A stretch of 64,000 bases of DNA, taken from the NCBI GenBank assembly GCA_964647855.1, contig CAZYJW010000002.1:4720-68719 (forward strand). The letters are read 5' to 3'. Positions 1-64,000 of the stretch are shown one piece after another (position 1 is the first letter of the stretch; each line of letters opens with the position of its first letter). The position numbers were made by a program, and so were the translations under genes. The DNA is from Candidatus Micrarchaeota archaeon (GTDB lineage Archaea > Micrarchaeota > Micrarchaeia > Anstonellales > Bilamarchaeaceae). The notes under the pieces were generated by a model. That model did no database searches and was not told the origin of the DNA. It saw only the letters and a program-made list of their open reading frames with translations.

Positions 1-10
1 GCTCGGCGTC

Positions 11-1258
11 ATGACGCTTCAGGCGCTCGCGCGCATGAACTATGTGGAGCCCACGGAAGTCCAGGAGAAGGCAATTCCCGAGATAATCGCGGGGAGGAAC
101 CTCATAGTGAGGAGCCATACCGGAACCGGCAAGACCGCCGCGTTCGGCATAGGGATAATCGAGAGGATAAGCACCGGCTCGTCCAGGAAGGCCCTCATAC
201 TGACGCCAACGCGCGAGCTCGCCGTGCAGGTCTGCAAGGAGCTCAGGGGCTTGGCGCAGTGCCATGAGATGAGGATATCTGTCGTGTACGGCGGGCAGAG
301 CATAAACGTCCAGCTCGACGAGATACGCGGGGGCGTGGACATACTGGTCGCAACCCCCGGAAGGCTGATTGACCTCACGCAGCGGGGCGCAATCCGCATC
401 GGCGATTTCGACATCGCCATACTCGACGAAGCGGACCAGATGCTGGACATGGGGTTCATAGACGACGTCACGGGAATACTCGACCAGCTGCCGCCAAAGA
501 GGCTAACCCTGCTGCTTTCGGCGACGCTGGATGAAAGCATACTCGGAATCGCACGGAAATACGTCCCGTCCCCCCTGACCATCGAGATCGGGGAGATAGC
601 GCCGGCCGAGACAATAAGGCAGGAGCACGTAGAAACCACCGACAGGGAGAAATTCCCGAGGCTGCTCGAGGTTCTGCGCTCGCACGCCGAGATGAAGGTG
701 CTCATATTCAGGGAAACGAAAATGGGCGCTTCAAGGCTCCAGGAAAGGCTTTGGCAGCGCGGAGTGCGCGCCGGGGTCCTCCAGGGGGACATGACGCAGG
801 CCATGCGCAACCGGACCATCGCCGATTTCAAGGAGGGCAGGATAAAGGTGCTTGTCGCGACCAATGTCGCGGCAAGGGGCCTCCATATCGACAATCTCGG
901 CCTCATCGTCAACTACGACCGGGCGCAGAGCGAGGAGATACATCTCCACCGCATCGGGCGCACCGGCAGGATGGGGCAGGAGGGCAAGGCCATCAACTTC
1001 GTCCAGAGGAAGGAGACGCTGGATGAGAGGATGAGCGAGGACCACCCCGATTTCGCATGGATGAAGCAGGGAGGCATCACGCACTACAACCGCGGCGACG
1101 AGCGCCACGGGGGGGGAAGAAGGCATTTCACGCGCGGGGCTGGCGAACGGGGGCGCCCCGCCCGGCATTCCGGAGAGGCGCGCCATGGCGCCCGTGGAAG
1201 CAGCCGCGAAGGACGGCACCCGCATCCGAGGGGCGGCAGGAGAAGGCCCCGCCAGTGA
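11..1258 (+). CDS. DEAD-box ATP-dependent RNA helicase with Arg/Gly-rich C-terminal tail (possibly 5'-truncated by window edge)
   Basis: Helicase motifs I (HTGTGKTAAF), II (LDEADQM), III (SAT) and VI (HRIGRTGR). The Q-motif region (PTEVQ) is only ~14 aa from the ORF start and the frame stays open to base 2, so the start may lie upstream of the window. The last ~70 aa are R/G/H-rich low complexity. Confidence 0.9.
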   Translation: MTLQALARMNYVEPTEVQEKAIPEIIAGRNLIVRSHTGTGKTAAFGIGIIERISTGSSRKALILTPTRELAVQVCKELRGLAQCHEMRISVVYGGQSINVQLDEIRGGVDILVATPGRLIDLTQRGAIRIGDFDIAILDEADQMLDMGFIDDVTGILDQLPPKRLTLLLSATLDESILGIARKYVPSPLTIEIGEIAPAETIRQEHVETTDREKFPRLLEVLRSHAEMKVLIFRETKMGASRLQERLWQRGVRAGVLQGDMTQAMRNRTIADFKEGRIKVLVATNVAARGLHIDNLGLIVNYDRAQSEEIHLHRIGRTGRMGQEGKAINFVQRKETLDERMSEDHPDFAWMKQGGITHYNRGDERHGGGRRHFTRGAGERGRPARHSGEARHGARGSSREGRHPHPRGGRRRPRQ

Positions 1259-1286
1259 AAGCATTGCGGGGGCGGGGGGGTTCTGC

Positions 1287-1520
1287 TCAGAGACCGAGGA
1301 GCTCCCTTAGCTTCTTTTCGTCATAGCCGACAAGCACAACGCCGTCGATTATGGTTACCGGTATCCCGCCCTGGCCGCTTTTCTCCATGCATTCCCGGGC
1401 ATTCTCGCCCTCCTCGACGTTCTTTTCCGTGAACTCCACCCTGTTCTGCTTCAGAAAGTCTGTTACGCGATGGCACCAGGGGCACCATTCGGCGCTATAG
1501 ACCACGACGCTCTTTGCCAT
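1287..1520 (-). CDS. small glutaredoxin-like protein (CPWC thioredoxin fold)
   Basis: 77-aa ORF with a CPWC redox motif near the N-terminus and GIPVT...G pattern typical of small Grx/NrdH-like proteins. Paralog of the ORF at 7307-7543. Confidence 0.8.
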   Translation of the reverse strand: MAKSVVVYSAEWCPWCHRVTDFLKQNRVEFTEKNVEEGENARECMEKSGQGGIPVTIIDGVVLVGYDEKKLRELLGL

Positions 1521-1625
1521 GCAACGGATGGCGCATGCAGATATTAAATACTATTTCGGGGCCGGCTCCCGGGATGACGCGGCGATTCCGCGCAAAATTA
1601 TAAATCTTGATGCGGATTGCTTGCC

Positions 1626-2855
1626 ATGGCATACGAGCTCTTCGTCCTCGCGCTCACCATAGTTACCGGATTCGCGGCGATGCTCGTGTTCGAGAGGACC
1701 CGCATTTCGCAGGTCATCATACTCATGCTTTTCGGCTTCCTGCTCGGCCCGGTATTCGGGATTCTCGATGTATCCGATGAATCCATACTGAAGTCGATTC
1801 TCCCCTTCACCGCGTCGCTGGCCCTGGTCGTCCTGCTTTTCGACGGCGGAATCGAGTTCGATGTCTTCTCCGTCGCCAGGTCCATCCCCAGGAGCATGCT
1901 GTTCACGCTGATGGTGTTCGCCGCGGGGACGGCGCTGGTTTCGGCCGCGCTCGTTCTCGCCCTGGGCTGGCCACTCCTCAACGCCGTCCTGCTGGGAACG
2001 GTCGCTGGCGGCTCGAGCTCCGCGATAGTGATAGCGATGGTGGAGCGGACCGGCACCTCCAAGCAGACGAAATCCCTCCTGACCGTCGAATCCACCATGA
2101 CCGACGCCCTCTGCATCATATCGGCGATGGTGGTGGTCCAGCTGATTACCGCCAACCAGGCGCCCGCGCCCGGAACGGTCGTCGGCATGCTCCTGTCCTC
2201 CTTCACCACCGCGGTCGTCGTGGGGGTAATAGCGGCGCTATGCTGGATCGTCGCCGCGGAAAGGTTCTCGCTGAAGAAGTATTCGTACATGCTCCTGATA
2301 GCACTCGTGTTCGTGGTCTTCACGCTTGCCGAAGAGATAGGCGGCAACGGCGGCTTCGCGGTTTTCACGTTCGGCGTCGTGCTCGGCAACGCGAACAGGA
2401 TAGGGAGGATTGTGAGGGTCGAATGGGAGAACCCCATGAACAATGTCATGCGCACCTTCCAGAACGAGCTCACGTTCTTCGTGAGGACTTTCTTTTTCGT
2501 TTACATCGGGCTCCTGCTCTCCATAGAGTTCTTCACGCCGTACACCATAGCGCTGTCGATGGGCCTGATGGCGCTGTTCTACCTCGCAAGGCACATCGTT
2601 CAGCAGGTCCTTCTCGCGGACCTCCCGCAGAAGGACAGGAGGATAGTGGTGGCGATGGGCCCGAGGGGCCTTGCGGCCGCAGTCCTTGCCACGATACCCC
2701 TCACGAGCGGAATAGCGATTCCGAACTTCCAGGAGCTCGTCTTCGCGATAATACTGATTTCAAACATAGGGGCGACCCTGGGCGTATTCGCATTCGACAG
2801 GAACGGCAACGGGCTGAACCCGAAGCCGGTGCCGAAAAGGAACAGCAACGGTTAA
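1626..2855 (+). CDS. Na+/H+ (cation:proton) antiporter, CPA1/NhaP-like
   Basis: Polytopic membrane protein (about 11-12 hydrophobic segments) with LLFDGGIEF motif. The ORF opens at a TTG at 1617. ATG 1626 is preferred because ATTATAAAT lies ~25 nt upstream, suggesting a leaderless mRNA. Confidence 0.8.
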   Translation: MAYELFVLALTIVTGFAAMLVFERTRISQVIILMLFGFLLGPVFGILDVSDESILKSILPFTASLALVVLLFDGGIEFDVFSVARSIPRSMLFTLMVFAAGTALVSAALVLALGWPLLNAVLLGTVAGGSSSAIVIAMVERTGTSKQTKSLLTVESTMTDALCIISAMVVVQLITANQAPAPGTVVGMLLSSFTTAVVVGVIAALCWIVAAERFSLKKYSYMLLIALVFVVFTLAEEIGGNGGFAVFTFGVVLGNANRIGRIVRVEWENPMNNVMRTFQNELTFFVRTFFFVYIGLLLSIEFFTPYTIALSMGLMALFYLARHIVQQVLLADLPQKDRRIVVAMGPRGLAAAVLATIPLTSGIAIPNFQELVFAIILISNIGATLGVFAFDRNGNGLNPKPVPKRNSNG

Positions 2856-2889
2856 ATCGTTTTCCTGCGTCCAATCCATAGGTGATTTT

Positions 2890-3324
2890 TTGCCAAAGGA
2901 GAAACTGATAGAGATGCTGAACAAGGCGCTCGAACTAGAGCACCAGGCCGAGGCGCAGTACCTCAGCCACGCGACGCTCCTTGCGGGGGAGTCTGCGGAT
3001 GCGCTGACCGAAAGGCTCGAGGAGATTGCCAAGGACGAGCATGAGCATGCCGAGCTGTTCCGGAAATGCATCGAGATGCTCAACGGCACCCCGGCGGTGA
3101 AGATGGCGCCGGGCCATGGAGCGAAGGGCAACACTGAAATCCTCAAGGTGAACCTTAAGGACGAGCACGACGCGGTCGACTTCTACAGGACCATCATGGA
3201 CGAGCTGAAGGGCTGCAAGGCCGAGCTGAAATACGAATACGAATACATCGAGCACAAGCTCAGGCATGTCATCATGGACGAGGAGGAGCACGCGCTCGAG
3301 CTGAGGACGCTCCTTGGCCAGTGA
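2890..3324 (+). CDS. ferritin-like / bacterioferritin-like di-iron four-helix-bundle protein
   Basis: 144 aa. N-terminal LNKALELEHQAEAQY pattern, paired E...EHxH-type ligand motifs (KDEHEHAELF, DEEEHALEL). Uses a TTG start. Confidence 0.65.
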   Translation: MPKEKLIEMLNKALELEHQAEAQYLSHATLLAGESADALTERLEEIAKDEHEHAELFRKCIEMLNGTPAVKMAPGHGAKGNTEILKVNLKDEHDAVDFYRTIMDELKGCKAELKYEYEYIEHKLRHVIMDEEEHALELRTLLGQ

Positions 3325-3377
3325 TTTTTTCTTTTTTCCCCAATTCTTTTTAAGCGGTTCAGCGCTACAACCACAGC

Positions 3378-4412
3378 ATGGGCGAGGGTGCAGGTGCCGG
3401 GAGGCTCGACGATGCGCATCGGGGCGGAAGGATATGCCTGAGCGATGGGGCCCGCAGGCAGTATTCCAAGAGCCACGGCATAGTCGGCCATCACAGCGGG
3501 GTCCAGATTTGCCTGTGGAACAAAAAATCGCTCCAGGGGCACCGGGGCTGCTACAAGGTGAAGTTCTACGGGGTGGACTGCCATCGATGCGCCCAGATGT
3601 CCCCGGCGCTCGCATGGTGCAGCGAGGCGTGCGTTTTCTGCTGGCGCCCGATGGAGTGGATGAAAAGGACCAGTTTTGGCGAGGATGAGGTCGATTCGCC
3701 GGGCCTGATAATAGCCGAGACGGTCAAGGCCAGGCGGAAGCTTGTTTCCGGAATCAAGGGAGGCCCCAGATGCGATCTGCGCAAATTCGACGAAGCCTTC
3801 CGGCTTTTTCCGTCCCACTGGGCGATTTCGCTTAGCGGCGAGCCCACGATATACCCGAAACTGGGGCAGATGATAGGCATGCTCCGGGAAAACCCCGATG
3901 TCAAGACAATCTTCCTTGTGACGAACGGGCAGGAACCGGAAAGGCTGGAAGCGCTTGCCCGCGACAAGGCGCTGCCGACGCAGCTTTACATCTCCCTCGC
4001 AGCGCCGAACGAAGCCCTTTTCAAGAAAATAAACCGGAGCGTGTACGGGGACGGGTGGGAGCGGCTGAACCGCTCGCTCGGACTGATGGCGGACCTGCCC
4101 TGCCGCAGGGTGATAAGGCTCACAATAATCAAAGGGCTAAACGACGGGGACGGGCACCTGCGGGGATACGCTTCAATCATTTCAGAATCCAAGGCGGATT
4201 TTGTGGAGGTCAAATCCTACATGGCGCTGGGTTTTTCGAGGAGGAGGCTCGGGCCGGATTACATGGCGGAGCATCGGCATGTGAAGCGATTCGCGGAAAA
4301 ACTGGCCGCCGCCATGCCGGATTATCGCGTCGAGGATGATGACGAAATCTCGAGGATTGTCCTCCTGAAGCGGAAGGATTCCGCATTCGGCAACATAATA
4401 ACTAATAAATAA
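3378..4412 (+). CDS. taw1: tRNA 4-demethylwyosine synthase (radical SAM), Taw1/TYW1
   Basis: HSGVQICLWNKKSL, CYKVKFYGVDCHRCAQMSP, CSEACVFCWRP cysteine clusters and SLSGEPTIYP radical-SAM core, as in archaeal Taw1. Confidence 0.85.
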   Translation: MGEGAGAGRLDDAHRGGRICLSDGARRQYSKSHGIVGHHSGVQICLWNKKSLQGHRGCYKVKFYGVDCHRCAQMSPALAWCSEACVFCWRPMEWMKRTSFGEDEVDSPGLIIAETVKARRKLVSGIKGGPRCDLRKFDEAFRLFPSHWAISLSGEPTIYPKLGQMIGMLRENPDVKTIFLVTNGQEPERLEALARDKALPTQLYISLAAPNEALFKKINRSVYGDGWERLNRSLGLMADLPCRRVIRLTIIKGLNDGDGHLRGYASIISESKADFVEVKSYMALGFSRRRLGPDYMAEHRHVKRFAEKLAAAMPDYRVEDDDEISRIVLLKRKDSAFGNIITNK

Positions 4413-4455
4413 TCCTCATCAAGGATTATCAGGATGGATTAGGAAACGTGTTCTT

Positions 4456-6228
4456 ATGGCCACGAGGGTCGCAGTGATGGACAGGGACGTCTGCATCGAG
4501 AGGAGGTGCGGCTACGTCTGCGCCAAGGTCTGCCCGCCGAACCGCATGGGCGAGGAGTGCATAGTCGTCGAGAAGGACGGGGTGTTCCCAGTGTTCTCCG
4601 AGCAGCTGTGCATAGGATGCGGCCTCTGCGTCAAGAAATGCCCGGTGAAATGCATCGCCATCATCAACCTCGCGCAGGAGCTCTCGAACCCGGTGTTCCA
4701 GTACGGGGTGAACACCTTCCGGCTTTACGGCCTGCCCCTTCCGATGGAGGGCGCGGTCTCCATAATCGGGAAGAACGGCATCGGCAAGACCAGCGCCATA
4801 CGGCTGCTGAGCAGGCAGGTGAGGCCCAACTTCGCGGATTTCAAGAGGGAACTGAAGGACGCGGAGATTCTCGAAAGGCTGCCGCTCGAGGCGCGCAGGT
4901 ACTTCATGAAGGCGGGGGAGGGCCTGCGCCTGAGCGTGAAGCCCCAGCACATAGACAGGGTCCGCGACGCCTTCGGGGGGACCGTCTCCGAGCTGCTTGA
5001 AAGCGTCGCAGGCGGCGGCTCGCGCGTCGCGGAAACCGCCGCGCTCTTCCGGATAGACGACGTGCTCGGAAGGAAGCTCGGCCAGCTTTCCGGAGGGGAG
5101 CTGCAGAAGGTCTCGATAGCGGCGGCATACCTGAAGGACGCCGACATCTACTATTTCGACGAGGTGACGAATTTCCTCGACATCGAGGAGAGGCTCCGGA
5201 TGGCGGTCATCATCAAGGACCTCTCCGCGAGGAAAAGCGTGATGATGGCCGAGCACGACCTCACGTTCCTCGATTATGTGAGCGATTACGTCTATGTCAT
5301 ATACGGCGAGGAGAACGTCTACGGCATCGTATCGGGAGTGAAGAACGTCCGGGTCGGCATCAACGAATACATAGCTGGCTATGTGAAGGACGAGAACGTG
5401 CGCTTCAGGACGTACGAGATCGGGTTCAGCAAGCACAGCGAGGGCGAGATCAAGGCGAAGGCTCTCGCGAAATACGGCGCGCTGGAAAAGAGGTTCGGAG
5501 ACGGCGGGGAGGGATTTGCGTTCTCGAGCGACGCCGGCGAGATAAGGAAGGGCGAGATACTCGGCCTTGTGGGCAAGAACGCGCTCGGGAAATCGTTGTT
5601 CGTGAAGATGCTCTCCGGCGCGGAGAAGGCCGACTCCGGGGACCAGATAGGGCTCAGGGTGTCCTACAAGCCGCAGTACATAAGCGCAGAGCAGGTAGTC
5701 GTCTCGGCGCTCTTCGAGGGCAGGGACCTGGACATGGGCGTCTTCGAGGAATGCAAGAGGAAGCTCAACATAGCCATGCTCATGGACAAGGAGCTTACGC
5801 AGCTCTCCGGCGGCGAGCTGCAGCGCGTCGCGCTGACGCTTGCGCTGAGCCAGCGGGCGGACGTCTACCTCTTCGACGAGCCGAGCGCGTTCCTCGACAT
5901 AGAGCAGCGCTTCGAGTTCGCGTCGTTGCTGCGCCGCGTGATAAGCGAGAGCGAGAAATGCGCGTTCGTAGTCGACCACGACATCGTCTTCATCGACGCG
6001 ATTGCCAACAGGCTCGTCGTCTTCGACGGCAGGAGCTCGGTCAACGGCCACGCCTCCGCCCCGCTCGCAAAACGCGCGGGCATGAACGGCTTCCTCAAGG
6101 TCGCGGGAATCACCATGCGGCGCGACAAGGACAGCAGCAGGCCGAGGATAAACAAGCCGGGCAGCCAGCTTGATTCCGAGCAGAAGGCCGCGGGCGAGTA
6201 CTTCTATTACGAGCGCACTGCGGACTGA
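4456..6228 (+). CDS. abce1: ABCE1 / RNase L inhibitor-type ribosome recycling ATPase
   Basis: N-terminal double 4Fe-4S ferredoxin cysteines (CIGCGLCVKKCP). Two ABC cassettes: Walker A GKNGIGKT and GKNALGKS, with the LSGGELQ signature twice. Confidence 0.95.
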   Translation: MATRVAVMDRDVCIERRCGYVCAKVCPPNRMGEECIVVEKDGVFPVFSEQLCIGCGLCVKKCPVKCIAIINLAQELSNPVFQYGVNTFRLYGLPLPMEGAVSIIGKNGIGKTSAIRLLSRQVRPNFADFKRELKDAEILERLPLEARRYFMKAGEGLRLSVKPQHIDRVRDAFGGTVSELLESVAGGGSRVAETAALFRIDDVLGRKLGQLSGGELQKVSIAAAYLKDADIYYFDEVTNFLDIEERLRMAVIIKDLSARKSVMMAEHDLTFLDYVSDYVYVIYGEENVYGIVSGVKNVRVGINEYIAGYVKDENVRFRTYEIGFSKHSEGEIKAKALAKYGALEKRFGDGGEGFAFSSDAGEIRKGEILGLVGKNALGKSLFVKMLSGAEKADSGDQIGLRVSYKPQYISAEQVVVSALFEGRDLDMGVFEECKRKLNIAMLMDKELTQLSGGELQRVALTLALSQRADVYLFDEPSAFLDIEQRFEFASLLRRVISESEKCAFVVDHDIVFIDAIANRLVVFDGRSSVNGHASAPLAKRAGMNGFLKVAGITMRRDKDSSRPRINKPGSQLDSEQKAAGEYFYYERTAD

Positions 6229-7265
6229 GGCGGCTGGCCCTGCTGGCAGGCGGCGAGCTCGAGGACGACGGTCGTCCCCCGGCCCGGCCCCGAGCATTCC
6301 ACGAAGAGCCTTCCGCCGAGGCGCCCGGCGAGCTCCCGGCAGTAGGCGAAGCCTATCCCGTGCCCCGGCGCGCCGCTCGTGGTCGTCCTGATGCCCATGT
6401 TGAGCTTCTCCATCGTTTCGCCGTCCATGCCTGAGCCGTTGTCCCTGAACGCAAGCCTCACCGTTTTGCCCTCGCGCGTGGCGGAGAACCGCACGACGCA
6501 GTGCCCCTTCCGCGCGTTGTGCGCGTTCATGAGAAGGTTCGAGACGATGAGCCTTATGAAAAGCGGATTGGAAGACACCGACGCCCCGTAGAGCGAAGGG
6601 TCGATTTCGCCGATTGTCAGCGTGCACGACCTTTCGTTGGCGACCTGGACGCATGTCAGGGCTATCGACCCCCTGCCGACAATCCGCTGGGGCGCGGGCG
6701 AGACGACCGAATCAAGGTCGTCCCGCAGAAGGCTGTCCAGGGCGCCGCAGAGCAGCTTTCCGTAGTTCTGCACGCGGGCGTAGTGGAACCGGACATCGTC
6801 GCTCATTTCCTCCATTCCGCCGAATATGCGCTCCGCCTCATCGAGCGCGGCATTGAACTCGGCCAGGTGAGCGGGGCAAAGTTCCCTGACGGTCCGCGCA
6901 CGCGACTCGAGCGTATCGCCGGCGGGGAATTCGCGCGATGTCCACTGAAGGCGAAGGTCCTGCACGGTCTTGGCCTCCGGACAGGGGCCGAGATAGGAGC
7001 CCAGAAGGCGGATGCGGGAGTATTCCGAGGTCATCCGGTCTATCAGCCCGGCGCCCTCGCCGCCGCGCATCATCGACAGGAGGCGGTAGACCTGGAGGGA
7101 ATTGCCGACCTCGTGGGTCACCGCAGCCAGCATGATCCGGAACCAGTCTGAGAATTTCTCGGCGCCGATGCCGGCGGCCTGCTCGCAAAGCGGCGTGCGC
7201 TGGACCGATTGCGTGGCCTTCGCCGCCTGCCCCTGCGCGGCGCCGTTCCGGGCAAGTATTCCCAT
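6207..7265 (-). CDS. soluble sensor histidine kinase (orphan)
   Basis: H-box HEVGNSLQ and HATPase_c boxes (NLLMNAHNA, RDNGSGMD, GHGIGF). No TM segments and no neighbouring response regulator. The 3' end overlaps the ABCE1 3' end convergently by 22 nt. Confidence 0.8.
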   Translation of the reverse strand: MGILARNGAAQGQAAKATQSVQRTPLCEQAAGIGAEKFSDWFRIMLAAVTHEVGNSLQVYRLLSMMRGGEGAGLIDRMTSEYSRIRLLGSYLGPCPEAKTVQDLRLQWTSREFPAGDTLESRARTVRELCPAHLAEFNAALDEAERIFGGMEEMSDDVRFHYARVQNYGKLLCGALDSLLRDDLDSVVSPAPQRIVGRGSIALTCVQVANERSCTLTIGEIDPSLYGASVSSNPLFIRLIVSNLLMNAHNARKGHCVVRFSATREGKTVRLAFRDNGSGMDGETMEKLNMGIRTTTSGAPGHGIGFAYCRELAGRLGGRLFVECSGPGRGTTVVLELAACQQGQPPQSAVRS

Positions 7266-7306
7266 ATTCGGATATTATAGGCGACAAATATAAAAATGGG
7301 ATGTTT

Positions 7307-7543
7307 TCACTGGATTTTCAGCGCTTCCTTGAGTTTTTTCACATTGAAACCGATTATGACTGTGCCGTCGATATCCGTCACGGGCACTGCGAAGCCGCCG
7401 CTTTTGCTCCGGACCTCCTCTGCGAACGCCGGGTTCCGCTGCGCGTTCCTTTCCTCGAACTCCAAGCCGCTTTTCCGGAGGAAGTCCTCGACCTTGACGC
7501 ACCACGGGCATTCGTCCTTGGTGTAAACGATGACCCTTGCCAT
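7307..7543 (-). CDS. small glutaredoxin-like protein (CPWC)
   Basis: The track ORF is 7307-7669. The internal ATG at 7543 gives MARVIVYTKDECPWC..., collinear with the Grx-like protein at 1287-1520. The upstream extension looks non-coding. Confidence 0.8.
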   Translation of the reverse strand: MARVIVYTKDECPWCVKVEDFLRKSGLEFEERNAQRNPAFAEEVRSKSGGFAVPVTDIDGTVIIGFNVKKLKEALKIQ

Positions 7544-7595
7544 GTGGCTGTTTTCGCCAATAGATATTAATAAATCACGGGCGATTAGAGCGCTC

Positions 7596-8543
7596 ATGAA
7601 GCCCCTCAAGAAGATATGGATGGACGGGAAATTCGTGAACTGGAAGGACGCGAAGGTCCACGTCCTCACGCACGGCCTGCATTACGCCACCGCCATATTC
7701 GAGGGCATGCGCTGCTACGACACGCCCTCCGGCCCGGCGGTCTTCCGCATGAGGGACCATTACAAGAGGTTTTTCCGGGGGGCGAAGTGCTACCAGTTCG
7801 AGATAAACTACACCCTCGAGGAGCTCATGGCGGCGACGCGCGAGCTCATCTGCAGAAACGGAGTGAGGGCATGCTACATCCGGCCGATATGCTATGTGGG
7901 CTATTCCGAGATTGGCATAAGCACGCTGGGGAAGCCCTTCCAGCTCTCGATAATCCCGGTGGACTTCTCCAAATACTTCGGCAAGAAGGCGGAGAGGGGC
8001 ATCCGCTGCATGGTGTCGAGCTGGAGGAGGATAAGCGCAAACGTCCTTTCCCCGCACGTGAAGGCCACGGCCAACTACCTCAATTCGGCGCTCGCCAAGC
8101 GCGAGGCCATGAACGCCGGCTACGACGAGGCCATCATGCTCTCCCACGACGGCCTCGTTTCCGAGGGCACCGGAGAGAACATATTCATCGTCGAGAACGG
8201 GGAGCTCGTCACGCCGCCGCTGCATGACGGCGTGCTCAAGGGCGTCACCAGGCAGACGGTGATGGAGCTCGCGAACGAGCTGGACATACCTGTTCGCGAA
8301 AGGTCGATCCTGCGCGACGAGGTTTACAACGCGGACGAGATGTTCCTCTGCGGCACGGCCGCCGAGATAACGCCGGTGCTCAGCGTTGACCAGAGGATTG
8401 TCGGGAAGGAGCCGGGGCCGGTTACTAAGGCCGTGCGCGAGGCCTATTTCAACGTTGTCCAGGGAAGGGACGAGAGATACCTCAAATGGCTCGACTTCGT
8501 GAAGGCCAAGCCCGGCCGGTGCGACGATACCGATATTTTATAA
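7596..8543 (+). CDS. ilvE: branched-chain amino acid aminotransferase (PLP fold type IV)
   Basis: Starts MKPLKKIWMDGKFVNW. Contains AIFEGMRCY, KATANYLNS (PLP lysine region) and SEGTGENIF motifs. ATG 7596 is chosen over the 7530 extension. Confidence 0.9.
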   Translation: MKPLKKIWMDGKFVNWKDAKVHVLTHGLHYATAIFEGMRCYDTPSGPAVFRMRDHYKRFFRGAKCYQFEINYTLEELMAATRELICRNGVRACYIRPICYVGYSEIGISTLGKPFQLSIIPVDFSKYFGKKAERGIRCMVSSWRRISANVLSPHVKATANYLNSALAKREAMNAGYDEAIMLSHDGLVSEGTGENIFIVENGELVTPPLHDGVLKGVTRQTVMELANELDIPVRERSILRDEVYNADEMFLCGTAAEITPVLSVDQRIVGKEPGPVTKAVREAYFNVVQGRDERYLKWLDFVKAKPGRCDDTDIL

Positions 8544-8567
8544 ATACGTTTATCCACATATAATAAC

Positions 8568-9425
8568 ATGAGGCTCCTCCAGCGCCACCGTTCCCCCAGC
8601 GGCCATACTGCCCTCGGCAAGGAAATCGGGGGGCGGTTCCTTCTCCTGGACAGGATTGGCGAGGGGAGGAGCGCGACTGTCTATTACGCGCTCGACCGCC
8701 TTGGCGGCCCGGTCGCCCTCAAGCTGGGGAACCCCTGCCCCTGGGACATCGAGGCGTTCGGAATCGAGGCTAAGGCGCTTTCACGCATGGACCACCCGGC
8801 CATTGCCAGGATTGTCTGCTTCGGCGCCCACGATGGCGCGCCGTACATCGCGCTCGAGAGGATGGAGGGGGAGACGCTCCGGGATGCGATGGAAAGAATC
8901 AGGCCGCCGGTCTGCGGCGCCCTGCGAATCGCATCTGCGCTAAGCGGCGCGCTCGCCCATGCGCACTCGCGCGGCGTGGTCCACCGCGACATCAAGCCCA
9001 AGAACATCATGCTCCTGCCGGATGGCGGGATTAGGGTGTTCGACTTCGGATTCGCCACGGTGGACGGAAGGGGGTTCAAATCCACGGCAAGCATGGGTCA
9101 TCCGTTCTACATGGCGCCCGAGCAGATGGAGGGCGAGGGCAAATGCGACGGGCGCGCGGACATATACGCCGCCGGCGCGGTGCTCTACCACCTGATTTGC
9201 AGGATGCGCAGCGTTTCGCATTACCTGGACATGCTGAAAATCGCCGGGGCGCGCATAGGCCCGAGCCTGCTCGTGCACGGAGGCGAGGGACTGGAGAAGG
9301 ATGCGAGGCGGATAGTGGCCAGGGCGATGGCCTTCAGGCCGGAGAAGAGGTTCCAGACCGCGGGCGAGATGCTCGATGCGATAGGATGCGCGCTCGCGAA
9401 TTCAGAGGGCGGCACAGGCATCTGA
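8568..9425 (+). CDS. Hanks-type Ser/Thr protein kinase
   Basis: VALK lysine, catalytic loop HRDIKPKNIML, DFGFA, and an MAPE activation-segment end. Confidence 0.85.
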   Translation: MRLLQRHRSPSGHTALGKEIGGRFLLLDRIGEGRSATVYYALDRLGGPVALKLGNPCPWDIEAFGIEAKALSRMDHPAIARIVCFGAHDGAPYIALERMEGETLRDAMERIRPPVCGALRIASALSGALAHAHSRGVVHRDIKPKNIMLLPDGGIRVFDFGFATVDGRGFKSTASMGHPFYMAPEQMEGEGKCDGRADIYAAGAVLYHLICRMRSVSHYLDMLKIAGARIGPSLLVHGGEGLEKDARRIVARAMAFRPEKRFQTAGEMLDAIGCALANSEGGTGI

Positions 9426-9469
9426 TGCAGCATCCCGGGCCTGCCCGGTAGCACCAGGATGGTTTTTAT

Positions 9470-10618
9470 TTGCCATTGCACATGGCAATTCCGAACACAT
9501 GGCGCTTTGGGGCTGATTTGATGGCGGAAAAGCAACTGGTCCGAAAAGGCGGGCTGCAGGATGAGTTGGGCGGCCTTTCTCCGATGCAGGAGGAGCGGCT
9601 CAAGCCGCTCGGCCCGCCCCAGGCGGGCACTGGACGCGTTCCGGAAACCGCGCCGCCTTCCCCGATGCCGGCCGGCCAATCCCGCGAGAAGGAGCGCCGC
9701 GGGGACAGGGTTCCAGATAGCGGCACTGCCAGGGCAGGGCAGCAGGGCGCGGTGGCGGACACGGCAGCATCCCGAGGCGGAAGCCGCGCTCCGCGCCTGC
9801 AGGGCGCGGACAACCAAGGTTTCGCCGCAACCCTCGAGATAAGGGAAATCCAGCGCGAGGCGACCCGCAGGTGGCTCGCCGGCGTTATACCCCTTGCGCC
9901 CACGGATGAAATGCCGGACCTGCATATCGAGGAACCGTCCTATTTTTCCAGGATTGAAAATGAATGCGGGTTCTCGCCCACTGGCTTTTATCAATTCGGC
10001 ACCGACAATGTCCATGTAACGAACGCCCCCCAGAGCGGGGCGGATAGGGCGGTTTTGCTGGTCCACGAGGACCTGCACTTCTTTTCCCGGGACGGATTGC
10101 GCATTTTCTTCGAAAGGGACGACGGGAACATTGCGCGCCCCGGATACATCGCATGGATGAACGAGGGCATGACCGAGCTTTTCGCCCAGACCATAGTAAG
10201 GGAGAACGGGATGGCCCCCGGAAGTGTCGGCTATTCCTATGAAACCCTCACCGCCCACTATCTGCTCATGGCGGTGTCGACCGCGGCGGGGAGCGAACAA
10301 ATCGGGCGCGAGGCAATGTTGACCGCTTATATGACGGGCGATTTCTCCCGTGTCCGGGCTCTTGCCGACGCGACGCTTGGCGAAGGGTCTTTCGAGAGGT
10401 TGCTCGGCATGCAAACCGGCGCAGAGGCACTCGGCTTCATACGCTCAAGGATTCCCGAGGCCGACCAGGCGGGGATGATCCGCGCGCCCGGAACCGGAAG
10501 GTCGCTTCCCTTGGCTTCATGGCTTGACAATCCGATAGCCAAGCGGGCGAGGATGCAGATAGCCTTGAGCGAGGTTTCCGGAAGGCCGATGCCCACCCTC
10601 GGCAGGACATTTGACTGA
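9470..10618 (+). CDS. uncharacterised zincin-like protein (HExxH ... NEGMTE), family member 1 of 3
   Basis: HEDLH motif followed ~30 aa later by WMNEGMTELFAQ. The C-terminal half is collinear with the ORFs at 61480-62601 and 62598-63950 (YETL.., MTGDFSRVRAL, GEGSFERL, GAEALGFI, W..NPI). The start is uncertain: TTG 9470, with ATGs at 9482 and 9518. Confidence 0.75.
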   Translation: MPLHMAIPNTWRFGADLMAEKQLVRKGGLQDELGGLSPMQEERLKPLGPPQAGTGRVPETAPPSPMPAGQSREKERRGDRVPDSGTARAGQQGAVADTAASRGGSRAPRLQGADNQGFAATLEIREIQREATRRWLAGVIPLAPTDEMPDLHIEEPSYFSRIENECGFSPTGFYQFGTDNVHVTNAPQSGADRAVLLVHEDLHFFSRDGLRIFFERDDGNIARPGYIAWMNEGMTELFAQTIVRENGMAPGSVGYSYETLTAHYLLMAVSTAAGSEQIGREAMLTAYMTGDFSRVRALADATLGEGSFERLLGMQTGAEALGFIRSRIPEADQAGMIRAPGTGRSLPLASWLDNPIAKRARMQIALSEVSGRPMPTLGRTFD

Positions 10619-10651
10619 TGCATGGGGATGGCTGGTGCGCCCATCACCGGT

Positions 10652-10705
10652 TTTAAAAATCCTGCGCCCTAACCTAATAAACCAGATTCGGGGTCATGGG
10701 CTAAC
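10652..10705. repeat. left direct repeat (attL-like): displaced tRNA promoter plus first 16 nt of tRNA
   Basis: Gap-free alignment with 13515-13568 gives 41/54 identities. The ends TTTAAAAATCCT and GGGGTCATGGGCTAAC are identical. Confidence 0.8.
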
Positions 10706-10809
10706 AAGTCGCTTGTCTCATAATCTTATGACGTAAAACTGCTTTTAAACACATCGTTACGGCATACCAGAACGCCCGGATTAAAGGCCCGCCCCTAGTT
10801 CGTCGGAGG

Positions 10810-11415
10810 ATGAAGCATCAGCCAGATTTGAACGGAACCGATAATGACCCGAAGCACACCAATCAAGAACATCAGGATGGTCAGCGCGGCCATAACGCGG
10901 GTCAGGTTGATAATTTCCTCGGTCTGTTTCTAAAATCCTACGGCGCATATACTTTTTGCTTGGTTTGGGGTTTTCCTGAACATCTACCGCGCCCGACTAT
11001 TCGCGAGTTGCTACAGCACGACGATGATGAGTCGTCGGGATGTGGGACGTTGTGCGGAAAGAACAAGTCAAGCACAGAGAAGTATCTCGGTATAAGGGCG
11101 AGATACATTCGGAAGCACGTGCTCAGGCAGACAGGGAAGCGGATTCGCTTCACCGCCTCACATGTTGGGCGGTTTCTCGGTATCCATGAGAGGCGATGTG
11201 CCTATTGTGGCACAACCGAGGGGCGATTTGTCATCGAGCACGTCGTTCCGATGAGTAGAGGAGGGGAGACGAAGTTCCATAACCTCGTCCTGGCTTGCCA
11301 GAAATGCAATGATGACAAGCTGGACATGACCCTGGGCGAGTGGAAACATGCACCCGCCAAGGTCGAAAGGCGGCTGGTGAAGAACCAGACGACTATGGCT
11401 GACTTCGTCCAGTGA
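10810..11415 (+). CDS. HNH endonuclease
   Basis: C-terminal CAYCG...EHVVPMSRGG...HNLVLACQKCNDDK HNH/zinc-finger motif. The N-terminal ~40 aa look non-coding, so the start is uncertain. Confidence 0.7.
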   Translation: MKHQPDLNGTDNDPKHTNQEHQDGQRGHNAGQVDNFLGLFLKSYGAYTFCLVWGFPEHLPRPTIRELLQHDDDESSGCGTLCGKNKSSTEKYLGIRARYIRKHVLRQTGKRIRFTASHVGRFLGIHERRCAYCGTTEGRFVIEHVVPMSRGGETKFHNLVLACQKCNDDKLDMTLGEWKHAPAKVERRLVKNQTTMADFVQ

Positions 11416-11455
11416 TAAACCCTCTTTCCCCTTATTTTTATCATCGAAGTGGGGG

Positions 11456-12523
11456 ATGGGTATGCTCGTCACAGAAATAGACAAGGATACGGAACGGCTT
11501 CTCAATGCGATGCTTCTTGTCAGCATGCGCCATGATAAGAAATGGGAAGGTCCAACCGTGCATGATGCTGTAGTTTGCCACGCTTGCGATGCATTAAGAC
11601 AGCATGGATTCCGAGTGGTGCAAGAATATCCTGTCGCATACAAATCCCACAAAAAGGATGATGAGAAAGCGGGCAGGTTGGATATATTTGGTCAGAAGGA
11701 CGGTAAAACGATAGCTTTGGAGGTGGATACTGGTAATAAAATCCGCATAAAGACCATTCGCAAGCTCATTATATCCAAAGCCGACAATTGCGTAATAATC
11801 CATGGAGGGGGATTTCTGGAATCGGATATCCGCGACCATGCGATGAACTATGCAAGGAAAACGCAGGGACGAGTGAGATACAATAAAGCTCTTGAACTGG
11901 TTTCCGAGATACGTTTCAGGAGACGCTATAAGGTAATTGAGGAGCAATTCCAAAAAGCCTTGAAGTCCTTTCCTGAATGGAATTCATTCACGGGTCAGAT
12001 ATTCATCATTGATGTGTCTGCAAGGAGGAACTTCAAGGTAACTTTGGAAAAAGAGGATAATACGATATACTGTTTCTTAGAGCGGATAGAGATAACTGAG
12101 CAGATGGTCTCCCCGCAAACATTTGGAAGGCAAGAACCCGTAGAGATAGGTCGGGCCGAATATTTCGCTGAATGGAATACGTGGGCAGTCCTTATGGATT
12201 CGGGATATTATTATGTTAAACAGGGTAGAAAGATAGGCGAACCTTTGCACAAATTGATAGCACGCAAGTTCATATATCGGAGGTATCCCTTGTTTTTCAA
12301 AAAATATTATTATAGGCAGGAATTGGACGACCTGGATGTTCATCATATCGACCGAAACAAGACCAACAATCAACCAGATAACCTTGTGATTATCAGCAGA
12401 CAAGAGCACCGTGTCAAAATACAGCATCAAAACATTATTGAGAATGACCGAGCGAGCGGCATCATGGAACTAAAACGAGTGGGTATCCATGCGCCCCATA
12501 TCAAGGAATTAGAAGCTCTTTGA
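11456..12523 (+). CDS. HNH endonuclease with N-terminal putative PD-(D/E)xK-like domain
   Basis: C-terminal DVHHIDRNKTNNQPDNLVIISRQEHRVK (HNH_3-like). The N-terminal GRLDIF...IALEVDTGNK pattern resembles a restriction-endonuclease-fold core (weak). Confidence 0.7.
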   Translation: MGMLVTEIDKDTERLLNAMLLVSMRHDKKWEGPTVHDAVVCHACDALRQHGFRVVQEYPVAYKSHKKDDEKAGRLDIFGQKDGKTIALEVDTGNKIRIKTIRKLIISKADNCVIIHGGGFLESDIRDHAMNYARKTQGRVRYNKALELVSEIRFRRRYKVIEEQFQKALKSFPEWNSFTGQIFIIDVSARRNFKVTLEKEDNTIYCFLERIEITEQMVSPQTFGRQEPVEIGRAEYFAEWNTWAVLMDSGYYYVKQGRKIGEPLHKLIARKFIYRRYPLFFKKYYYRQELDDLDVHHIDRNKTNNQPDNLVIISRQEHRVKIQHQNIIENDRASGIMELKRVGIHAPHIKELEAL

Positions 12524-12715
12524 GCATACCCCAACAATTCAATGGTGTGGTTTCCCACACTTAGCAGCCAGGAGGGTATTTATCCCGCCCCTTCTGCTTC
12601 TCCATGTCTAAAGCAGGTTACGCCCGCCCATTCATCCCCCAAGACGAATAGGAAGGCAGACCTGCGGATAAAACCTTCCCGATATGTCTAAAATCCTTCA
12701 GAAAGATGCAACAGC

Positions 12716-13207
12716 ATGAAAACAACAATCATCGTTATACTTATTCTAGGAATATTCTCATTCGGCTGCGCACAAAAACATGAGATGGATTTACAAAATA
12801 CTTCTGAAAACTTTCCGCAAGAGACGGTTAAATCTCCAATAAATTGTCTTGATATATTAGAGAACACGAGAGTTAGTGCTACCATTTCCAGAGGAACAAA
12901 TCCACCGCAAGTTTTCCTTGATTACATGACACCACGAACAAAGAACGGATTCACAAATGGCGGACATAATTATAGTGATATGAATAACGGATGCAGAGAA
13001 GCCAGGGAAACGGGTGAAAACATAAATCATCTTTACTGTAATTTTTATTTTCAGGTGAGAAGAACCAATGTCAGCAAGAATGGGATTCTTGGAGAGGAAG
13101 AATGCTATCAAGTTTTGATTAAGGAATTGAATTTTGTTTCTAAAGCTACTCCTAATGAAGTTTATGACGCCTATGAAGCAATCAACATAACCTGCACACC
13201 GTGTTAG
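12716..13207 (+). CDS. putative secreted lipoprotein, Cys-rich, unknown function
   Basis: Signal peptide MKTTIIVILILGIFSFGC with a lipobox-like FSFGC. Six further Cys residues and AT-rich codon usage. Confidence 0.6.
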   Translation: MKTTIIVILILGIFSFGCAQKHEMDLQNTSENFPQETVKSPINCLDILENTRVSATISRGTNPPQVFLDYMTPRTKNGFTNGGHNYSDMNNGCREARETGENINHLYCNFYFQVRRTNVSKNGILGEEECYQVLIKELNFVSKATPNEVYDAYEAINITCTPC

Positions 13208-13514
13208 TCTAAATAATAGGAACATGCCCGGCCTTCATCGCCCAGAGGCTCCGGCACGGCCTTCAATAGCCCAGCAAAACCAACTTGGGGATTGGATGCC
13301 TGCTGGGCCAGAAGCATCACCCGCCATCATCGCATAAGCTCCGGTGGTAGCTGATGATTGCCTTCCGGTTCGCTTCAGGCATCTTTACTTTCTCAGGCGT
13401 CGCCTTCTTGCCCCTCACCTTCACCGATACTTCCGATAGCCGTCTTATGGCGGCTTCCACGTCGTTCCCGCTTGCCATTTTGTCATCTCCAAGACAGCGG
13501 CGCTACGTTCGGAC

Positions 13515-13523
13515 TTTAAAAAT
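13515..13523 (+). promoter_or_regulatory. TATA-box-like element upstream of tRNA
   Basis: TTTAAAAAT centred ~34 nt upstream of tRNA nt 1. Confidence 0.6.
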
Positions 13524-13568
13524 CCTTCGTGCTAACCTCATGACAATAGTCTGGGGTCATGGGCTAAC
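13515..13568. repeat. right direct repeat (attR-like): active tRNA promoter plus tRNA nt 1-16
   Basis: See 10652-10705. This copy is contiguous with the rest of the tRNA. Confidence 0.8.
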
Positions 13569-13710
13569 CTGGTAGACTGGAGCCTTCGGGTGAGCCTTTT
13601 TGGCATATGTCCTTCTAAGGGCAAAAACCCTCGGGAAAAAGCCCTGAGGAAAACATGTCAAAGCGGTTCAGCAAAAGGCTTTGATCTGAGTTCAAATCTC
13701 AGTGACCCCA
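13553..13710 (+). tRNA. intron-containing tRNA, probably tRNA-Pro(CGG), with ~85-nt intron at 37/38
   Basis: Acceptor GGGGTCA/TGACCCC. T-arm CTGAG-TTCAAAT-CTCAG. Anticodon stem GAGCC/GGCTT with loop TTCGGG^...^A. Proposed intron is 13591-13675. The mature length would be 73 nt. The D-stem pairs poorly, so an Arg(UCG) alternative fold cannot be fully excluded. Confidence 0.75.
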
Positions 13711-13732
13711 ATAATCTTCCCAGAGTGGTCCC

Positions 13733-13933
13733 TTGGACGGCATAATAGGCGGCCCGGAGCCGGGGCGGAGGCTCGCGGCTAAGACGCAGAGCATCCAGGA
13801 GGCCGAGGACGCCGCGCGGCGGTTCGAGGCCGAAGGGTACAGCGCGGAAATCAGGCGCATATCCCGCTCGGGCATCACAATCTACGAGGTCTGGATAAGC
13901 AGGAAGCCGGACGTCTTCTCGGCCGGGAAATGA
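13733..13933 (+). CDS. hypothetical small protein
   Basis: 66-aa ORF with a TTG start. High-GC third-position usage, no recognisable motif. Confidence 0.35.
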   Translation: MDGIIGGPEPGRRLAAKTQSIQEAEDAARRFEAEGYSAEIRRISRSGITIYEVWISRKPDVFSAGK

Positions 13934-13975
13934 GTTGATGGCGTAGGATTGGGGCGCCGTGCCGGTGCAATCCGG

Positions 13976-14323
13976 CTACCGGTAGTAGCGCTGTTGCTGC
14001 TGGCCGGGCTGGGACTGCTGCTGGAACAACGCCTTCCTGCGCTCCACCTCGTCCTGGAACTCGGCCCATATCCTGCTGCCTTCGGTTGCCGGCAGGAGCT
14101 TTATCACGGTCAGCTTCCTGTGTCGCGATTCAGCCGCAAGGGGCGTGTAGTCTGCAAGGACATAGTCGCCCTTCTTCGCCTTCCTGGAGATTTTCTTGTC
14201 CACCCCGAGAATCAGGAGGTTCGAGTCCCACATCCGGACCACCGCCTGGACGCTCAGGTCGCTGCTGACCACGCCGTTCTTGTCAGGATAGATGATATGC
14301 TGTATCATGCCTATATGGTACAT
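13976..14323 (-). CDS. hypothetical protein with Gln-rich C-terminus
   Basis: 115-aa ORF with reasonable composition. No motif recognised. Confidence 0.5.
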   Translation of the reverse strand: MYHIGMIQHIIYPDKNGVVSSDLSVQAVVRMWDSNLLILGVDKKISRKAKKGDYVLADYTPLAAESRHRKLTVIKLLPATEGSRIWAEFQDEVERRKALFQQQSQPGQQQQRYYR

Positions 14324-14574
14324 CGGGTCTCCCTCGGCAATAATGGCCGCGCACGGATTATAATCCTATGCGGGCGGCATCACGCTTCGCCATCCTACTC
14401 GTCGATAATATACAAAAATAAGAGAAAAACATGTGCATTGCAACCTATATTGACGAAATCAGTGCATTTTTCACCACATTTCAACGATAGATATAAAAAA
14501 CCCGCCAAACGAATATCCTCTTATAAGAGAAACGCCAGGCTGAACGCTCCGTCCGGGCATAAAGAGGTGGGGAA

Positions 14575-15249
14575 ATGGACGGGAATCTATCGAAGGTGGG
14601 GTTCGATTCCGGAACCTTCTGGCAGGAGGCCAACGCGGCCCTTGCCCTCGGAACACGCGAGATGCTTCTCCATGCGCGCGAAAAGGAGGGCCTCCTCTCC
14701 GCATACGACAGGATGGACTGCTCATTGGGCGAAATCGTCGGAAGGCACTCGCCGCCCGAGCATGCGAGGGAGGAGCTCAACCGCAAGCTGCGGGACAGGA
14801 TATCCCTGGTGGGCAGGATGATGCGCGCGGCTAACATCGACGCGGAGAGATACTGGGATGACGGCATGAAGTCCGTCTCCATGCTGGTCCTAAAGGCCCT
14901 CGGCAAGACGCGGGGGAAGGTCTTCGCAATCGACAACCTTGTCGGGGATGCGGTGGACGCGCTGTGCGAGGGCAACTTCACTCAGGAGGGCGCAAGGAGG
15001 CTGCTTGCCGAGCTCTCCACGTACGAATGCGACAACGTGAGGCAGCTGACAAGGCGCCTGGGGGACAGCCCGGGCCACACGGATTTCCTCAGGCTTCTTT
15101 CAGACAAGGGGACGAGGGCGGCGAAAAAAGCCGCGGAAAGCGCGCTCGCCTCGCTATCGCCCGCGCAGGATTTGAAGCCCCTCGCCAGGGTCATACCCAT
15201 GCCATTGCGCATGGAGGCGACCGTCCGCGCCCCCCTGCGGCACCGCTAA
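14575..15249 (+). CDS. hypothetical protein
   Basis: 224-aa ORF following an AT-rich promoter region. Helical composition, no motif recognised. Confidence 0.55.
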   Translation: MDGNLSKVGFDSGTFWQEANAALALGTREMLLHAREKEGLLSAYDRMDCSLGEIVGRHSPPEHAREELNRKLRDRISLVGRMMRAANIDAERYWDDGMKSVSMLVLKALGKTRGKVFAIDNLVGDAVDALCEGNFTQEGARRLLAELSTYECDNVRQLTRRLGDSPGHTDFLRLLSDKGTRAAKKAAESALASLSPAQDLKPLARVIPMPLRMEATVRAPLRHR

Positions 15250-15274
15250 AAGCCTTGCCCGCGTTGGCCTAAGC

Positions 15275-16165
15275 ATGGGAAGGCTTCCGGAATGGCTGAG
15301 AATCCGGCATGTCAGGAATTCCAATTCCGAAGAGGTGGAGGCGCTCTCGGCACGACTTTCGCTCCACACGGTGTGCCAGAGCGCTCACTGCCCGAACCGC
15401 AGCGAATGCTGGGCCGCAAGGACGGCGACGTTCATGGTTATGGGCGAGCATTGCACGCGCGCCTGCAGGTTCTGCGCGGTGAAGACGTCCGCCAAGCCGC
15501 CACCCCTTGACGATGGCGAACCTGAGCGCCTTGCGGAGGCGGCAGCCGCCCTCGGACTCGGCTATGCGGTCATAACCTCGGTTACCCGGGACGACCTGCC
15601 CGACCAGGGCGCGGACCACATCGCGCGATGCATACGGGCGGTACGCGCAAGGTCGCCGGACATCCTGATTGAGGCCCTGGTTCCTGATTTCCGCGCGGAT
15701 GAGAACGCCATAGAGACGGTCTTGGGGGCGATGCCGGACGTTTATTCGCACAACATCGAAACCGTCGAAAGGCTCAGCCCCGCCGTCCGGGACAGGAGGG
15801 CGGGATACCGGCAGTCGCTGCGCGCCCTCGCGCTCGCGCGTGAGCTCTCCCGCGGAAGCGCCATCATCAAATCCGGGCTCATGGTGGGCCTGGGGGAGGA
15901 AGACTCCGAGGTTCTGCAGGCGATGTCGGACCTGCGCGACGCCGGCGTGGAGATCCTGACCGTCGGCCAATACCTCTCGCCATCGAAATCAGGCAGGCAC
16001 CTCCCGGTCGCCCGCTTCGTCGAGCCGGACGGGTTCCGGGCCTACGAGGGCGAGGCTTACCGCCGGGGCTTCCGCTTCGTTGCGAGCGGGCCGCTCGTCC
16101 GCAGCTCTTACCGGGCGGCCGAACCCTTCCTCGAGGGCGTCCTGAGCCGCCCCCGGCGGCGATAA
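15275..16165 (+). CDS. lipA: lipoyl synthase
   Basis: CPNRSEC auxiliary cluster and CTRACRFC radical-SAM cluster, with SGLMVGLGE. Confidence 0.95.
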   Translation: MGRLPEWLRIRHVRNSNSEEVEALSARLSLHTVCQSAHCPNRSECWAARTATFMVMGEHCTRACRFCAVKTSAKPPPLDDGEPERLAEAAAALGLGYAVITSVTRDDLPDQGADHIARCIRAVRARSPDILIEALVPDFRADENAIETVLGAMPDVYSHNIETVERLSPAVRDRRAGYRQSLRALALARELSRGSAIIKSGLMVGLGEEDSEVLQAMSDLRDAGVEILTVGQYLSPSKSGRHLPVARFVEPDGFRAYEGEAYRRGFRFVASGPLVRSSYRAAEPFLEGVLSRPRRR

Positions 16166-16202
16166 CGCTATTAAACTACCCTCAGAATCCGTATCGGATT
16201 CT

Positions 16203-17270
16203 ATGCCGGTTTCAACCGTTTTCGAGGGGAAGGTCGGGATGATGGGCATCCTCGACAAGGACGGGAACGCGGATTCCGCGCTCGAGCCGAAGCTGTCCAG
16301 GGCCGAACTCGAGCGCATGTACAGGATGATGGTGCTCGGAAGGGGTTGGGACAGGAAATGCGTCGCCCTGCAAAGGACCGGGCGCATGTACACATACCCG
16401 CCCCTCGAAGGGCAGGAGGCCGTGTGCGTCGGCGCCGTGACAGCGTGCGCGGACGCTGACTGGATTTTCCCCACTTACAGGGAGGCGTGCATGACATACT
16501 ACATGCGGGGGCATCCCGCATACAAATCCAACCTCATGTGGATGGGGCTCGAAGACGGGCTCGCCCTTGGCAAAAAGACAAGGTGCTTCCCGTACGCGAC
16601 GCCGATAGCGACGCAGCTTCCGCACGCCGTCGGGGCCGCGTACGCCCTGCGCATGGGCGGGGAGAAGGCTGCGTGCCTCGCGTTCTGCGGCGACGGAGGC
16701 ACTAGCGAGGGCGACTTCCACGACGGGATGAATTTCGCGGGCGTGTGGAACGTGCCGTGCATCTTCGTGATATCGAACAACCACTGGGCGATATCGGTGC
16801 CAAGGGCCATGCAGACCCGCTCCGAAACGATTGCGCAAAAAGCCCTCGCATACGGATTCGGCGGGTTGCAGGTGGACGGAAACGACGTCCTGGCGGTCCA
16901 CGTTGCGGTCAGGGAGGCGCTTGACGCTGCGAGGGGCGGCAAGGGGCCAAGGCTTATCGAATGCATCACATACAGGATGGGCCCGCACACGACTGCGGAT
17001 GACCCGAAGCGCTATCGCAGCGACGACGAGATCGCAGCCTGGCGGGAGAAGGACCCGATATCGCGGTTCGAGAAGTACCTCGCGGCAAAGGGGATATGGA
17101 ACGAAGGCTACGCAAAGTCGGTGGCCGAAGAGGCGGCCGCAATCGTGGAGAAATCCGTCCAGGAGGCGGAGGCGTACCGGCCGGATCCGAAGGACATCTT
17201 CAGGCACATGTATTCGAAGATGACGAAGGACCTCGAGTCGCAGATGGAGGAGTGCTTCAGGAAGGGGTGA
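16203..17270 (+). CDS. 2-oxoacid dehydrogenase E1 component alpha subunit (TPP-dependent)
   Basis: TPP-binding motif GDGGTSEGDF...NNHWAIS. YRMGPHTTADD. Confidence 0.9.
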   Translation: MPVSTVFEGKVGMMGILDKDGNADSALEPKLSRAELERMYRMMVLGRGWDRKCVALQRTGRMYTYPPLEGQEAVCVGAVTACADADWIFPTYREACMTYYMRGHPAYKSNLMWMGLEDGLALGKKTRCFPYATPIATQLPHAVGAAYALRMGGEKAACLAFCGDGGTSEGDFHDGMNFAGVWNVPCIFVISNNHWAISVPRAMQTRSETIAQKALAYGFGGLQVDGNDVLAVHVAVREALDAARGGKGPRLIECITYRMGPHTTADDPKRYRSDDEIAAWREKDPISRFEKYLAAKGIWNEGYAKSVAEEAAAIVEKSVQEAEAYRPDPKDIFRHMYSKMTKDLESQMEECFRKG

Positions 17271-17275
17271 CGCTC

Positions 17276-18250
17276 ATGAAGATGAACATGGTGGAGGCGA
17301 TAAACCGGTGCCTTGCGCAGGAGATGGGGAGGGACGGGAAGATACTGGTCATGGGGGAGGATGTCGGCGTTGACGGGGGCGTCTTCCGCGTCACCGAGGG
17401 CCTCCTCGCGAAATTCGGGAAGGAGCGCGTGATTGACACGCCCCTCTCTGAAAACGGCATCATAGGGACTGCGATAGGGATGGCCGCGCTCGGACTGAAG
17501 CCCGTTCCCGAAATCCAGTTCCAGGGATTCGACTACGAGGGTTACCATCAGATAGTGCAGCACATGGCGCGCCTGAGGAACAGGACCCGGGGGGAGATAA
17601 CGCTCCCCATGGTCCTGAGGCTTCCCGCAAGCGGAGGCATCCGGGCGCTCGAGCACCATGGCGAGAGCGCCGAAACCATTTATCTGCACATGCCGGGGCT
17701 CAAGGTGGTCTACCCGGCATCGCCCTACGACGCGAAAGGCCTCCTGGCAGCCAGCCTAGAAGAGGACGATCCGGTTCTCTATTTCGAGCCTAAAAGGCTC
17801 TACCGTGCCTACAAGGAGGAGGTCCCCGAGGAGAGATTCACCGTCCCGATTGGGAAGGCGAGGACTGTCCATGAGGGGGACGACGTCACGCTGATAAGCT
17901 GGGGCGCAATGACCTACGTGGGAAAGGAGGCTGTAGAGGAAGCCGCGAAACAGGGGGTTTCGGTCGAGCACCTCGACCTCCGCAGCCTGATGCCCTGCGA
18001 CTGGGACGCCATCAGCACGGCGCTAAGGAAGACCGGCAGGGCGGTGATCGTCCATGAGGCGTTCAGGACCCTCGGCTTCGGAGCCGAGATAGCCGCCCGC
18101 ATCATGGAGTCGGATTTCCTTTCGCTAGAGGCGCCCGTGCGGAGGGTCGCGGGATGGGATATCCAGATACCCTATCCGAAACAGGAGGAATATTTCTATC
18201 CCGGCAAGGAGAGGATACTCAAGGCCCTCCTTGAGACGGCACGCTTCTGA
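17276..18250 (+). CDS. 2-oxoacid dehydrogenase E1 component beta subunit
   Basis: Starts MKMNMVEAINRCL 5 nt after the E1-alpha stop. GEDVG..GGVFRVT and IDTPLSENGI motifs. Confidence 0.9.
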   Translation: MKMNMVEAINRCLAQEMGRDGKILVMGEDVGVDGGVFRVTEGLLAKFGKERVIDTPLSENGIIGTAIGMAALGLKPVPEIQFQGFDYEGYHQIVQHMARLRNRTRGEITLPMVLRLPASGGIRALEHHGESAETIYLHMPGLKVVYPASPYDAKGLLAASLEEDDPVLYFEPKRLYRAYKEEVPEERFTVPIGKARTVHEGDDVTLISWGAMTYVGKEAVEEAAKQGVSVEHLDLRSLMPCDWDAISTALRKTGRAVIVHEAFRTLGFGAEIAARIMESDFLSLEAPVRRVAGWDIQIPYPKQEEYFYPGKERILKALLETARF

Positions 18251-18259
18251 GGTCTTGGC

Positions 18260-19513
18260 ATGGCGTTCGAGTTCAGGTTTCCGGATTTGGGCGAGGGCAT
18301 CCACGAGGGGACGATAGTCAGGTGGCACGTGAAGGTCGGGGACCGGGTCAAGGCCGACCAGGTGCTCGCCGAGGTCGAGACCGACAAGGCGGTGGTGGAG
18401 CTGCCTTCGCCTGCCGAGGGAACGCTGCTGCGCATCAACTACGAGCAGGGGCAGACGGTGAAGGTCGGCGAAATCCTTCTCGTGATAAGCGGCCAGGGCG
18501 AAAAGGCGGCGCAGCCGCAGGAGGCATCAGCCCAGGCCAGGCCCGCAATGCGGGCCGAAGCGGCAGCCCCGATGGCGGCGCGCGCACGCGCGGCAGGGCA
18601 CGCTTTGGCCACACCGGCGACGCGGAAGCTCGCAAGGGACCTAGGTGTCGACATTACTTCGGTTACCGGGAACGGCCCGGGAGGAAGAATCACGGACGCG
18701 GACGTCCAGAAGGCCTCCGGAATGCAGGCATCGTCGCCCCAGGCCGCCGCTCCGGAGCCTGCGCAACCTGCGGCCATAGGAGCCGCCGCTCCGCTTGTCC
18801 TGCCCGAGGAGGGTGACGAAAGGATACCTCTGACGCACATGCGCAGGCTGATAGCCGAGCGCATGGTTTATTCCAAGACGCACATCCCACATGCCTGCGG
18901 CATGGATTACGTGGACGTGACAAGGCTATCGGAGCTCAGGGCCCGCGAGAAGAAGAATTTCGAGCCCAAAGGCGTGAAGCTCACATACCTCCCGTTCATC
19001 GTCAAGGCGGCGGCGATAGCGCTCAAGGAGTATCCTAAATTCAACGCGCATTTCGACGAGGCGAAGGGAGAGCTGGTGGTGAGGAGGGGGCACAACATCG
19101 GCATAGCGGTGGACACCCCCGAGGGGCTCATGGTGCCGGTCATAAGGGACGTCGACCGGAAGTCGATAATAGAAATCGCGCAGGACATCGAGCATCTTGC
19201 CCTGATGGCGAAGGCGCGTAAGCTGAGGCTGGAGGAGCTTCGCGGGGGGACATTCACCATAACGAACGTGGGGAGCGTGGGCGGCATGTATTCCACGCCC
19301 ATCATCAATCCGCCTGAAGTGGCGATAATGGGCGTGCACAGGATAAAGGAGATGCCTCTTGCGATAGACGGCAAGTTAAAGGTGCGCCTGGTCCTGGGCA
19401 TATCGATGTGCTTCGACCACCGTGTCGCGGACGGCGCGGAGGCGACGGCGTTCATGAACGTCGTCATGAGGCATCTGGAGGACCCCGGCCTGATGCTCGT
19501 GGACATGATTTAG
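18260..19513 (+). CDS. dihydrolipoamide acyltransferase E2 (single lipoyl domain)
   Basis: Lipoyl-lysine motif VETDKAVVELPS, an Ala/Pro linker, the subunit-binding domain ATPATRKLARDLGVD, and catalytic DHRVADG. Confidence 0.95.
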   Translation: MAFEFRFPDLGEGIHEGTIVRWHVKVGDRVKADQVLAEVETDKAVVELPSPAEGTLLRINYEQGQTVKVGEILLVISGQGEKAAQPQEASAQARPAMRAEAAAPMAARARAAGHALATPATRKLARDLGVDITSVTGNGPGGRITDADVQKASGMQASSPQAAAPEPAQPAAIGAAAPLVLPEEGDERIPLTHMRRLIAERMVYSKTHIPHACGMDYVDVTRLSELRAREKKNFEPKGVKLTYLPFIVKAAAIALKEYPKFNAHFDEAKGELVVRRGHNIGIAVDTPEGLMVPVIRDVDRKSIIEIAQDIEHLALMAKARKLRLEELRGGTFTITNVGSVGGMYSTPIINPPEVAIMGVHRIKEMPLAIDGKLKVRLVLGISMCFDHRVADGAEATAFMNVVMRHLEDPGLMLVDMI

Positions 19514-19552
19514 CCGGGGGCGCGGGCGTGTGCGGTTCGAGGTGGTTTTGGC

Positions 19553-20956
19553 ATGGTGATGGGTGAGCTCACAACGAAAACTGATGTTGCGGTAATCGGG
19601 GGCGGCCCCGGAGGGTATACCGCCGCGATAAGGGCGGCGCAGCTCGGGCTGGACGTAGTGCTCATTGAGAGGGGGGAGCTCGGCGGGTGCTGCACGAACA
19701 CGGGGTGCATCCCGTCCAAGGCAATGATTCATGCCGCAGGCCTGCTTTATTCGGCGAACAACTCCTGCGAGATGGGCATTGTGGGCGGGCCGACGATTGA
19801 ATTCGCGAAAATGATGGAGTGGAAGGGCGGCGTGGTGAGGGGGCTTCGCGAGGGCATCGCGGGCCTCTGCAGGGCACACGGCATCGAGGTCATCCGCGGA
19901 ACGGCGGCCTTCCAGTCTTCGAACGGCCTTGCCGTGCAGACCGGGGCCGGCATCAGGGACATCGGTTTCAGGAAGGCGGTTGTGGCCACCGGCACTTCGG
20001 TAAGGGAAATCGAAGGGCTGCCATTCGACCATTCCCGCATCATCAGCTCGGACGACGTCTTCTCACTGCGGGAGCTTCCCGCATCAATGCTCATCGTAGG
20101 CGGCGGGTATGTGGCAGCCGAGATGGCCGCGCTTTTCGCGAAGCTCGGCACTAAGGTTACGCTTTCATACCGGGGAGAGCGGCTCCTCAGGAACATGGAG
20201 CCCGAACTGGGTGAGGCGCTGCATAGGGGCCTCTCCGGCCTCGGGGTGGAAATCGCCTTCGGGAGCGGGGTAAAGCCCGGAGAGAATGGCGCGGCCGTCC
20301 TTTCCGCGCCGGAAGGCGGGCGCACGGCCCAATTCGAGAAAATACTGGTCGCGGCAGGCAGGTCGCCCGATTTCGGGGGCCTCGGGCTGGAGAAGACCGC
20401 GGTGGGATTCGGCCCCGCGGGGCTGATAGAGGTCGACGCCTCGATGAAAACCGCGGATGATTCGATTTACGCGGTCGGGGACGTGGTGGCTGGCCCCCAG
20501 CTCGCCCATAAGGCCTTCAGGCAGGGAAAGGTTGCGGCCGAAGCCATAGCCGGCAAGAAAAGCGCGTATGACAGCGTCGCGATGCCGATGGTGGTGTTCT
20601 CCGAGCCAGTGCTCGCGTCCGTGGGCATGACCGAGGAGGAGGCCCGGAAGGCGCACGGCACGGTATCCGTGGGCAGGATGCCGCTCTCATCGTCAGGGCG
20701 CGCGAAGGCGATGGGCAAAAAGGACGGATTCGTGAAAATAATAGCCGACGCGGACGGTTTCATCCTTGGGGTGCATATTGCCGGCGAAGGCGCGGACTGC
20801 ATGGTTGGGGAAGCCGCGCTCGCAATGGAAATGGGCGCCCGCCTCGAGGATCTCGCCGCCACGATTCACGCGCATCCCACGATGCCCGAGAGCCTGATGG
20901 AGGCCGCCGAGGACGCCCTCGGAAGGGCTGTCCACAGGTTCCGGCCGGCCAGGTGA
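19553..20956 (+). CDS. lpdA: dihydrolipoamide dehydrogenase E3
   Basis: GGGPGGY FAD motif, redox-active CTNTGCIPSK, C-terminal HAHPT. Confidence 0.95.
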   Translation: MVMGELTTKTDVAVIGGGPGGYTAAIRAAQLGLDVVLIERGELGGCCTNTGCIPSKAMIHAAGLLYSANNSCEMGIVGGPTIEFAKMMEWKGGVVRGLREGIAGLCRAHGIEVIRGTAAFQSSNGLAVQTGAGIRDIGFRKAVVATGTSVREIEGLPFDHSRIISSDDVFSLRELPASMLIVGGGYVAAEMAALFAKLGTKVTLSYRGERLLRNMEPELGEALHRGLSGLGVEIAFGSGVKPGENGAAVLSAPEGGRTAQFEKILVAAGRSPDFGGLGLEKTAVGFGPAGLIEVDASMKTADDSIYAVGDVVAGPQLAHKAFRQGKVAAEAIAGKKSAYDSVAMPMVVFSEPVLASVGMTEEEARKAHGTVSVGRMPLSSSGRAKAMGKKDGFVKIIADADGFILGVHIAGEGADCMVGEAALAMEMGARLEDLAATIHAHPTMPESLMEAAEDALGRAVHRFRPAR

Positions 20957-20965
20957 GCCGCCGCC

Positions 20966-22012
20966 TCAGGGCTCCAAAACGACCTTCATCCCTTCCCTTC
21001 TTTTGAGGACGTCGAAGCCTTTCTCTATTTCCGACAGCTTGAAGCGGTGCGTCACCAGCTTGTCGAGCCTGACCTTGCCGGTCGTGAGGAACGAACGCGC
21101 CTTGTACCAGGTGTCGAACATTTTCCTGCCGTTTATGCCGCCAAGCCGGATGCCGCGGAAAACTATGTCGTTCGTTACGTCGACTTCGAAGGGCTTCGGG
21201 AAGACCCCGAGAATCGAGGCCCTGCCGCCCGCCCGCAGCGTGGCAAGCCCGTCGTTCATCGCGGCCGGGGCGCCCGCCATCTCGAGGAACACGTCGGCGC
21301 CTATTCCGCCGGTCGCCTGCATTATTTTGGCCCTGACATCCTGCCCGTCGCCGCTCTGTATTAGCACGTCCGCGCCGAACTCCTTGCCGAATTTCAGCCT
21401 GCCCTCGTGATGGTCTATTGCGATGACCTTGTCGGCGCCGGCGGCCTTGCACAGCGCGACGGCGCAGACGCCTATCGGCCCCAGGCCGAATATCGTGACG
21501 GTCTTGCCGGCCACCTCCCCGTCGAAAACGGTGTGCACGGCGTTGCCGAGCGGCTCCTGCGCCGTTGCAATCCAGTGGGGAATGCTTTTGTCGTTCACCC
21601 ACGCGTTCCTGTAGGGAAGCGTGAGGTATTCCGCGAAGGCGCCGTTGGTGTCGACGCCTAGAATCTTGACGTTCCTGCAGATGTGCTCGTTTCCGGTCCT
21701 GCACTGCAGGCAGTAGCCGCAGGAGATGTGCGTTTCCGCGGAGACATGGTCCCCTATCGCAACGCCATTGACGCCCTTGCCGGCCGCGACCACCTCGCCC
21801 GAGACCTCATGGCCGAAGATGTATGGGATGTTCTTTCCGATGCGCTGCTGCGCCCATTCGTCCCATTTGTAAATGTGGATGTCGGTTCCGCAGATTGATG
21901 TCGCCTTCACCTTTATCAGCACTTCGCCGTCCTTGGGCTCCGGAACAGGCACTTCGCGCAGTTCCAGCCCCTCTTTCGGCTCTGTCTTCCAGACTGAGAG
22001 CATTTTTTCCAT
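20966..22012 (-). CDS. tdh: L-threonine 3-dehydrogenase (Zn-dependent MDR family)
   Basis: GHEVSGEV catalytic zinc motif, structural zinc CGYCLQCRTGNEHIC, GLGPIG NAD motif. Divergent from kbl. Confidence 0.85.
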   Translation of the reverse strand: MEKMLSVWKTEPKEGLELREVPVPEPKDGEVLIKVKATSICGTDIHIYKWDEWAQQRIGKNIPYIFGHEVSGEVVAAGKGVNGVAIGDHVSAETHISCGYCLQCRTGNEHICRNVKILGVDTNGAFAEYLTLPYRNAWVNDKSIPHWIATAQEPLGNAVHTVFDGEVAGKTVTIFGLGPIGVCAVALCKAAGADKVIAIDHHEGRLKFGKEFGADVLIQSGDGQDVRAKIMQATGGIGADVFLEMAGAPAAMNDGLATLRAGGRASILGVFPKPFEVDVTNDIVFRGIRLGGINGRKMFDTWYKARSFLTTGKVRLDKLVTHRFKLSEIEKGFDVLKRREGMKVVLEP

Positions 22013-22170
22013 ATGGATTCCTCTGTGGGATTGGTCTGGAGGGGATAGGCGGGATAAGGATTAAAAAACAGGCACAAACGCCATAGGAGGTTTCGATGAT
22101 AGTCGTATTCATCATGGGTTCCTGCTCAGGTTTATAATCATGCCACGCCGATAGGCTTCAGGTGACTTGC

Positions 22171-23367
22171 ATGAACGCCAGATTGGAATCCGAACTGAAA
22201 TCCGAGCTTGACGCGCTGGATGCGCAGAGCCTTTTGTGGAACCCCCGCACCCTGGGCGGGCCCTCGTCATCGAAAACCCTTGTTGATGGAAGGGAGTCGG
22301 TGATGCTCTGCTCGAACAATTACCTTGGCCTTGCGAACCACCGCAGGCTCAAGAAGGCGGCGATAGAGGCCGTGAGGAAGTACGGGGCTGGAAGCGGCTC
22401 CGTGAGGCCGATTGCCGGCACCATGGACCTGCACCTGCGGCTGGAAGAGACCATCGCGAAATTCAAGCACACCGAGGACGCCATCTACTATAATTCCGGC
22501 TTCACGGCGAACAGCGGCGCACTGCCGGTCCTCCTCAGGGAGGGCGACGCCGTGATATCCGACGAGCTCAACCACGGCTCGATAATCGACGGGCTGAGGC
22601 TTTCCAAGGCCGAGAGGATGATTTACCGCCATAACGACGCAGACGACCTCGAAGCCAAGCTCAGGGAGGTGTCCGCAAGGCCGAAGAAGCCGAACCGGGT
22701 GCTCATCGTGACTGACGGCGTCTTCTCGATGGACGGTGACATCGCCCCGCTGGACCGCATCGTGGAGCTTGCGGAAAGATACGACGCGGCGACCTACGTG
22801 GACGACGCCCACGGGGACGGCGTCCTCGGGGAAAACGGAAGGGGGATAGTGAGCCATTTCAGGCTCGAGGGGAGGGTGGATTTCGAGATGGGCACTTTCT
22901 CGAAGGCGTTCGGGACGATGGGCGGGCTGATTGCGACCTCCAAAACGAACAAGAGATTCCTGCTCAACAAGTCGCGCACCTGGCTCCTCACCGGCTCGCA
23001 CGGCCCCGCGACGGTCGCGGCATCCATAGCATCCCTGGAGCTCCTGCTCGAAAGCGACAGGCTCGTCCGGAAGCTCTGGAGTAACACCAAATATTTCAAG
23101 AAGAGGCTCAAGGAAATGGGCTTCGACACGGGCAGGAGCGAGACTCCGATTACCCCCGTGATGACATATGACGCAGCCAAGGCGAGGCAGATGAGCGCCA
23201 GGCTTTTCGAGGAGGGCGTCTATGCGCTCCCGATCGTGTTCCCGATGGTAGCGAGGGACAAGGCCCGGATAAGGACCATGATAACCGCGGAGCACCGCCG
23301 CGAGGAGCTCGATTTCGCCCTCGAGAAGTTCGGCAAGGTGGGGCGCGAGCTCGGCCTGATTAAATGA
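22171..23367 (+). CDS. kbl: 2-amino-3-ketobutyrate CoA ligase (glycine C-acetyltransferase)
   Basis: Alpha-oxoamine synthase family. SNNYLGL, DDAHG, and PLP-lysine motif GTFSKAFG. ATG 22171 is preferred over GTG 22162. Confidence 0.9.
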   Translation: MNARLESELKSELDALDAQSLLWNPRTLGGPSSSKTLVDGRESVMLCSNNYLGLANHRRLKKAAIEAVRKYGAGSGSVRPIAGTMDLHLRLEETIAKFKHTEDAIYYNSGFTANSGALPVLLREGDAVISDELNHGSIIDGLRLSKAERMIYRHNDADDLEAKLREVSARPKKPNRVLIVTDGVFSMDGDIAPLDRIVELAERYDAATYVDDAHGDGVLGENGRGIVSHFRLEGRVDFEMGTFSKAFGTMGGLIATSKTNKRFLLNKSRTWLLTGSHGPATVAASIASLELLLESDRLVRKLWSNTKYFKKRLKEMGFDTGRSETPITPVMTYDAAKARQMSARLFEEGVYALPIVFPMVARDKARIRTMITAEHRREELDFALEKFGKVGRELGLIK

Positions 23368-24386
23368 CCACGGCAGCAATCGCCCCCACGAACATCGCCG
23401 TCCTGAAGTACTGGGGCATGGAGCCCGGGGGGGAAAGCCTCTGCCTGCCCACAAAGACCAGCATATCCTTCACCGTGGAAGGCCTTGCGACCACCACCGT
23501 GGTGGAAGCGCGCCGGGAGGGGGGCGGGGGAAGGTTGCGCCTGGCCCTCCGCCTAAACGGAGCGGAGCGGCCGGAGGGCACGAAGGAGCACTCCCGGGTC
23601 TCGGATTTTCTCCGCGCCGTCGGGGGGTTCTTCCCATCCGTGCTGGAGCACGGCTACACGGTGGTAAGCGAGAACAATTTCCCCACGGCGGCTGGATTCG
23701 CGAGCTCGGCTAGCGGGTTCGCGGCGCTGGCGAAGGCCCTCTCCGGAGAGATACCGGAAATCGGGGAGCTGGACGGGCGCAGGCTCTCCGCGGTCGCGAG
23801 GCTTGGCTCGGGCTCCGCGGCAAGAAGCATTCCCGAAGCCGGCGGGCTGGTCGAATGGCGGACGGGCGGCATGTGGGAAAGCGTCGCCGAGAGCATCCTC
23901 CCGCCGGATTTCTGGAGGGAGCTGCGCATCATCTACGCGACGGTGGACGCATCGGAAAAAAGGGTGAAAAGCAGCGCCGGGATGCAGATGAGCGTCCGGA
24001 CCAACCCGCTGTACCGGGACTGGGTGCGCCATGACGAGGATGCCCTCAGGCCGGCATTGCTGGATTCGATTCGGAGGAAGGATTTCGAGGCCTTCGCGGA
24101 TTTGGCCATGAGGGCGAGCAACGGGTTCCACCAGATATGCATGGGCACCCGCCCGCCGCTTAGGTACATGAGCGACCGCAGCCACGCCATCGTAAAAGCC
24201 GTCCAACGGCTGAACGCGGGCGGCGCTAAGGCGGCATACACCTTCGACGCGGGCCCCAACGCGATAGTCTTCACGCTTGAAAGGCACGGGCAGGAGGTCT
24301 CCTCGTGCCTGCGGGAGCTGGCCGCCGATGTGAGGGTCACGAGGCCCGGAAGGGGCGCGTCCTTCCTGCGGACGCACTCCTCATGA
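23364..24386 (+). CDS. diphosphomevalonate decarboxylase family protein (GHMP fold)
   Basis: APTNIAVLKYWG, FPTAAGFASSASGFAAL, GSGSAARS. The substrate (MVAPP versus phosphorylated variants) cannot be inferred. ATGA overlap with kbl. Confidence 0.85.
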   Translation: MTTAAIAPTNIAVLKYWGMEPGGESLCLPTKTSISFTVEGLATTTVVEARREGGGGRLRLALRLNGAERPEGTKEHSRVSDFLRAVGGFFPSVLEHGYTVVSENNFPTAAGFASSASGFAALAKALSGEIPEIGELDGRRLSAVARLGSGSAARSIPEAGGLVEWRTGGMWESVAESILPPDFWRELRIIYATVDASEKRVKSSAGMQMSVRTNPLYRDWVRHDEDALRPALLDSIRRKDFEAFADLAMRASNGFHQICMGTRPPLRYMSDRSHAIVKAVQRLNAGGAKAAYTFDAGPNAIVFTLERHGQEVSSCLRELAADVRVTRPGRGASFLRTHSS

Positions 24387-24764
24387 GGGCAATGGGCATC
24401 CGGTCTTCCCCGAAAGCTCCTCGAAGCTCATCATACCGAGGCGCTTTGTGCCGTCCTTGAAAACCCATGTGGGGTATGCCTTGATTCCGGCCGCATCGCA
24501 TTCCGGGGCCTGGCCGTATCCGCCAGGGAGGCTGCATTCCACATAGCCGGCATACTGCCAGCTGCCCCCGAAAAGCTCCTTCTGCTCCTTGCAATGGGGG
24601 CAGTCCACCGAGCCGTACATCTTCGCGCCGCTTTCCTTGGTGCATCGTGCGAAGTCGTCGTATCTGCCCGGGGACAGCAGAAAAATCGCAGCGGCCAGAA
24701 GCATGGCTGCGCCTACGATAGCATACAGCGCGGCTGGCCGTTTTTCCATGGAATCCATATGCAC
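24381..24764 (-). CDS. membrane-anchored thioredoxin-like disulfide oxidoreductase (VKOR-associated Trx-like type)
   Basis: One N-terminal TM segment, CPHC redox motif, then QKELFG...EC...C...YPTW pattern. Confidence 0.65.
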   Translation of the reverse strand: MHMDSMEKRPAALYAIVGAAMLLAAAIFLLSPGRYDDFARCTKESGAKMYGSVDCPHCKEQKELFGGSWQYAGYVECSLPGGYGQAPECDAAGIKAYPTWVFKDGTKRLGMMSFEELSGKTGCPLPS

Positions 24765-24781
24765 CCGCCCTTTTTTTTATC

Positions 24782-25597
24782 CTATCGAAGCGGATGGTCG
24801 CGGATGCGCCTGGGCATCGCCGTGTCAGTGAAGACGGCCTTGCCGCCCTGGAACACTATGAGGTGGCCGGGCGGGAAGGGTATCCAGGCCTCGTCGGTGA
24901 GGGGCCGGGTGGCGATTATCGAGCCGAACGCGCCCCGCCCCTTCCCGCTGGCAAGGTCGACCGAGAAGTCCTTGTCGATGAGCCGGACCCTTCCGTAGGG
25001 CGGAGCCCTGTTTAGGAAGAAGAGCGACCTTTTTCCGTCGGAGCCGCGGTAGGCGAAAAGGCGTTCGCCGTCTGAAAGGAGGCAGTTGAATACGCCGAAT
25101 CGGCCGATGTTGCGGAGCCGCCCCTCAAGCCACGAGTAATCCGTGCGGCCCCATTCGACTATGCGCCTGCGGCGTATTTGTTCCATCAGGTGGCAGAAGG
25201 CATGCTCGGAGTCCGTCTCACCCACCGGGCGGTAATGGCCCAGGGGAAGAGCCTTCCGGAAGCCACCTTTCAGGTCCCCGTTGTGCGCAAAGACGTAGTC
25301 TCGGCCTCCGAGCTCGCGCTGGAAGGGATGCGTGTTCATCCGCGTGTGGCTGCCCATCGTGGCGTGGCGCACGTGGGCCATTAGGATTTTCGAGCTCATG
25401 TGGCGGTATCCCTTGAGGAAGTTGGAAAGCTCGCTGGCGCCGGCGTTTATCGGCTCCTTGATGACCTGGGCGGAGTGGTCGGGGTAGAATGCGACCCCCC
25501 AGCCGTGCCGGTTCACGGCCCCCCGCTGCCTGAACCCTATGAAAGAAATGCTCGGCCTTATCGGCCTGCTGAAGCAGAGGCCCAGAAGCTCGCACAT
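24782..25597 (-). CDS. class II (Ntn) glutamine amidotransferase, YafJ-like
   Basis: The internal ATG gives MCELLG with the nucleophile Cys2. HVRHATMG, HPF and FAHNG motifs. The 5' ORF extension looks non-coding. Confidence 0.8.
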   Translation of the reverse strand: MCELLGLCFSRPIRPSISFIGFRQRGAVNRHGWGVAFYPDHSAQVIKEPINAGASELSNFLKGYRHMSSKILMAHVRHATMGSHTRMNTHPFQRELGGRDYVFAHNGDLKGGFRKALPLGHYRPVGETDSEHAFCHLMEQIRRRRIVEWGRTDYSWLEGRLRNIGRFGVFNCLLSDGERLFAYRGSDGKRSLFFLNRAPPYGRVRLIDKDFSVDLASGKGRGAFGSIIATRPLTDEAWIPFPPGHLIVFQGGKAVFTDTAMPRRIRDHPLR

Positions 25598-25598
25598 G

Positions 25599-27869
25599 TC
25601 AGCCGCCCACCCGCCCGGAGGCGAATGCCGCCCCTGCGAACGCGAAGGCGAGCAGGGCACCGGAAAGGAGGCAGTTGTTGCCCACCCCCGGAATCCCCTT
25701 CTTTTCATACCTGAGGGAGGGGTCCGATGGCGACTTCAGCTGGAGGCTCTGCCCGGCCCGGACATCGCCCCCGCCGAGATCCGCCTCGTAGCGCTCTCCC
25801 CCTTCGTCATACTTGATGGCCGTGGCAGAATAACCCTGCGGCAGCGCGGCGGCCGCCAGCGAGGGGTTCTGCGCGAGGAAGCGCTGGGTGTCGTATGCGG
25901 ATATCTCGAAGCGCGCCTGCGTCCCCGCCGGCACGAAAATCCATTCCTCTTCGCCGACGAGATCGCCGGATGCGTACGCCCCGGGAATGCGGTTCTCGTA
26001 CTCGCCGCTTTGGTAGTCCATGCCGACATGGTTGCCCTGCGAATCATAGGCGTGCAGGTCGACGTCCGGCTTGGGGCCGAAGGCGTCCTTGGACGGGAGG
26101 TTCACGCTGTTGTTCATACCCGGCACGGGCCCGATTACGGAGCCGTTCGGGGCGGCCGCAGCGCCCACCAGGTTGGCCGGAGTGAATTCCTCTATCTTCA
26201 GCGTGGAGGCGTTGTTGCCCTTGTCAAGGAGGCGTATCCTGAACTTGCCGGGCACGTTGGTGTAGTTCGAGGCGTCGCCGGAGGTTGCAGTCAGGGTGGC
26301 CTTAAGGTACTGCCTGCCCTTGGCGTTGCTTGCCCTGGTCGGGCCTGATTGCGGCCCCAGGGCGTTCACGACATGGTGGCCCGCGGACATGCTGACCTTG
26401 TAAATCATCACGCCGGCCTCCGGAGCGCCGAAGAACGCCTCCGGATTGCGCGCCTCCAGGATATAATAGGAGTCCGCATCATTGGACGCCGGGTCGTCGA
26501 GCGTAAGGATGCTGTCGCCCTTCCCCATGTTCTCGAGAGCGGTGATGGTGTAGGTCTGGTTGATTGAAGCGCTGCTGGTTCCGAGCCATTTGGCGGCGAA
26601 CTTGGTGAAGCCCTCCATGTGGACGGGCGATGTGGCATCGTTCGGCCACCAAACGCCGTATCCCATCAGGCCCCAGTTGTTGACCTCCCCGTACTGGCGG
26701 TCGGGCAATGCCCCGACGTTGTACCTGTCGCTTATCCGGTCGTAGCTCAGTGGCGCCGGAAGCGTGTATCTGGAAGGAAGCGAGTGCCCGAACTCGTGGG
26801 ACCATTGGCCGAGGTTGCTCTGCTCGCTCAGGAATATGAAATTCTTGTTGTAGATGCGCTTCGTGCCCGTGGTCGTGCCCACTTCGGTATAGTCGCTGTC
26901 GCGCTTGTAGTCGCACGCGTCGTAAAATGGCACGGACGGGTCGGTCTGCTGCGCCGGGCCGGCATAAACCAGCACGATGCGCTCGAAATACAGGTCCTCC
27001 GCCAGGGTGCTCCCGTTGAATGCCTTCTGCACCGCCTGCCGTTCGAAGTTGGCCCACTTGTTCCCGTCCGCGTTGAACGATGACATCGGCGTCGCAAGCG
27101 TATGATAGTCGTTGGCGCCCCGCGAGCCGTCCGAATCGAGCATTGAGAACTTGAACGGCGGCTGCTGCCGGTAGGAAACGATGCCGTAATACTCGTTGAC
27201 CTTCTGGCCCATTATTGCGGTTTCTGCTATTCTCTTGGAGCCCGCGAGCTCCGGCGTGTCGACCATGATTACAAGAGTGTCCCCATAATCGCAGAGGCCC
27301 TCCTCCTGCGCCGCCGCATAGAGGGCTGCGGCTATGTTGTCCTCCTCCCCGCCCTCTTCGTCCCTGGCGTCGTTCGCTCCGAAGAGGTATTTCCCGCACG
27401 CGAAGATGATGGCCCCGTGCTCGGTCACGCAGTTCTTGTCCGGGTCGTCGGACTCGCCGAATATGTCTTCGAAAATGCCCACCACCATGTCGTTAATCAG
27501 CTTCGGGATTCCCGTGGGGTTGCAGTTCTGCCCGTAGCGGGATATCACCGCGTCCCTGCCGAGATAGCTCGAGCGGTCCATGTCGAACTGCTCGTCGAGG
27601 AAGCCCAGCCAGATGCCCGGCTCCTGGTCGGTAGCGAAGACGATTATCGAACCGTGGAGGTCCTCGTCGCTGCCGGTACCGAGCGGTGAGATGGTGTATG
27701 TCCTGCCGGTTCCGATGTTGTCCTCCTCGTCTGTCGTGACTGGGTTCGCCCAGCCGAGGCTTCCGGCGGCTTTCTGAAGGGCACGCTGGGCCTTTGCATC
27801 GTCGGTTTCGGCGAAGCAGACGGTAGCCGCCAGCAGCAGGGCCAGGGCGAAAAGGATGCGATTGCTCAT
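25599..27869 (-). CDS. secreted zinc metalloprotease (HEFGH; M6/InhA-like) with C-terminal membrane anchor
   Basis: Signal peptide MSNRILFALALLLAATVCFA. HEFGHSLP zinc motif. C-terminal IPGVGNNCLLSGALLAFAFAGAAFASGR hydrophobic tail. Confidence 0.75.
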   Translation of the reverse strand: MSNRILFALALLLAATVCFAETDDAKAQRALQKAAGSLGWANPVTTDEEDNIGTGRTYTISPLGTGSDEDLHGSIIVFATDQEPGIWLGFLDEQFDMDRSSYLGRDAVISRYGQNCNPTGIPKLINDMVVGIFEDIFGESDDPDKNCVTEHGAIIFACGKYLFGANDARDEEGGEEDNIAAALYAAAQEEGLCDYGDTLVIMVDTPELAGSKRIAETAIMGQKVNEYYGIVSYRQQPPFKFSMLDSDGSRGANDYHTLATPMSSFNADGNKWANFERQAVQKAFNGSTLAEDLYFERIVLVYAGPAQQTDPSVPFYDACDYKRDSDYTEVGTTTGTKRIYNKNFIFLSEQSNLGQWSHEFGHSLPSRYTLPAPLSYDRISDRYNVGALPDRQYGEVNNWGLMGYGVWWPNDATSPVHMEGFTKFAAKWLGTSSASINQTYTITALENMGKGDSILTLDDPASNDADSYYILEARNPEAFFGAPEAGVMIYKVSMSAGHHVVNALGPQSGPTRASNAKGRQYLKATLTATSGDASNYTNVPGKFRIRLLDKGNNASTLKIEEFTPANLVGAAAAPNGSVIGPVPGMNNSVNLPSKDAFGPKPDVDLHAYDSQGNHVGMDYQSGEYENRIPGAYASGDLVGEEEWIFVPAGTQARFEISAYDTQRFLAQNPSLAAAALPQGYSATAIKYDEGGERYEADLGGGDVRAGQSLQLKSPSDPSLRYEKKGIPGVGNNCLLSGALLAFAFAGAAFASGRVGG

Positions 27870-27908
27870 GAGCGGGTTTTCCCGCCATCGATTATAAAAG
27901 TTGCGAAT

Positions 27909-28655
27909 TCAGCGCATCCGGTTCCAGGCATCGGACGAATAGCGCGAGAGAGCGAGCGCGCATGCGCGTGCCCGTTCGCCCTCCGATAGGGGGGCGGGCG
28001 AGAAATCCTTGCCGTGCGTGAAGCCGGAGAGCAGGGCCTCGCAGAGCCTCTCGCGCGGAATGTGGCGCATTCTTGATACGGAGGTCACCCGCTCCTGCGC
28101 GGAGGCAATCATCTTGTCCCTTATCTTCTCGTCAGAGACCCTGAGGTATGAGAACATGCGGGCGGCATCGACCGAATAGAGGACCGTTCCGTGCTGGAGA
28201 AGGACGCCGCCGCGCCGAGTCTGCGCGTTCCCCGATATCTTCCTTCCACCCGCTGCGATGTCGTTGATGGGCTTGAACTCAGACTCTATGCCCAGCATGG
28301 CGAGGGAATCGGAGACCCATCCGCAGATAAGCCTATAGGATGCGATGATGTCCTTCGGGAAAAGCGCCTCTGGCCCGATGACGCTGTAGGTGATCTCCCC
28401 GTAGCCGTCGTGGAAGACTGCCCCTCCGCCCGTCCGCCGCCTCACCACGTCCACGCCGTCAGCGGCGCACCTTGCCGTGTCCACGACATCCTCAAGGCGC
28501 TGGAAGTATCCGATTGAGACAGCGTCAGGCTTCCAGCCGTAGAAGCGCATCGTGGGCGGGCTTGCCCCGGAAGCCACGGCCTCGCCGACCGCCTCGTCGA
28601 TCGCCATGTTCATGAACGCGCCGTTTTCGGCGTATTCTATCACGCGCCACATCAT
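27909..28655 (-). CDS. lplA: lipoate-protein ligase A, catalytic (N-terminal-domain) subunit
   Basis: BPL/LPL catalytic domain: RRTGGGAVFHD, and GRKISGNAQ with the conserved lysine. It lacks the C-terminal domain, which is encoded by the upstream overlapping ORF. Confidence 0.85.
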   Translation of the reverse strand: MMWRVIEYAENGAFMNMAIDEAVGEAVASGASPPTMRFYGWKPDAVSIGYFQRLEDVVDTARCAADGVDVVRRRTGGGAVFHDGYGEITYSVIGPEALFPKDIIASYRLICGWVSDSLAMLGIESEFKPINDIAAGGRKISGNAQTRRGGVLLQHGTVLYSVDAARMFSYLRVSDEKIRDKMIASAQERVTSVSRMRHIPRERLCEALLSGFTHGKDFSPAPLSEGERARACALALSRYSSDAWNRMR

Positions 28656-28945
28656 CTTCCCGCAGCCTCCGCAAGCCTGGCGATATCATCCGCCGTCGCG
28701 CCGATTAGCTGCGCCCCCCCTAGGGCCTCCAAAACGCGCTTATGGGCCTCCGCCCTGTCCACCGGGGCGCTCAGGCCGAGCAGGGATGATTCGGCCAAAT
28801 CCAGCGCCTCCTCGGGATGAAGGAAGAAATCGCCCGAAATCTGCGCGGATGCCACCCTGCCGCCAATTACGGATATGTCGACGCAAAGCATCTTGCCGCC
28901 AGCTATCTTCTCCTCGGCCTTCACGTCCCTACTCCTCAGGGGCAT
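28652..28945 (-). CDS. lplB: lipoate-protein ligase C-terminal-domain protein (LplB-like)
   Basis: 97 aa with an ISGDFFLHPEE motif, as in the accessory domain of LplA. 4-nt overlap with lplA. Confidence 0.7.
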   Translation of the reverse strand: MPLRSRDVKAEEKIAGGKMLCVDISVIGGRVASAQISGDFFLHPEEALDLAESSLLGLSAPVDRAEAHKRVLEALGGAQLIGATADDIARLAEAAGR

Positions 28946-28948
28946 AAT

Positions 28949-30208
28949 TTAATCCTGACGCCCGGCGGGCAGCCTGAGGGCGCCCAGGAAGGATTTCGGC
29001 GGTATGAGGGCGCCGCCCACCATCACGAAGAGGGCCATCGAGGTGGCGAGCGTGTAGAAGAGAGGCGCGTATCCGAATGCGGATATCACCATGCCACCGA
29101 AGAAAAGGAACAGGAACTCGGCCGCCTTGAGGGGGGCGTAGAGGACGCCGATGTCGGCCGAAACATCCCTGCTTCGGAAGACGACATCGACAAGGATGTA
29201 TTCGCCGACGATATTGCCGCAGCCGAACGCGATGGCAACGAGCGCGAGCAGCGGGAGGCCTTCGGCGCCAAGGAGCGGGATGAGCACGAGTGCGGGCACG
29301 CTGAACAGCATCATCAGCATCAGAGTCCGGTTGGAAAGCCCCAACCGGACGAAAATGAGCGCGAAAGCCGCGCTGGCGAGGGAAATGAGGGCGAGTATGA
29401 GGCCGACCTGCTCGTAGGGGAGCCTCAGCGAGGATATCAGGTAGAGGGGGATAAGGAAGCCCCCCAGCATGTTGTAGGGAAGCCACACGAGGAGCTGCAG
29501 GAGCGAGTTGTGCCAGAAACGGCCCGTGTGGCGCTTGAATATGTGCGAGAAGGTGCTCCTGCCCACGCGGAAGCCGAGCGCCCCGTCGCCGTTGGAGGAG
29601 ACTATGAGCGCAAGCAGGCCGAGCGAGAGCGCGAGCATGACCGCAAGGGCCCCCCCGAAGGCGAGATATGCGATGATGAATCCGGCCGCCACCCTCCCCA
29701 GCCCGTCCGCAAGCTGGCGCAGGTTCGAGAAGCGCGCCAGGATGGGGCCGACCTCCCCTATTCCGGCAGTGGAAAGGACGTCGGTGCGCGCTATCGCCCA
29801 GAAGCCGGCGGTCCGCACGCCCTCGAGGAGCGTTGCCGCGACGAAGCCGAACGGGGTGACGAAGAGGAGGTATAGCTCGATGGCTATGAGGTTCGCGATG
29901 CCGTAGAGCACCGAAATCGCCTTGGTCCCGATGTCGTCGGCCACGCCAGCGAAGAAAATGCGTATCAGCGTGAATGAGAGGGGGCCCAGAGAGAGGATGA
30001 GGCCTATGTGCGCTATATCGACCTGGCGGTCGACCAGATAGAGCGGGACCACGACCGCCATGCCTGACACTATGAAGGTGTAAAGCATATGGACCGCGAG
30101 AAGGCGGCCGAAGCCGTCCTCCGTCTTCTGGGGGGATTGTTCCATCTGTCCGACCTGCCCCGCCTGGATAGGCTTGGGCGGATGATTGTCGCAAGACAGA
30201 TATGGCAT
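28949..30208 (-). CDS. MFS transporter
   Basis: ~12 TM segments with a GVADDIGTK-type loop motif between TM2 and TM3. The start may instead be the internal ATG near 30145. Confidence 0.8.
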   Translation of the reverse strand: MPYLSCDNHPPKPIQAGQVGQMEQSPQKTEDGFGRLLAVHMLYTFIVSGMAVVVPLYLVDRQVDIAHIGLILSLGPLSFTLIRIFFAGVADDIGTKAISVLYGIANLIAIELYLLFVTPFGFVAATLLEGVRTAGFWAIARTDVLSTAGIGEVGPILARFSNLRQLADGLGRVAAGFIIAYLAFGGALAVMLALSLGLLALIVSSNGDGALGFRVGRSTFSHIFKRHTGRFWHNSLLQLLVWLPYNMLGGFLIPLYLISSLRLPYEQVGLILALISLASAAFALIFVRLGLSNRTLMLMMLFSVPALVLIPLLGAEGLPLLALVAIAFGCGNIVGEYILVDVVFRSRDVSADIGVLYAPLKAAEFLFLFFGGMVISAFGYAPLFYTLATSMALFVMVGGALIPPKSFLGALRLPAGRQD

Positions 30209-30267
30209 CCGGGGATTTTAATCGTTGCTGTGGATATCCATGCGTGGAGAGCGTCAGCATCTCTGGC

Positions 30268-31038
30268 ATGCGTTATGAAATCCGCGTCGTGCAAACCGGC
30301 AACCGGACCGCGAGCGCAAGGCTCAGGAACGGCTGCATCGTAATAGGCATCCCTTCGCGCTGGCCAGAGCATGAGAGGCGGAGGGCGAGGGCCAGCCTGC
30401 TCGCGAGGGCTGTTCGCGCCATCGAAACGGGAAGGTGGGCGGGAGAGCCCTCAAAGGTCATGTTTTCGCACGGGCAGAGGCTGGTGGCGCTCGGGATGGC
30501 CTTCGAGATATCGTTCATACCCTCGGCACGGTTCCGCACGAGGGCGGCGGGGGGGCGGATAGAGGTGTCCGTGGATGAAAACCGCCCGGGAGCGCGGGAG
30601 AAGGCTTCCCGGCTCGCCGGCAGGAGAATCATTAGGGCGTGCATGCCCGCGCTGCGTGCGCGCGTGGATGCGATAAACGCGCGCCATTTCTCAGCCTCCG
30701 TTCCGAGAGTCACCCTGAGGGACAACACAAGCCGCTGGGGCAGCTGCTCGGCGGACGGCTCGATAAGCCTCAGTCTGAGGCTGCTGTTCATGCCCGAAGG
30801 CATACTCGACTACGTGATAGTGCACGAGCTCGCCCATACCAGGTATAAAAGCCACGGCCCGAGGTTCTGGGCCCTCGTGGAAAGGGTGCTCCCGGACCAC
30901 AGGGAAAGGCGGAGATGGCTGAGAGAGAACGGATGGTCGGTGCCCGGCGGCGAAGGGGGCGCTGGAGGCCCCAGGCCGGCGAAGGGGATGCAAAACGGCC
31001 CCGAGGGCCGCGCAGATTGCTTCGATGAGCCGTATTAG
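30268..31038 (+). CDS. YgjP/DUF45-family metal-dependent hydrolase (HExxH)
   Basis: C-terminal VIVHELAHTRYKSHGPRFWALV motif. ATG 30268 is preferred over the 30202 extension. Confidence 0.75.
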   Translation: MRYEIRVVQTGNRTASARLRNGCIVIGIPSRWPEHERRRARASLLARAVRAIETGRWAGEPSKVMFSHGQRLVALGMAFEISFIPSARFRTRAAGGRIEVSVDENRPGAREKASRLAGRRIIRACMPALRARVDAINARHFSASVPRVTLRDNTSRWGSCSADGSISLSLRLLFMPEGILDYVIVHELAHTRYKSHGPRFWALVERVLPDHRERRRWLRENGWSVPGGEGGAGGPRPAKGMQNGPEGRADCFDEPY

Positions 31039-31056
31039 GGGCATTGGAGCCGGGGA

Positions 31057-31470
31057 CTATTCTCCTATGACCTTGACGAGCACCCTTTTCCCCCTTCGCC
31101 CGTCGAACTCGAAATAGAATATCTGCTCCCAGGGCCCCAGATCGAGCTTTCCGTTCGTTATTGCCATGACGGCCTGGTGCCCCATGAACTGGCGCCAGAT
31201 ATGCGCTGCCGCATTGTCCTCCCCCGTGTCGTTGTGCCGGTAGTCCGCGTTGTACGGGATCAGCTTTTCGAGGATGTGGATATAGTCCTGGTGAAGCCCC
31301 GCCTCGTTGTCGTTTACAACAACCGCCGCGGTTATGTGCATCGGGTTCACGAGCACGAGCCCTTCCCTGACGCCGCTCTCCTTCACGATTTCAGCCACCT
31401 TGTCCGTGATGCGAACTATCTGGATTTTCTTGTCTGTCTTGAGGGTGATATGCCCCGTCTTGGACTTCAT
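31057..31470 (-). CDS. YjbQ/UPF0047 family protein (secondary thiamine-phosphate synthase-like)
   Basis: 137 aa with [18 protein letters not shown] and [14 protein letters not shown] motifs. Confidence 0.8.
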
Positions 31471-31474
31471 GCGA

Positions 31475-33115
31475 TCACTTTTCCGCCGGATACACCAGGG
31501 TGCGCATCAGCAGGGCGGCTCTGGAGAAATGCTTGCGGGCATTTATTAAGTCTTTCCCCAGGAAAGCCTCCACCGCAGGCGCGAGCTCCGCCAGGACCGG
31601 GGCGAGGTAGGGTTCCGGCATCTTGGAAATCTCGGCAAGGATGAAATCCGGCTTGTTCGAGGAAAGGAAGAGCTTGAGCTCGGATAGCTTTCCCGCCGCC
31701 ATGCCGAGGCGGCCCTCCTTGATATGCCGGTGCAGCCATCCATAGTCGCCCCGGAGAACCGTGGGCTTTTTTCCGTCCCGCGTTTCGTAGAGGGCGGCCG
31801 CGTTGGCCCAGATGCACCGCATGGCCTCCGTGCGCTTGGAATCGTATGCCTTTTTCATTTCGGCCAGCTCGGCTGACGCCTTCGCCGCCCGCGACCTGCG
31901 CGCCTCAAGCGACTTCACAGCCTTCAATAGCGTCGAGCGCGCCTCCGGGTCCGAACCCGGCAGGCGCATCGCCTCCGCCTTCGCGGATTCGAGCCATCTG
32001 TGCGCCTCTTCGAGGGCCATCTCCTCTTCGCGGCTCCTCATCCGCCTGCGTTCAAGCCTGCGGACCAGCTTCAGCGCGCCGCTGCGGGCCTTCTTGTCGA
32101 ACCAGGGGCAGCGCGACACTTCCGCGCGCATGGCTTCGATCGCGGATTTTTTCTCTGACAGTGCGCGTTCGTCATCATCGGACCAGGTGCTGGCACGCCC
32201 GAGCGCGCGCATGCGCATCGCGAACGGCCGGGCCTCTGCCAGAAGCCTTTCGACGCTTTCCAGAACCTCCATCTTCCTCCTGTCGATTTCCGAGAATTTC
32301 GCCGCTGCCTCCGTGGCGTTCGCGAAGCGTGTCAGCTGCGAGAATAGCCATTTGTCCCGCTCGAGCCGCAGGGATGCGGCACGGGCCCGCGCCTTGGAAG
32401 ACGCCCTAGCAACGGCCCGGTCCCGCCATTCCGAAAGGCGCCGATCGGCCGAATCCAGGACAGCACACGCCGAACCCAGCATGAAGCCTCTCCGGGCCCG
32501 CGGGGATTCGAGAATGGATTCGAATTTTGAAATCGCCTGCTCAAGCCTGCCGCAGCTGATGATGCTTTTCACCGCGCTCCTCTTCCTTCCCAGTTCCGCC
32601 TTAAGCCCCTTCAGGGCGCTTATCGCAGCGCGAATCTCTTCGTCCGAGGCTTCCTGCCCCCGGGCGTACATTGCCAGCTTCATCTCCATTATCCGGACCA
32701 TCGGGGAGAGTTCCCTGTCGATGCGCTCTCCCGCCTCCCTTTCATAGCCCTCCTGTATGTGGATAAGTTCCCGGACGGCGGTTATGATGTGGTTTTCCGT
32801 CATCACGAGCTTCTCCGGCACCGTTCCGTCCCGCGCCTTCGCCTCCACGTCCCGCCACCCCATCTCCCTAAGCGATTTCCGGTCCTCGCGTCGGAACGAC
32901 ATCTGCACGCGCCAGCCCCTAACGCGCATCCCGAGTGCGTGGGGTGGCAGCGTCTTCTCTGGGCGGCATTCGCGGTCCTTCCCGAGCATGGCCGCGCCGC
33001 TTGAGTCTGCGAAGCTTTCGAAGCGATCCTTGGCGAGAGCCATCTGTGAGACGCGGTTCCTCTCTGAGCGGTCTATAGATTCCTGGATGCGCGGGGGGTT
33101 CCTCAGGGTGGACAT
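31475..33115 (-). CDS. hypothetical 546-aa Arg/Glu/Ala-rich helical protein with internal repeat
   Basis: Long ORF with no recognisable motif. Internal ~36-aa duplication: [31 protein letters not shown] versus [31 protein letters not shown]. Its stop is 4 nt from the yjbQ start. Confidence 0.65.
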
Positions 33116-33524
33116 GGGAACCGATTTGCCTGTTTATAGTTATAAATATTGGTATTGGGTAGTTAAATTTCCTTTTAATCTGAAGCGTTCCGGCAGCCCA
33201 CATTTTTTTGATGACTTTCGCTGAATATCAACATTATTGGCGCAAAAAAATATATATAACCATTAAATCACCGGTATCTGCTGGGGGGATGGATGGGCGG
33301 GCATGACGGGGATCTTATGATAGTTTTGAGAAAGAAACTATCCCCACACCTTGACAAGGTCTCCGTCCTGCTCGCCCGCCTCCCCGCTTTCCGGAAGGCG
33401 CGCGTGGAGTTGGAGCCCGAGGAAAGGCTGGCGGTCTATATTCGCCTTAGGGAGATGAGGCGGAAGATGGGGCTCGAAGGCGACGGCTTCGTAATGGACG
33501 AGGGCGAAAACGGAGGGTTTGTCG

Positions 33525-33761
33525 ATGAGGGGGCAACTATCGGCGGAGATGCTGATAATGATAGTGGTGATTTTGGCGATAGTCGGGATTGCTGCGACGC
33601 AGCTCACCGGGGCCGCGAAGGAGGCGGGGAAGGGGATAAGCAACCAGTCGGAGAGGATAAGCGGCATGATGGCGCAGGCGGTTAAAGGCGAGCGCGGGGA
33701 GTACTGCATATACGACGAGGACTGCATAGACGGAAGATGCCAAGGCCACCGCTGCTCCTGA
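33525..33761 (+). CDS. class III signal peptide (type IV pilin-like) protein with Cys-rich C-terminus
   Basis: MRG^QLSAEMLIMIVVILAIVGIAA matches the archaeal prepilin pattern: short basic leader, G/Q cleavage site, Glu at +5, hydrophobic helix. C-terminal CIYDEDCIDGRCQGHRC. Confidence 0.7.
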   Translation: MRGQLSAEMLIMIVVILAIVGIAATQLTGAAKEAGKGISNQSERISGMMAQAVKGERGEYCIYDEDCIDGRCQGHRCS

Positions 33762-34077
33762 GAGCATGGCTGGGCCTGCAGGATGAAAAATGCACCCGGG
33801 CCGAAGCACGCCATTTTCCGGCGCACTCCGAATCCCGTCTGGGTCCGGGGAAGGCATAACGCACCGCCGATGAAAGCGGAACATCAACGCCCAAAAGGCC
33901 GGCAGCCACAACCAGGCACGCGGTGACGGGGCGAGCCCTCAGGGGGAAAAGCCCTCAGTCAGAACCGTTGCAACCCGAAACAGGCCGCAGCCACACCCGA
34001 ACTCCCCCAGGTGCGTAATATATTGCGGTTTTTTCATTTATAAATGTTGGTCGGGAATGTTTGACACGCGTCTAACA

Positions 34078-34674
34078 TTAGACGGACGCCGAAATGCCCT
34101 CTACGACGAGAATGACAATCATGCAGAGGATTCCCGCCCCCAAGAAGCGTATCCCGCTAACAAAGAGGCTTTCGCGGGATATGCTGCCTACATATGTCCC
34201 TAGAAGGAAAAAGACCGACAGGGCCATCGCGAATGATGCGTAATATGCCTCGGGAAGGGGAAGAAAGAAGAATGGCGATAGCAGGATAGACGCCGCGGCA
34301 AGGGGAGAGGCACCGTTGACTATGCCTGTAATGAGCGTCGCGAATTCGTATGCCTTCTTGTAGTCCGTATCATCAAGGCGCCGGTGCAGGGCGCGTTCCA
34401 TCACGCGTATCTCCCGCACCCGCTCGGCTCTTTCGGTCATGAACGCGCCGGTCAATCCTGAAAAGGCGATTGCTATCGCAGTGCCTATGCCTATATGGAT
34501 GATGAGCCATGGGTCTTCAACACCCGATGCGAACGAGCCGAGGAGAAGACCGAAGAGGGTAAGGAAGCCGTCGAACGAGTTCATCACGAAGTAGCGCCTC
34601 GTGATCTTGCTCATGCCCGTGACGGTGTCGTAGTACCGAAGCCTTTCGGCGTGCTTCCTGAAAATGCCGAGCAT
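34078..34674 (-). CDS. VIT1/CCC1-family (COG1814) membrane protein
   Basis: NSFDGFLTLFGLLLGS and AFSGLTGAFMTERAE patterns with 5 TM segments. Directly follows the DUF211 gene. Confidence 0.6.
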   Translation of the reverse strand: MLGIFRKHAERLRYYDTVTGMSKITRRYFVMNSFDGFLTLFGLLLGSFASGVEDPWLIIHIGIGTAIAIAFSGLTGAFMTERAERVREIRVMERALHRRLDDTDYKKAYEFATLITGIVNGASPLAAASILLSPFFFLPLPEAYYASFAMALSVFFLLGTYVGSISRESLFVSGIRFLGAGILCMIVILVVEGISASV

Positions 34675-34941
34675 CTATCCAACTAACCTCTTTCCGCACG
34701 TTATCCTGTCGATGCCCTGAAGGGAGACGCCGGCCTTGTCTATTATGTTCCTTATTGAGTCGAGGTTTATGTTCTCCCCCTCTATGGTGACCTTCGCCTT
34801 CTCGATGCGGTGCTCGACTTCAGTCACGAGGATGTCGACCCCGTCAACGCCGCTGACCTTGGAGAGCTTGAGCGCGAGCTCGGAGGATGGCACATTGAGG
34901 GGTATCATTATGTCAAGCACGAGCCTTCGGATGGTCGTCAT
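34675..34941 (-). CDS. DUF211 (COG1888) family protein
   Basis: The internal ATG gives MTTIRRLVLDIMIPLNVPSSELALKLSKVSGVDGVDILVTEVE...TIEGENI. The longer track ORF (to 35142) covers a non-coding structured region. Confidence 0.7.
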   Translation of the reverse strand: MTTIRRLVLDIMIPLNVPSSELALKLSKVSGVDGVDILVTEVEHRIEKAKVTIEGENINLDSIRNIIDKAGVSLQGIDRITCGKRLVG

Positions 34942-35228
34942 GGGAATGGATTCTCCGCAAACGGATTTAAAGCTGAGGATTGGGTTGGAAGGATAAGCCG
35001 GGTAAGGGAAGTGCCCTCGCAGGCATCCATTGGATGCCGGGGATTTGAACCCCTCTAATCCGCTTTGTGCTCGTTCATTGCCGTTCCCTTCGGAAAGGCT
35101 CAGAAAAGCGAACTGCAGGCGGGCGCATAGCCGATCTGCCAACCCGGCGTTCCTTCCGGATGCGTAGGGGCAGCGGCGATATCATCGCCGGAATCCCTCC
35201 GCATTCCGGATAGACATAGCCCTGTTGC

Positions 35229-35239
35229 ATTTAAAAAAG
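35229..35239. promoter_or_regulatory. A/T-rich TATA-like element (ATTTAAAAAAG), possibly bidirectional
   Basis: Centred ~32 nt upstream of tRNA-Lys nt 1. The reverse complement CTTTTTTAAAT faces the structured region at 35022-35225. Confidence 0.55.
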
Positions 35240-35264
35240 ATTCGAGGCTAGTCTCACGTATCGG

Positions 35265-35440
35265 GGGCTCATAGCTCAGCTAGACGCGAAGCATCTCCGC
35301 ATTTTGCATGACGCTTCGCATCCTGCAATGGTAGAGCGACGGACTTTTAATTTTGGAAAGGCGATAACCAAAAAGTTTTGGGGCGCTTTCTCCCAAAAGG
35401 CGCGATCCGCAGGTCGGGGGTTCAAATCCCCCTGAGCCCG
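35265..35440 (+). tRNA. tRNA-Lys(UUU) with two introns (D-loop and canonical 37/38)
   Basis: Acceptor GGGCTCA/TGAGCCC. D-stem GCTC...GAGC, interrupted by a ~48-nt insert (35281-35328) that contains the GCGAAGC/GCTTCGC hairpin. Anticodon arm ACGGA-CTTTTA^...^A-TCCGC with a 55-nt intron (35350-35404). T-arm GGGGG-TTCAAAT-CCCCC. Mature length is 73 nt. Confidence 0.85.
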
Positions 35441-35575
35441 TCTTTTCCTTATGTCTTCTGAGGGTAAAAGACGCCAAAACTTCCTGAGGCTACACTCCGT
35501 CTTTTCCTTATGTCTTCTGAGGGTAAAAGACGCCAAAACTTCCTGAGGCTACACTCCGTCTTTTCCTTATGTCTT
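35440..35575. repeat. 59-bp tandem repeat, 2 full copies plus an 18-nt partial copy
   Basis: The unit GTCTTTTCCTTATGTCTTCTGAGGGTAAAAGACGCCAAAACTTCCTGAGGCTACACTCC starts at 35440, 35499 and 35558 (partial). The two full copies are identical. Confidence 0.9.
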
Positions 35576-36145
35576 TACCGGGAATTTCCCGGGGACCGGC
35601 TGGGGAACCGAAGGGATTCTTTCCATTTCCCTGGCCAGATCGACGCAGTGCTCGAAGAGGCGCCCGTTTTTGCGGTAGAATCCGAGCGACATTTCCCGCA
35701 CCCGGCGATTGCAGAGCGCGAGGTTTCCGAAAAGCACCTCGTCGGATGTCATTACAGGGAACCCGAGCGAAAGCGCATCCGCGGCGGATGCCATTACGCA
35801 GAGATGGCGTATCCATCCTGCGAGCACGATGGCGCCGACATCATGCTTCCTCAGTGTGTCCAGGAGGCCGGGCGCGCTAAAAGCGCTCATTTTGCTCTTA
35901 TATGCGGCTATTGCATCCGGGCCCGCGGCTTCCGCGATTTCCGGGAACACCTCGCGGTTGACTGTCCCCGAAACGAGCACGACCGGAACGCCGCATGAGC
36001 GGGCGCGGGACGCCAAAGAGGCCGTGCGGGATATGCCCTCGGACAACGGGCCGTGCTCGTATGAGAACCATTTGCGGTTTGCCTGCTGGAAATCCACGAG
36101 GAGGAGCGCGGGCCTCCGGCCGCCATGATGCCCCGGCGCGCCCAT
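35567..36145 (-). CDS. isochorismatase-family cysteine hydrolase
   Basis: LLLVDFQ (Asp), and VLAGWIRHLCV with the catalytic Cys. Tandem paralog of the next ORF. Confidence 0.75.
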   Translation of the reverse strand: MGAPGHHGGRRPALLLVDFQQANRKWFSYEHGPLSEGISRTASLASRARSCGVPVVLVSGTVNREVFPEIAEAAGPDAIAAYKSKMSAFSAPGLLDTLRKHDVGAIVLAGWIRHLCVMASAADALSLGFPVMTSDEVLFGNLALCNRRVREMSLGFYRKNGRLFEHCVDLAREMERIPSVPQPVPGKFPVKT

Positions 36146-36702
36146 CAGCCACCCTCCATCCCGATCGAGCGCAGGAGGCCCGGCACACTGCCGTGGTAAT
36201 CGACACGGGGAAAAAAGAACAAGCGTTCGTGCGGCATGAGCGCCTCAATGGGCGGGACGCCCGCCCTGTGGAAAAGGATTTCATCGGACGAGATGACGGT
36301 GTATCCGTTCCATATCGCATCGAGCATGGTGTCGCGGACGCATATGCCCTTGACCCATCCCGCAATCACAAGCGCGTCTGAAAGGCTTTGTTCCAGGAAC
36401 CGGCGGAAAGCCGGCACCGTGAACGCGCTCCGCAGGCCTTTCGTGAAGCGCACGGCATCAGGGCCTGCGGCCTCGTCCACCTCGCGCAGTGGCTCGGGGG
36501 TGGATTCCCCCATGACAAGCACGACCGGGTGCCCCATGCGCCTAACGGCGCCTATGACCGATGCCGTCCGTGCGATGCCCTCCTGGACGCTGCCGCAGGA
36601 ATAGGCCAGTTCATTGCGGCACGCCTCCTGCATGTCCACGACCACCATCGCAATCTTCGGCGGACGCGGATTCCTGAAGGGATAAACCGCCCTGCGCTGC
36701 AT
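36145..36702 (-). CDS. isochorismatase-family cysteine hydrolase (paralog)
   Basis: MVVVDMQ, and VIAGWVKGICV with the Cys. Collinear with 35567-36145. 1-nt stop/start overlap. Confidence 0.75.
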   Translation of the reverse strand: MQRRAVYPFRNPRPPKIAMVVVDMQEACRNELAYSCGSVQEGIARTASVIGAVRRMGHPVVLVMGESTPEPLREVDEAAGPDAVRFTKGLRSAFTVPAFRRFLEQSLSDALVIAGWVKGICVRDTMLDAIWNGYTVISSDEILFHRAGVPPIEALMPHERLFFFPRVDYHGSVPGLLRSIGMEGG

Positions 36703-36788
36703 GGGGCTGTATATGCGCGAACGTTGATATAAAGTTATCTAAAATGAAAAAAAATGAGTTGTGATTGCCGGTTCGGTGCAGCACGCCG

Positions 36789-38207
36789 CTATGCGTCGTG
36801 GTACATGTGGAATTCGTACGGATGCGGCCGCAGGCGCAGCGGGTTGATTTCCCGGTTGCGCTTGAAATCCACCCACGTGTCCAGGACGTCCTTCGTGAAT
36901 ACCCCGCCGCAAAGGAGATAATCGTGGTCGCACTCGAGCTGCGCGATTGCCTCGTCCAGGCTGCCGGGAAGCTTGCGGATTCTTTCGCTGCGTTCCCTGG
37001 GCAGGTGGTAGATGTTTTCCGAAATCGCGCCCCCGGGGTCGATTTTCCTCTTTATGCCGTCCAAGCCGGCCATGAGCATGGCGGGGAAGGCAAGGTAGGG
37101 GTTGCAACTCGGGTCCGGCGGGCGGTATTCAATCCTCTTCGAGCCCGTGTGCCCTTCGGGCGTCAGGGGGATGCGGACCGCCGCGCTCCGGTTTCCCCGG
37201 CTGTATGCCAGATTCACCGGCGCCTCGAAGCCCGGGACGAGCCGTTTGTATGAGTTCGTCGTTGGGGAAAGGATGGCGGCCAGCGAAGGGGCATGCTCTA
37301 TCAGCCCTCCGATATAATAGAGCGCGGTCTGGCTGAGCTCGGCGTATCCGTCGCCGAAAAAGATGTTTTGGCCGTCCTTCCACAGGCTCTGGTTGCAGTG
37401 CATGCCGGAGCCGTTGTCATTGAAGACCGGCTTGGGCATGAATGTCGCCACCTTCCCGTGCTTGCGTGCCACGTTCTTCACGATGTACTTGTATATCATG
37501 ATGTTGTCCGCCGCCCGTGCCAGGGCATCGTAGCGGATGCCTATTTCGCACTGGCCCGCGGTCGCCACCTCGTGGTGGTGCTTCTCTATTCTCAGGCCGC
37601 ACCCCCGCATCGTCAGGATCATGTCTGTCCTGACTTCCTGCAGGGCGTCGTTCGGAGGAACCGGGATGTAGCCGTCCTTGTACCTGGGCCGGTATGCTAG
37701 GTTGCGCCGCTCGCCGTTCCCGGAGTTCCATATGCCCTCATCGGAGTCGATGAAGTAATATCCCGCGTTCTCGCTCTGGTCGAACCTGAGGGAATCGAAT
37801 ATGAAGAACTCGGCCTCGGGGCCGAAGAATGCCGTGTCCGCGATGCCGCTCCCGCGAAGGTGCGCCTCGGCCTTTTTCGCAATCACCCTGGAATCCCGGT
37901 CGAAGGGCTTCCTGCAGTGCGGGTCGTATACGTCGCATATCATGGAGATGCTCCTGCTTGCGAAGGGGTCCACGAAGGCGGTGGTATAATCCGGCACGAG
38001 CTCCATGTCGCTCTCGTGTATCTCCTTGAAGCCGCGTATGGATGAGCCGTCGAACGGCAGCCTGTCCCTATCCGAGAAATCGAGAAGGTCGATTGGCATC
38101 GTGAAATGCTTCCATTGCCCGAAGAGGTCGGAGAATTTCACATCGACGAGCTCAAGCCCCTCCTTTTCCGCAAGCGCTTTGGCTGACATCGCATCCATTT
38201 TCGTCAC
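36789..38207 (-). CDS. glnA: glutamine synthetase type I
   Basis: 472 aa. FDGSSIRGF, the GSGMHCNQSLW region, NPYLAF, and typical GSI length and order. Confidence 0.95.
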   Translation of the reverse strand: MTKMDAMSAKALAEKEGLELVDVKFSDLFGQWKHFTMPIDLLDFSDRDRLPFDGSSIRGFKEIHESDMELVPDYTTAFVDPFASRSISMICDVYDPHCRKPFDRDSRVIAKKAEAHLRGSGIADTAFFGPEAEFFIFDSLRFDQSENAGYYFIDSDEGIWNSGNGERRNLAYRPRYKDGYIPVPPNDALQEVRTDMILTMRGCGLRIEKHHHEVATAGQCEIGIRYDALARAADNIMIYKYIVKNVARKHGKVATFMPKPVFNDNGSGMHCNQSLWKDGQNIFFGDGYAELSQTALYYIGGLIEHAPSLAAILSPTTNSYKRLVPGFEAPVNLAYSRGNRSAAVRIPLTPEGHTGSKRIEYRPPDPSCNPYLAFPAMLMAGLDGIKRKIDPGGAISENIYHLPRERSERIRKLPGSLDEAIAQLECDHDYLLCGGVFTKDVLDTWVDFKRNREINPLRLRPHPYEFHMYHDA

Positions 38208-38264
38208 CTGACCCCCTGCGTTTTATGATACTGATGAAAGTTTAAATAGTTGCTTAATCTGCTT

Positions 38265-38320
38265 TATACCGAACAAAAATGGGCTTATATTTAAATATAT
38301 TCTATTAAATGTTCGGAATA
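38265..38320. promoter_or_regulatory. 11-nt inverted repeat (10/11) flanking TATA-like elements in the glnA-lrp divergent intergenic region
   Basis: TATACCGAACA (38265-38275) and TGTTCGGAATA (38310-38320). The right arm touches the lrp ATG. TATATTTAAATATAT lies between the arms. Confidence 0.4.
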
Positions 38321-38784
38321 TGAGCAGAAAAAGCGGCGAAATAGACGAAATGGACAGGACCCTGATGCAGCTGCTTGTGAGGGACTCGGGCCGCTCGTAT
38401 CGGAAGCTGGCGAAGGAAGCCGGCCTATCGCCTGCAGCGGTGGTTGAAAGGATTAAATCCCTTGAGAGGCGCGGGTACATCACTGGATATGGAGCCAGGC
38501 TCAGCTATGAGAGGCTGGGCTTTGAGTTCATGGCGATCGTCGAGGTCAACATGAGCGGGAAGGACCTTCTCGAACTCGAGGCGAAAATTGCGCGCATCCC
38601 GCATGTTGCCGCCGTATGGGACACGACCGGCGAATACGACGCACTTGTGATTGTGATGTGCAAAAGCAGGCGGGATTTGAGCTCCACTGTGAAAAAAATC
38701 CTGGGCACCGAGGGCGTGAGGAGGACCAACACGAACGTGGTGCTCAACGTCGTCAGCAGGCTCACCGAATTCGAGGGCGTCTGA
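38320..38784 (+). CDS. lrp: Lrp/AsnC family transcriptional regulator
   Basis: N-terminal HTH (LDRTLMQLLVRDSGRSYRKLAKEAGLSPAAVVERIKSLERRGYI) and a C-terminal RAM domain. Confidence 0.9.
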   Translation: MSRKSGEIDEMDRTLMQLLVRDSGRSYRKLAKEAGLSPAAVVERIKSLERRGYITGYGARLSYERLGFEFMAIVEVNMSGKDLLELEAKIARIPHVAAVWDTTGEYDALVIVMCKSRRDLSSTVKKILGTEGVRRTNTNVVLNVVSRLTEFEGV

Positions 38785-38813
38785 GCGGGCAGATTGGGGG
38801 CGGGCAGGGCGGC

Positions 38814-40259
38814 TCATCTGCACGAGGCCGGGCCGTTGCGGTGCTGCCTGCCGTTTTGGCCGCTGTAGAGAAGGTCGTGGTATCCGTTGCCGAGCGTCTC
38901 GATGAGCTCGCTGTCGCATTCCCCCTTGTAGAGGTAGTGCGCGGCGCCGCCCCTCTCGGATATGTAATGCCATTCGTCGGTTCGAAGCTGCATCTCGAAG
39001 GGGACGATGAGCGAGCCGCCCCGGCCGGTCGCACGTATGTCGAAATGGAAGCCCTGGTATCCGTTGGGCTTCCTTTTGTATTCCACGGCGCAAACGTATT
39101 CTCCGAGGAGCTCGGGGTTCATGAGCGGAAGGGATGTGAGCACGTCGCCGACCGACTTGACGGCCATCTTGAGGGGGAGGGCGCGGATTGCACCGAGAAG
39201 CTCTCCGATGCGCTCGAGCCCGACGGGCCGGTTCTCCATGCCGGGCTCGACGGCCGCGCCGGCAGCGCGAACGATGTCGTCTATTGGCTGGTTGCGGTGG
39301 TGGTAAAGCACGGTCCTGACGGCGACGATGTCATTGAACCGCCCATAGTCGAACCCGCGGATTTTGTCAAGCAGGAATTCCTCGAACCCGGGCCGGGCGC
39401 CCGGTGGGATGCCATCGTGCTCTTCTTTCAGCAGCCGGTTGAGCTTCTCCATCTGCTTGCCCCGGTGCTTGAGCTTCCTGACGCTGGTTATCGCGTTCAA
39501 CCCATAGTTGCCGAGTGAGCCGGAAACCAGCCTGGACGCCTCGCGTGCGATTATCTGCGTCCTTGCTATCATTGCCAGGTATTCCGGGTCTGCCATCTGC
39601 GAGACCACGCGCCGGTATGTCAGGGGGTGGTTGATGCGGTAGGACTGCTCGAAAATGTCGCCCGAAAGCTCCTGGTATCCGAAGAAACCGGCAAGGGGCG
39701 CCCAAAGGTTCTCGGCAACGCGGAAATCGAGGCGCATGGCAAGCCGGGCGTCCTCAACCGATGAGTATTCGCGGATTATGGACGGCGTGTCGGTCACTAT
39801 GAAGCCCCCGAGGCGGTCCTCCGTGTCGTGCGTCAGGGACCAGTCCGGAATCTTTATCAGGGTCGCAAGGGGGCGCTTGCCGTTGTTCAGCAGCTCGAGG
39901 TAGTCGGTTTTGGGGGCGCCCCGGCGCTCCAGCCTGGTGAGGCGGCCGAAGACGTCTATCTCCTCCATGAGCGCGTCGTCCACAAGCTTGCCCGGAAGGA
40001 TGCCCGGAAACTGGCTCACCTTGTCGAAATCTATCACATGGAGGAGGGCCAGCCGGCGCCGCATAAGATGGCTCTGGCGGAGCGCGCCGTCGGCGGATTC
40101 GTCGCGGATTATGCCTTCGTCGATTATCCCCGCCCGTGCCGCCTTTTTATAGACGTCATGGCAGTGTATGTACTGGTTGGGCCTGCCCATTCGCCTGTAG
40201 AAATTGCGCGCAAGCTGGATGTCAGACTGCGCTTTCGGAAGCGATGCTGGTCCGGCCAT
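38814..40259 (-). CDS. RelA/SpoT-homolog-like protein (degenerate HD region + synthetase-like domain), copy A
   Basis: Synthetase-domain signatures NDIVAVRTVL, EYKRKPNGYQGFHFDI and PFEMQLRTDEWHYISERGGAAHYLYK. Linker ELSGDIFEQSYRINHPLTY resembles the RSH ELEDLAFRYL.P..Y. The HD position reads LLHVIDFD, with HD changed to HV. Confidence 0.7.
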   Translation of the reverse strand: MAGPASLPKAQSDIQLARNFYRRMGRPNQYIHCHDVYKKAARAGIIDEGIIRDESADGALRQSHLMRRRLALLHVIDFDKVSQFPGILPGKLVDDALMEEIDVFGRLTRLERRGAPKTDYLELLNNGKRPLATLIKIPDWSLTHDTEDRLGGFIVTDTPSIIREYSSVEDARLAMRLDFRVAENLWAPLAGFFGYQELSGDIFEQSYRINHPLTYRRVVSQMADPEYLAMIARTQIIAREASRLVSGSLGNYGLNAITSVRKLKHRGKQMEKLNRLLKEEHDGIPPGARPGFEEFLLDKIRGFDYGRFNDIVAVRTVLYHHRNQPIDDIVRAAGAAVEPGMENRPVGLERIGELLGAIRALPLKMAVKSVGDVLTSLPLMNPELLGEYVCAVEYKRKPNGYQGFHFDIRATGRGGSLIVPFEMQLRTDEWHYISERGGAAHYLYKGECDSELIETLGNGYHDLLYSGQNGRQHRNGPASCR

Positions 40260-40406
40260 ATCATATCACTTGCAGGAACTCTTTTTAAATCCGCACCATA
40301 TCATTTGTTATAACTAAATAAAAATGAAATCGTTCTGGTTTGTTTGTAGTTGTTGAATAAAAATGATTAAAAAAATATCCAACGGCGCTCAGAACATCCG
40401 GAAGCG

Positions 40407-41822
40407 CTACACCCGGGACGCAATGCGCGCCCTGACCTCGTCGAAGCGCCGGCGCTCGCCGTTTACAAGCGGCGACAGCTTGTACCGGTCGTGCCCGGCT
40501 ATGCCCTCGTCTGCCGCAACATGCATATCAGGCGTGCGGATGAGCGCCTCTATGGGAAGCATGGACGGGCTGCCCGCGCCCGTATCGACATGGACGCTCC
40601 GGTAGTTCGTGACCGGCTTGGGGTCCTGGGCGTAGTCGACCACGCTGGGTGCCCCGAGGCGGTGGATGCCGAACGTTGAGGATGCGGAGCGGAATCCCTC
40701 CTCGCAGAGGAATTCCACTATCGAGTACATGCGCGAGGGCGTGTCAGCTATCACCGTCAGCCCCGACCAGTCGTGGACCTCTTCCATCGGTATGCCGCGG
40801 AAAAGCGACTTGTTGAGAAGGCCGCCTATCCCCTTGAAAGGGCGTATCGACACTATCGCGGTCCGCTCGTCTACGTATGGGAGGCCGTGGGAGACCTCGG
40901 TGTAATGGTTCGCTATGAGCAGGCGCAGGTTCAGGCGTTCCGCAAGCTGCCGCACCGCAGTGTGGAGGATTGCCGTGGTGTTCATGAGCGGGGATAGCCA
41001 TCTGCAGGACTCCCTCTGCGCCTCGGCGAACTTGTCCGGATAGAGATAGCGCACCGCGTTGTCGCGCATCCTGCGGTATGCGAACGTCTGGCCGTGCCAG
41101 TCCGCGACGGCGCAGTAGACCTTGAGCATCGGCTCGGCCCATGACGCCTTGACCGCGTCCCAGCTCCCGTGGACCGGGAATATTCCGGGCATTACGCTTG
41201 CGGCCGCGGCGGCGCGGATTGTGGCGGGCTCGTGCACGGTCATCATGTCGGCTATCCTCGTGTACAGGACGACAAGCAGGTCCGCCGGGTCGTTTGCCGG
41301 GTCGTTTAGCAGCCGCACGTAGTCCTGCATGCGGTTTTCCCTTCCTCCGGCGCTGTCGAGGTGCTTGAATAGGGAATGAAGAGCGAAGCGCCTCTCGAAT
41401 CCCGGGCTCATGCCGGTGCCGGGGAGATAGGCGTCCGACTCGAAGGGGTGGTAGAGGATGAGCTCGGCCACCTGCCGTGAGAATGTGTCGGCTCCGTTCG
41501 TGGAGGCCGGAAGCAGCTTGCCCTGCACGGCTGCAGAGAGGACCTCGAGGGCGTGCCCGTAAACCTGCGCGCCGCCGATTTTCTGGTAGTGCTCCGTCGC
41601 TTCGAGTGCCATGAACTGTATCTCCGGCGAGAGGCTGGAAAGCGGGCTCGCGCGGTCCGGAACCGCGATGGGCTCGACCTTCGGCGAATGGAAAAGCCTT
41701 GCGGCAGCCGCCCTGGGGCATGCCGTGGCGCATTCTGCACGGGACCGGAGCATTGTGGTTGCCATAGTAATATTATGGCTGTTACCCCTTTTAAATATAT
41801 GGTTTTCCATTTTTAGCCACAT
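40407..41822 (-). CDS. RelA/SpoT-homolog-like protein, divergent copy B
   Basis: HDWSGLTVIA, VVDYAQDPKPVTNYRSVHVD, PIEALIRTPDMHVAADEGIAGHDRYK. The N-terminal region has no intact HD dyad. Confidence 0.65.
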   Translation of the reverse strand: MWLKMENHIFKRGNSHNITMATTMLRSRAECATACPRAAAARLFHSPKVEPIAVPDRASPLSSLSPEIQFMALEATEHYQKIGGAQVYGHALEVLSAAVQGKLLPASTNGADTFSRQVAELILYHPFESDAYLPGTGMSPGFERRFALHSLFKHLDSAGGRENRMQDYVRLLNDPANDPADLLVVLYTRIADMMTVHEPATIRAAAAASVMPGIFPVHGSWDAVKASWAEPMLKVYCAVADWHGQTFAYRRMRDNAVRYLYPDKFAEAQRESCRWLSPLMNTTAILHTAVRQLAERLNLRLLIANHYTEVSHGLPYVDERTAIVSIRPFKGIGGLLNKSLFRGIPMEEVHDWSGLTVIADTPSRMYSIVEFLCEEGFRSASSTFGIHRLGAPSVVDYAQDPKPVTNYRSVHVDTGAGSPSMLPIEALIRTPDMHVAADEGIAGHDRYKLSPLVNGERRRFDEVRARIASRV

Positions 41823-41936
41823 TTATACGGATATGAGCCGCCATCTGGGCAACCGGATATCCTGGTCGCTGCAGATAGAGCGGAATGGGCATATATAAAC
41901 GTTTGTCACAAAAAAGGTCCGAAAATCGAAAACGCA

Positions 41937-42926
41937 TCAGCGGAAGGCGAGTTTGGCCTTCTTCAGGGCGGCATGGTCGGGGCTTCCGCTCAGGAAGGCG
42001 CACGCCGCCATCTGCCTCTTGAAGCATCCGATGTATTCGTCAAGCTGCCGCTCGCGAAGGGCCCTTATGAAAGGATATGCGGCTCCGCAGATATCGGCCC
42101 CGAGAGCTATGCATTTGGCCCCTTCGATTCCGCTGCGTATTCCGCCGCTGGCTATTAGGGGCAGAACCCCCCTGCATTGAACAATAGACTCCGCTGTGGG
42201 TATTCCCCAGTCCTCGAACCCCGGGACCGCCTCGGAGCGAAGGTATTCCACCTTGCTCCAGGAGGTCCCGCCCGCCCCGGCCACATCGAGCCACGAGGCT
42301 CCGGCCTTCTTCAGCTTCAGCGCGACATCCTGGCTGAGTCCTGCGCCGGTTTCCTTCACGATCACCGGAACCGGGATGCTGTCGCAGGCCGAGGCGATGG
42401 CTTCCAGCACTCCGGAAAAATCAGTGTCGCCCTCGCCCTGGATGACCTCCTGGAGGGGGTTGAGATGGACCGCAAGCGCGTCGGCCTCTATGGTTTGCAC
42501 GAGCGATTCCACCTTCCCGGCCGGGTATCCCTTGAGCTGGAACGCGCCGATGTTCGCCACGAGTGGTATGTCCGGCGCGACGTCCCTCACGCGGTATGTC
42601 GATGCGAGGGCGGGGTTCTCGGCCATCGCCCTCTGGGAGCCGACCCCGAACGCGAGACCGTGCTTCTGCGCCGCCTGGGCAAGCGAGCGGTTTATCCCTT
42701 CGGCGTCCGGGTATCCCCCGGTCATACCGGTGATGATTATCGGGAAACGGAGCCTCCTGCCGAGGAAATCGCATGAGAGGTCGACGGAATCCAAAGCCGT
42801 TTCCGGGAGCGCGTTGTGGATGAAATCCACGCGTTCCAGCCCGCTCGCCTTCCCGTACTGCGCGCCCTTGGACACCACGAGCTCCACGTGGTCCTTCTTG
42901 CGCGACTCTGTCTGGTTTTTCTGCAT
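41937..42926 (-). CDS. fni: isopentenyl-diphosphate delta-isomerase type 2 (FMN-dependent)
   Basis: N-terminal RKKDHVEL, a TIM-barrel FMN pattern (GVGSQR, VIVKETGAG, GAGGTSW, ASGGIRSG). Confidence 0.9.
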   Translation of the reverse strand: MQKNQTESRKKDHVELVVSKGAQYGKASGLERVDFIHNALPETALDSVDLSCDFLGRRLRFPIIITGMTGGYPDAEGINRSLAQAAQKHGLAFGVGSQRAMAENPALASTYRVRDVAPDIPLVANIGAFQLKGYPAGKVESLVQTIEADALAVHLNPLQEVIQGEGDTDFSGVLEAIASACDSIPVPVIVKETGAGLSQDVALKLKKAGASWLDVAGAGGTSWSKVEYLRSEAVPGFEDWGIPTAESIVQCRGVLPLIASGGIRSGIEGAKCIALGADICGAAYPFIRALRERQLDEYIGCFKRQMAACAFLSGSPDHAALKKAKLAFR

Positions 42927-42974
42927 GGCAATTATTTGCGTGCAAGGTTTTTAATCAGAAAAGGAGGCCGGCGG

Positions 42975-43718
42975 TCACCTTGCGAGCGGGTATTTCTCCA
43001 TGTACATCTGCGTCTGGAGGACCGTCATGAACGGAAGCACCAGGAGGGAGTTGACAAGCAGCAGGAAATAGCCCGAATAGGGGCTGGCGAAAACCAGGTC
43101 CGCCGCGAGCTTCACCAAGGACAGCAGGAGGAGGGTCACCACCGTCCAGAGCAGGATGTAGTGCGGGTTCCGCAGCGCCATCGCCGCCGAGCGCCTTATC
43201 GCCGTTGGGGTGTCGGAATTGTCTATGACTACGGCGGGCGGAACGAAGAATATGAGCCAGGATAGCGCGAGCGTGATCAGGGGGTAGAGCCAGCCCTGCA
43301 GGGGATTGTCGTAGGTGAGCAGCTGCGCGATGAACATCAACAGGAGCGCCATCGTGCTGATGTAGAAAATCCTCATGGCGTATGTGCCCATCGCGCTCAC
43401 GACCTCGTGCCGTATGGAAGTGAGCGTCCTTTTCGAGCGCACGATTATGTTGATGTTCACTATGGTGTCGGATATCAGGAAAACGGCGAGGGCGTATGCG
43501 AACGCCGTGAACGCCATCTCGGCCAGGCCGAAGTCCGGAAGGCTGCCCGTCCGCAGGAACACGCCGCCGATCGCCAGATAGGTGGGGGCCGGCACAAGGA
43601 CCGGTATCAGGAATGCCAGCACCGCAGGCACCGAGAAAACCACTATGAGCCCGAGGCGCTTGAGATAGAACTGCGCCGCATAGCTGAACGTCCTTGACAG
43701 GTCGTCGTCCATGGGCAC
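42975..43718 (-). CDS. polytopic membrane protein, unknown function
   Basis: 247 aa with ~6 hydrophobic segments. No motif recognised. Confidence 0.65.
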   Translation of the reverse strand: MPMDDDLSRTFSYAAQFYLKRLGLIVVFSVPAVLAFLIPVLVPAPTYLAIGGVFLRTGSLPDFGLAEMAFTAFAYALAVFLISDTIVNINIIVRSKRTLTSIRHEVVSAMGTYAMRIFYISTMALLLMFIAQLLTYDNPLQGWLYPLITLALSWLIFFVPPAVVIDNSDTPTAIRRSAAMALRNPHYILLWTVVTLLLLSLVKLAADLVFASPYSGYFLLLVNSLLVLPFMTVLQTQMYMEKYPLAR

Positions 43719-43887
43719 AATGGGGGGGCATAATTTAAATATTCAGCCGTGGCGGGGCAACCCCCGGGCCCGCGCACGGGCCTGCGCGCGGCGCTGCAAA
43801 GGATTTATAAAAGGAAGCAGACGATTTATTTCGGTTTTTTTAGATGCCGCAGAGGGCATAAGCCCGGCGGAGGAGAGAGTGTTTCGG

Positions 43888-44358
43888 ATGAAGACTATTG
43901 ATGCCATTGTGGAAGGAGGCAAGGCCACCCCCGGCCCGCCGCTTGCGCCCGCGCTCGCCCCCATGGGCGTGAATATCGGGCAGGTCGTCGCGAAGATAAA
44001 CGAGATGACCAGGGATTTCGCCGGAATGAAAGTGCCGGTAAAGGTCCACGTGGACCCGGCCACAAAGACGTTCACCGTTGAGGTGGGAAGCCCGCCCACG
44101 GCGGAAATAATCAAGAGGGAGGCCGGCATAGAGAAGGGCGCGGGGAACAGGGAGGCCCCGGCCGGCGACCTTCCGATGGAGAAGGCGGTCTCGATAGCCC
44201 GGGCGAAGAGAAACTCGCTCGGCAAGGACCTCAAGGAGACGCTCAAGGAGGTGCTGGGCACCTGCGTGAGCATGGGCGTCACGGTGGGCGGCAGGAACGC
44301 CAAGGAGGCCATCAGGGACGTCGAGGGAGGCAAGCACGACTCCATTCTGAAGGGATGA
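43888..44358 (+). CDS. rpl11: 50S ribosomal protein L11 (uL11)
   Basis: MKTIDAIVEGGKATPGPPLAPALAPMGVNIGQVV... is collinear with archaeal L11. ATG 43888 is preceded by GGAGGAGAG. Confidence 0.95.
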   Translation: MKTIDAIVEGGKATPGPPLAPALAPMGVNIGQVVAKINEMTRDFAGMKVPVKVHVDPATKTFTVEVGSPPTAEIIKREAGIEKGAGNREAPAGDLPMEKAVSIARAKRNSLGKDLKETLKEVLGTCVSMGVTVGGRNAKEAIRDVEGGKHDSILKG

Positions 44359-44362
44359 GCCC

Positions 44363-46024
44363 ATGAAAAGAGCCGCCCTCCTCATCCTGGTCCTGTCGCT
44401 GTCATACGCCTCGCTGGTCTGGGAGTTCAGCACCGACGGCGCGACCACGTCCAAGCCAGTCCTGTTCCAGGGCGCCATCGTAATGGCGTCAGACGACGGG
44501 AACCTGTACGCGCTCGACCCGGCCACGGGCGCGAAGAAATGGCAGGCGGCGGTGGGAAGGCGCCCTGCGGACATGGTAATCGCGGACAACGCGATATATC
44601 TTGCGGTGAGCGGCGGCAAGGTCATGAAGCTCGGCGCCAACGGCGCGAAACAGTGGGAGACGGACCTCAACAGGACCAACAACGTCACGCGCATCTACGG
44701 AGCGGCAGTCAACCAGAAAACGGTCTATGTAACGGCCGACAACGGCGTTTATGCCATCGAAAAGAACGGAAGCCTCCGCTCGAGGCTGTCGTATTTCAAT
44801 GAGTCCGTGCTCAGCGCGCCCGCTGCGGGTGCGGATTTCGTGGTTTATGGCATGGGCGGCCAGCTTCTGCGCCAGGCAGACAGCGGCGTCGTCGCGTGGA
44901 GGGCGGCGCTCCCTGAAGGCTCGTTCTGGCAGTCCCGGCCGGTCATCGAGGGGAATGTCATCTATGTGGGCGCCCTCGACGACAGCATGCATGCGTACAT
45001 ACTCACCAACGGCATGGAGATATGGAGCGCGAGGACCCGGAACTGGGTCACGAGCACCCCGCTTGTCCGGGAGAATGTCGTGTATTTCGGCAGCAACGAC
45101 GGCAACGTTTACGCGGTGCAGGGCGGTGACGGCAACATCATATGGGCGGCCCCCACGCAGCTCGCGGTCCAGACCCAGCCGGAATACGGGTTCATGGGAG
45201 GCCGCGAAGTCATTTTCGCCGGCGGCACGGACAAGAGCGTATATGCCATCTCCAAGGATGGCGGCGAGGTCGTCTGGAAAGGCTCGTCCACCGCGGCCGC
45301 CGGAAGCCCGCTTTTCTACCAGAACAAGGTCATATTCGGCTCCGAGGACGGAAAGGTGTTCGCATACAGCACCGAGCGCGCCTGCTCGATAGCCAGCCCC
45401 CGGGAGGGGGACGTCATCGGGCGGAAGGAGGTCGTAGTCGGCGGAAAATACGTTTCGGAATCCGGAGACGCGATGGTGATGGTCCAGGTCAACGGTGGCG
45501 AGCTTGTTCCGGCCAACATCACGGACGCGGACTGGGAGTATTTCATGGACCCGAAGGCCAGGCTGGCCCCGGGGCTGAACATAATCTCCTGCCAGGTCGC
45601 GGATTCCGCGGGCAGCGAAAGCGGCCCCGCATTCACCTCCGTCAGCGTCAACCACGACCCGGAGATACCGCTCAGCTCGCTCACGGTCACTGTCTCGCCG
45701 GACATCATGGAGGGCGAGGAATTCACCGTTTATGTCAACGACGGCGACGACGGCTCCCCGGTGGACCGCTTCGAGATTTCGTTCAATGGCGCAGACCCGA
45801 TAAGGGCCGACAAGAACTATTCGACGACGATAGGCCAGGCCGGAGCCTACGACATCGTAGTGAAGAAGATAGGCTTCGAGGATGCGTTTGTCCGCCTCAA
45901 CGTGAGGTCGAGCGGGGTCGACCCCCTCTATCTCGGCGCGGGCGCGCTCCTGATAATCATCATCATCTGGCAGGTATACACCCGCTTCCTCAGGCAGAGA
46001 TTCGCCTCCAAGAAGAAAAAATGA
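44363..46024 (+). CDS. secreted PQQ-like beta-propeller repeat protein with C-terminal TM anchor
   Basis: Signal peptide. Repeated D..G.lYAld..tG...W motifs. C-terminal LYLGAGALLIIIIIW helix followed by a KKKK tail. Confidence 0.8.
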   Translation: MKRAALLILVLSLSYASLVWEFSTDGATTSKPVLFQGAIVMASDDGNLYALDPATGAKKWQAAVGRRPADMVIADNAIYLAVSGGKVMKLGANGAKQWETDLNRTNNVTRIYGAAVNQKTVYVTADNGVYAIEKNGSLRSRLSYFNESVLSAPAAGADFVVYGMGGQLLRQADSGVVAWRAALPEGSFWQSRPVIEGNVIYVGALDDSMHAYILTNGMEIWSARTRNWVTSTPLVRENVVYFGSNDGNVYAVQGGDGNIIWAAPTQLAVQTQPEYGFMGGREVIFAGGTDKSVYAISKDGGEVVWKGSSTAAAGSPLFYQNKVIFGSEDGKVFAYSTERACSIASPREGDVIGRKEVVVGGKYVSESGDAMVMVQVNGGELVPANITDADWEYFMDPKARLAPGLNIISCQVADSAGSESGPAFTSVSVNHDPEIPLSSLTVTVSPDIMEGEEFTVYVNDGDDGSPVDRFEISFNGADPIRADKNYSTTIGQAGAYDIVVKKIGFEDAFVRLNVRSSGVDPLYLGAGALLIIIIIWQVYTRFLRQRFASKKKK

Positions 46025-46069
46025 ACGGAGGCGCGCCCGACCGCTTTTTCCGCGGGTGAAAACCGGGCC

Positions 46070-47806
46070 TTACTCCACGGTGACCGATTTCGCCAGGTTC
46101 CTCGGCCTGTCCGGGTTTATGCCGCGCAGGACGCTCGTGTGGTAGGCGAGGAGCTGCAGGGGGATGACGAGCGCGAATGGATAGAGGTGCTCGGGTATGC
46201 CTTCGGGGAGGGGGATCGTAAGGTCGCTCTCACGCTTCACGCCCTCGTCGTCTGTCAGGCTCAGTATCAGCCCGCCCCGGGCCTTGGCCTCCTGGATGTT
46301 GCCGAGCATTTTCTGCAGCGTAGCGTCGCGCGGCGCAAGGGCTATCACCGGGACCCCCGGGGCAATCAGGCTCAGGGTGCCGTGCTTCAGCTCGCCGCCG
46401 GGGTAAGCCTCCGAATGAATGTATGTGATTTCCTTGAACTTGAGCGAGCCCTCGAATGCGATGGGCACGTTCCTTCCCCGCGCTATGAAAAAAGCGTGCT
46501 CCTTCCCCGCGAGCTTCTGGGCAATCGCCTTGACGCAATTCTCTGATTCGAGCATCCGGGCGACGATGCCCGGGAGCGGCTTGAGCAGCTCCCCGCCAAA
46601 GGCGAGCTTGTAGATGACCGCGAGCTGGGAGGTGAAGGTCTTCGTTGCCGCCACGCCGACTTCGGGCCCGGCGTTAAGGAACACGACCGCGTCGCAGAGG
46701 CCGGTTATGGATGAGCCGACCACGTTCGTGATCGCAAGCTTTTTCGAGGACGGCGCGTGCCTCAGCGCCTGGAGGACGTCCGCGGTCTCTCCGCTCTGGC
46801 TGATTGCCACTACGAGCGTATTGCCATCAGGCTTCGCGATCATCGGGTAGTCGCTCGCTATGAACGCCTGGGCGTTCCTTCCCGCGCCCTGGAGCAGATA
46901 GGCGAGCATCAGGCCGGCGTGGAAGGACGTTCCGGCCGCCACGATGTCTATCCGGGGATGGGAGTCAAGCAGGCGCCTTGCCTCCGCAACATCCGCCGAG
47001 AGGCTTTCGTTGATGAAATGCTTCTGGTCCTCTATCTCCTTCAGCATGAAGTGGGGGTAGCCGCCCTTCTGGGCGGATTCGACGTCCCAGTCCACTGTAA
47101 TCTGGCTCCGCTTCGCCTCCTGGCCATCCTGCGAATAGACCTTGTAGCCGTGCCGGGTGATGACTGCGAAGTCGCCCTCCTGCAGCGGGACGAACGTGCG
47201 CGTGTGCCTGAGCATCGCGGGGATGTCGGATGCGCAGAGCATCTCGCCCTTGCCGACCCCTATCACGAGCGGGCTGTTTTTCCTGGCAAGGAGGAGCCGC
47301 TCCTCGGTGTCCTCCGAGCTCATGGCCACCACCGCATAGGAGCCCTCGAGCCTTCTTACCGCCGCCATGAACGCCTTCAGAAGGGGCTGGGAACGGGCTT
47401 CCTGCTCGATTTGGTGCGCGATTATCTCCGAGTCGGTGTCCGATGAGAAGCGGTGGCCTTCGGCCGCGAGCGCGGACCGAAGTGCGGGATAGTTCTCCAC
47501 GACGCCGTTGTGGGCAAGCGTTATGATGCCCCGGCAGTCCGAGTGGGGGTGCGCGTTCTCGCGGCAGACCGCTCCGTGCGTGGCCCACCTCGTGTGCCCG
47601 ATGCCGATGGACCCGCCCATCGAATCGAAGCCGAGCCGGGCTGAGACGTCCTCCACCATGCCCTTGTCCTTGCGGACCTCGAGCCTGCGCCCGCCAATGA
47701 CCGCTATTCCCACGGAGTCGTACCCGCGGTACTCGAGCCTTTTGAGCCCTTCGGTTATTATCAGGGACGCCTGCCTGGGCCCCACATACCCGATTATCCC
47801 GCACAT
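46070..47806 (-). CDS. glmS: glutamine--fructose-6-phosphate aminotransferase (isomerising)
   Basis: MCGIIGYVG Ntn start, two SIS domains, C-terminal KSVTVE. Confidence 0.95.
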   Translation of the reverse strand: MCGIIGYVGPRQASLIITEGLKRLEYRGYDSVGIAVIGGRRLEVRKDKGMVEDVSARLGFDSMGGSIGIGHTRWATHGAVCRENAHPHSDCRGIITLAHNGVVENYPALRSALAAEGHRFSSDTDSEIIAHQIEQEARSQPLLKAFMAAVRRLEGSYAVVAMSSEDTEERLLLARKNSPLVIGVGKGEMLCASDIPAMLRHTRTFVPLQEGDFAVITRHGYKVYSQDGQEAKRSQITVDWDVESAQKGGYPHFMLKEIEDQKHFINESLSADVAEARRLLDSHPRIDIVAAGTSFHAGLMLAYLLQGAGRNAQAFIASDYPMIAKPDGNTLVVAISQSGETADVLQALRHAPSSKKLAITNVVGSSITGLCDAVVFLNAGPEVGVAATKTFTSQLAVIYKLAFGGELLKPLPGIVARMLESENCVKAIAQKLAGKEHAFFIARGRNVPIAFEGSLKFKEITYIHSEAYPGGELKHGTLSLIAPGVPVIALAPRDATLQKMLGNIQEAKARGGLILSLTDDEGVKRESDLTIPLPEGIPEHLYPFALVIPLQLLAYHTSVLRGINPDRPRNLAKSVTVE

Positions 47807-47849
47807 AGAATACGGTATTCAAAAGGGAAAAAGAGTTTAATAGGTGATG

Positions 47850-48986
47850 CTAAGCCTTTCCGGCGAGCCCGCAAAGGCGCCCGGTCTGAAGGTCGTAGCG
47901 GAGCCGCGTGATGACCAGCTCCCCGGAGTCCAGCATTTCCGCGAGCAGGGGCTTGCCCCCCACCATCATAGAGCGCAAATCCTGCTCCCAGCCGTCGAAC
48001 ATCCCGTTTATCTTGCCGGAGTTCCTGGCGTTCCCGGGCGCAACAAACGGGATGTGCCGCACGTGCAGGTGCTCCACCGCATAAAGGATGGAGGCCTCGT
48101 CGAAGTCGTCGAGCCCGCCTTCGGACCCGGTCGTGTTGAAGACCTCGTTGTGCTGCGCACGGGTGATTGTGCCGATGCTGAATGGAAGGAGGTTGCTCCC
48201 CACAACGACTGCGTGCGGCGCCTGCTTCGTGATACGAGAGGCGAGCTTGCCGTCGGGGTCTGCCTCAGAGTGCCTGAGGTTGAACTGGCTCACGAGCAGC
48301 TCCACTAGGGGGGACGGGGTCGATGAGACGATGCTTATCCCGCCATGCCCCCAGTCGTACATTAGGAGCCCGCTCGCCCTCTGGCCCAGGGGGAGCTCGC
48401 GCAGCTTGGAGAGCTGGGCGGTGCCGTTGTCGGAAGGCGTGGGGCCCATCACGTCGCGCAGGAGGGTGTCCAGCGCGCCGCTTCCGGTGGGCTTCATCCC
48501 GTCATTGACCCAGTCATTCCGGACGCCTACCGCGCCGCAGCTGCAGTGCGCTTCGCACAGCACTGCCCCGTCGGGCCTGATGCGGCCTATGACCTCGATT
48601 ATTTCATCCCTGGATGCCGTCTTGCGCCCTGGAATCACGTTCCCTGCGATTGCTATGTGGATACCCACTGTCTGGTCCGACTCGCTGTCGGTCCTGTGGA
48701 CGCGGGAATCCGAGCAGCGGACTATGGCATAGTCGGCCTGGCCCGCAAGGATTTTAAGGTATCTCTGGTGGGGCGTCATCGGTGCCCCCTTGAGCGCTGC
48801 CGCGTGCTCCGCGTTCCCCTGGAGCAGGAGCTCCAGCGACTCCTGGACGCTCAGTCCGCCCGAGACGTGCTTCCCCCTAAGCTCCTTAAGCCTTGATTCG
48901 GACCAGAGGTCCCTGCTGAAGCGCGCTTTGCGCTCCGCATCGCCTGCGTTCTCCCGCCCTGCCTTTTCGGTTCTTCGTGGGGTCAT
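47850..48986 (-). CDS. tandem (pseudo-dimeric) beta-carbonic-anhydrase-like protein; only the first half keeps zinc ligands
   Basis: The first half has VRCSDSR, IAGNV and HCSCGAV (the CxDxR / HxxC zinc site). The second half keeps the fold-like ending LVITRLRYDLQTGRL but lacks the Cys/His ligands. Confidence 0.6.
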   Translation of the reverse strand: MTPRRTEKAGRENAGDAERKARFSRDLWSESRLKELRGKHVSGGLSVQESLELLLQGNAEHAAALKGAPMTPHQRYLKILAGQADYAIVRCSDSRVHRTDSESDQTVGIHIAIAGNVIPGRKTASRDEIIEVIGRIRPDGAVLCEAHCSCGAVGVRNDWVNDGMKPTGSGALDTLLRDVMGPTPSDNGTAQLSKLRELPLGQRASGLLMYDWGHGGISIVSSTPSPLVELLVSQFNLRHSEADPDGKLASRITKQAPHAVVVGSNLLPFSIGTITRAQHNEVFNTTGSEGGLDDFDEASILYAVEHLHVRHIPFVAPGNARNSGKINGMFDGWEQDLRSMMVGGKPLLAEMLDSGELVITRLRYDLQTGRLCGLAGKA

Positions 48987-49125
48987 GATGGATAACAGGC
49001 TCCAATGTTTTTTAAATGTTGCAAAAAATGCCCGTGGCTGTCAGGGGGGCCCGGCCGGGCGAGTTTTTTTAAACCTTGGAAGGCCATGCTGGAAAAGAAA
49101 ATCAGCCAGTCTGAGGAATGAGTTG

Positions 49126-49695
49126 ATGGACCAGAACGAAGCTTTGAACCGGTTGGTGGAAGGGAACAGGAGATTCGTCGCCGGCGCCATGGAGCGCAGG
49201 GACTTCGGCCCCAGGCGCGAGGAGCTAAAGGCAGGGCAGCATCCCTTCGCGACAGTGGTCGCGTGCTCGGACTCGCGCATAGTGCCCGAATACATATTCG
49301 ATGTGGGCCTGGGCGACATCTTCACGGTCGTTACGGCCGGCAATGTCGTGGACAAAATCGGCATCGGTTCGGTCGAGTACGCCGTGGGGCACCTGCACAC
49401 GCCCCTGCTGGTCGTACTCGGCCATGAGAAATGCGGCGCGGTGACCGCGGCCTACCATGGCCATGCCGAATCGAACATCACGTCCGTAGTCAAGAAAATC
49501 GCCCCCTCCATCAGGAAGGCCAAAAAGGGCGGGCAGGAGGCCGAGGAGATAGAGAGGGCGGCGGATTTCAACGTGAAGGCGGTCATGAGGAAGCTGAAGG
49601 CGAGCCCGGTGGTGAAAAAGGCGCTCGATAGCGGCGCCCTGAGAATAGTCGGCATGCGCTACTCGCTTTCCGGGAACGTCGAAATTATCGCATGA
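49126..49695 (+). CDS. beta-class carbonic anhydrase
   Basis: LVEGNRRF, VACSDSR, TAGNV, GHEKCGAV, RIVGMRYSLSGNVEI. ATG 49126 is preferred over the long track ORF. Confidence 0.9.
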   Translation: MDQNEALNRLVEGNRRFVAGAMERRDFGPRREELKAGQHPFATVVACSDSRIVPEYIFDVGLGDIFTVVTAGNVVDKIGIGSVEYAVGHLHTPLLVVLGHEKCGAVTAAYHGHAESNITSVVKKIAPSIRKAKKGGQEAEEIERAADFNVKAVMRKLKASPVVKKALDSGALRIVGMRYSLSGNVEIIA

Positions 49696-49769
49696 GCATC
49701 CGCAGCGGGCGCCCGCGGGGGCCCCGCCCTCCCCTTTCTTTTTTAAAGACGTCCGGATAGAGTGATTCC

Positions 49770-50207
49770 ATGGAGAAGGTCCTCATATTGAGCGGCAGCA
49801 GGAGCGACGATGAAATCGCCAGGCAGGCCGTCGACGCCCTCGCCGCATTCGGAGTCCCGTGCAGGCACGAGGTCGCGTCCGCCCACAGGAACCCGGAGAG
49901 GGTGGATGGGATAGTAAGGGAAAGCACGGCCCAGGTCATCATCGCTATCGCGGGCCTAAGCGCAGCGCTTCCCGGGATGGTGGCTTCCAGGACCACGAGG
50001 CCGGTCATAGGGGTTCCGGTAAACGCCGCCCTCATGGGCCTCGATTCCCTGCTCTCCATAGCGCAGATGCCCCCCAATGTTCCCGTAGCCGCGGTCGGCA
50101 TCGGCATGGGGAAGAACGCCGCAATCCTCGCGGTCGAGATACTCGCGCTTTCCGACCCCGCCCTCGCGGCCAGGCTGCAGGAATTCAAGGAGAAGCTCAG
50201 GCAGTAG
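49770..50207 (+). CDS. purE: N5-carboxyaminoimidazole ribonucleotide mutase / AIR carboxylase catalytic subunit
   Basis: SGSRSD, SAHRNPER, AGLSAALPGMVAS, PVIGVP. Confidence 0.9.
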   Translation: MEKVLILSGSRSDDEIARQAVDALAAFGVPCRHEVASAHRNPERVDGIVRESTAQVIIAIAGLSAALPGMVASRTTRPVIGVPVNAALMGLDSLLSIAQMPPNVPVAAVGIGMGKNAAILAVEILALSDPALAARLQEFKEKLRQ

Positions 50208-50219
50208 GGAGTGCGGCAG

Positions 50220-51425
50220 ATGGCAGATTCCGAGAAGACGTACCAGCTCAAGAAGATGCTTCGCCAACTCGAAGGCTTCAGGGGGAGCGGGACGGAGCTG
50301 ATTTCTGTCTATATCCCCTCCGGCTCGCCCATCCACGAAATGGGGAACAAGCTGCGCGAGGAGATGAGCCAGGCGAGCAACATAAAGTCCAAATCGACGA
50401 AGCTCAACGTCCTCGGCGCGCTCGAGAAGATCCTCAACCATTTCAAGATATACAAGAGGGCGCCCGCAAACGGAATTGCGGTCTTCGCCGGCAACGTGTC
50501 CGACAACCCCGCCAAGGTCGACATCGAGCTCTTCGCGGTGGAGCCGCCCGAGCCGCTCAATATCGGCGCATACCGCTGCGACAGCCGCTTCTTCCTCGAC
50601 CCGCTCCAGTCCATGCTCGGCTCGACCGATTCCTACGGGGTGGTCGTTCTTGACGGGAGGGAGGCGACGATTGCGATAGTCAAGGGCACGAACATAAGCA
50701 TCGTGAGGCGGCTTAACTCGACCGCGCATGCCAAGATACGCAAGGGCGGGCAGAGCGCAAGGAGGTACGAGCGCCTGATTGAGGAGCAGATCGAGGTTTA
50801 CTACAAGCGCGTGGGCGCTGCGATGGACGACGCCTTCCTGAACCGCGTGAAGGGCGTCATAGTCGGCGGCCCGGGCCCCACCAAGGACTTCTTCATGAAG
50901 ATGAGCCCGTTCAACTACCAGATAAAGGTCCTGGGCGTCGTGGACACGGGATACACGGACGAATACGGGGTCCGCGAGGTTCTTTCAAAGAGCGAGGGCA
51001 TCCTCGCGGAGCAGGAGGCGGTCAGGGAGAAGATTATGATTGACCGTTTCATCAAGGAGGTCGTGGGGGAGGGCCTCGCGACCTACGGGGAGAAACAGGT
51101 CCGCGAGGCGATAACGACCCGCCAGGCGGAGAAGGTCCTGCTGTCCGAGGGCCTCCAGCACATGTCGGGGCTCTACAAATGCGCTTCGTGCGGCAACGAG
51201 GAGAGGCGGGCATCGCGCGGGGAGCCCGAGGGCGCGGTGGCGTGCGGCAAATGCGGCGCGCAGGGCAGGCTGCAGTCAAAGGAGCTGCTAATCGACGACC
51301 TCAACGAGCTCGCCAGGCAGGGTGAGATACCCGTGGAGATAATATCCACAAACACGGTCGAGGGCAACCAGTTCCTGAGCGGATTCGGGGGCATCGGCGC
51401 CTTCCTGCGCTATAAAATCAGATGA
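50220..51425 (+). CDS. prf1: peptide chain release factor aRF1
   Basis: NIKS motif (ASNIKSKST) and GGQ motif (KGGQSARRYER). ATG 50220 is preferred over GTG 50211. Confidence 0.95.
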   Translation: MADSEKTYQLKKMLRQLEGFRGSGTELISVYIPSGSPIHEMGNKLREEMSQASNIKSKSTKLNVLGALEKILNHFKIYKRAPANGIAVFAGNVSDNPAKVDIELFAVEPPEPLNIGAYRCDSRFFLDPLQSMLGSTDSYGVVVLDGREATIAIVKGTNISIVRRLNSTAHAKIRKGGQSARRYERLIEEQIEVYYKRVGAAMDDAFLNRVKGVIVGGPGPTKDFFMKMSPFNYQIKVLGVVDTGYTDEYGVREVLSKSEGILAEQEAVREKIMIDRFIKEVVGEGLATYGEKQVREAITTRQAEKVLLSEGLQHMSGLYKCASCGNEERRASRGEPEGAVACGKCGAQGRLQSKELLIDDLNELARQGEIPVEIISTNTVEGNQFLSGFGGIGAFLRYKIR

Positions 51426-51459
51426 GCCGCCGGAAGGAAAGGGGGCGGCCCTATGACCG

Positions 51460-52131
51460 CTAAAGCCTCTTTATCGAGCAGGAACCGAGCGCGTAGTCCC
51501 TGCCCACATAGACGACCATGCCGTTGGAGTAGTAGTCCACTGAGCCGCTGCCCTCGCGGACGTACACGGCCATACCGTCCTTCATCATGGCGAAGCATTC
51601 CTTGGGCTGGTGGACGCCGTCCGGGGTAACGCAGCCGTCGCGCGATATCGAGAGCGGCGTGACGTATTTCCCGCCCATGCCCGAACTCGCCGCGAAATCG
51701 ACGCCGCATTGCAGGATGTTGTTGCTGACCGCATAGTCCTGCGCCCCCCGGATATCCATCACGATATAGACCTTGGTGGCGTCGAGGAACAGGTTCTTGA
51801 ACGTCTCCGCGTCGACCTTGGCCCCGGGCATGAAGGAGTTTTCAGGCACGATGACCATGAAATAGTAGGCCAGGAACGCCGCCACGGCGAGCAGGGCTAC
51901 GATCGCGAATGCCTTCAATGCCCCGCCCCCCTTTTCCGAAGGCCCGGGCAGGGGCGCGCCTGAACCGGCTTCGGGGCCCGCAGGCGCCGCCCCGGGCGCC
52001 AGTTCCGGGGTTTTCTGCCCGGCGGCCGGCGCCGCGACGGCGGCTTCCGCCGCCGCGCCAGTTACCGGCGCTTGCAATGCAGTTTTCTTCTTTCCGGCTG
52101 CCTTTGTTCTCTTTTTGCTTGCCATAGGCAT
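51460..52131 (-). CDS. hypothetical single-pass membrane protein with Lys-rich N-terminus and Ala/Pro-rich linker
   Basis: MPMASKKRTKAAGKKK..., then an A/P-rich stretch, the TM segment AFAIVALLAVAAFLAYYFMVIV, and a ~140-aa C-terminal domain with 4 Cys. The start overlaps the stop of the upstream gene (TGATG). Confidence 0.6.
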   Translation of the reverse strand: MPMASKKRTKAAGKKKTALQAPVTGAAAEAAVAAPAAGQKTPELAPGAAPAGPEAGSGAPLPGPSEKGGGALKAFAIVALLAVAAFLAYYFMVIVPENSFMPGAKVDAETFKNLFLDATKVYIVMDIRGAQDYAVSNNILQCGVDFAASSGMGGKYVTPLSISRDGCVTPDGVHQPKECFAMMKDGMAVYVREGSGSVDYYSNGMVVYVGRDYALGSCSIKRL

Positions 52132-54272
52132 CAGCTGAAAAGCGCCACGAGCGGGCACGACTGGTAGTACGCCAGGTTGGCGTCTATCTCCGCCCTGCTC
52201 TCGTATATCACCGAGAAGCTGGGCGGCTGGTTCTTCTCCGAATATGACAGAAGGAACGACGACTCGGACTGCTCGAGCGCGTCCGAGCATTCGGAAACAT
52301 CCAGGGTGGCGTTGTTGCCCGCGCTGTCCGTGCGCACGCAGGTGTTAGGCGTCATGGTGTAAAGCGCCCAGGTCTTGTTGCCATCCCCGAACGAGTCCGC
52401 AAGCTTCGCGGCGCATGATTGCATCGCCGCGGCGTCCGATAGCGACGTGCCGTCCAGGCGAAGGAAGATTGCCGTGTCGTTGCGGGATGAGAAGTCCGAA
52501 AGGAACTCGGGGAGCGTCGCGTCCGTGGAGGTCTTGCCGAGGAAGAGGAACATCATCAGGCTGAAGATGAAAATCAGCACGATGATTGAAACGAAAGCCG
52601 CGAGCAGGATATGGGGCGTCTTTGGTATGGTGAAGCGCATCGTGGAGAATATGTAGAGGAAGAAGAGCAGCGCCATGGAGGAAAACGAGAAGAAGACCAG
52701 CAGGGAGAAGAGGCCGAGCGTGGCCGGGCTCTCGGGTATTTCTGAGGGCGGCATGAGCTCGGTCTTCTCCGCCACGTTCGCAATCCCGGTGTTCACCCTC
52801 CGCGCGAAACCGCGGAAAAGCAGGAGGACCCGCGTCGCGGGCGTGTCGCTTTCGGTCTTGAGCAGCGCCTGGCCGTCCTCGGCTAGCGCAGTATAGTTGG
52901 ATTCGAGGCTCTCAAGCTGGGAGAGGGAGAGCCCGTCGCGGAACTGCGCATCGAGGTCCGCCGTCTTGTTCCGCAGTACCTCGAGCGAGTTCAGGGACAC
53001 CGGATCGAGATCCTTGCTTTCGAGGATTATCAGCAGCGAGTTTTCCAGGTTCTTGGCCTCGAGCGTCTGGTTGTACTCGCCCAGGAGGAACCCGGCTCCT
53101 TGGGAAACCTCTTCGGAGAGCGCCTCGTATCTTGCGAGGTCGGTCTCGATTGAGGTGAAGTTATGGCTGTCGATGTCCTCGGGGATTGTCGCGTGGAGCG
53201 ACTCAAGCTGGTCGAGCCTGTCCTGGAGGGAGCGGTTCTGCACGTGCCGCAGGGCCTCCTTGGCAAGCGATATCGTTGCCGTGCCGCTCTCGTTTAGGGG
53301 TGAGAAGACGTCCTCGTAATAGACCTCCATGTTCCCCTGGCGGACGTATTCCATGCGGGTCGAGGTCCGGTTGTGTAATCCGGCGGCCGCGGAGCTGTAC
53401 CCGCTGAAGGGGCCGAGTTTCGATTCCATGGATGCGGACAGTTCGGCGATGTCCTTTGCGGCGTCCTGGTCGAGGTCGAAGGAGGGGCAGATTGCCCAGC
53501 ACTTGTACTGGCATGCCTTCCTGTCGGCGGTGTCGTTTAGCCGCGGTGTGCGGAAAATCGTCGCCTCCACGGTGTCCGCCAGATCGTCGAGCTCTCCGGA
53601 CGTGTCCTTGATGAAGGAGAGGGTTTCCGCCACGTTGGATTCGTTCATTTCCTCGAGCATGAGCGTGTAGTTGGACAGGAGCCCGTCGAGCCTGAGGCTG
53701 GCGGGCGTGAACTCGGTGAGCGGCTCGATTATGACCGATGGGGAGCCCAGGCCGAGCCCCTCCCCGTAAACCCCGAAAAGCAGCATTGCGTTCTTGGTGC
53801 ATGTCTCGTTGTCCACGCACCGGACCGGCTGCCCCGAAACAGTAATCTTGCCGTTAGAGAGAAGGACGTCGTCGCGGCAGATGTATTCCTCCTTTCCCTT
53901 GAAGTCGTAGCCGTCGTTCCGGCTGTCGTTGAATTTCTTTATGAGCGCCCTTAGTTCCTCTATGTCGTCTTCGCCGGGATAGTAGGTGCGCACGTAATGG
54001 CTGTACAGGACCCCCTCTATCCGCGTCAGGTTCGTCATCGGCTCCCCGTTCTTGAGCAGGAACGTTTCCTCGCCTTCGATTGCGACAATCGAATACGCGG
54101 TCGCGTTCATCGTGAAGTTCGTGTAGGACACGGACGCGTTCGATTCTTCCGGATACAGGTAATCGGCCAGGTTGAATGCTGACAACAGGCCAATCACTAG
54201 CAATAGAGCCGCTGCGAACTTATGGGAGGTCATCGGAGATAATTGGGTGGAGCGCTTTAAATACTTTCTCAT
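52131..54272 (-). CDS. large sequon-rich membrane/surface protein, unknown function
   Basis: Start MRKYLKRS... with a signal/anchor helix. ~19 N-x-S/T sequons in the predicted external domain. A cluster of TM helices lies near residues ~500-580. The longer track ORF (to 54908) overlaps the GGPPS gene and is rejected. Confidence 0.65.
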   Translation of the reverse strand: MRKYLKRSTQLSPMTSHKFAAALLLVIGLLSAFNLADYLYPEESNASVSYTNFTMNATAYSIVAIEGEETFLLKNGEPMTNLTRIEGVLYSHYVRTYYPGEDDIEELRALIKKFNDSRNDGYDFKGKEEYICRDDVLLSNGKITVSGQPVRCVDNETCTKNAMLLFGVYGEGLGLGSPSVIIEPLTEFTPASLRLDGLLSNYTLMLEEMNESNVAETLSFIKDTSGELDDLADTVEATIFRTPRLNDTADRKACQYKCWAICPSFDLDQDAAKDIAELSASMESKLGPFSGYSSAAAGLHNRTSTRMEYVRQGNMEVYYEDVFSPLNESGTATISLAKEALRHVQNRSLQDRLDQLESLHATIPEDIDSHNFTSIETDLARYEALSEEVSQGAGFLLGEYNQTLEAKNLENSLLIILESKDLDPVSLNSLEVLRNKTADLDAQFRDGLSLSQLESLESNYTALAEDGQALLKTESDTPATRVLLLFRGFARRVNTGIANVAEKTELMPPSEIPESPATLGLFSLLVFFSFSSMALLFFLYIFSTMRFTIPKTPHILLAAFVSIIVLIFIFSLMMFLFLGKTSTDATLPEFLSDFSSRNDTAIFLRLDGTSLSDAAAMQSCAAKLADSFGDGNKTWALYTMTPNTCVRTDSAGNNATLDVSECSDALEQSESSFLLSYSEKNQPPSFSVIYESRAEIDANLAYYQSCPLVALFS

Positions 54273-55255
54273 CTTTCCCGCGTAACCGAGTACCTGGCTA
54301 TCTCCGCGAGGGATTTCCGGTCCTCGGACTCCGGAAGCCGCATCAGGAGGCGCTCGGCCTCTGCCGCAAAGGAGTTCGCCCGCCCCTGCGCGTATCCTAT
54401 CGACCCGGACTTGCCCATGGCCCCGATGGCCCAGGATATCTCCGCGGCATCCCGAGAATGCGAGCCCAGGATCGAGATCATCCTCCGGCAATCGTCCTTC
54501 GGTGCTTTCGAGAGGAAATGGACCACCATCAGGGTCCGCTTGCCTTCCGAGATGTCCCCGCCGATCTCCTTCTTGTATTTTTCGAAGTCGCCGGTGAGGT
54601 TCAGCACGTCGTCCTGTATCTGGAACGCGGCGCCCATCAGCTCCCCGTACCTGCGGAGGGCCCGCCGCACGGGAGCCCTCGCGCCCCCAAGCAGCGCGCC
54701 GGCCTCGCATGAGAGCCCCATCAGCGCCGAGGTCTTTCCGCCTATCATCTCGAGGTATTCCTTCTCGCCGACATCGAACCGGTTCTCGCGTATCCAGGAC
54801 AGCTCTATCCCCTGACCCTCGACCACGCGCTTGAAGGCGGATGCGCAGAGCCCCTGCAGCCTGAGGAGGCGCGCCGGGCGAACCTCGAGCGAAACGAGCT
54901 TCTTCCATAGGAGGGTGTAGAGCGCGTCGCCGGAGTTCAGCGCAATAGGTATTCCGTGGCCCACGTGCAGGGCGGGCTCCCCGCGCCTGAAACGCGAGTC
55001 GTCCTCAATATCGTCGTGTATGAGCGTGAAGTTGTGGAACAGCTCGATTATGGCGGCGGGAGCTATTGCGTCCTCGTAGCGCCCGCCCGCGGCCTTGCAG
55101 GAGAGGAGGGCGAGTGCGGGCCTTATCCTCTTGCCCCCCCGCCTGATGAAGGGGAGGAGGAGGCCGTAAACGCGGGGGTCCTCCCTGGAAAGCTCGCTCT
55201 CCATGTCCGCCTCCACGGAAGAGAGGTATGACGAGATATGCGGGTAGATGTCCAT
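54269..55255 (-). CDS. geranylgeranyl diphosphate synthase (trans-prenyltransferase)
   Basis: First Asp-rich motif LIHDDIEDD and second QIQDDVLN. Chain length is inferred only from archaeal context. Confidence 0.85.
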   Translation of the reverse strand: MDIYPHISSYLSSVEADMESELSREDPRVYGLLLPFIRRGGKRIRPALALLSCKAAGGRYEDAIAPAAIIELFHNFTLIHDDIEDDSRFRRGEPALHVGHGIPIALNSGDALYTLLWKKLVSLEVRPARLLRLQGLCASAFKRVVEGQGIELSWIRENRFDVGEKEYLEMIGGKTSALMGLSCEAGALLGGARAPVRRALRRYGELMGAAFQIQDDVLNLTGDFEKYKKEIGGDISEGKRTLMVVHFLSKAPKDDCRRMISILGSHSRDAAEISWAIGAMGKSGSIGYAQGRANSFAAEAERLLMRLPESEDRKSLAEIARYSVTRER

Positions 55256-55283
55256 TCAATCCCCGGGCCGTTGCCTGCCCCGT

Positions 55284-55583
55284 TCAAAGCCTTTTCGAGT
55301 GACCGCACATGCAGCGTATCCTCAGGCAGTTGTTCTTCCTGTCGAACGACACGGTGGCGGTCTTGCCAGGAATCCACACCTGGCGGCATTTCCTGCAGAA
55401 GCTGTTCCGAAGCTCCTTCGGAAGCTTGACCTTGTTCTTCTTGAGCAGCTGGAATGCCATCTCAACGTATCTGCGCGAGCGGGACGCATTGGCGCCGGAA
55501 TGCTCCTTCCGGGCCCGGTCCAGAAGGCGCTCTATCGACTGGCGCACGCTGGACTTTATAATGCTTTTCCGCTTACTATGCAT
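55284..55583 (-). CDS. rnp4: RNase P protein component 4 (Rpp21/Rpr2)
   Basis: 99 aa. Basic N-terminal helices, then the zinc ribbon CRKC...CMCGH. Confidence 0.8.
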   Translation of the reverse strand: MHSKRKSIIKSSVRQSIERLLDRARKEHSGANASRSRRYVEMAFQLLKKNKVKLPKELRNSFCRKCRQVWIPGKTATVSFDRKNNCLRIRCMCGHSKRL

Positions 55584-55595
55584 GCAGTTGGTTCG

Positions 55596-56429
55596 ATGGA
55601 AAAATTTATATACGATTACTTTGTCCGGCCCATCTGGGACAGGACCGGATACAACATCGTCAACACCGCCGCCTACGCCGTTATCGCGCTAGCGGCGGTC
55701 TACCTGCTGCACCGGGTCCTGAAGGGCAGGGTGGCGCTTGATGGCCGGTTCATAAACAACACGCTCTGCTTCGTCCTCCTTGGCTCGACCGCGAGGGTGG
55801 TAACCGACGCAATAGACAACGGGCGCTTCCTGCCCGTCACGCCGGCGCATGAGCTCGTACTCGGGAGCCGCCTGCTCGATTACGGATACCTGACGGTTTC
55901 GCCCGGGATATACATCGTCACGGCAGCCCTGATGCTGATATCGCTGGCGGCTTTCCGGCGGCTTGGCCGTGAGGGCGATTTCGGCGTTGCGGGAATCGTG
56001 CTCTGGCTCCCCGCCTTCCTGCTGCTATTGCCCCTGATGGCGTATGCGGCGTTCATCCTCCCCATAATCGCGCTTGCGGCGGTTCCGGCGTGGGCGGCAT
56101 GGAGGCATTTCAGGGACCTGCCTCTCGCCCTCGTGGTCGCAGGCCAGGCCCTGGACGGGGCAGCCACGTTCATCGTGATAGACGTCTTCTCGAAAGCTTC
56201 AGGCATCGTGTATTTCGAGCAGCACGTCGTGGGCGCGGCGATCGGGGGGTTTTTCGGCACCTATTTCGCATTCTACCTGGTGAAAGTCGCGATAGCCTTC
56301 GCGGCGGCATACGTCCTTAGGAAGGAGAGCATGGATTCCGAGGACAGGAACTATGTGGCCCTGGTCCTCATGATAATGGGCTTCGCGCCGGGCATCCGCG
56401 ACATCCTGCGGATGGCGGTCGGGGCGTGA
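55596..56429 (+). CDS. DUF63 family membrane protein
   Basis: MEKFIYDYFVRPIWDRTGYNIVNTAAYAVI... followed by multiple TM segments. The long upstream track extension is antisense to rnp4. Confidence 0.7.
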   Translation: MEKFIYDYFVRPIWDRTGYNIVNTAAYAVIALAAVYLLHRVLKGRVALDGRFINNTLCFVLLGSTARVVTDAIDNGRFLPVTPAHELVLGSRLLDYGYLTVSPGIYIVTAALMLISLAAFRRLGREGDFGVAGIVLWLPAFLLLLPLMAYAAFILPIIALAAVPAWAAWRHFRDLPLALVVAGQALDGAATFIVIDVFSKASGIVYFEQHVVGAAIGGFFGTYFAFYLVKVAIAFAAAYVLRKESMDSEDRNYVALVLMIMGFAPGIRDILRMAVGA

Positions 56430-56438
56430 GGGGGCATT

Positions 56439-56912
56439 ATGGCAGTCGCACGCAGGTTCATGGAAGAGGCCATACGCATGGGGAAGGCGGGCGTCCGCAA
56501 GGAGAACTCGCCTTTCGGCTGCTGCATCGTGAAGGGCGGCAGAATCGTTGCCCTCGCGCACAATACGGTGCTTGCCGGGAGGGACGGGACGAACCATGCC
56601 GAGATGAACGCTGTCCGCGCGGCCTGCAGGAGGCTCAAATCCCACGAGCTCCGCGGCTGCACGGTATATTCCACCACCGAGCCGTGCCCCATGTGCTTCT
56701 CCGCGATCCATTGGGTCAAGGCGGATGCCATCGTCTACGGAACTGCGATAGCGGATGTCAAGGCCCTGGGGTTCTCTGAGCTGACGATAGGCAACGCGGA
56801 GATGAAGAGGAGGGGCGGCTCCAGGGTCAGGATACGGGGCAGCTTCATGAGGAAGGAATGCCTGGCGTTCCTCGATTATTGGAAGGCGCGCAGGAAGGGA
56901 AGGACGTATTGA
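56439..56912 (+). CDS. CMP/dCMP-type zinc deaminase (guanine deaminase / TadA-like)
   Basis: HAEMNA and PCPMC zinc-binding motifs at typical spacing. Confidence 0.8.
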   Translation: MAVARRFMEEAIRMGKAGVRKENSPFGCCIVKGGRIVALAHNTVLAGRDGTNHAEMNAVRAACRRLKSHELRGCTVYSTTEPCPMCFSAIHWVKADAIVYGTAIADVKALGFSELTIGNAEMKRRGGSRVRIRGSFMRKECLAFLDYWKARRKGRTY

Positions 56913-56930
56913 CTGGCGGAGCCCGCCCCG

Positions 56931-58691
56931 CTAAGGCTTGGACATGAGCGCAACGAGCAGCAGGACCACGCCGATGAAGATGAGCGGCAGGGTTATCTTA
57001 GCCACGGCGACTATGGAATTGACAGTCGAGATGACCTCTATCGACTGCTTCGCGCCGAGCACGCGGATATCGAACCAGCGGGTATTCGAGAACGCCTGGG
57101 CGGGCTGCATGTCGCGGACCGCCTCCTCCACCGCAACCCTTATCGCGGAGAGAGTTTCGTCCTCCTCCTTGAGCGGGTTCAGCACGCCCCGCACCATGTT
57201 GGTCTGGTGCGTGTCGGTCGTGAAGACGCCGACCGCGAAATTCCGCCCCATGGCCTTTCCTGCGGCCTTCACATCCGCCTCGATGCGTTCGCGGAAGGCG
57301 GGTGTCACGCCGTTCGAGTCTATGAGCACAACAACGTATTGCGGCTCGGTGGAGAAAACGGCTACCTTGATGCCGGCCTTGCCGATTACATCCGAATCCA
57401 TCCCACGGAAGGAGGCCCCCACGGAAAGCGGGCGGCTGCGCGGTTTCGCCAGGAGAGCCGCCCGTATCGCTTCGAGATAGCGGAAGCCCACCGGGCTGCC
57501 GGGCTCGAAGCTCGTGATGTCGCCGGTCTCCGCGTTGTGCTGGTCGATGACCATCGCACTGGAGGCGTGCTTCTCGGCCTCCTTCATGAGGGCGAGGCCA
57601 AGTCCGAAGTTGATATCCTCGGTGACCTCGGGGGCCCTTGAGAGGCCTATTATCGCGGAATCCCCCACCCGCAGGGCCTCTGCCCTGCACTCGCCGGACG
57701 CGCCGATGGAGAGGGAGACGCTCGCGCGGCGGAATTCTGCCGACGAGGCTGCCGAATCGAAGGCATCGATTATCTTCGACATCTCGCTTGTCGCCACCGG
57801 ATTAAGGTCATGGGTGACGGTCCCGTGGAAAACGAAGGTCCGCGAGCCGTATTTCCCGTCGATTTCCGACGCAATCAGGTGGGAGAACTCGCTTCCCCCC
57901 AGGTTGCCGAAAGGGCCGTAGTGGACGTAGGGGGTCACGAAGAATATCGTGCCGTCCCGCCTGCGGAAGCCCGCCACGGAAAGCATCGTCCGGGCGTCTT
58001 CGCCGACCTGGCGGAATACCTTCTCCACGTCCTTGTTATGGTAGAGCCACTGGCTGAAGAGGTAGGACATCGCGTCCTCGCTGCTGAGGCCCAGGTTCTT
58101 CTTCATGGGCGCGTTGATTATGAAAAAGAAGATGAGAAGGGCCCCGAGGAACACGAACGATGAGATGTAGAACTGCACCGCAACATCGATGAATGGGCCC
58201 TCGGTAACGTGGAGCGCCTGGTTCCCCAGCAGGAACACCAGGTAGAAGAGGAGCTGTATGACCGCGAAAAGGATGGAGCGGTATTTCAAAATGAAGACGA
58301 ACCGCGCAATCACGTACCAGAGCACGAACACGGTGGCCGAGCCCACGAGCACCGCCATCTGCGCCCAGAGCGGGTTGACTCCGGCGAGGAGCAGGTTGGC
58401 GCCGTAGGCGAGGGAATACACCGCCTCACCAGCGAAGGCGGTCGCCGCGATGCGCCTGAATGGCATCCTGCGGATCATGAGCTTGATTACCGCTGCGCTT
58501 AGGAGCGCCGGCAGGGCGAGCAGCATGAGCCCGTCTATCAGCGCGGACTCGGGCGGCTTCCCGTTTCCGAGGTTGATTATGATTCCGAACAGCGCGCCCA
58601 GGGCGAGGATGGCCGCGATGATGTAATAGGACGGCGGAAGCGTGATGAAGTAGGATGTTAGGTTGACTGCCCGATTGATGTTCCTGCTCAT
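56931..58691 (-). CDS. large archaeal membrane protein (DUF2070-like architecture)
   Basis: 586 aa. N-terminal ~6-7 TM block, a ~320-aa soluble domain, and a C-terminal TM. The family name is a recollection-based guess. Confidence 0.6.
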   Translation of the reverse strand: MSRNINRAVNLTSYFITLPPSYYIIAAILALGALFGIIINLGNGKPPESALIDGLMLLALPALLSAAVIKLMIRRMPFRRIAATAFAGEAVYSLAYGANLLLAGVNPLWAQMAVLVGSATVFVLWYVIARFVFILKYRSILFAVIQLLFYLVFLLGNQALHVTEGPFIDVAVQFYISSFVFLGALLIFFFIINAPMKKNLGLSSEDAMSYLFSQWLYHNKDVEKVFRQVGEDARTMLSVAGFRRRDGTIFFVTPYVHYGPFGNLGGSEFSHLIASEIDGKYGSRTFVFHGTVTHDLNPVATSEMSKIIDAFDSAASSAEFRRASVSLSIGASGECRAEALRVGDSAIIGLSRAPEVTEDINFGLGLALMKEAEKHASSAMVIDQHNAETGDITSFEPGSPVGFRYLEAIRAALLAKPRSRPLSVGASFRGMDSDVIGKAGIKVAVFSTEPQYVVVLIDSNGVTPAFRERIEADVKAAGKAMGRNFAVGVFTTDTHQTNMVRGVLNPLKEEDETLSAIRVAVEEAVRDMQPAQAFSNTRWFDIRVLGAKQSIEVISTVNSIVAVAKITLPLIFIGVVLLLVALMSKP

Positions 58692-58727
58692 CGTTTTTTA
58701 ATATCCTTCTCACTGCTTTAAAACGAT

Positions 58728-59348
58728 ATGTCAGGATTGATCTGCCCGAAATGCGGAAGGTCCGAGGGCGAGGTGCGCTTCATCGAAGCGTTCTGCGCGG
58801 ACTGCTACCCGGTAAGCCTCAAGCTCCCGCAGAAGCTCGCGATAATGCAGTGCACGAGATGCATGAGGCTCCACATCCAGGGAAGGTGGGTGGAATACAG
58901 CGCGAAGCGCGTGGCGGATTTCGTCCTCTCCAAATGCAGGGGGGATTATGATTCCGCGGAATACGACCCCGAACGCGGCGCCGCCACATTCGTAATGGGC
59001 AGGAGCGGCGCGAGGGTCGAGAGGGAGATTCCGCTGGACATCCAGAAGACGATATGCCAGCAGTGCTCGCGCCTAAGCGGCGGCTACTACGAGGCCATAA
59101 TACAGCTCCGTGGCGCGCCCACGAAGGTGCTCGGCTACTCGGAAATGCTGTATAAGAAGCTGGCGGGGCGCACGTTCATCGCAAAGGAGGATGAGAAGGA
59201 GAACGGCGTGGACATATACGTGGGGAGCTCCAAGGCGGTCGTGGAGATCGTGGCCGGCCTCGGCATCAAGAGCCTGATCACCAAGAAGCTTGTCGGGGCC
59301 GAGCAGGGGAAGAGGCTATACCGGACCACCTTCCTGATCCGGCTCTGA
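58728..59348 (+). CDS. NMD3-family protein (ribosomal large subunit export/maturation factor homolog)
   Basis: N-terminal CPKCG...FCADC...CTRC zinc-cluster pattern typical of NMD3. Confidence 0.65.
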   Translation: MSGLICPKCGRSEGEVRFIEAFCADCYPVSLKLPQKLAIMQCTRCMRLHIQGRWVEYSAKRVADFVLSKCRGDYDSAEYDPERGAATFVMGRSGARVEREIPLDIQKTICQQCSRLSGGYYEAIIQLRGAPTKVLGYSEMLYKKLAGRTFIAKEDEKENGVDIYVGSSKAVVEIVAGLGIKSLITKKLVGAEQGKRLYRTTFLIRL

Positions 59349-60329
59349 GCTGCGCCCGCCTCCGCCGTTGGCCGGGGTGCGGAGCGCGGCTGGGACCGCG
59401 GGAAGGTGGAGCAGGGTGGTCTTGAACCGGACCACGAGCGCGAACGCCGCCGCCTTTGCGGCGCCGATTCCGAAGAGCGAGAAGACGAGCGTCGAGCCGC
59501 CCTCGCTCAGGCCGAGGCCGGCGATTGTGGGCGACGGGACGAACTCCAGCATGGTCACGAGCGGCTGCAGGAAGAAGTAGAACGCCGCCTCCGGATAGGG
59601 CGTGTCGAGCGTTATGCCCACGGCCTTCGCCGCGAAATACCAGGATAGGGCGCGGAACGTCCAGCTTGCGAGTATCAGGGCGACTATGTGGGGCGCCTTG
59701 CGGACTATTACGTGCGAGCCCTCCTGCATGCGGCCCGCCATGGCATGCAGCCCCGAGGCCACCGGGATGCCGCGCAGGAACGAAAGGGAGCCGAGGAAGC
59801 GCCTGGAGAAAAGGGTGAGAAGCATGATTGCGATGATCGCGCCGATTGCAAGGGAGCCTGCGAGAAGGAACCAGCCCTGGCCCGGCCCCGCCAGAATCGC
59901 CATCAGGTAGACGACGGCCCCGCTTCCGGCCACGAGCTTGAATGCGAAATCGAAAATCTGCGGCCCGAATATGGAGAGAAGCGCCTTTTCAGACGGCACC
60001 CCGTGATGGTAGTGCAGGGAAGCGGCGGTGGCGAAATAGCCCGTGCGGGAAGGCGTGAAATCCGCGAGGAGCATGCCGATGAAATGCGCGGAGAGTATCC
60101 TTATGAACGGCAGCCGCACCCCTAGCTCCCTGAGTATTATCAGGATGCGGAATGACATCAGGAGGTCCATGGCGAAGAGGCACGCGATGCTGGCAAGGAG
60201 GAGCCACAAGTCGAGCCCGCCGATTTCCGCGGCCACTTCCGCCGCCCCCACGTACCATAGGATGGCCGCTATGAGGATGGCGGATATCGCGCCGTTGAGG
60301 AGGAAAAGGAGGGTCTTCCGGTCCATCAT
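59316..60329 (-). CDS. flippase-like / UPF0104 (LPG-synthase TM-type) membrane protein
   Basis: Start MMDRKTLLFLLNG. ~8 TM segments. LADFTPSRTGYF motif. The long 5' track extension is rejected. Confidence 0.7.
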   Translation of the reverse strand: MMDRKTLLFLLNGAISAILIAAILWYVGAAEVAAEIGGLDLWLLLASIACLFAMDLLMSFRILIILRELGVRLPFIRILSAHFIGMLLADFTPSRTGYFATAASLHYHHGVPSEKALLSIFGPQIFDFAFKLVAGSGAVVYLMAILAGPGQGWFLLAGSLAIGAIIAIMLLTLFSRRFLGSLSFLRGIPVASGLHAMAGRMQEGSHVIVRKAPHIVALILASWTFRALSWYFAAKAVGITLDTPYPEAAFYFFLQPLVTMLEFVPSPTIAGLGLSEGGSTLVFSLFGIGAAKAAAFALVVRFKTTLLHLPAVPAALRTPANGGGGRSSEPDQEGGPV

Positions 60330-61153
60330 CGCACCTCCCTGAGCCTGAGCGTGAAGGGAAGCCCCCTCCCCTCCGGGGCTAGGCTGGGCGATGGCGGCAG
60401 GGCGCGGTTTATCCTTTCGAGCGCCTTTAGCGTGCGGCCGGCATCCTCCTGGCCCATCGCCGGATGGAAGCAGTTGAGGAAGAGAAGCAGGTTTTCCGCG
60501 CAGAGGTAGAGTGCGGCGGAGAGCGTTCCGCGCAGCTCCTCGGCGCCCCCCGGAACTTCCAGCGTCGTGCCTCCCTCCAGATTTGGCGTGTTGTGGTTGA
60601 TGCCGAACAGGCTCGAATGCGATTTCTGGCAGAACGCCCAGTACTGATTCTGGAAAATCCGCTCGTAGTGCCCCTTCCCGTATAGCCCTTTTAGCATCTT
60701 CTGGAAGCTGTATTTCCTCCGCAGGTTCTCTAGCGCCCTCTCCTTCGTGTTCGACCATGCGCCGGTTTTTATCATGCCGAGCTTCTGCGAATCCATTTCG
60801 TTCATTTTCCTGAAATTCGCGTATATGCCGTCGTCCGTCAGGTACGCGTACTGCCAGATTATCGTCTCGAAGACCGTGCGCATGTTGTTCGCGGCCGGGT
60901 CGGGCAGCCCCGCGCGTATGAGCATGTAGGATGCGTCCAGATAGACGCAATTGCGGTAGAAGAGCGCAAGCAGGTCCTTCTGCTTCAGGTCCAATTTGCC
61001 GGATGATGAGAGCCTCTGGAAAAGCAGGCGGGAGAAAGAGAGTGCGGACTCGATGTGGCCCGCCTCTTTGTGAAATAGGGCCGAGACCTGTGCTTTCAGG
61101 GAATCGTGCTGCCTCTCCATATGCGAGAAGCCGGGTGGTGCCGGTTCATCCAT
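60326..61153 (-). CDS. hypothetical 275-aa helical protein
   Basis: ORF with a 4-nt overlap onto the downstream membrane protein gene. No motif recognised with confidence. Confidence 0.6.
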   Translation of the reverse strand: MDEPAPPGFSHMERQHDSLKAQVSALFHKEAGHIESALSFSRLLFQRLSSSGKLDLKQKDLLALFYRNCVYLDASYMLIRAGLPDPAANNMRTVFETIIWQYAYLTDDGIYANFRKMNEMDSQKLGMIKTGAWSNTKERALENLRRKYSFQKMLKGLYGKGHYERIFQNQYWAFCQKSHSSLFGINHNTPNLEGGTTLEVPGGAEELRGTLSAALYLCAENLLLFLNCFHPAMGQEDAGRTLKALERINRALPPSPSLAPEGRGLPFTLRLREVR

Positions 61154-61214
61154 GCCTTCACTTCTCCGCTATCGATTTTTTATTTCCCCATCCCCGGAGC
61201 CGGCAGATGGACGG

Positions 61215-61463
61215 CTAGTCAATGATGACATCCCTTCCGGTGAGGTTCTTGATGATGGCCTCGCTCAGCGTCTTGTCGTCAATCTGGAACGCTGCGTAGA
61301 GGTCAGGCCTCGTTTTCCTCATCGCGCCGAAGAACGCCACCTTCTCGTCGCGGACGCGGGCCGTATCCGACTTGTCCCCCGTGGCAAGCCTGCCCCGCCA
61401 GACATCCACCTTCGCCCTCGCATCCCTGTATTCCTTCGAGTTTATCAGTTCAGACAATTTCAT
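61215..61463 (-). CDS. hypothetical 82-aa protein
   Basis: Small ORF 16 nt downstream of the zincin-like paralog. Charged and helical. Confidence 0.5.
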   Translation of the reverse strand: MKLSELINSKEYRDARAKVDVWRGRLATGDKSDTARVRDEKVAFFGAMRKTRPDLYAAFQIDDKTLSEAIIKNLTGRDVIID

Positions 61464-61479
61464 TACATCACCTGCATTT

Positions 61480-62601
61480 TCATCTGAAGCGTTCTATCGC
61501 CATCTGTGCATAGCATTGTGCCATAATCGGGCTTGATTCCCATCCGGCGTAATCAATGCCCGCCGCGGATGCCTTCCCCATTATGAACGAGAAGGCGTCC
61601 GCGCCGGAGCGACAGGCCATAAGCCCGTCGAATGAGCCGGCGCCAAGCCGCACATCCAGAAGGGTTCGGACCTGCGTGAAGTCGCCGGAAAGATAGGCCC
61701 GCCTGAGTGGCTCCTCCCCGACCACCTGCTGCATCGCAAAGCAGACCGAGGTTTCGAATGTATAGGCGACGCCGCTTGGAACGCGCCCGTGGCTCCTTGC
61801 AAGCCCCTGCGCCAGCAACTCGGTCATGCCTTCGTGGACGGCCCACCCCTCCTCCCGTAAATGCGGGTTCCCATCGCCATCCCGCCATCTGGTGGCACCT
61901 CCGCCGCCAAGGTATGCGGCGTAGTGGAGCTGTTCGTGGGCCATCATCAGATAGGCATTATCCCCCTGATAGAGGCTAACGAAAACGTGATTGGTTCCTG
62001 CCTCGTACATGCCGCCCGTCGGATTTCCGGAAGCGGCGGAGACGGTCGCGAACCATCCGCCAGTCTCGAGCGTCGCCACGGGAGGCGAGCGCGAGAATCT
62101 TGAGAACACGGTCTCGCCAAGGAAGTCCCGGGTCATCCACCCGCCCGAGACATCCCGGCTGATGGCCCCCACATCCTCTTGGTGGGAATCCCTATATTCG
62201 GCTGCGCCCGGCACCTCGGGAGCTGCAGAAAGCCCGGGCACGGTATCGAAACCGCGGCGCATGAATCCCTCGGAATCGGCGCGCGCCTCATCAGTGGTGG
62301 TGAAAACGCGCGCGGGCTGCTCGAAGCCCCGCGCCGCCTCGCTGAAAAGGTCTTCGGCAGACATCCGGCGCGCAGGGCCCTGGCGAAGAGCCCCGGCAAG
62401 GAAGGATCTCACCCGGTCAGACTGCGCGCCAAGCGAGGCGGTTGCCTGCATGGCCGCTGCAGTGGAAGCGTCAAGCCTCTGCTCCGCGTCAGGCAGCCTT
62501 ACTGGAATCGCCACCTCGACCCTTCTCCGCTGCTCGAGCACCAGTCCGCCCGTTGCCAGCTCTGCATCCTCAACGCTCCGCTCCATCTTCTTTCCGCTCA
62601 T
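61480..62601 (-). CDS. uncharacterised zincin-like protein (HExxH ... HEGMTE), family member 2 of 3
   Basis: The start MSGKKMERSVEDAELATGG is chosen by collinearity with member 3 (MSGTRALERHVEEAEHATGQ). HEQLH, then VHEGMTELLAQ. ATGA overlap with the upstream paralog. Confidence 0.75.
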   Translation of the reverse strand: MSGKKMERSVEDAELATGGLVLEQRRRVEVAIPVRLPDAEQRLDASTAAAMQATASLGAQSDRVRSFLAGALRQGPARRMSAEDLFSEAARGFEQPARVFTTTDEARADSEGFMRRGFDTVPGLSAAPEVPGAAEYRDSHQEDVGAISRDVSGGWMTRDFLGETVFSRFSRSPPVATLETGGWFATVSAASGNPTGGMYEAGTNHVFVSLYQGDNAYLMMAHEQLHYAAYLGGGGATRWRDGDGNPHLREEGWAVHEGMTELLAQGLARSHGRVPSGVAYTFETSVCFAMQQVVGEEPLRRAYLSGDFTQVRTLLDVRLGAGSFDGLMACRSGADAFSFIMGKASAAGIDYAGWESSPIMAQCYAQMAIERFR

Positions 62602-63950
62602 TGTCTCTCCTCCGCAGCCGCTATTGCACGGAAGCATCCGGAGAGGACGGGGTTTCGCTCCCATTGCGTGAAATCGATTCCTGAGGCAGCCATCCTGCCC
62701 ATCAGGAACGAAAGCGCCTCTGCCCCGCGCCGCATCGACGCAATACGGTCGAAAGCCCCCTCGCCCAGGCTGGAATCAAGCCTCCGGCGGACCTCGGTGA
62801 AATCACCGGTGAGGTACGCCGTGCGAAGCGTTTCCTCTCCGGCTATCTGCTGGATGTAGAAGCCGGTAGCTGTCTCGTACCGATAAGAAACGTATGTGGG
62901 CTCATGGCCATGCGTCCGGGCAAGCTGCTGCGCATGGAGCTCGGTGAGCCCTTCGTGGAGCCATTGGATGTAACCGCAGAACGCGGGGTTCCCATCATCG
63001 CCCCTCCAGCGGATTTCGTGGCCGCCGCCGAGCCAAGATGCGTAATGGAGCTGTTCGTGGGCGTTTCTGACGTATCTGTTGGCCCCGTGCGGGTCCGATA
63101 GCTCGGCCGGGCCGGGCTCGTCGCTTATCACGGTGATGTGGTTCGTGCCATTATAGTATGTGCCGGATATCCCGTACCCGTATCCCAGTGCATCCGCCTC
63201 CCCCCGGGCTTCGCTCGCTCCGCCCATGGCATCGAAAAAGTCACCCGACTCCCCAGTGGTGACCGGAGGCGAGCGCCGGAACCGCGCGTAAATGGTGCTG
63301 CCGAGATAGTCTTCGGAAAGCCATTCGGTAGAGACCTCCCGGCTGATTTCTTCGTTCGTAGATACGACCGCATCATGGATGGCATCGCGTATCATGAAGA
63401 CCGGGGATGCAAAGAACCGGAAAATGCCTGCAAAGAAATCGCCGATTGCGCTGAAAACCGCGGTTATGCCGTCCCACAGCCCCTCCCAGAAGCCCCGCTC
63501 TTCGGCCGGCCGGGGCGGGCTTTGCCTCTGCGGGGGGGCGGTTTGCCGCGCCTCATGGAGAAGCTCGGCGGAATGCCCGCGGGCTTCTGCTTCTGAGCGG
63601 TAGAAGCGGGCTGGGGCATCATGGCCGCGCTCGGCATCGCGGAAGGCGTCTGCCGTTGAACGGCGCACCATGGAAGCGAACATTCGCATGATGGAATCGC
63701 GGCCTTCGGGCAGTACCTGCGCCGTCTGGCGCTCGGCCTGCTCCAAAATGCGCCTTGCGGCATCCCCCTGCGCCCCGATAATGCGCATGGATTCCATTGC
63801 AAGCGAGATTCTTTGCTCCAGAGAGCGCGCCTCGGCATCGGTCCTTCGTGGAATCGTTCCGCTCACGCGTTCCCGCTGCTGCTCCAGCACCTGCCCCGTG
63901 GCATGTTCGGCTTCCTCAACATGGCGCTCGAGCGCCCGCGTTCCAGACAT
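62598..63950 (-). CDS. uncharacterised zincin-like protein (HExxH ... HEGLTE), family member 3 of 3
   Basis: HEQLHYASWLGGG, then WLHEGLTELHAQ. Has an extra hydrophobic/aromatic segment, GFWEGLWDGITAVFSAIGDFFAGIFRFFASPVF. Confidence 0.75.
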   Translation of the reverse strand: MSGTRALERHVEEAEHATGQVLEQQRERVSGTIPRRTDAEARSLEQRISLAMESMRIIGAQGDAARRILEQAERQTAQVLPEGRDSIMRMFASMVRRSTADAFRDAERGHDAPARFYRSEAEARGHSAELLHEARQTAPPQRQSPPRPAEERGFWEGLWDGITAVFSAIGDFFAGIFRFFASPVFMIRDAIHDAVVSTNEEISREVSTEWLSEDYLGSTIYARFRRSPPVTTGESGDFFDAMGGASEARGEADALGYGYGISGTYYNGTNHITVISDEPGPAELSDPHGANRYVRNAHEQLHYASWLGGGHEIRWRGDDGNPAFCGYIQWLHEGLTELHAQQLARTHGHEPTYVSYRYETATGFYIQQIAGEETLRTAYLTGDFTEVRRRLDSSLGEGAFDRIASMRRGAEALSFLMGRMAASGIDFTQWERNPVLSGCFRAIAAAEERQ

Positions 63951-64000
63951 TTTCCCGCCCTTATTTTACCTTCCCGCCTTTAAGCCGGTCGCAGATCTCC

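Follow-up and report, generated by a model that had tools for sequence, protein, structure and literature searches.

An AT-rich islet without a recognisable integrase in the 5' part of a tRNA-Pro(CGG) gene of a Micrarchaeota archaeon

In a 64,000-nucleotide stretch of a Candidatus Micrarchaeota genome (the window), a small AT-rich block is inserted at the 5' end of a gene for tRNA-Pro(CGG), with a promoter and a 16-nt tRNA stub on its left and a complete tRNA gene on its right (Table 1). Related loci have the empty site, and in a distant lineage a related islet is found there. Tentatively, we read the block, from 10706 to 13552, as a small mobile islet whose site-specific insertion would have targeted the first 16 bp of the tRNA gene, in the manner of pTN3 and TKV4.

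To our knowledge, the mobile DNA of DPANN archaea is almost undescribed, and tRNA 5'-end insertion that forces the use of an element-borne promoter is so far associated with a single integrase family, in Thermococcales. The islet would represent the same promoter-supplying solution in another phylum, in a 2.8-kb element with no recombinase and with an unusual two-domain endonuclease as its only conserved gene. This style of 5'-tRNA insertion is rare but known; the islet described here is a small integrase-less form.

Table 1. Features of the islet, its borders and its upstream neighbour (positions in the window).
Feature	Position	Strand	Description
unk365	9521-10618	+	365-aa protein with HEDLH (HExxH) motif; between the kinase gene and the left repeat, outside the AT-rich block
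Left promoter copy	10652-10689	+	TATA-like TTTAAAAA at 10652-10659, then ..CCCTAACCT..; now upstream of the stub only
Stub	10690-10705	+	tRNA-Pro nt 1-16 (GGGGTCATGGGCTAAC); putative att core/crossover region
Conserved left islet end	10706-10760	+	ATGACGTA motif and TATA-like CTTTTAAAC; 79% over 48 nt to L096 9009-9055
HNH1	10810-11415	+	Small HNH nuclease, CxxC..H..N..CxxC; GC3 0.61
HNH2	11456-12523	+	Two nuclease domains; start by gene callers at 11462
Lipobox-type secreted protein	12716-13207	+	Signal ..IFSFGC; TATA-like TCTAAAATCCT at 12687-12697
ORF53	13317-13478	-	Small protein, divergent from the right-hand promoter region; called in all contigs
Right-hand promoter module	13495-13552	+	GCGCTACGTTCGGAC-TTTAAAAATCC (TATA at 13515-13522), then ..GCTAACCTCATGACA..
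tRNA-Pro(CGG)	13553-13710	+	Exon 1 13553-13590, intron 13591-13675 (85 nt, 37/38), exon 2 13676-13710

The repeat pair, the block and the tRNA gene

The two repeat copies (10652-10705 and 13515-13568) align without gaps at 41 of 54 positions and are the best-matching pair within 9-15 kb. In 40 dinucleotide shuffles a 54-mer reached 30-34 matches (mean 31.7, sd 0.9), which confirms the 54-nt direct repeats of the original prediction. The outer arm (10652-10678 against 13515-13541) matches at 85% and the core (10690-10705 against 13553-13568) at 16/16, both with a spacing of 2863 nt, and the promoter arms match at 25/38. The core 16-mer, equal to nt 1-16 of the intron-containing tRNA gene, occurs only twice in the 64 kb, in the two repeat copies. 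For in-situ duplication followed by drift, 0/16 core changes at 34% arm divergence gives p of about 0.001 by our own arithmetic.

Between the repeat copies lie 2,809 bp (10706-13514) that form the strongest compositional outlier of the window. Their GC content is 0.462, against 0.605 for the window and 0.62-0.64 in the flanks, and the GC3 of the block genes is 0.33-0.61, against 0.81-0.85. The block is also the top 4-mer outlier, with z up to 5.7. Inside it GC3 varies (0.33-0.69 overall). The composition is thus AT-rich as described before, but mosaic, and of the proposed integrated element the insertion stands while a single homogeneous element does not.

The islet breakpoint is at nt 16 of the tRNA, inside the D-loop. 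Direct repeats that hold part of a tRNA, with the complete tRNA at one end, are what a tRNA-integrated element has. No terminal inverted repeats were found at the block ends and no transposase with Pfam or PHROGs, which sets the block apart from insertion sequences and transposons.

The tRNA gene was missed by ARAGORN at default settings and by Rfam. With introns allowed, ARAGORN reports a tRNA at 13552-13711 with an 85-nt intron, labelled Leu(CAA). This label was rejected, as the intron is misplaced; its removal at the canonical position 37/38 leaves a 7-nt anticodon loop, UU-CGG-G-A, that of tRNA-Pro(CGG). The spliced loop UUCGGGA is identical to the one of the intron-less 73-nt orthologue in L012, and what ARAGORN reports for L005 and L006 is consistent with the assignment. 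Drawing by hand gave no textbook bulge-helix-bulge motif at the 37/38 intron, where a relaxed motif is assumed, and CCA is not encoded.

The exons are conserved in more than 30 relatives. Compensatory changes are seen in the acceptor stem (GGGGTCA/TGACCCC, GGGGTCG/CGACCCC and GGGACCA/TGGTCCC) and in the T stem (A-U versus U-A), and the fold z-score is -5.8. The right repeat copy is accordingly a TATA-like element with the first 16 nt of a genuine tRNA gene, as first suggested, to which we add the identity and the 85-nt intron. Introns vary among the orthologues, one of which is intron-less, and Micrarchaeota tRNAs have several introns.

Like disrupted archaeal tRNA genes, the window has a break in the D-loop, at nt 16, and the orthologue in L004 has an intron at 15/16. 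Unlike disrupted or split archaeal tRNA genes, the locus keeps a complete right-hand copy, and nothing complementary to the stub is there to form a splicing motif with the downstream gene. A role of the stub as a split-tRNA or trans-splicing half was rejected, as it does not pair with the downstream leader. A hairpin in the stub (nt 4-11 with YAUGAC) exists in the window and in L096, but is no better than in shuffles. The left islet end was also considered as a decayed T-arm or 3' acceptor, but it resembles the "minihelix" leaders found in other lineages too weakly for such a claim. A third degenerate promoter and stub at 9426-9530, between the kinase gene and unk365, as tandem accretion would give, seemed visible by eye in an alignment to L016, but scored 9, with 8.1 for the null, and was not above shuffles.

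The right-hand promoter has local-alignment scores of 31, 27, 25 and 21 against the sequence upstream of tRNA-Pro in L110, L106, L117 and L109 (null maximum 14), versus only 7-10 for the closest relatives L102, L108, L113, L016 and L001. Over ~140 nt, this promoter and the ORF53 N-terminus share about 70% identity with the distant L106 (67% for the 174 aligned columns), in which the first ~18 codons of ORF53 and the adjoining promoter are recognisably conserved. The left promoter copy is similar to the tRNA-Pro promoters of L101, L117 and L116 and to that of the L096 stub.

The tRNA-Pro gene is whole and, as its layout suggests, is now served by the right-hand promoter at 13515-13552, a module common to distant Micrarchaeota and not to the closest relatives, in agreement with the earlier view that the element supplies the promoter. 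The left copy had been taken for the displaced native promoter. It may be that, but neither copy resembles the promoters of the five closest relatives, and for this reason the assignment of native and imported promoter is unproven.

Genes of the islet

HNH1 matches PF14279 (2e-12), PF01844 (1e-10) and PHROG HNH endonucleases, with a weak match to NUMOD1 (E 0.1). Its true start may be the in-frame TTG at 11008, 3' of a TATA-like box at 10929-10939. A part in defence was rejected, as PtuB-type models match the HNH motif alone and the partner ATPase is absent.

In HNH2, residues ~245-353 are a homing-endonuclease-type HNH_3 domain (PF13392), so that both HNH-motif nucleases of the original prediction are present. 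This C-terminal domain is best against homing-endonuclease models; HNH2 matches the PADLOC "HEase" model at 1.8e-9 and T5 F-TflII at 35% over 76 aa. HNH2 has a single homologue, P0002 (65% identity), in 5.8 billion proteins, and the catalytic HNH residues HH..N..H are invariant in both.

The N-terminal part (residues ~10-136), for which a PD-(D/E)xK-like domain had been thought possible, gives only sub-threshold matches by sequence (BamHI, E 0.03). Its AF2 model (pLDDT 79.8) has the topology H-H-E-E-E-H-E-H, and the top Foldseek matches, OkrAI (3e-4), AF1548, Cas4, Hjc, BstYI and EcoRV, all belong to the PD-(D/E)xK superfamily, with modest TM-scores of 0.3-0.5. The modelled N-terminus has an alpha-beta-beta-beta-alpha-beta core with acidic residues on strands 2 and 3, by which this fold is recognised, and E57, D76, E89 and D91 are invariant in the N-terminal family alignment. 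A full-length AF2 model from two sequences was unusable (pLDDT 42). The N-terminal fold match supports a predicted BamHI/OkrAI-like PD-(D/E)xK domain fused to the homing-endonuclease-type HNH domain.

The lipoprotein gene is the most AT-rich gene (GC 0.37, GC3 0.33). Its product has no homologue among 5.8 billion proteins, and its FGC signal is similar to those on secreted proteins of relatives. ORF53 is likewise an ORFan, with no protein homologue found. Viral or plasmid relatives of the original three ORFs, whose search had been proposed, were not found: viral contigs, phage and plasmid records hold none of HNH2 (full length or N-terminal part) or of the lipoprotein, and none of HNH1 beyond the HNH motif.

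Outside the block, unk365 has a GC3 of 0.73, no Pfam match, no counterpart near the tRNA in 38 related loci and two paralogues at 61.5-63.2 kb. The upstream neighbour gene, used as synteny probe, had no matches in the genome collection.

Empty sites and a related islet

The gene order BCAT-(kinase)-tRNA-Pro-...-LipA is kept across 38 related loci, and HNH1, HNH2 and the lipoprotein are absent from all of them. In L016 the tRNA begins at 8102, after a kinase gene ending at 7992; the corresponding positions in L102 are 1336 and 1193, and in L001 and L002 the tRNA lies within ~75 nt after BCAT; the site is also unoccupied in L008 and others. With the block absent from every relative examined, its interpretation as an insertion is upheld.

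A related islet is found in L096, a distant Micrarchaeota contig with a BCAT 67% identical to that of the window. There the BCAT stop is followed by a promoter, a 15-nt stub, a homologous left end, an HNH2 homologue (65% aa) and different cargo, including a CAP-domain protein. This islet is AT-richer than its own flanks (0.44-0.47 versus 0.56-0.62) and lies at the same insertion site within 1 nt, which corroborates entry at the tRNA 5' end. The stub is identical at 15/15 between the window and L096, against ~60% for the sequence on both sides. Outside the tRNA, the DNA common to both islets is limited to the left end (10706-10760) and the HNH2 gene.

Origin of the islet

In the site-specific insertion that we tentatively prefer, the incoming DNA would have carried its own tRNA-type promoter and tRNA nt 1-16 beside the attachment core. 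A crossover within the common 16-bp core would then have left the earlier promoter and a dead 16-nt stub on the left (10652-10705) and rebuilt an intact tRNA gene on the right, transcribed from the islet promoter (13515-13552). We infer recombination at this core, and the agent would most likely be a tyrosine recombinase, since deleted or acting in trans. The composition is not ameliorated and the ORFs are intact, which argues for a recent arrival. As the composition is mosaic (GC3 0.33-0.69), the islet may also have been built up stepwise.

For pTN3-like integrases, attB is the 5' half of a tRNA gene, and integration parts the restored tRNA from the promoter it had before (PMC8371274; PMC5495485). 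As in pTN3 and TKV4 of Thermococcales, which have an SSV-family "suicidal" tyrosine integrase and the 5' half of tRNA-Leu as attB, the insertion is in the 5' part of a tRNA gene, the repeat includes tRNA 5' sequence and the intact tRNA would be expressed from an element-borne promoter (PMC8371274; PMC5495485). Unlike pTN3 and TKV4, the islet has no integrase gene, whole or split, measures 2.8 kb instead of ~18 kb, and belongs to a DPANN archaeon. A dedicated tRNA-type promoter is duplicated here, versus the integrase promoter used there. Against a recombinase, the core is 16 bp, versus the 41-43 bp of pTN3, whose attP (~41-43 bp) lies inside the integrase frame, and what the sole gene common to both islets encodes is a nuclease.

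Neither an integrase, whole or split into Int(N) and Int(C), nor anything like the remnant of a recombinase was found at either end in any frame, with Pfam, PHROGs and inspection of all six frames of 10640-13560, as the first reading of the block had it. Integrases are likewise absent from what is visible of the L096 islet, from the intervals between BCAT and the tRNA in relatives, and from the L109 insert of 1.6 kb. The reconstructed attP has neither inverted core-type binding sites nor arm repeats, and viral contigs, searched by protein and by att-like DNA patterns, hold no free or viral copy of an attP-like sequence. A split integrase in the + frame through the core (ORF 13354-13575, then 10706 onward) was rejected. 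It has no family match. This frame is open for 71 codons upstream, with seemingly conservative substitutions between the window and L096 over 11 codons. Past the core, a stop follows after 14 codons in the window and after 34 in L096, L106 lacks the open frame, and codon-position counts do not tell the frame apart from ORF53 on the opposite strand.

Integrase-less tRNA-integrated remnants ("gene capture", genomic islets) share with the islet a foreign composition, a tRNA border, att-like repeats, ORFan and nuclease cargo, and fixation in the population. Unlike here, the usual cases are at the tRNA 3' end and have integrase fragments; in the islet the ORFs are intact, there is no recombinase trace, and the related islet at the same site (L096) shares only the nuclease gene and the element end. 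If the integrase was lost or acted in trans, the islet would be an ordinary captured one, of use mainly for tracing gene flow between Micrarchaeota of high and of low GC content. We lean slightly towards a recombinase that was lost or acts in trans, rather than homing driven by the nuclease.

Such homing, which we consider possible but doubtful, would have HNH2 cut cassette-free tRNA-Pro loci near the promoter/5'-exon junction, with repair copying the cassette from the occupied allele. The right homology would be the conserved tRNA and the left the promoter and 16 nt, although the left arm would then be very short (16 nt and a semi-conserved promoter). Both copies in an occupied genome would escape cutting through the promoter that the cassette brings and the break at nt 16; the intact tRNA there keeps the 5' exon of empty genomes, however, so that avoidance of self-cleavage needs a hypothetical site geometry. 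Homing by itself makes no flanking direct repeats either, and the duplication of promoter and stub needs another event.

Several features of HNH2 speak for homing. It is the only protein conserved between both islets at the site, with one homologue in 5.8 billion proteins, and its C-terminal domain is best against homing-endonuclease models (PADLOC HEase, 1.8e-9). The predicted N-terminal fold is that of sequence-specific restriction enzymes (OkrAI, BstYI), with conserved acidic residues, and the HNH catalytic residues are invariant in both homologues. HNH2 is distantly related to F-TflII, encoded in the tRNA gene cluster of phage T5, and T4 SegB cleaves a tRNA gene in a related phage (PMC2330249). 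The absent recombinase, the weak NUMOD1 match of HNH1 and the single insertion point in two genomes (within 1 nt), with 38 other loci empty, also fit. On the other hand, HNH nucleases are common passengers of mobile DNA and defence islands, only two islets are known and DNA exchange between Micrarchaeota cells is undocumented.

As with T4 SegB and T5 F-TflI/II/IV, a stand-alone HNH-type endonuclease gene adjoins a tRNA gene, its presence is polymorphic, and HNH2 ends in a domain of their HNH_3/HEase type. Unlike here, on an archaeal chromosome, those are phage genes with no flanking repeats or replacement promoter. HNH2 differs also by its predicted extra BamHI-like PD-(D/E)xK domain.

A further reading, rather unlikely, makes the islet a homing cassette complete in itself, which would target a tRNA gene in a cellular archaeon through a dual-nuclease cut at the tRNA-Pro promoter/5'-exon junction and be copied in by repair. 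In such a cassette the substitute promoter and tRNA nt 1-16 would spare host and cassette, and repeated rounds would account for promoter swapping among distant lineages, stubs and minihelix scars upstream of tRNA-Pro. If a nuclease is the mobility engine, this would be a homing system without an intron, on a chromosome and directed at a tRNA gene, and small archaeal genomes would have a concrete way of generating promoters and 5' stubs of tRNA genes, and perhaps also introns or split genes.

We regard as improbable an old, vertically inherited variable region, or hot spot, in which an ancestral partial duplication of the tRNA-Pro 5' end was followed by gain and loss of genes through ordinary recombination, and block-free relatives lost the block by recombination between the repeats. 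HNH2 (65%) and BCAT (67%) are similarly diverged between the window and L096, and the composition inside the block is mosaic. Many relatives differ in what lies upstream of tRNA-Pro, and five other lineages have a tRNA-derived stub or minihelix between promoter and tRNA, so partial 5'-end duplications recur. Against this age, GC and GC3 are not ameliorated in either lineage, and a non-functional stub is expected to decay, yet it matches at 16/16 and 15/15 versus ~60% alongside. The promoter modules match distant and not close lineages, and the closest relatives have no trace of the block.

Among 15 contigs of the same population, no empty-site or excision variants were seen. The window is metagenome-derived and repeats are able to mis-join contigs, but an assembly artefact or chimera made by the 54-nt repeat can be dismissed: these 15 contigs come from independent assemblies of 13 SRA runs, all agree with the window at 100% identity, and 6 of them cover the block and both junctions.

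The insertion and its unoccupied counterparts

The best matches of LipA, encoded 1.6 kb downstream, lie in Candidatus Micrarchaeota MAGs (58-68%). The relatives compared were these LipA-matched Micrarchaeota loci, plus 23 metagenome loci found via the tRNA 5' exon. They show a recurring order: histidine kinase - glutaredoxin - BCAT - (Ser/Thr kinase) - tRNA-Pro - orf66 - (orf115) - orf224 - LipA - E1alpha. HNH1, HNH2, the lipoprotein and ORF53 are absent from the site in all relatives with this order, and L106 is the only other of these loci in which the tRNA 5' end is present twice. The block is therefore an insertion relative to all sampled relatives, as the original prediction had proposed, none of them carrying it at this locus.

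The block is fixed within the window's population. We found 15 contigs from 13 SRA runs, among them SRR33114998, SRR33114994 and SRR24557038, that are 100% identical to the window, with no empty allele among them, and 6 of them span both junctions, which excludes mis-assembly.

Features of the window and of related loci
Feature	Location	Strand	Remark
unk365	9521-10618		directly left of left repeat
unk365 paralogues	61495-62235; 62646-63179		
Left repeat	10652-10705		stub (tRNA nt 1-16) at 10690-10705
Block	10706-13552		
HNH1	10810-11415	+	
HNH2	11456-12523	+	
Lipoprotein	12716-13207	+	
ORF53	13317-13478	-	
Internal TATA-like boxes	10929-10939; 12687-12697		
Right repeat	13515-13568		
tRNA-Pro(CGG)	13553-13710		intron 13591-13675; T stem 13689-13705
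Core-crossing frame	13538-13568 + 10706-10747		L096: 9015-9120
Second disrupted tRNA	35265-35440		introns in D-loop and at 37/38
Tandem repeat	35438-35575		59 nt, 2.3 copies
Unoccupied site, L016	7992 / 8102		kinase end / tRNA start
Unoccupied site, L102	1193 / 1336		kinase end / tRNA start
Unoccupied site, L001	8283 / 8355		BCAT end / tRNA start
Minihelix, L016	8043-8101		
Minihelix, L106	~11131-11183	- (stored strand)	
Insert, L109	365-1931 (oriented)		1.6 kb
tRNA-Pro with second intron, L004	~7391-7620		D-loop, 15/16

Compared with a GC of 0.605 in the window and 0.62-0.64 in both flanks, 10706-13514 has only 0.462, and the 2-kb windows of the block are the strongest tetranucleotide outliers in 64 kb (z 4-5.7). 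GC3 is 0.61 in HNH1, 0.47 in HNH2, 0.33 in the lipoprotein and 0.69 in ORF53, compared with 0.81-0.85 in neighbouring genes. All three measures bear out the anticipated compositional shift, and the block is foreign. Since GC3 differs among its four genes, it is a mosaic and not one homogeneous piece.

The gene unk365, also missing at the site in all relatives, is GC-rich. It forms a small family with its two paralogues in the window (37% and 28% identity), has a HEDLH metalloprotease-like motif and belongs to no Pfam family.

The proposed 54-nt direct repeats were recovered by exact alignment. They match without gaps at 41/54 positions, the top pair within 9-15 kb, while dinucleotide shuffles (n=40) reached only 30-34 matches. 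A repeat search paired 10652-10678 with 13515-13541 at 85%, and the stub with 13553-13568 at 100%, with an offset of 2863 nt in each case. The 16-mer GGGGTCATGGGCTAAC has no occurrence in 64 kb beyond the two repeat copies.

Default ARAGORN and Rfam detected no tRNA at the right repeat; with introns allowed, ARAGORN placed one at 13552-13711 with an 85-nt intron. Its label, Leu(CAA), is the product of a misplaced intron and was rejected: placement at 37/38 gives an anticodon loop UU-CGG-G-A and a mature 73-nt class-I tRNA-Pro(CGG). The L012 orthologue, which lacks an intron, is collinear with this spliced form, as are the Pro(CGG) calls of L005 and L006. The exons are near-invariant in more than 30 relatives and the intron is variable, with compensatory changes in the acceptor and T stems among orthologues. 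This tRNA is genuine.

Genes of the block and a second islet

Both of the HNH nucleases that had been recognised were identified by domain. HNH1 is a compact CxxC-type HNH nuclease (PF14279 2e-12, PF01844 1e-10), with a NUMOD1 match below threshold; its match to defence-system models is confined to the HNH motif. HNH2 has three parts, an N-terminal domain, a middle region and a C-terminal HNH_3 domain of ~110 residues, for which a homing-endonuclease model scores highest (1.8e-9). In phages, this last domain has relatives only among T5 F-TflII-type homing endonucleases (35% over 76 aa, E 7e-4), and domains of this type also end many unrelated proteins of 500-770 aa.

The N-terminal ~135 residues of HNH2 group with stand-alone proteins of ~150 aa, a family in which H36, E57, G73, D76, E89 and D91 are invariant. 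A confident model built from the family alignment (pLDDT 79.8, pTM 0.72) has only PD-(D/E)xK nucleases as its best structural matches, first OkrAI, a BamHI isoschizomer (E 3e-4), then AF1548, Cas4, Hjc and BstYI. The sole sequence-level hint of this fold is a BamHI match below threshold (E 0.03). The guess of a PD-(D/E)xK domain in the larger nuclease thus agrees with the predicted fold.

As for the remaining genes, the lipoprotein carries an FGC-type signal, as in secreted proteins of relatives, and has no homologue in any protein collection searched. ORF53 has no protein-level homologue.

Among 5.8 billion clustered proteins and 1.8 billion representatives, HNH2 has a single homologue, P0002, with 65% identity. 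It is encoded on L096 from run SRR22234379, a contig of another Micrarchaeota, with just 67% identity between its BCAT and that of the window. There, the BCAT stop is followed by 46 nt, a promoter (cattataaaaaccctagcccctaacct...), a 15-nt stub GGGGTCATGGGCTAA, ~50 nt that are 79% identical to window 10689-10735, two small unrelated ORFs and the HNH2 homologue. The contig ends after a further small ORF and a CAP-domain secreted protein on the other strand. The left-end motif is the stub + N6 + CTTRTCTCA..ATGACGTA. Like the block of the window, the L096 islet is AT-richer than its surroundings, with a GC of 0.44-0.47, against 0.56-0.62 in its flanks.

The shared stub, end and HNH2 gene mark two diverged members of one islet family in two distant genomes, which lie at the same position to within 1 nt and carry different cargo. 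Their stubs are identical at 15/15 positions, and the preceding promoter and the next 30 nt at ~60%. Stub identity reflects either selection on the stub or recent insertions; un-ameliorated composition favours recent, independent ones.

Promoter replacement and route of entry

The closest relatives are L102/L108 and L113 by intron similarity (0.79-0.83), and L016 and L001 by protein identity. Both promoter copies align poorly with their upstream regions (local scores 6-10, null maximum 14). The right copy through the ORF53 start instead matches L106 at ~70% over ~140 nt (67% over 174 aligned columns), a distant lineage with orf66 37% and LipA 60% identical. Its core, GCTACGKTCGGA-N-TTTAAAAA..GCTAACC, is also found in L110, L117 and L109 (scores 21-31). 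The right-hand module, matching distant and not closest lineages, behaves like transferable DNA. The left copy resembles L101, L117, the L096 stub promoter and L116 (scores 15-20).

A TTTAAAAA box precedes the tRNA-Pro start by 38 nt, the normal position of an archaeal TATA element, and the sequence fits an islet that supplies the working promoter of this gene. Of the earlier displaced-promoter claim, replacement by the islet stands; the left copy is a putative native promoter that matches none of the closest relatives, and a short stub RNA read from it might end at a T-run near 10745.

The repeat arms differ at 13/38 positions and the 16-nt stub at 0, which under equal drift has a probability of about 0.001. 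That the arms diverged while a stub of no obvious function stayed intact argues against simple local duplication. The locus combines a perfect short core within a tRNA gene with diverged arms, and has an intact gene on one side and a dead stub on the other; such an architecture is the signature of conservative site-specific recombination.

In Thermococcales, pTN3 and TKV4 insert into the 5' half of a tRNA gene, a targeting mode described as unique among the integrases of archaea; the rebuilt gene is severed from its original promoter and relies on the element (PMC8371274; PMC5495485). The islet likewise lies within the 5' part of the tRNA, with the rebuilt gene on an element-side promoter. From signature and precedent together, we rate a recombinase route most likely, if tentatively. 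A recombinase-dependent element of pTN3/TKV4 style would have inserted at the tRNA-Pro 5' end, and its recombinase would since have been deleted or be supplied in trans.

The lack of a recognisable integrase or recombinase, remarked on originally, held on searching. No integrase domain occurs in any ORF between 8.5 and 15.3 kb of the window, no recombinase-like remnant at either islet end in six frames, and no terminal inverted repeats at the islet. Recombinases were likewise absent from the visible part of the L096 islet and from the variable intervals upstream of tRNA-Pro in relatives, and no viral contigs with islet proteins or attP-like DNA patterns were found.

The main rival is a homing-like route driven by HNH2, which we consider rather unlikely. 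No other gene of the islet family is conserved, and HNH2 joins a restriction-enzyme-like to a homing-type HNH domain, but homing leaves the first origin of the promoter and stub duplication unexplained. Free-standing homing endonuclease genes do lie beside tRNA genes in T4 and T5 and cut tRNA genes (PMC2330249); here, however, homology on the left extends over a very short arm, and the intact tRNA would need to escape self-cleavage. Also in favour of homing, all islet ORFs are intact, which is awkward for a decayed remnant. Finally, an old, vertically inherited variable region is improbable in view of the perfect stubs, the promoters similar to distant lineages and a composition that has not been ameliorated. 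The original observation thus stands and its interpretation is supported in part: insertion and promoter replacement are kept, and the route of entry is divided among these three readings.

A frame through the 16-nt core continues into the left end of the islet. In the window and L096 it reads GHGL[T/I][S/A][R/A]LS[H/Q][N/Q][L/F]MT, with conservative substitutions over only 11 codons. A decayed SSV-type integrase ORF over its att site would look like this.

Small elements in and around tRNA genes

The two TATA-like boxes inside the islet have TCTAAAATCCT in common, which is similar to TTTAAAAATCCT in the two tRNA promoter copies. Only one further occurrence of the 9-mer TAAAATCCT is found in 64 kb.

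The L109 insert, which L117 lacks, separates the tRNA-Pro promoter from a conserved membrane-protein gene. Its products are a CxxC protein of 398 aa and a minus-strand protein of 132 aa, with no family match and no stub.

Five lineages (L016, L106, L114, L118, L097) have a tRNA-derived "minihelix" of ~50-60 nt between promoter and tRNA-Pro. Its 5' strand resembles tRNA nt 1-8/13 and is followed by a hairpin (TTGAAC..GTTCAA) and a 3' strand complementary to the first. Its stem covaries (GGGGTCG/CGACCCC in L097, GGGCCA/TGGCCC in L016), with fold z-scores of -1.6 to -4.6. Possible origins are a degenerate tRNA copy or a scar left by earlier insertions; alternatively, the minihelix may serve as a processing signal.

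Within tRNA-Pro, the T stem has two alleles, whose distribution does not follow intron similarity: CTGAG/CTCAG occurs in the window, CTGTG/CACAG in its closest relatives. This pattern suggests recombination or gene conversion inside the gene. The second intron of L004 sits where the window stub stops and the islet starts. Furthermore, L103 and L097 have an extra two-hairpin insert of ~58 nt (..CATTGTTCG..CGAACAATAGG) within the 37/38 intron, and in L011 the T-loop contains an insert. Such sequences may represent small mobile inserts in tRNA introns.

Lastly, the second disrupted tRNA of the window is probably Lys(UUU). A perfect tandem repeat starts at its 3' end, and the region of both is slightly AT-richer than average.
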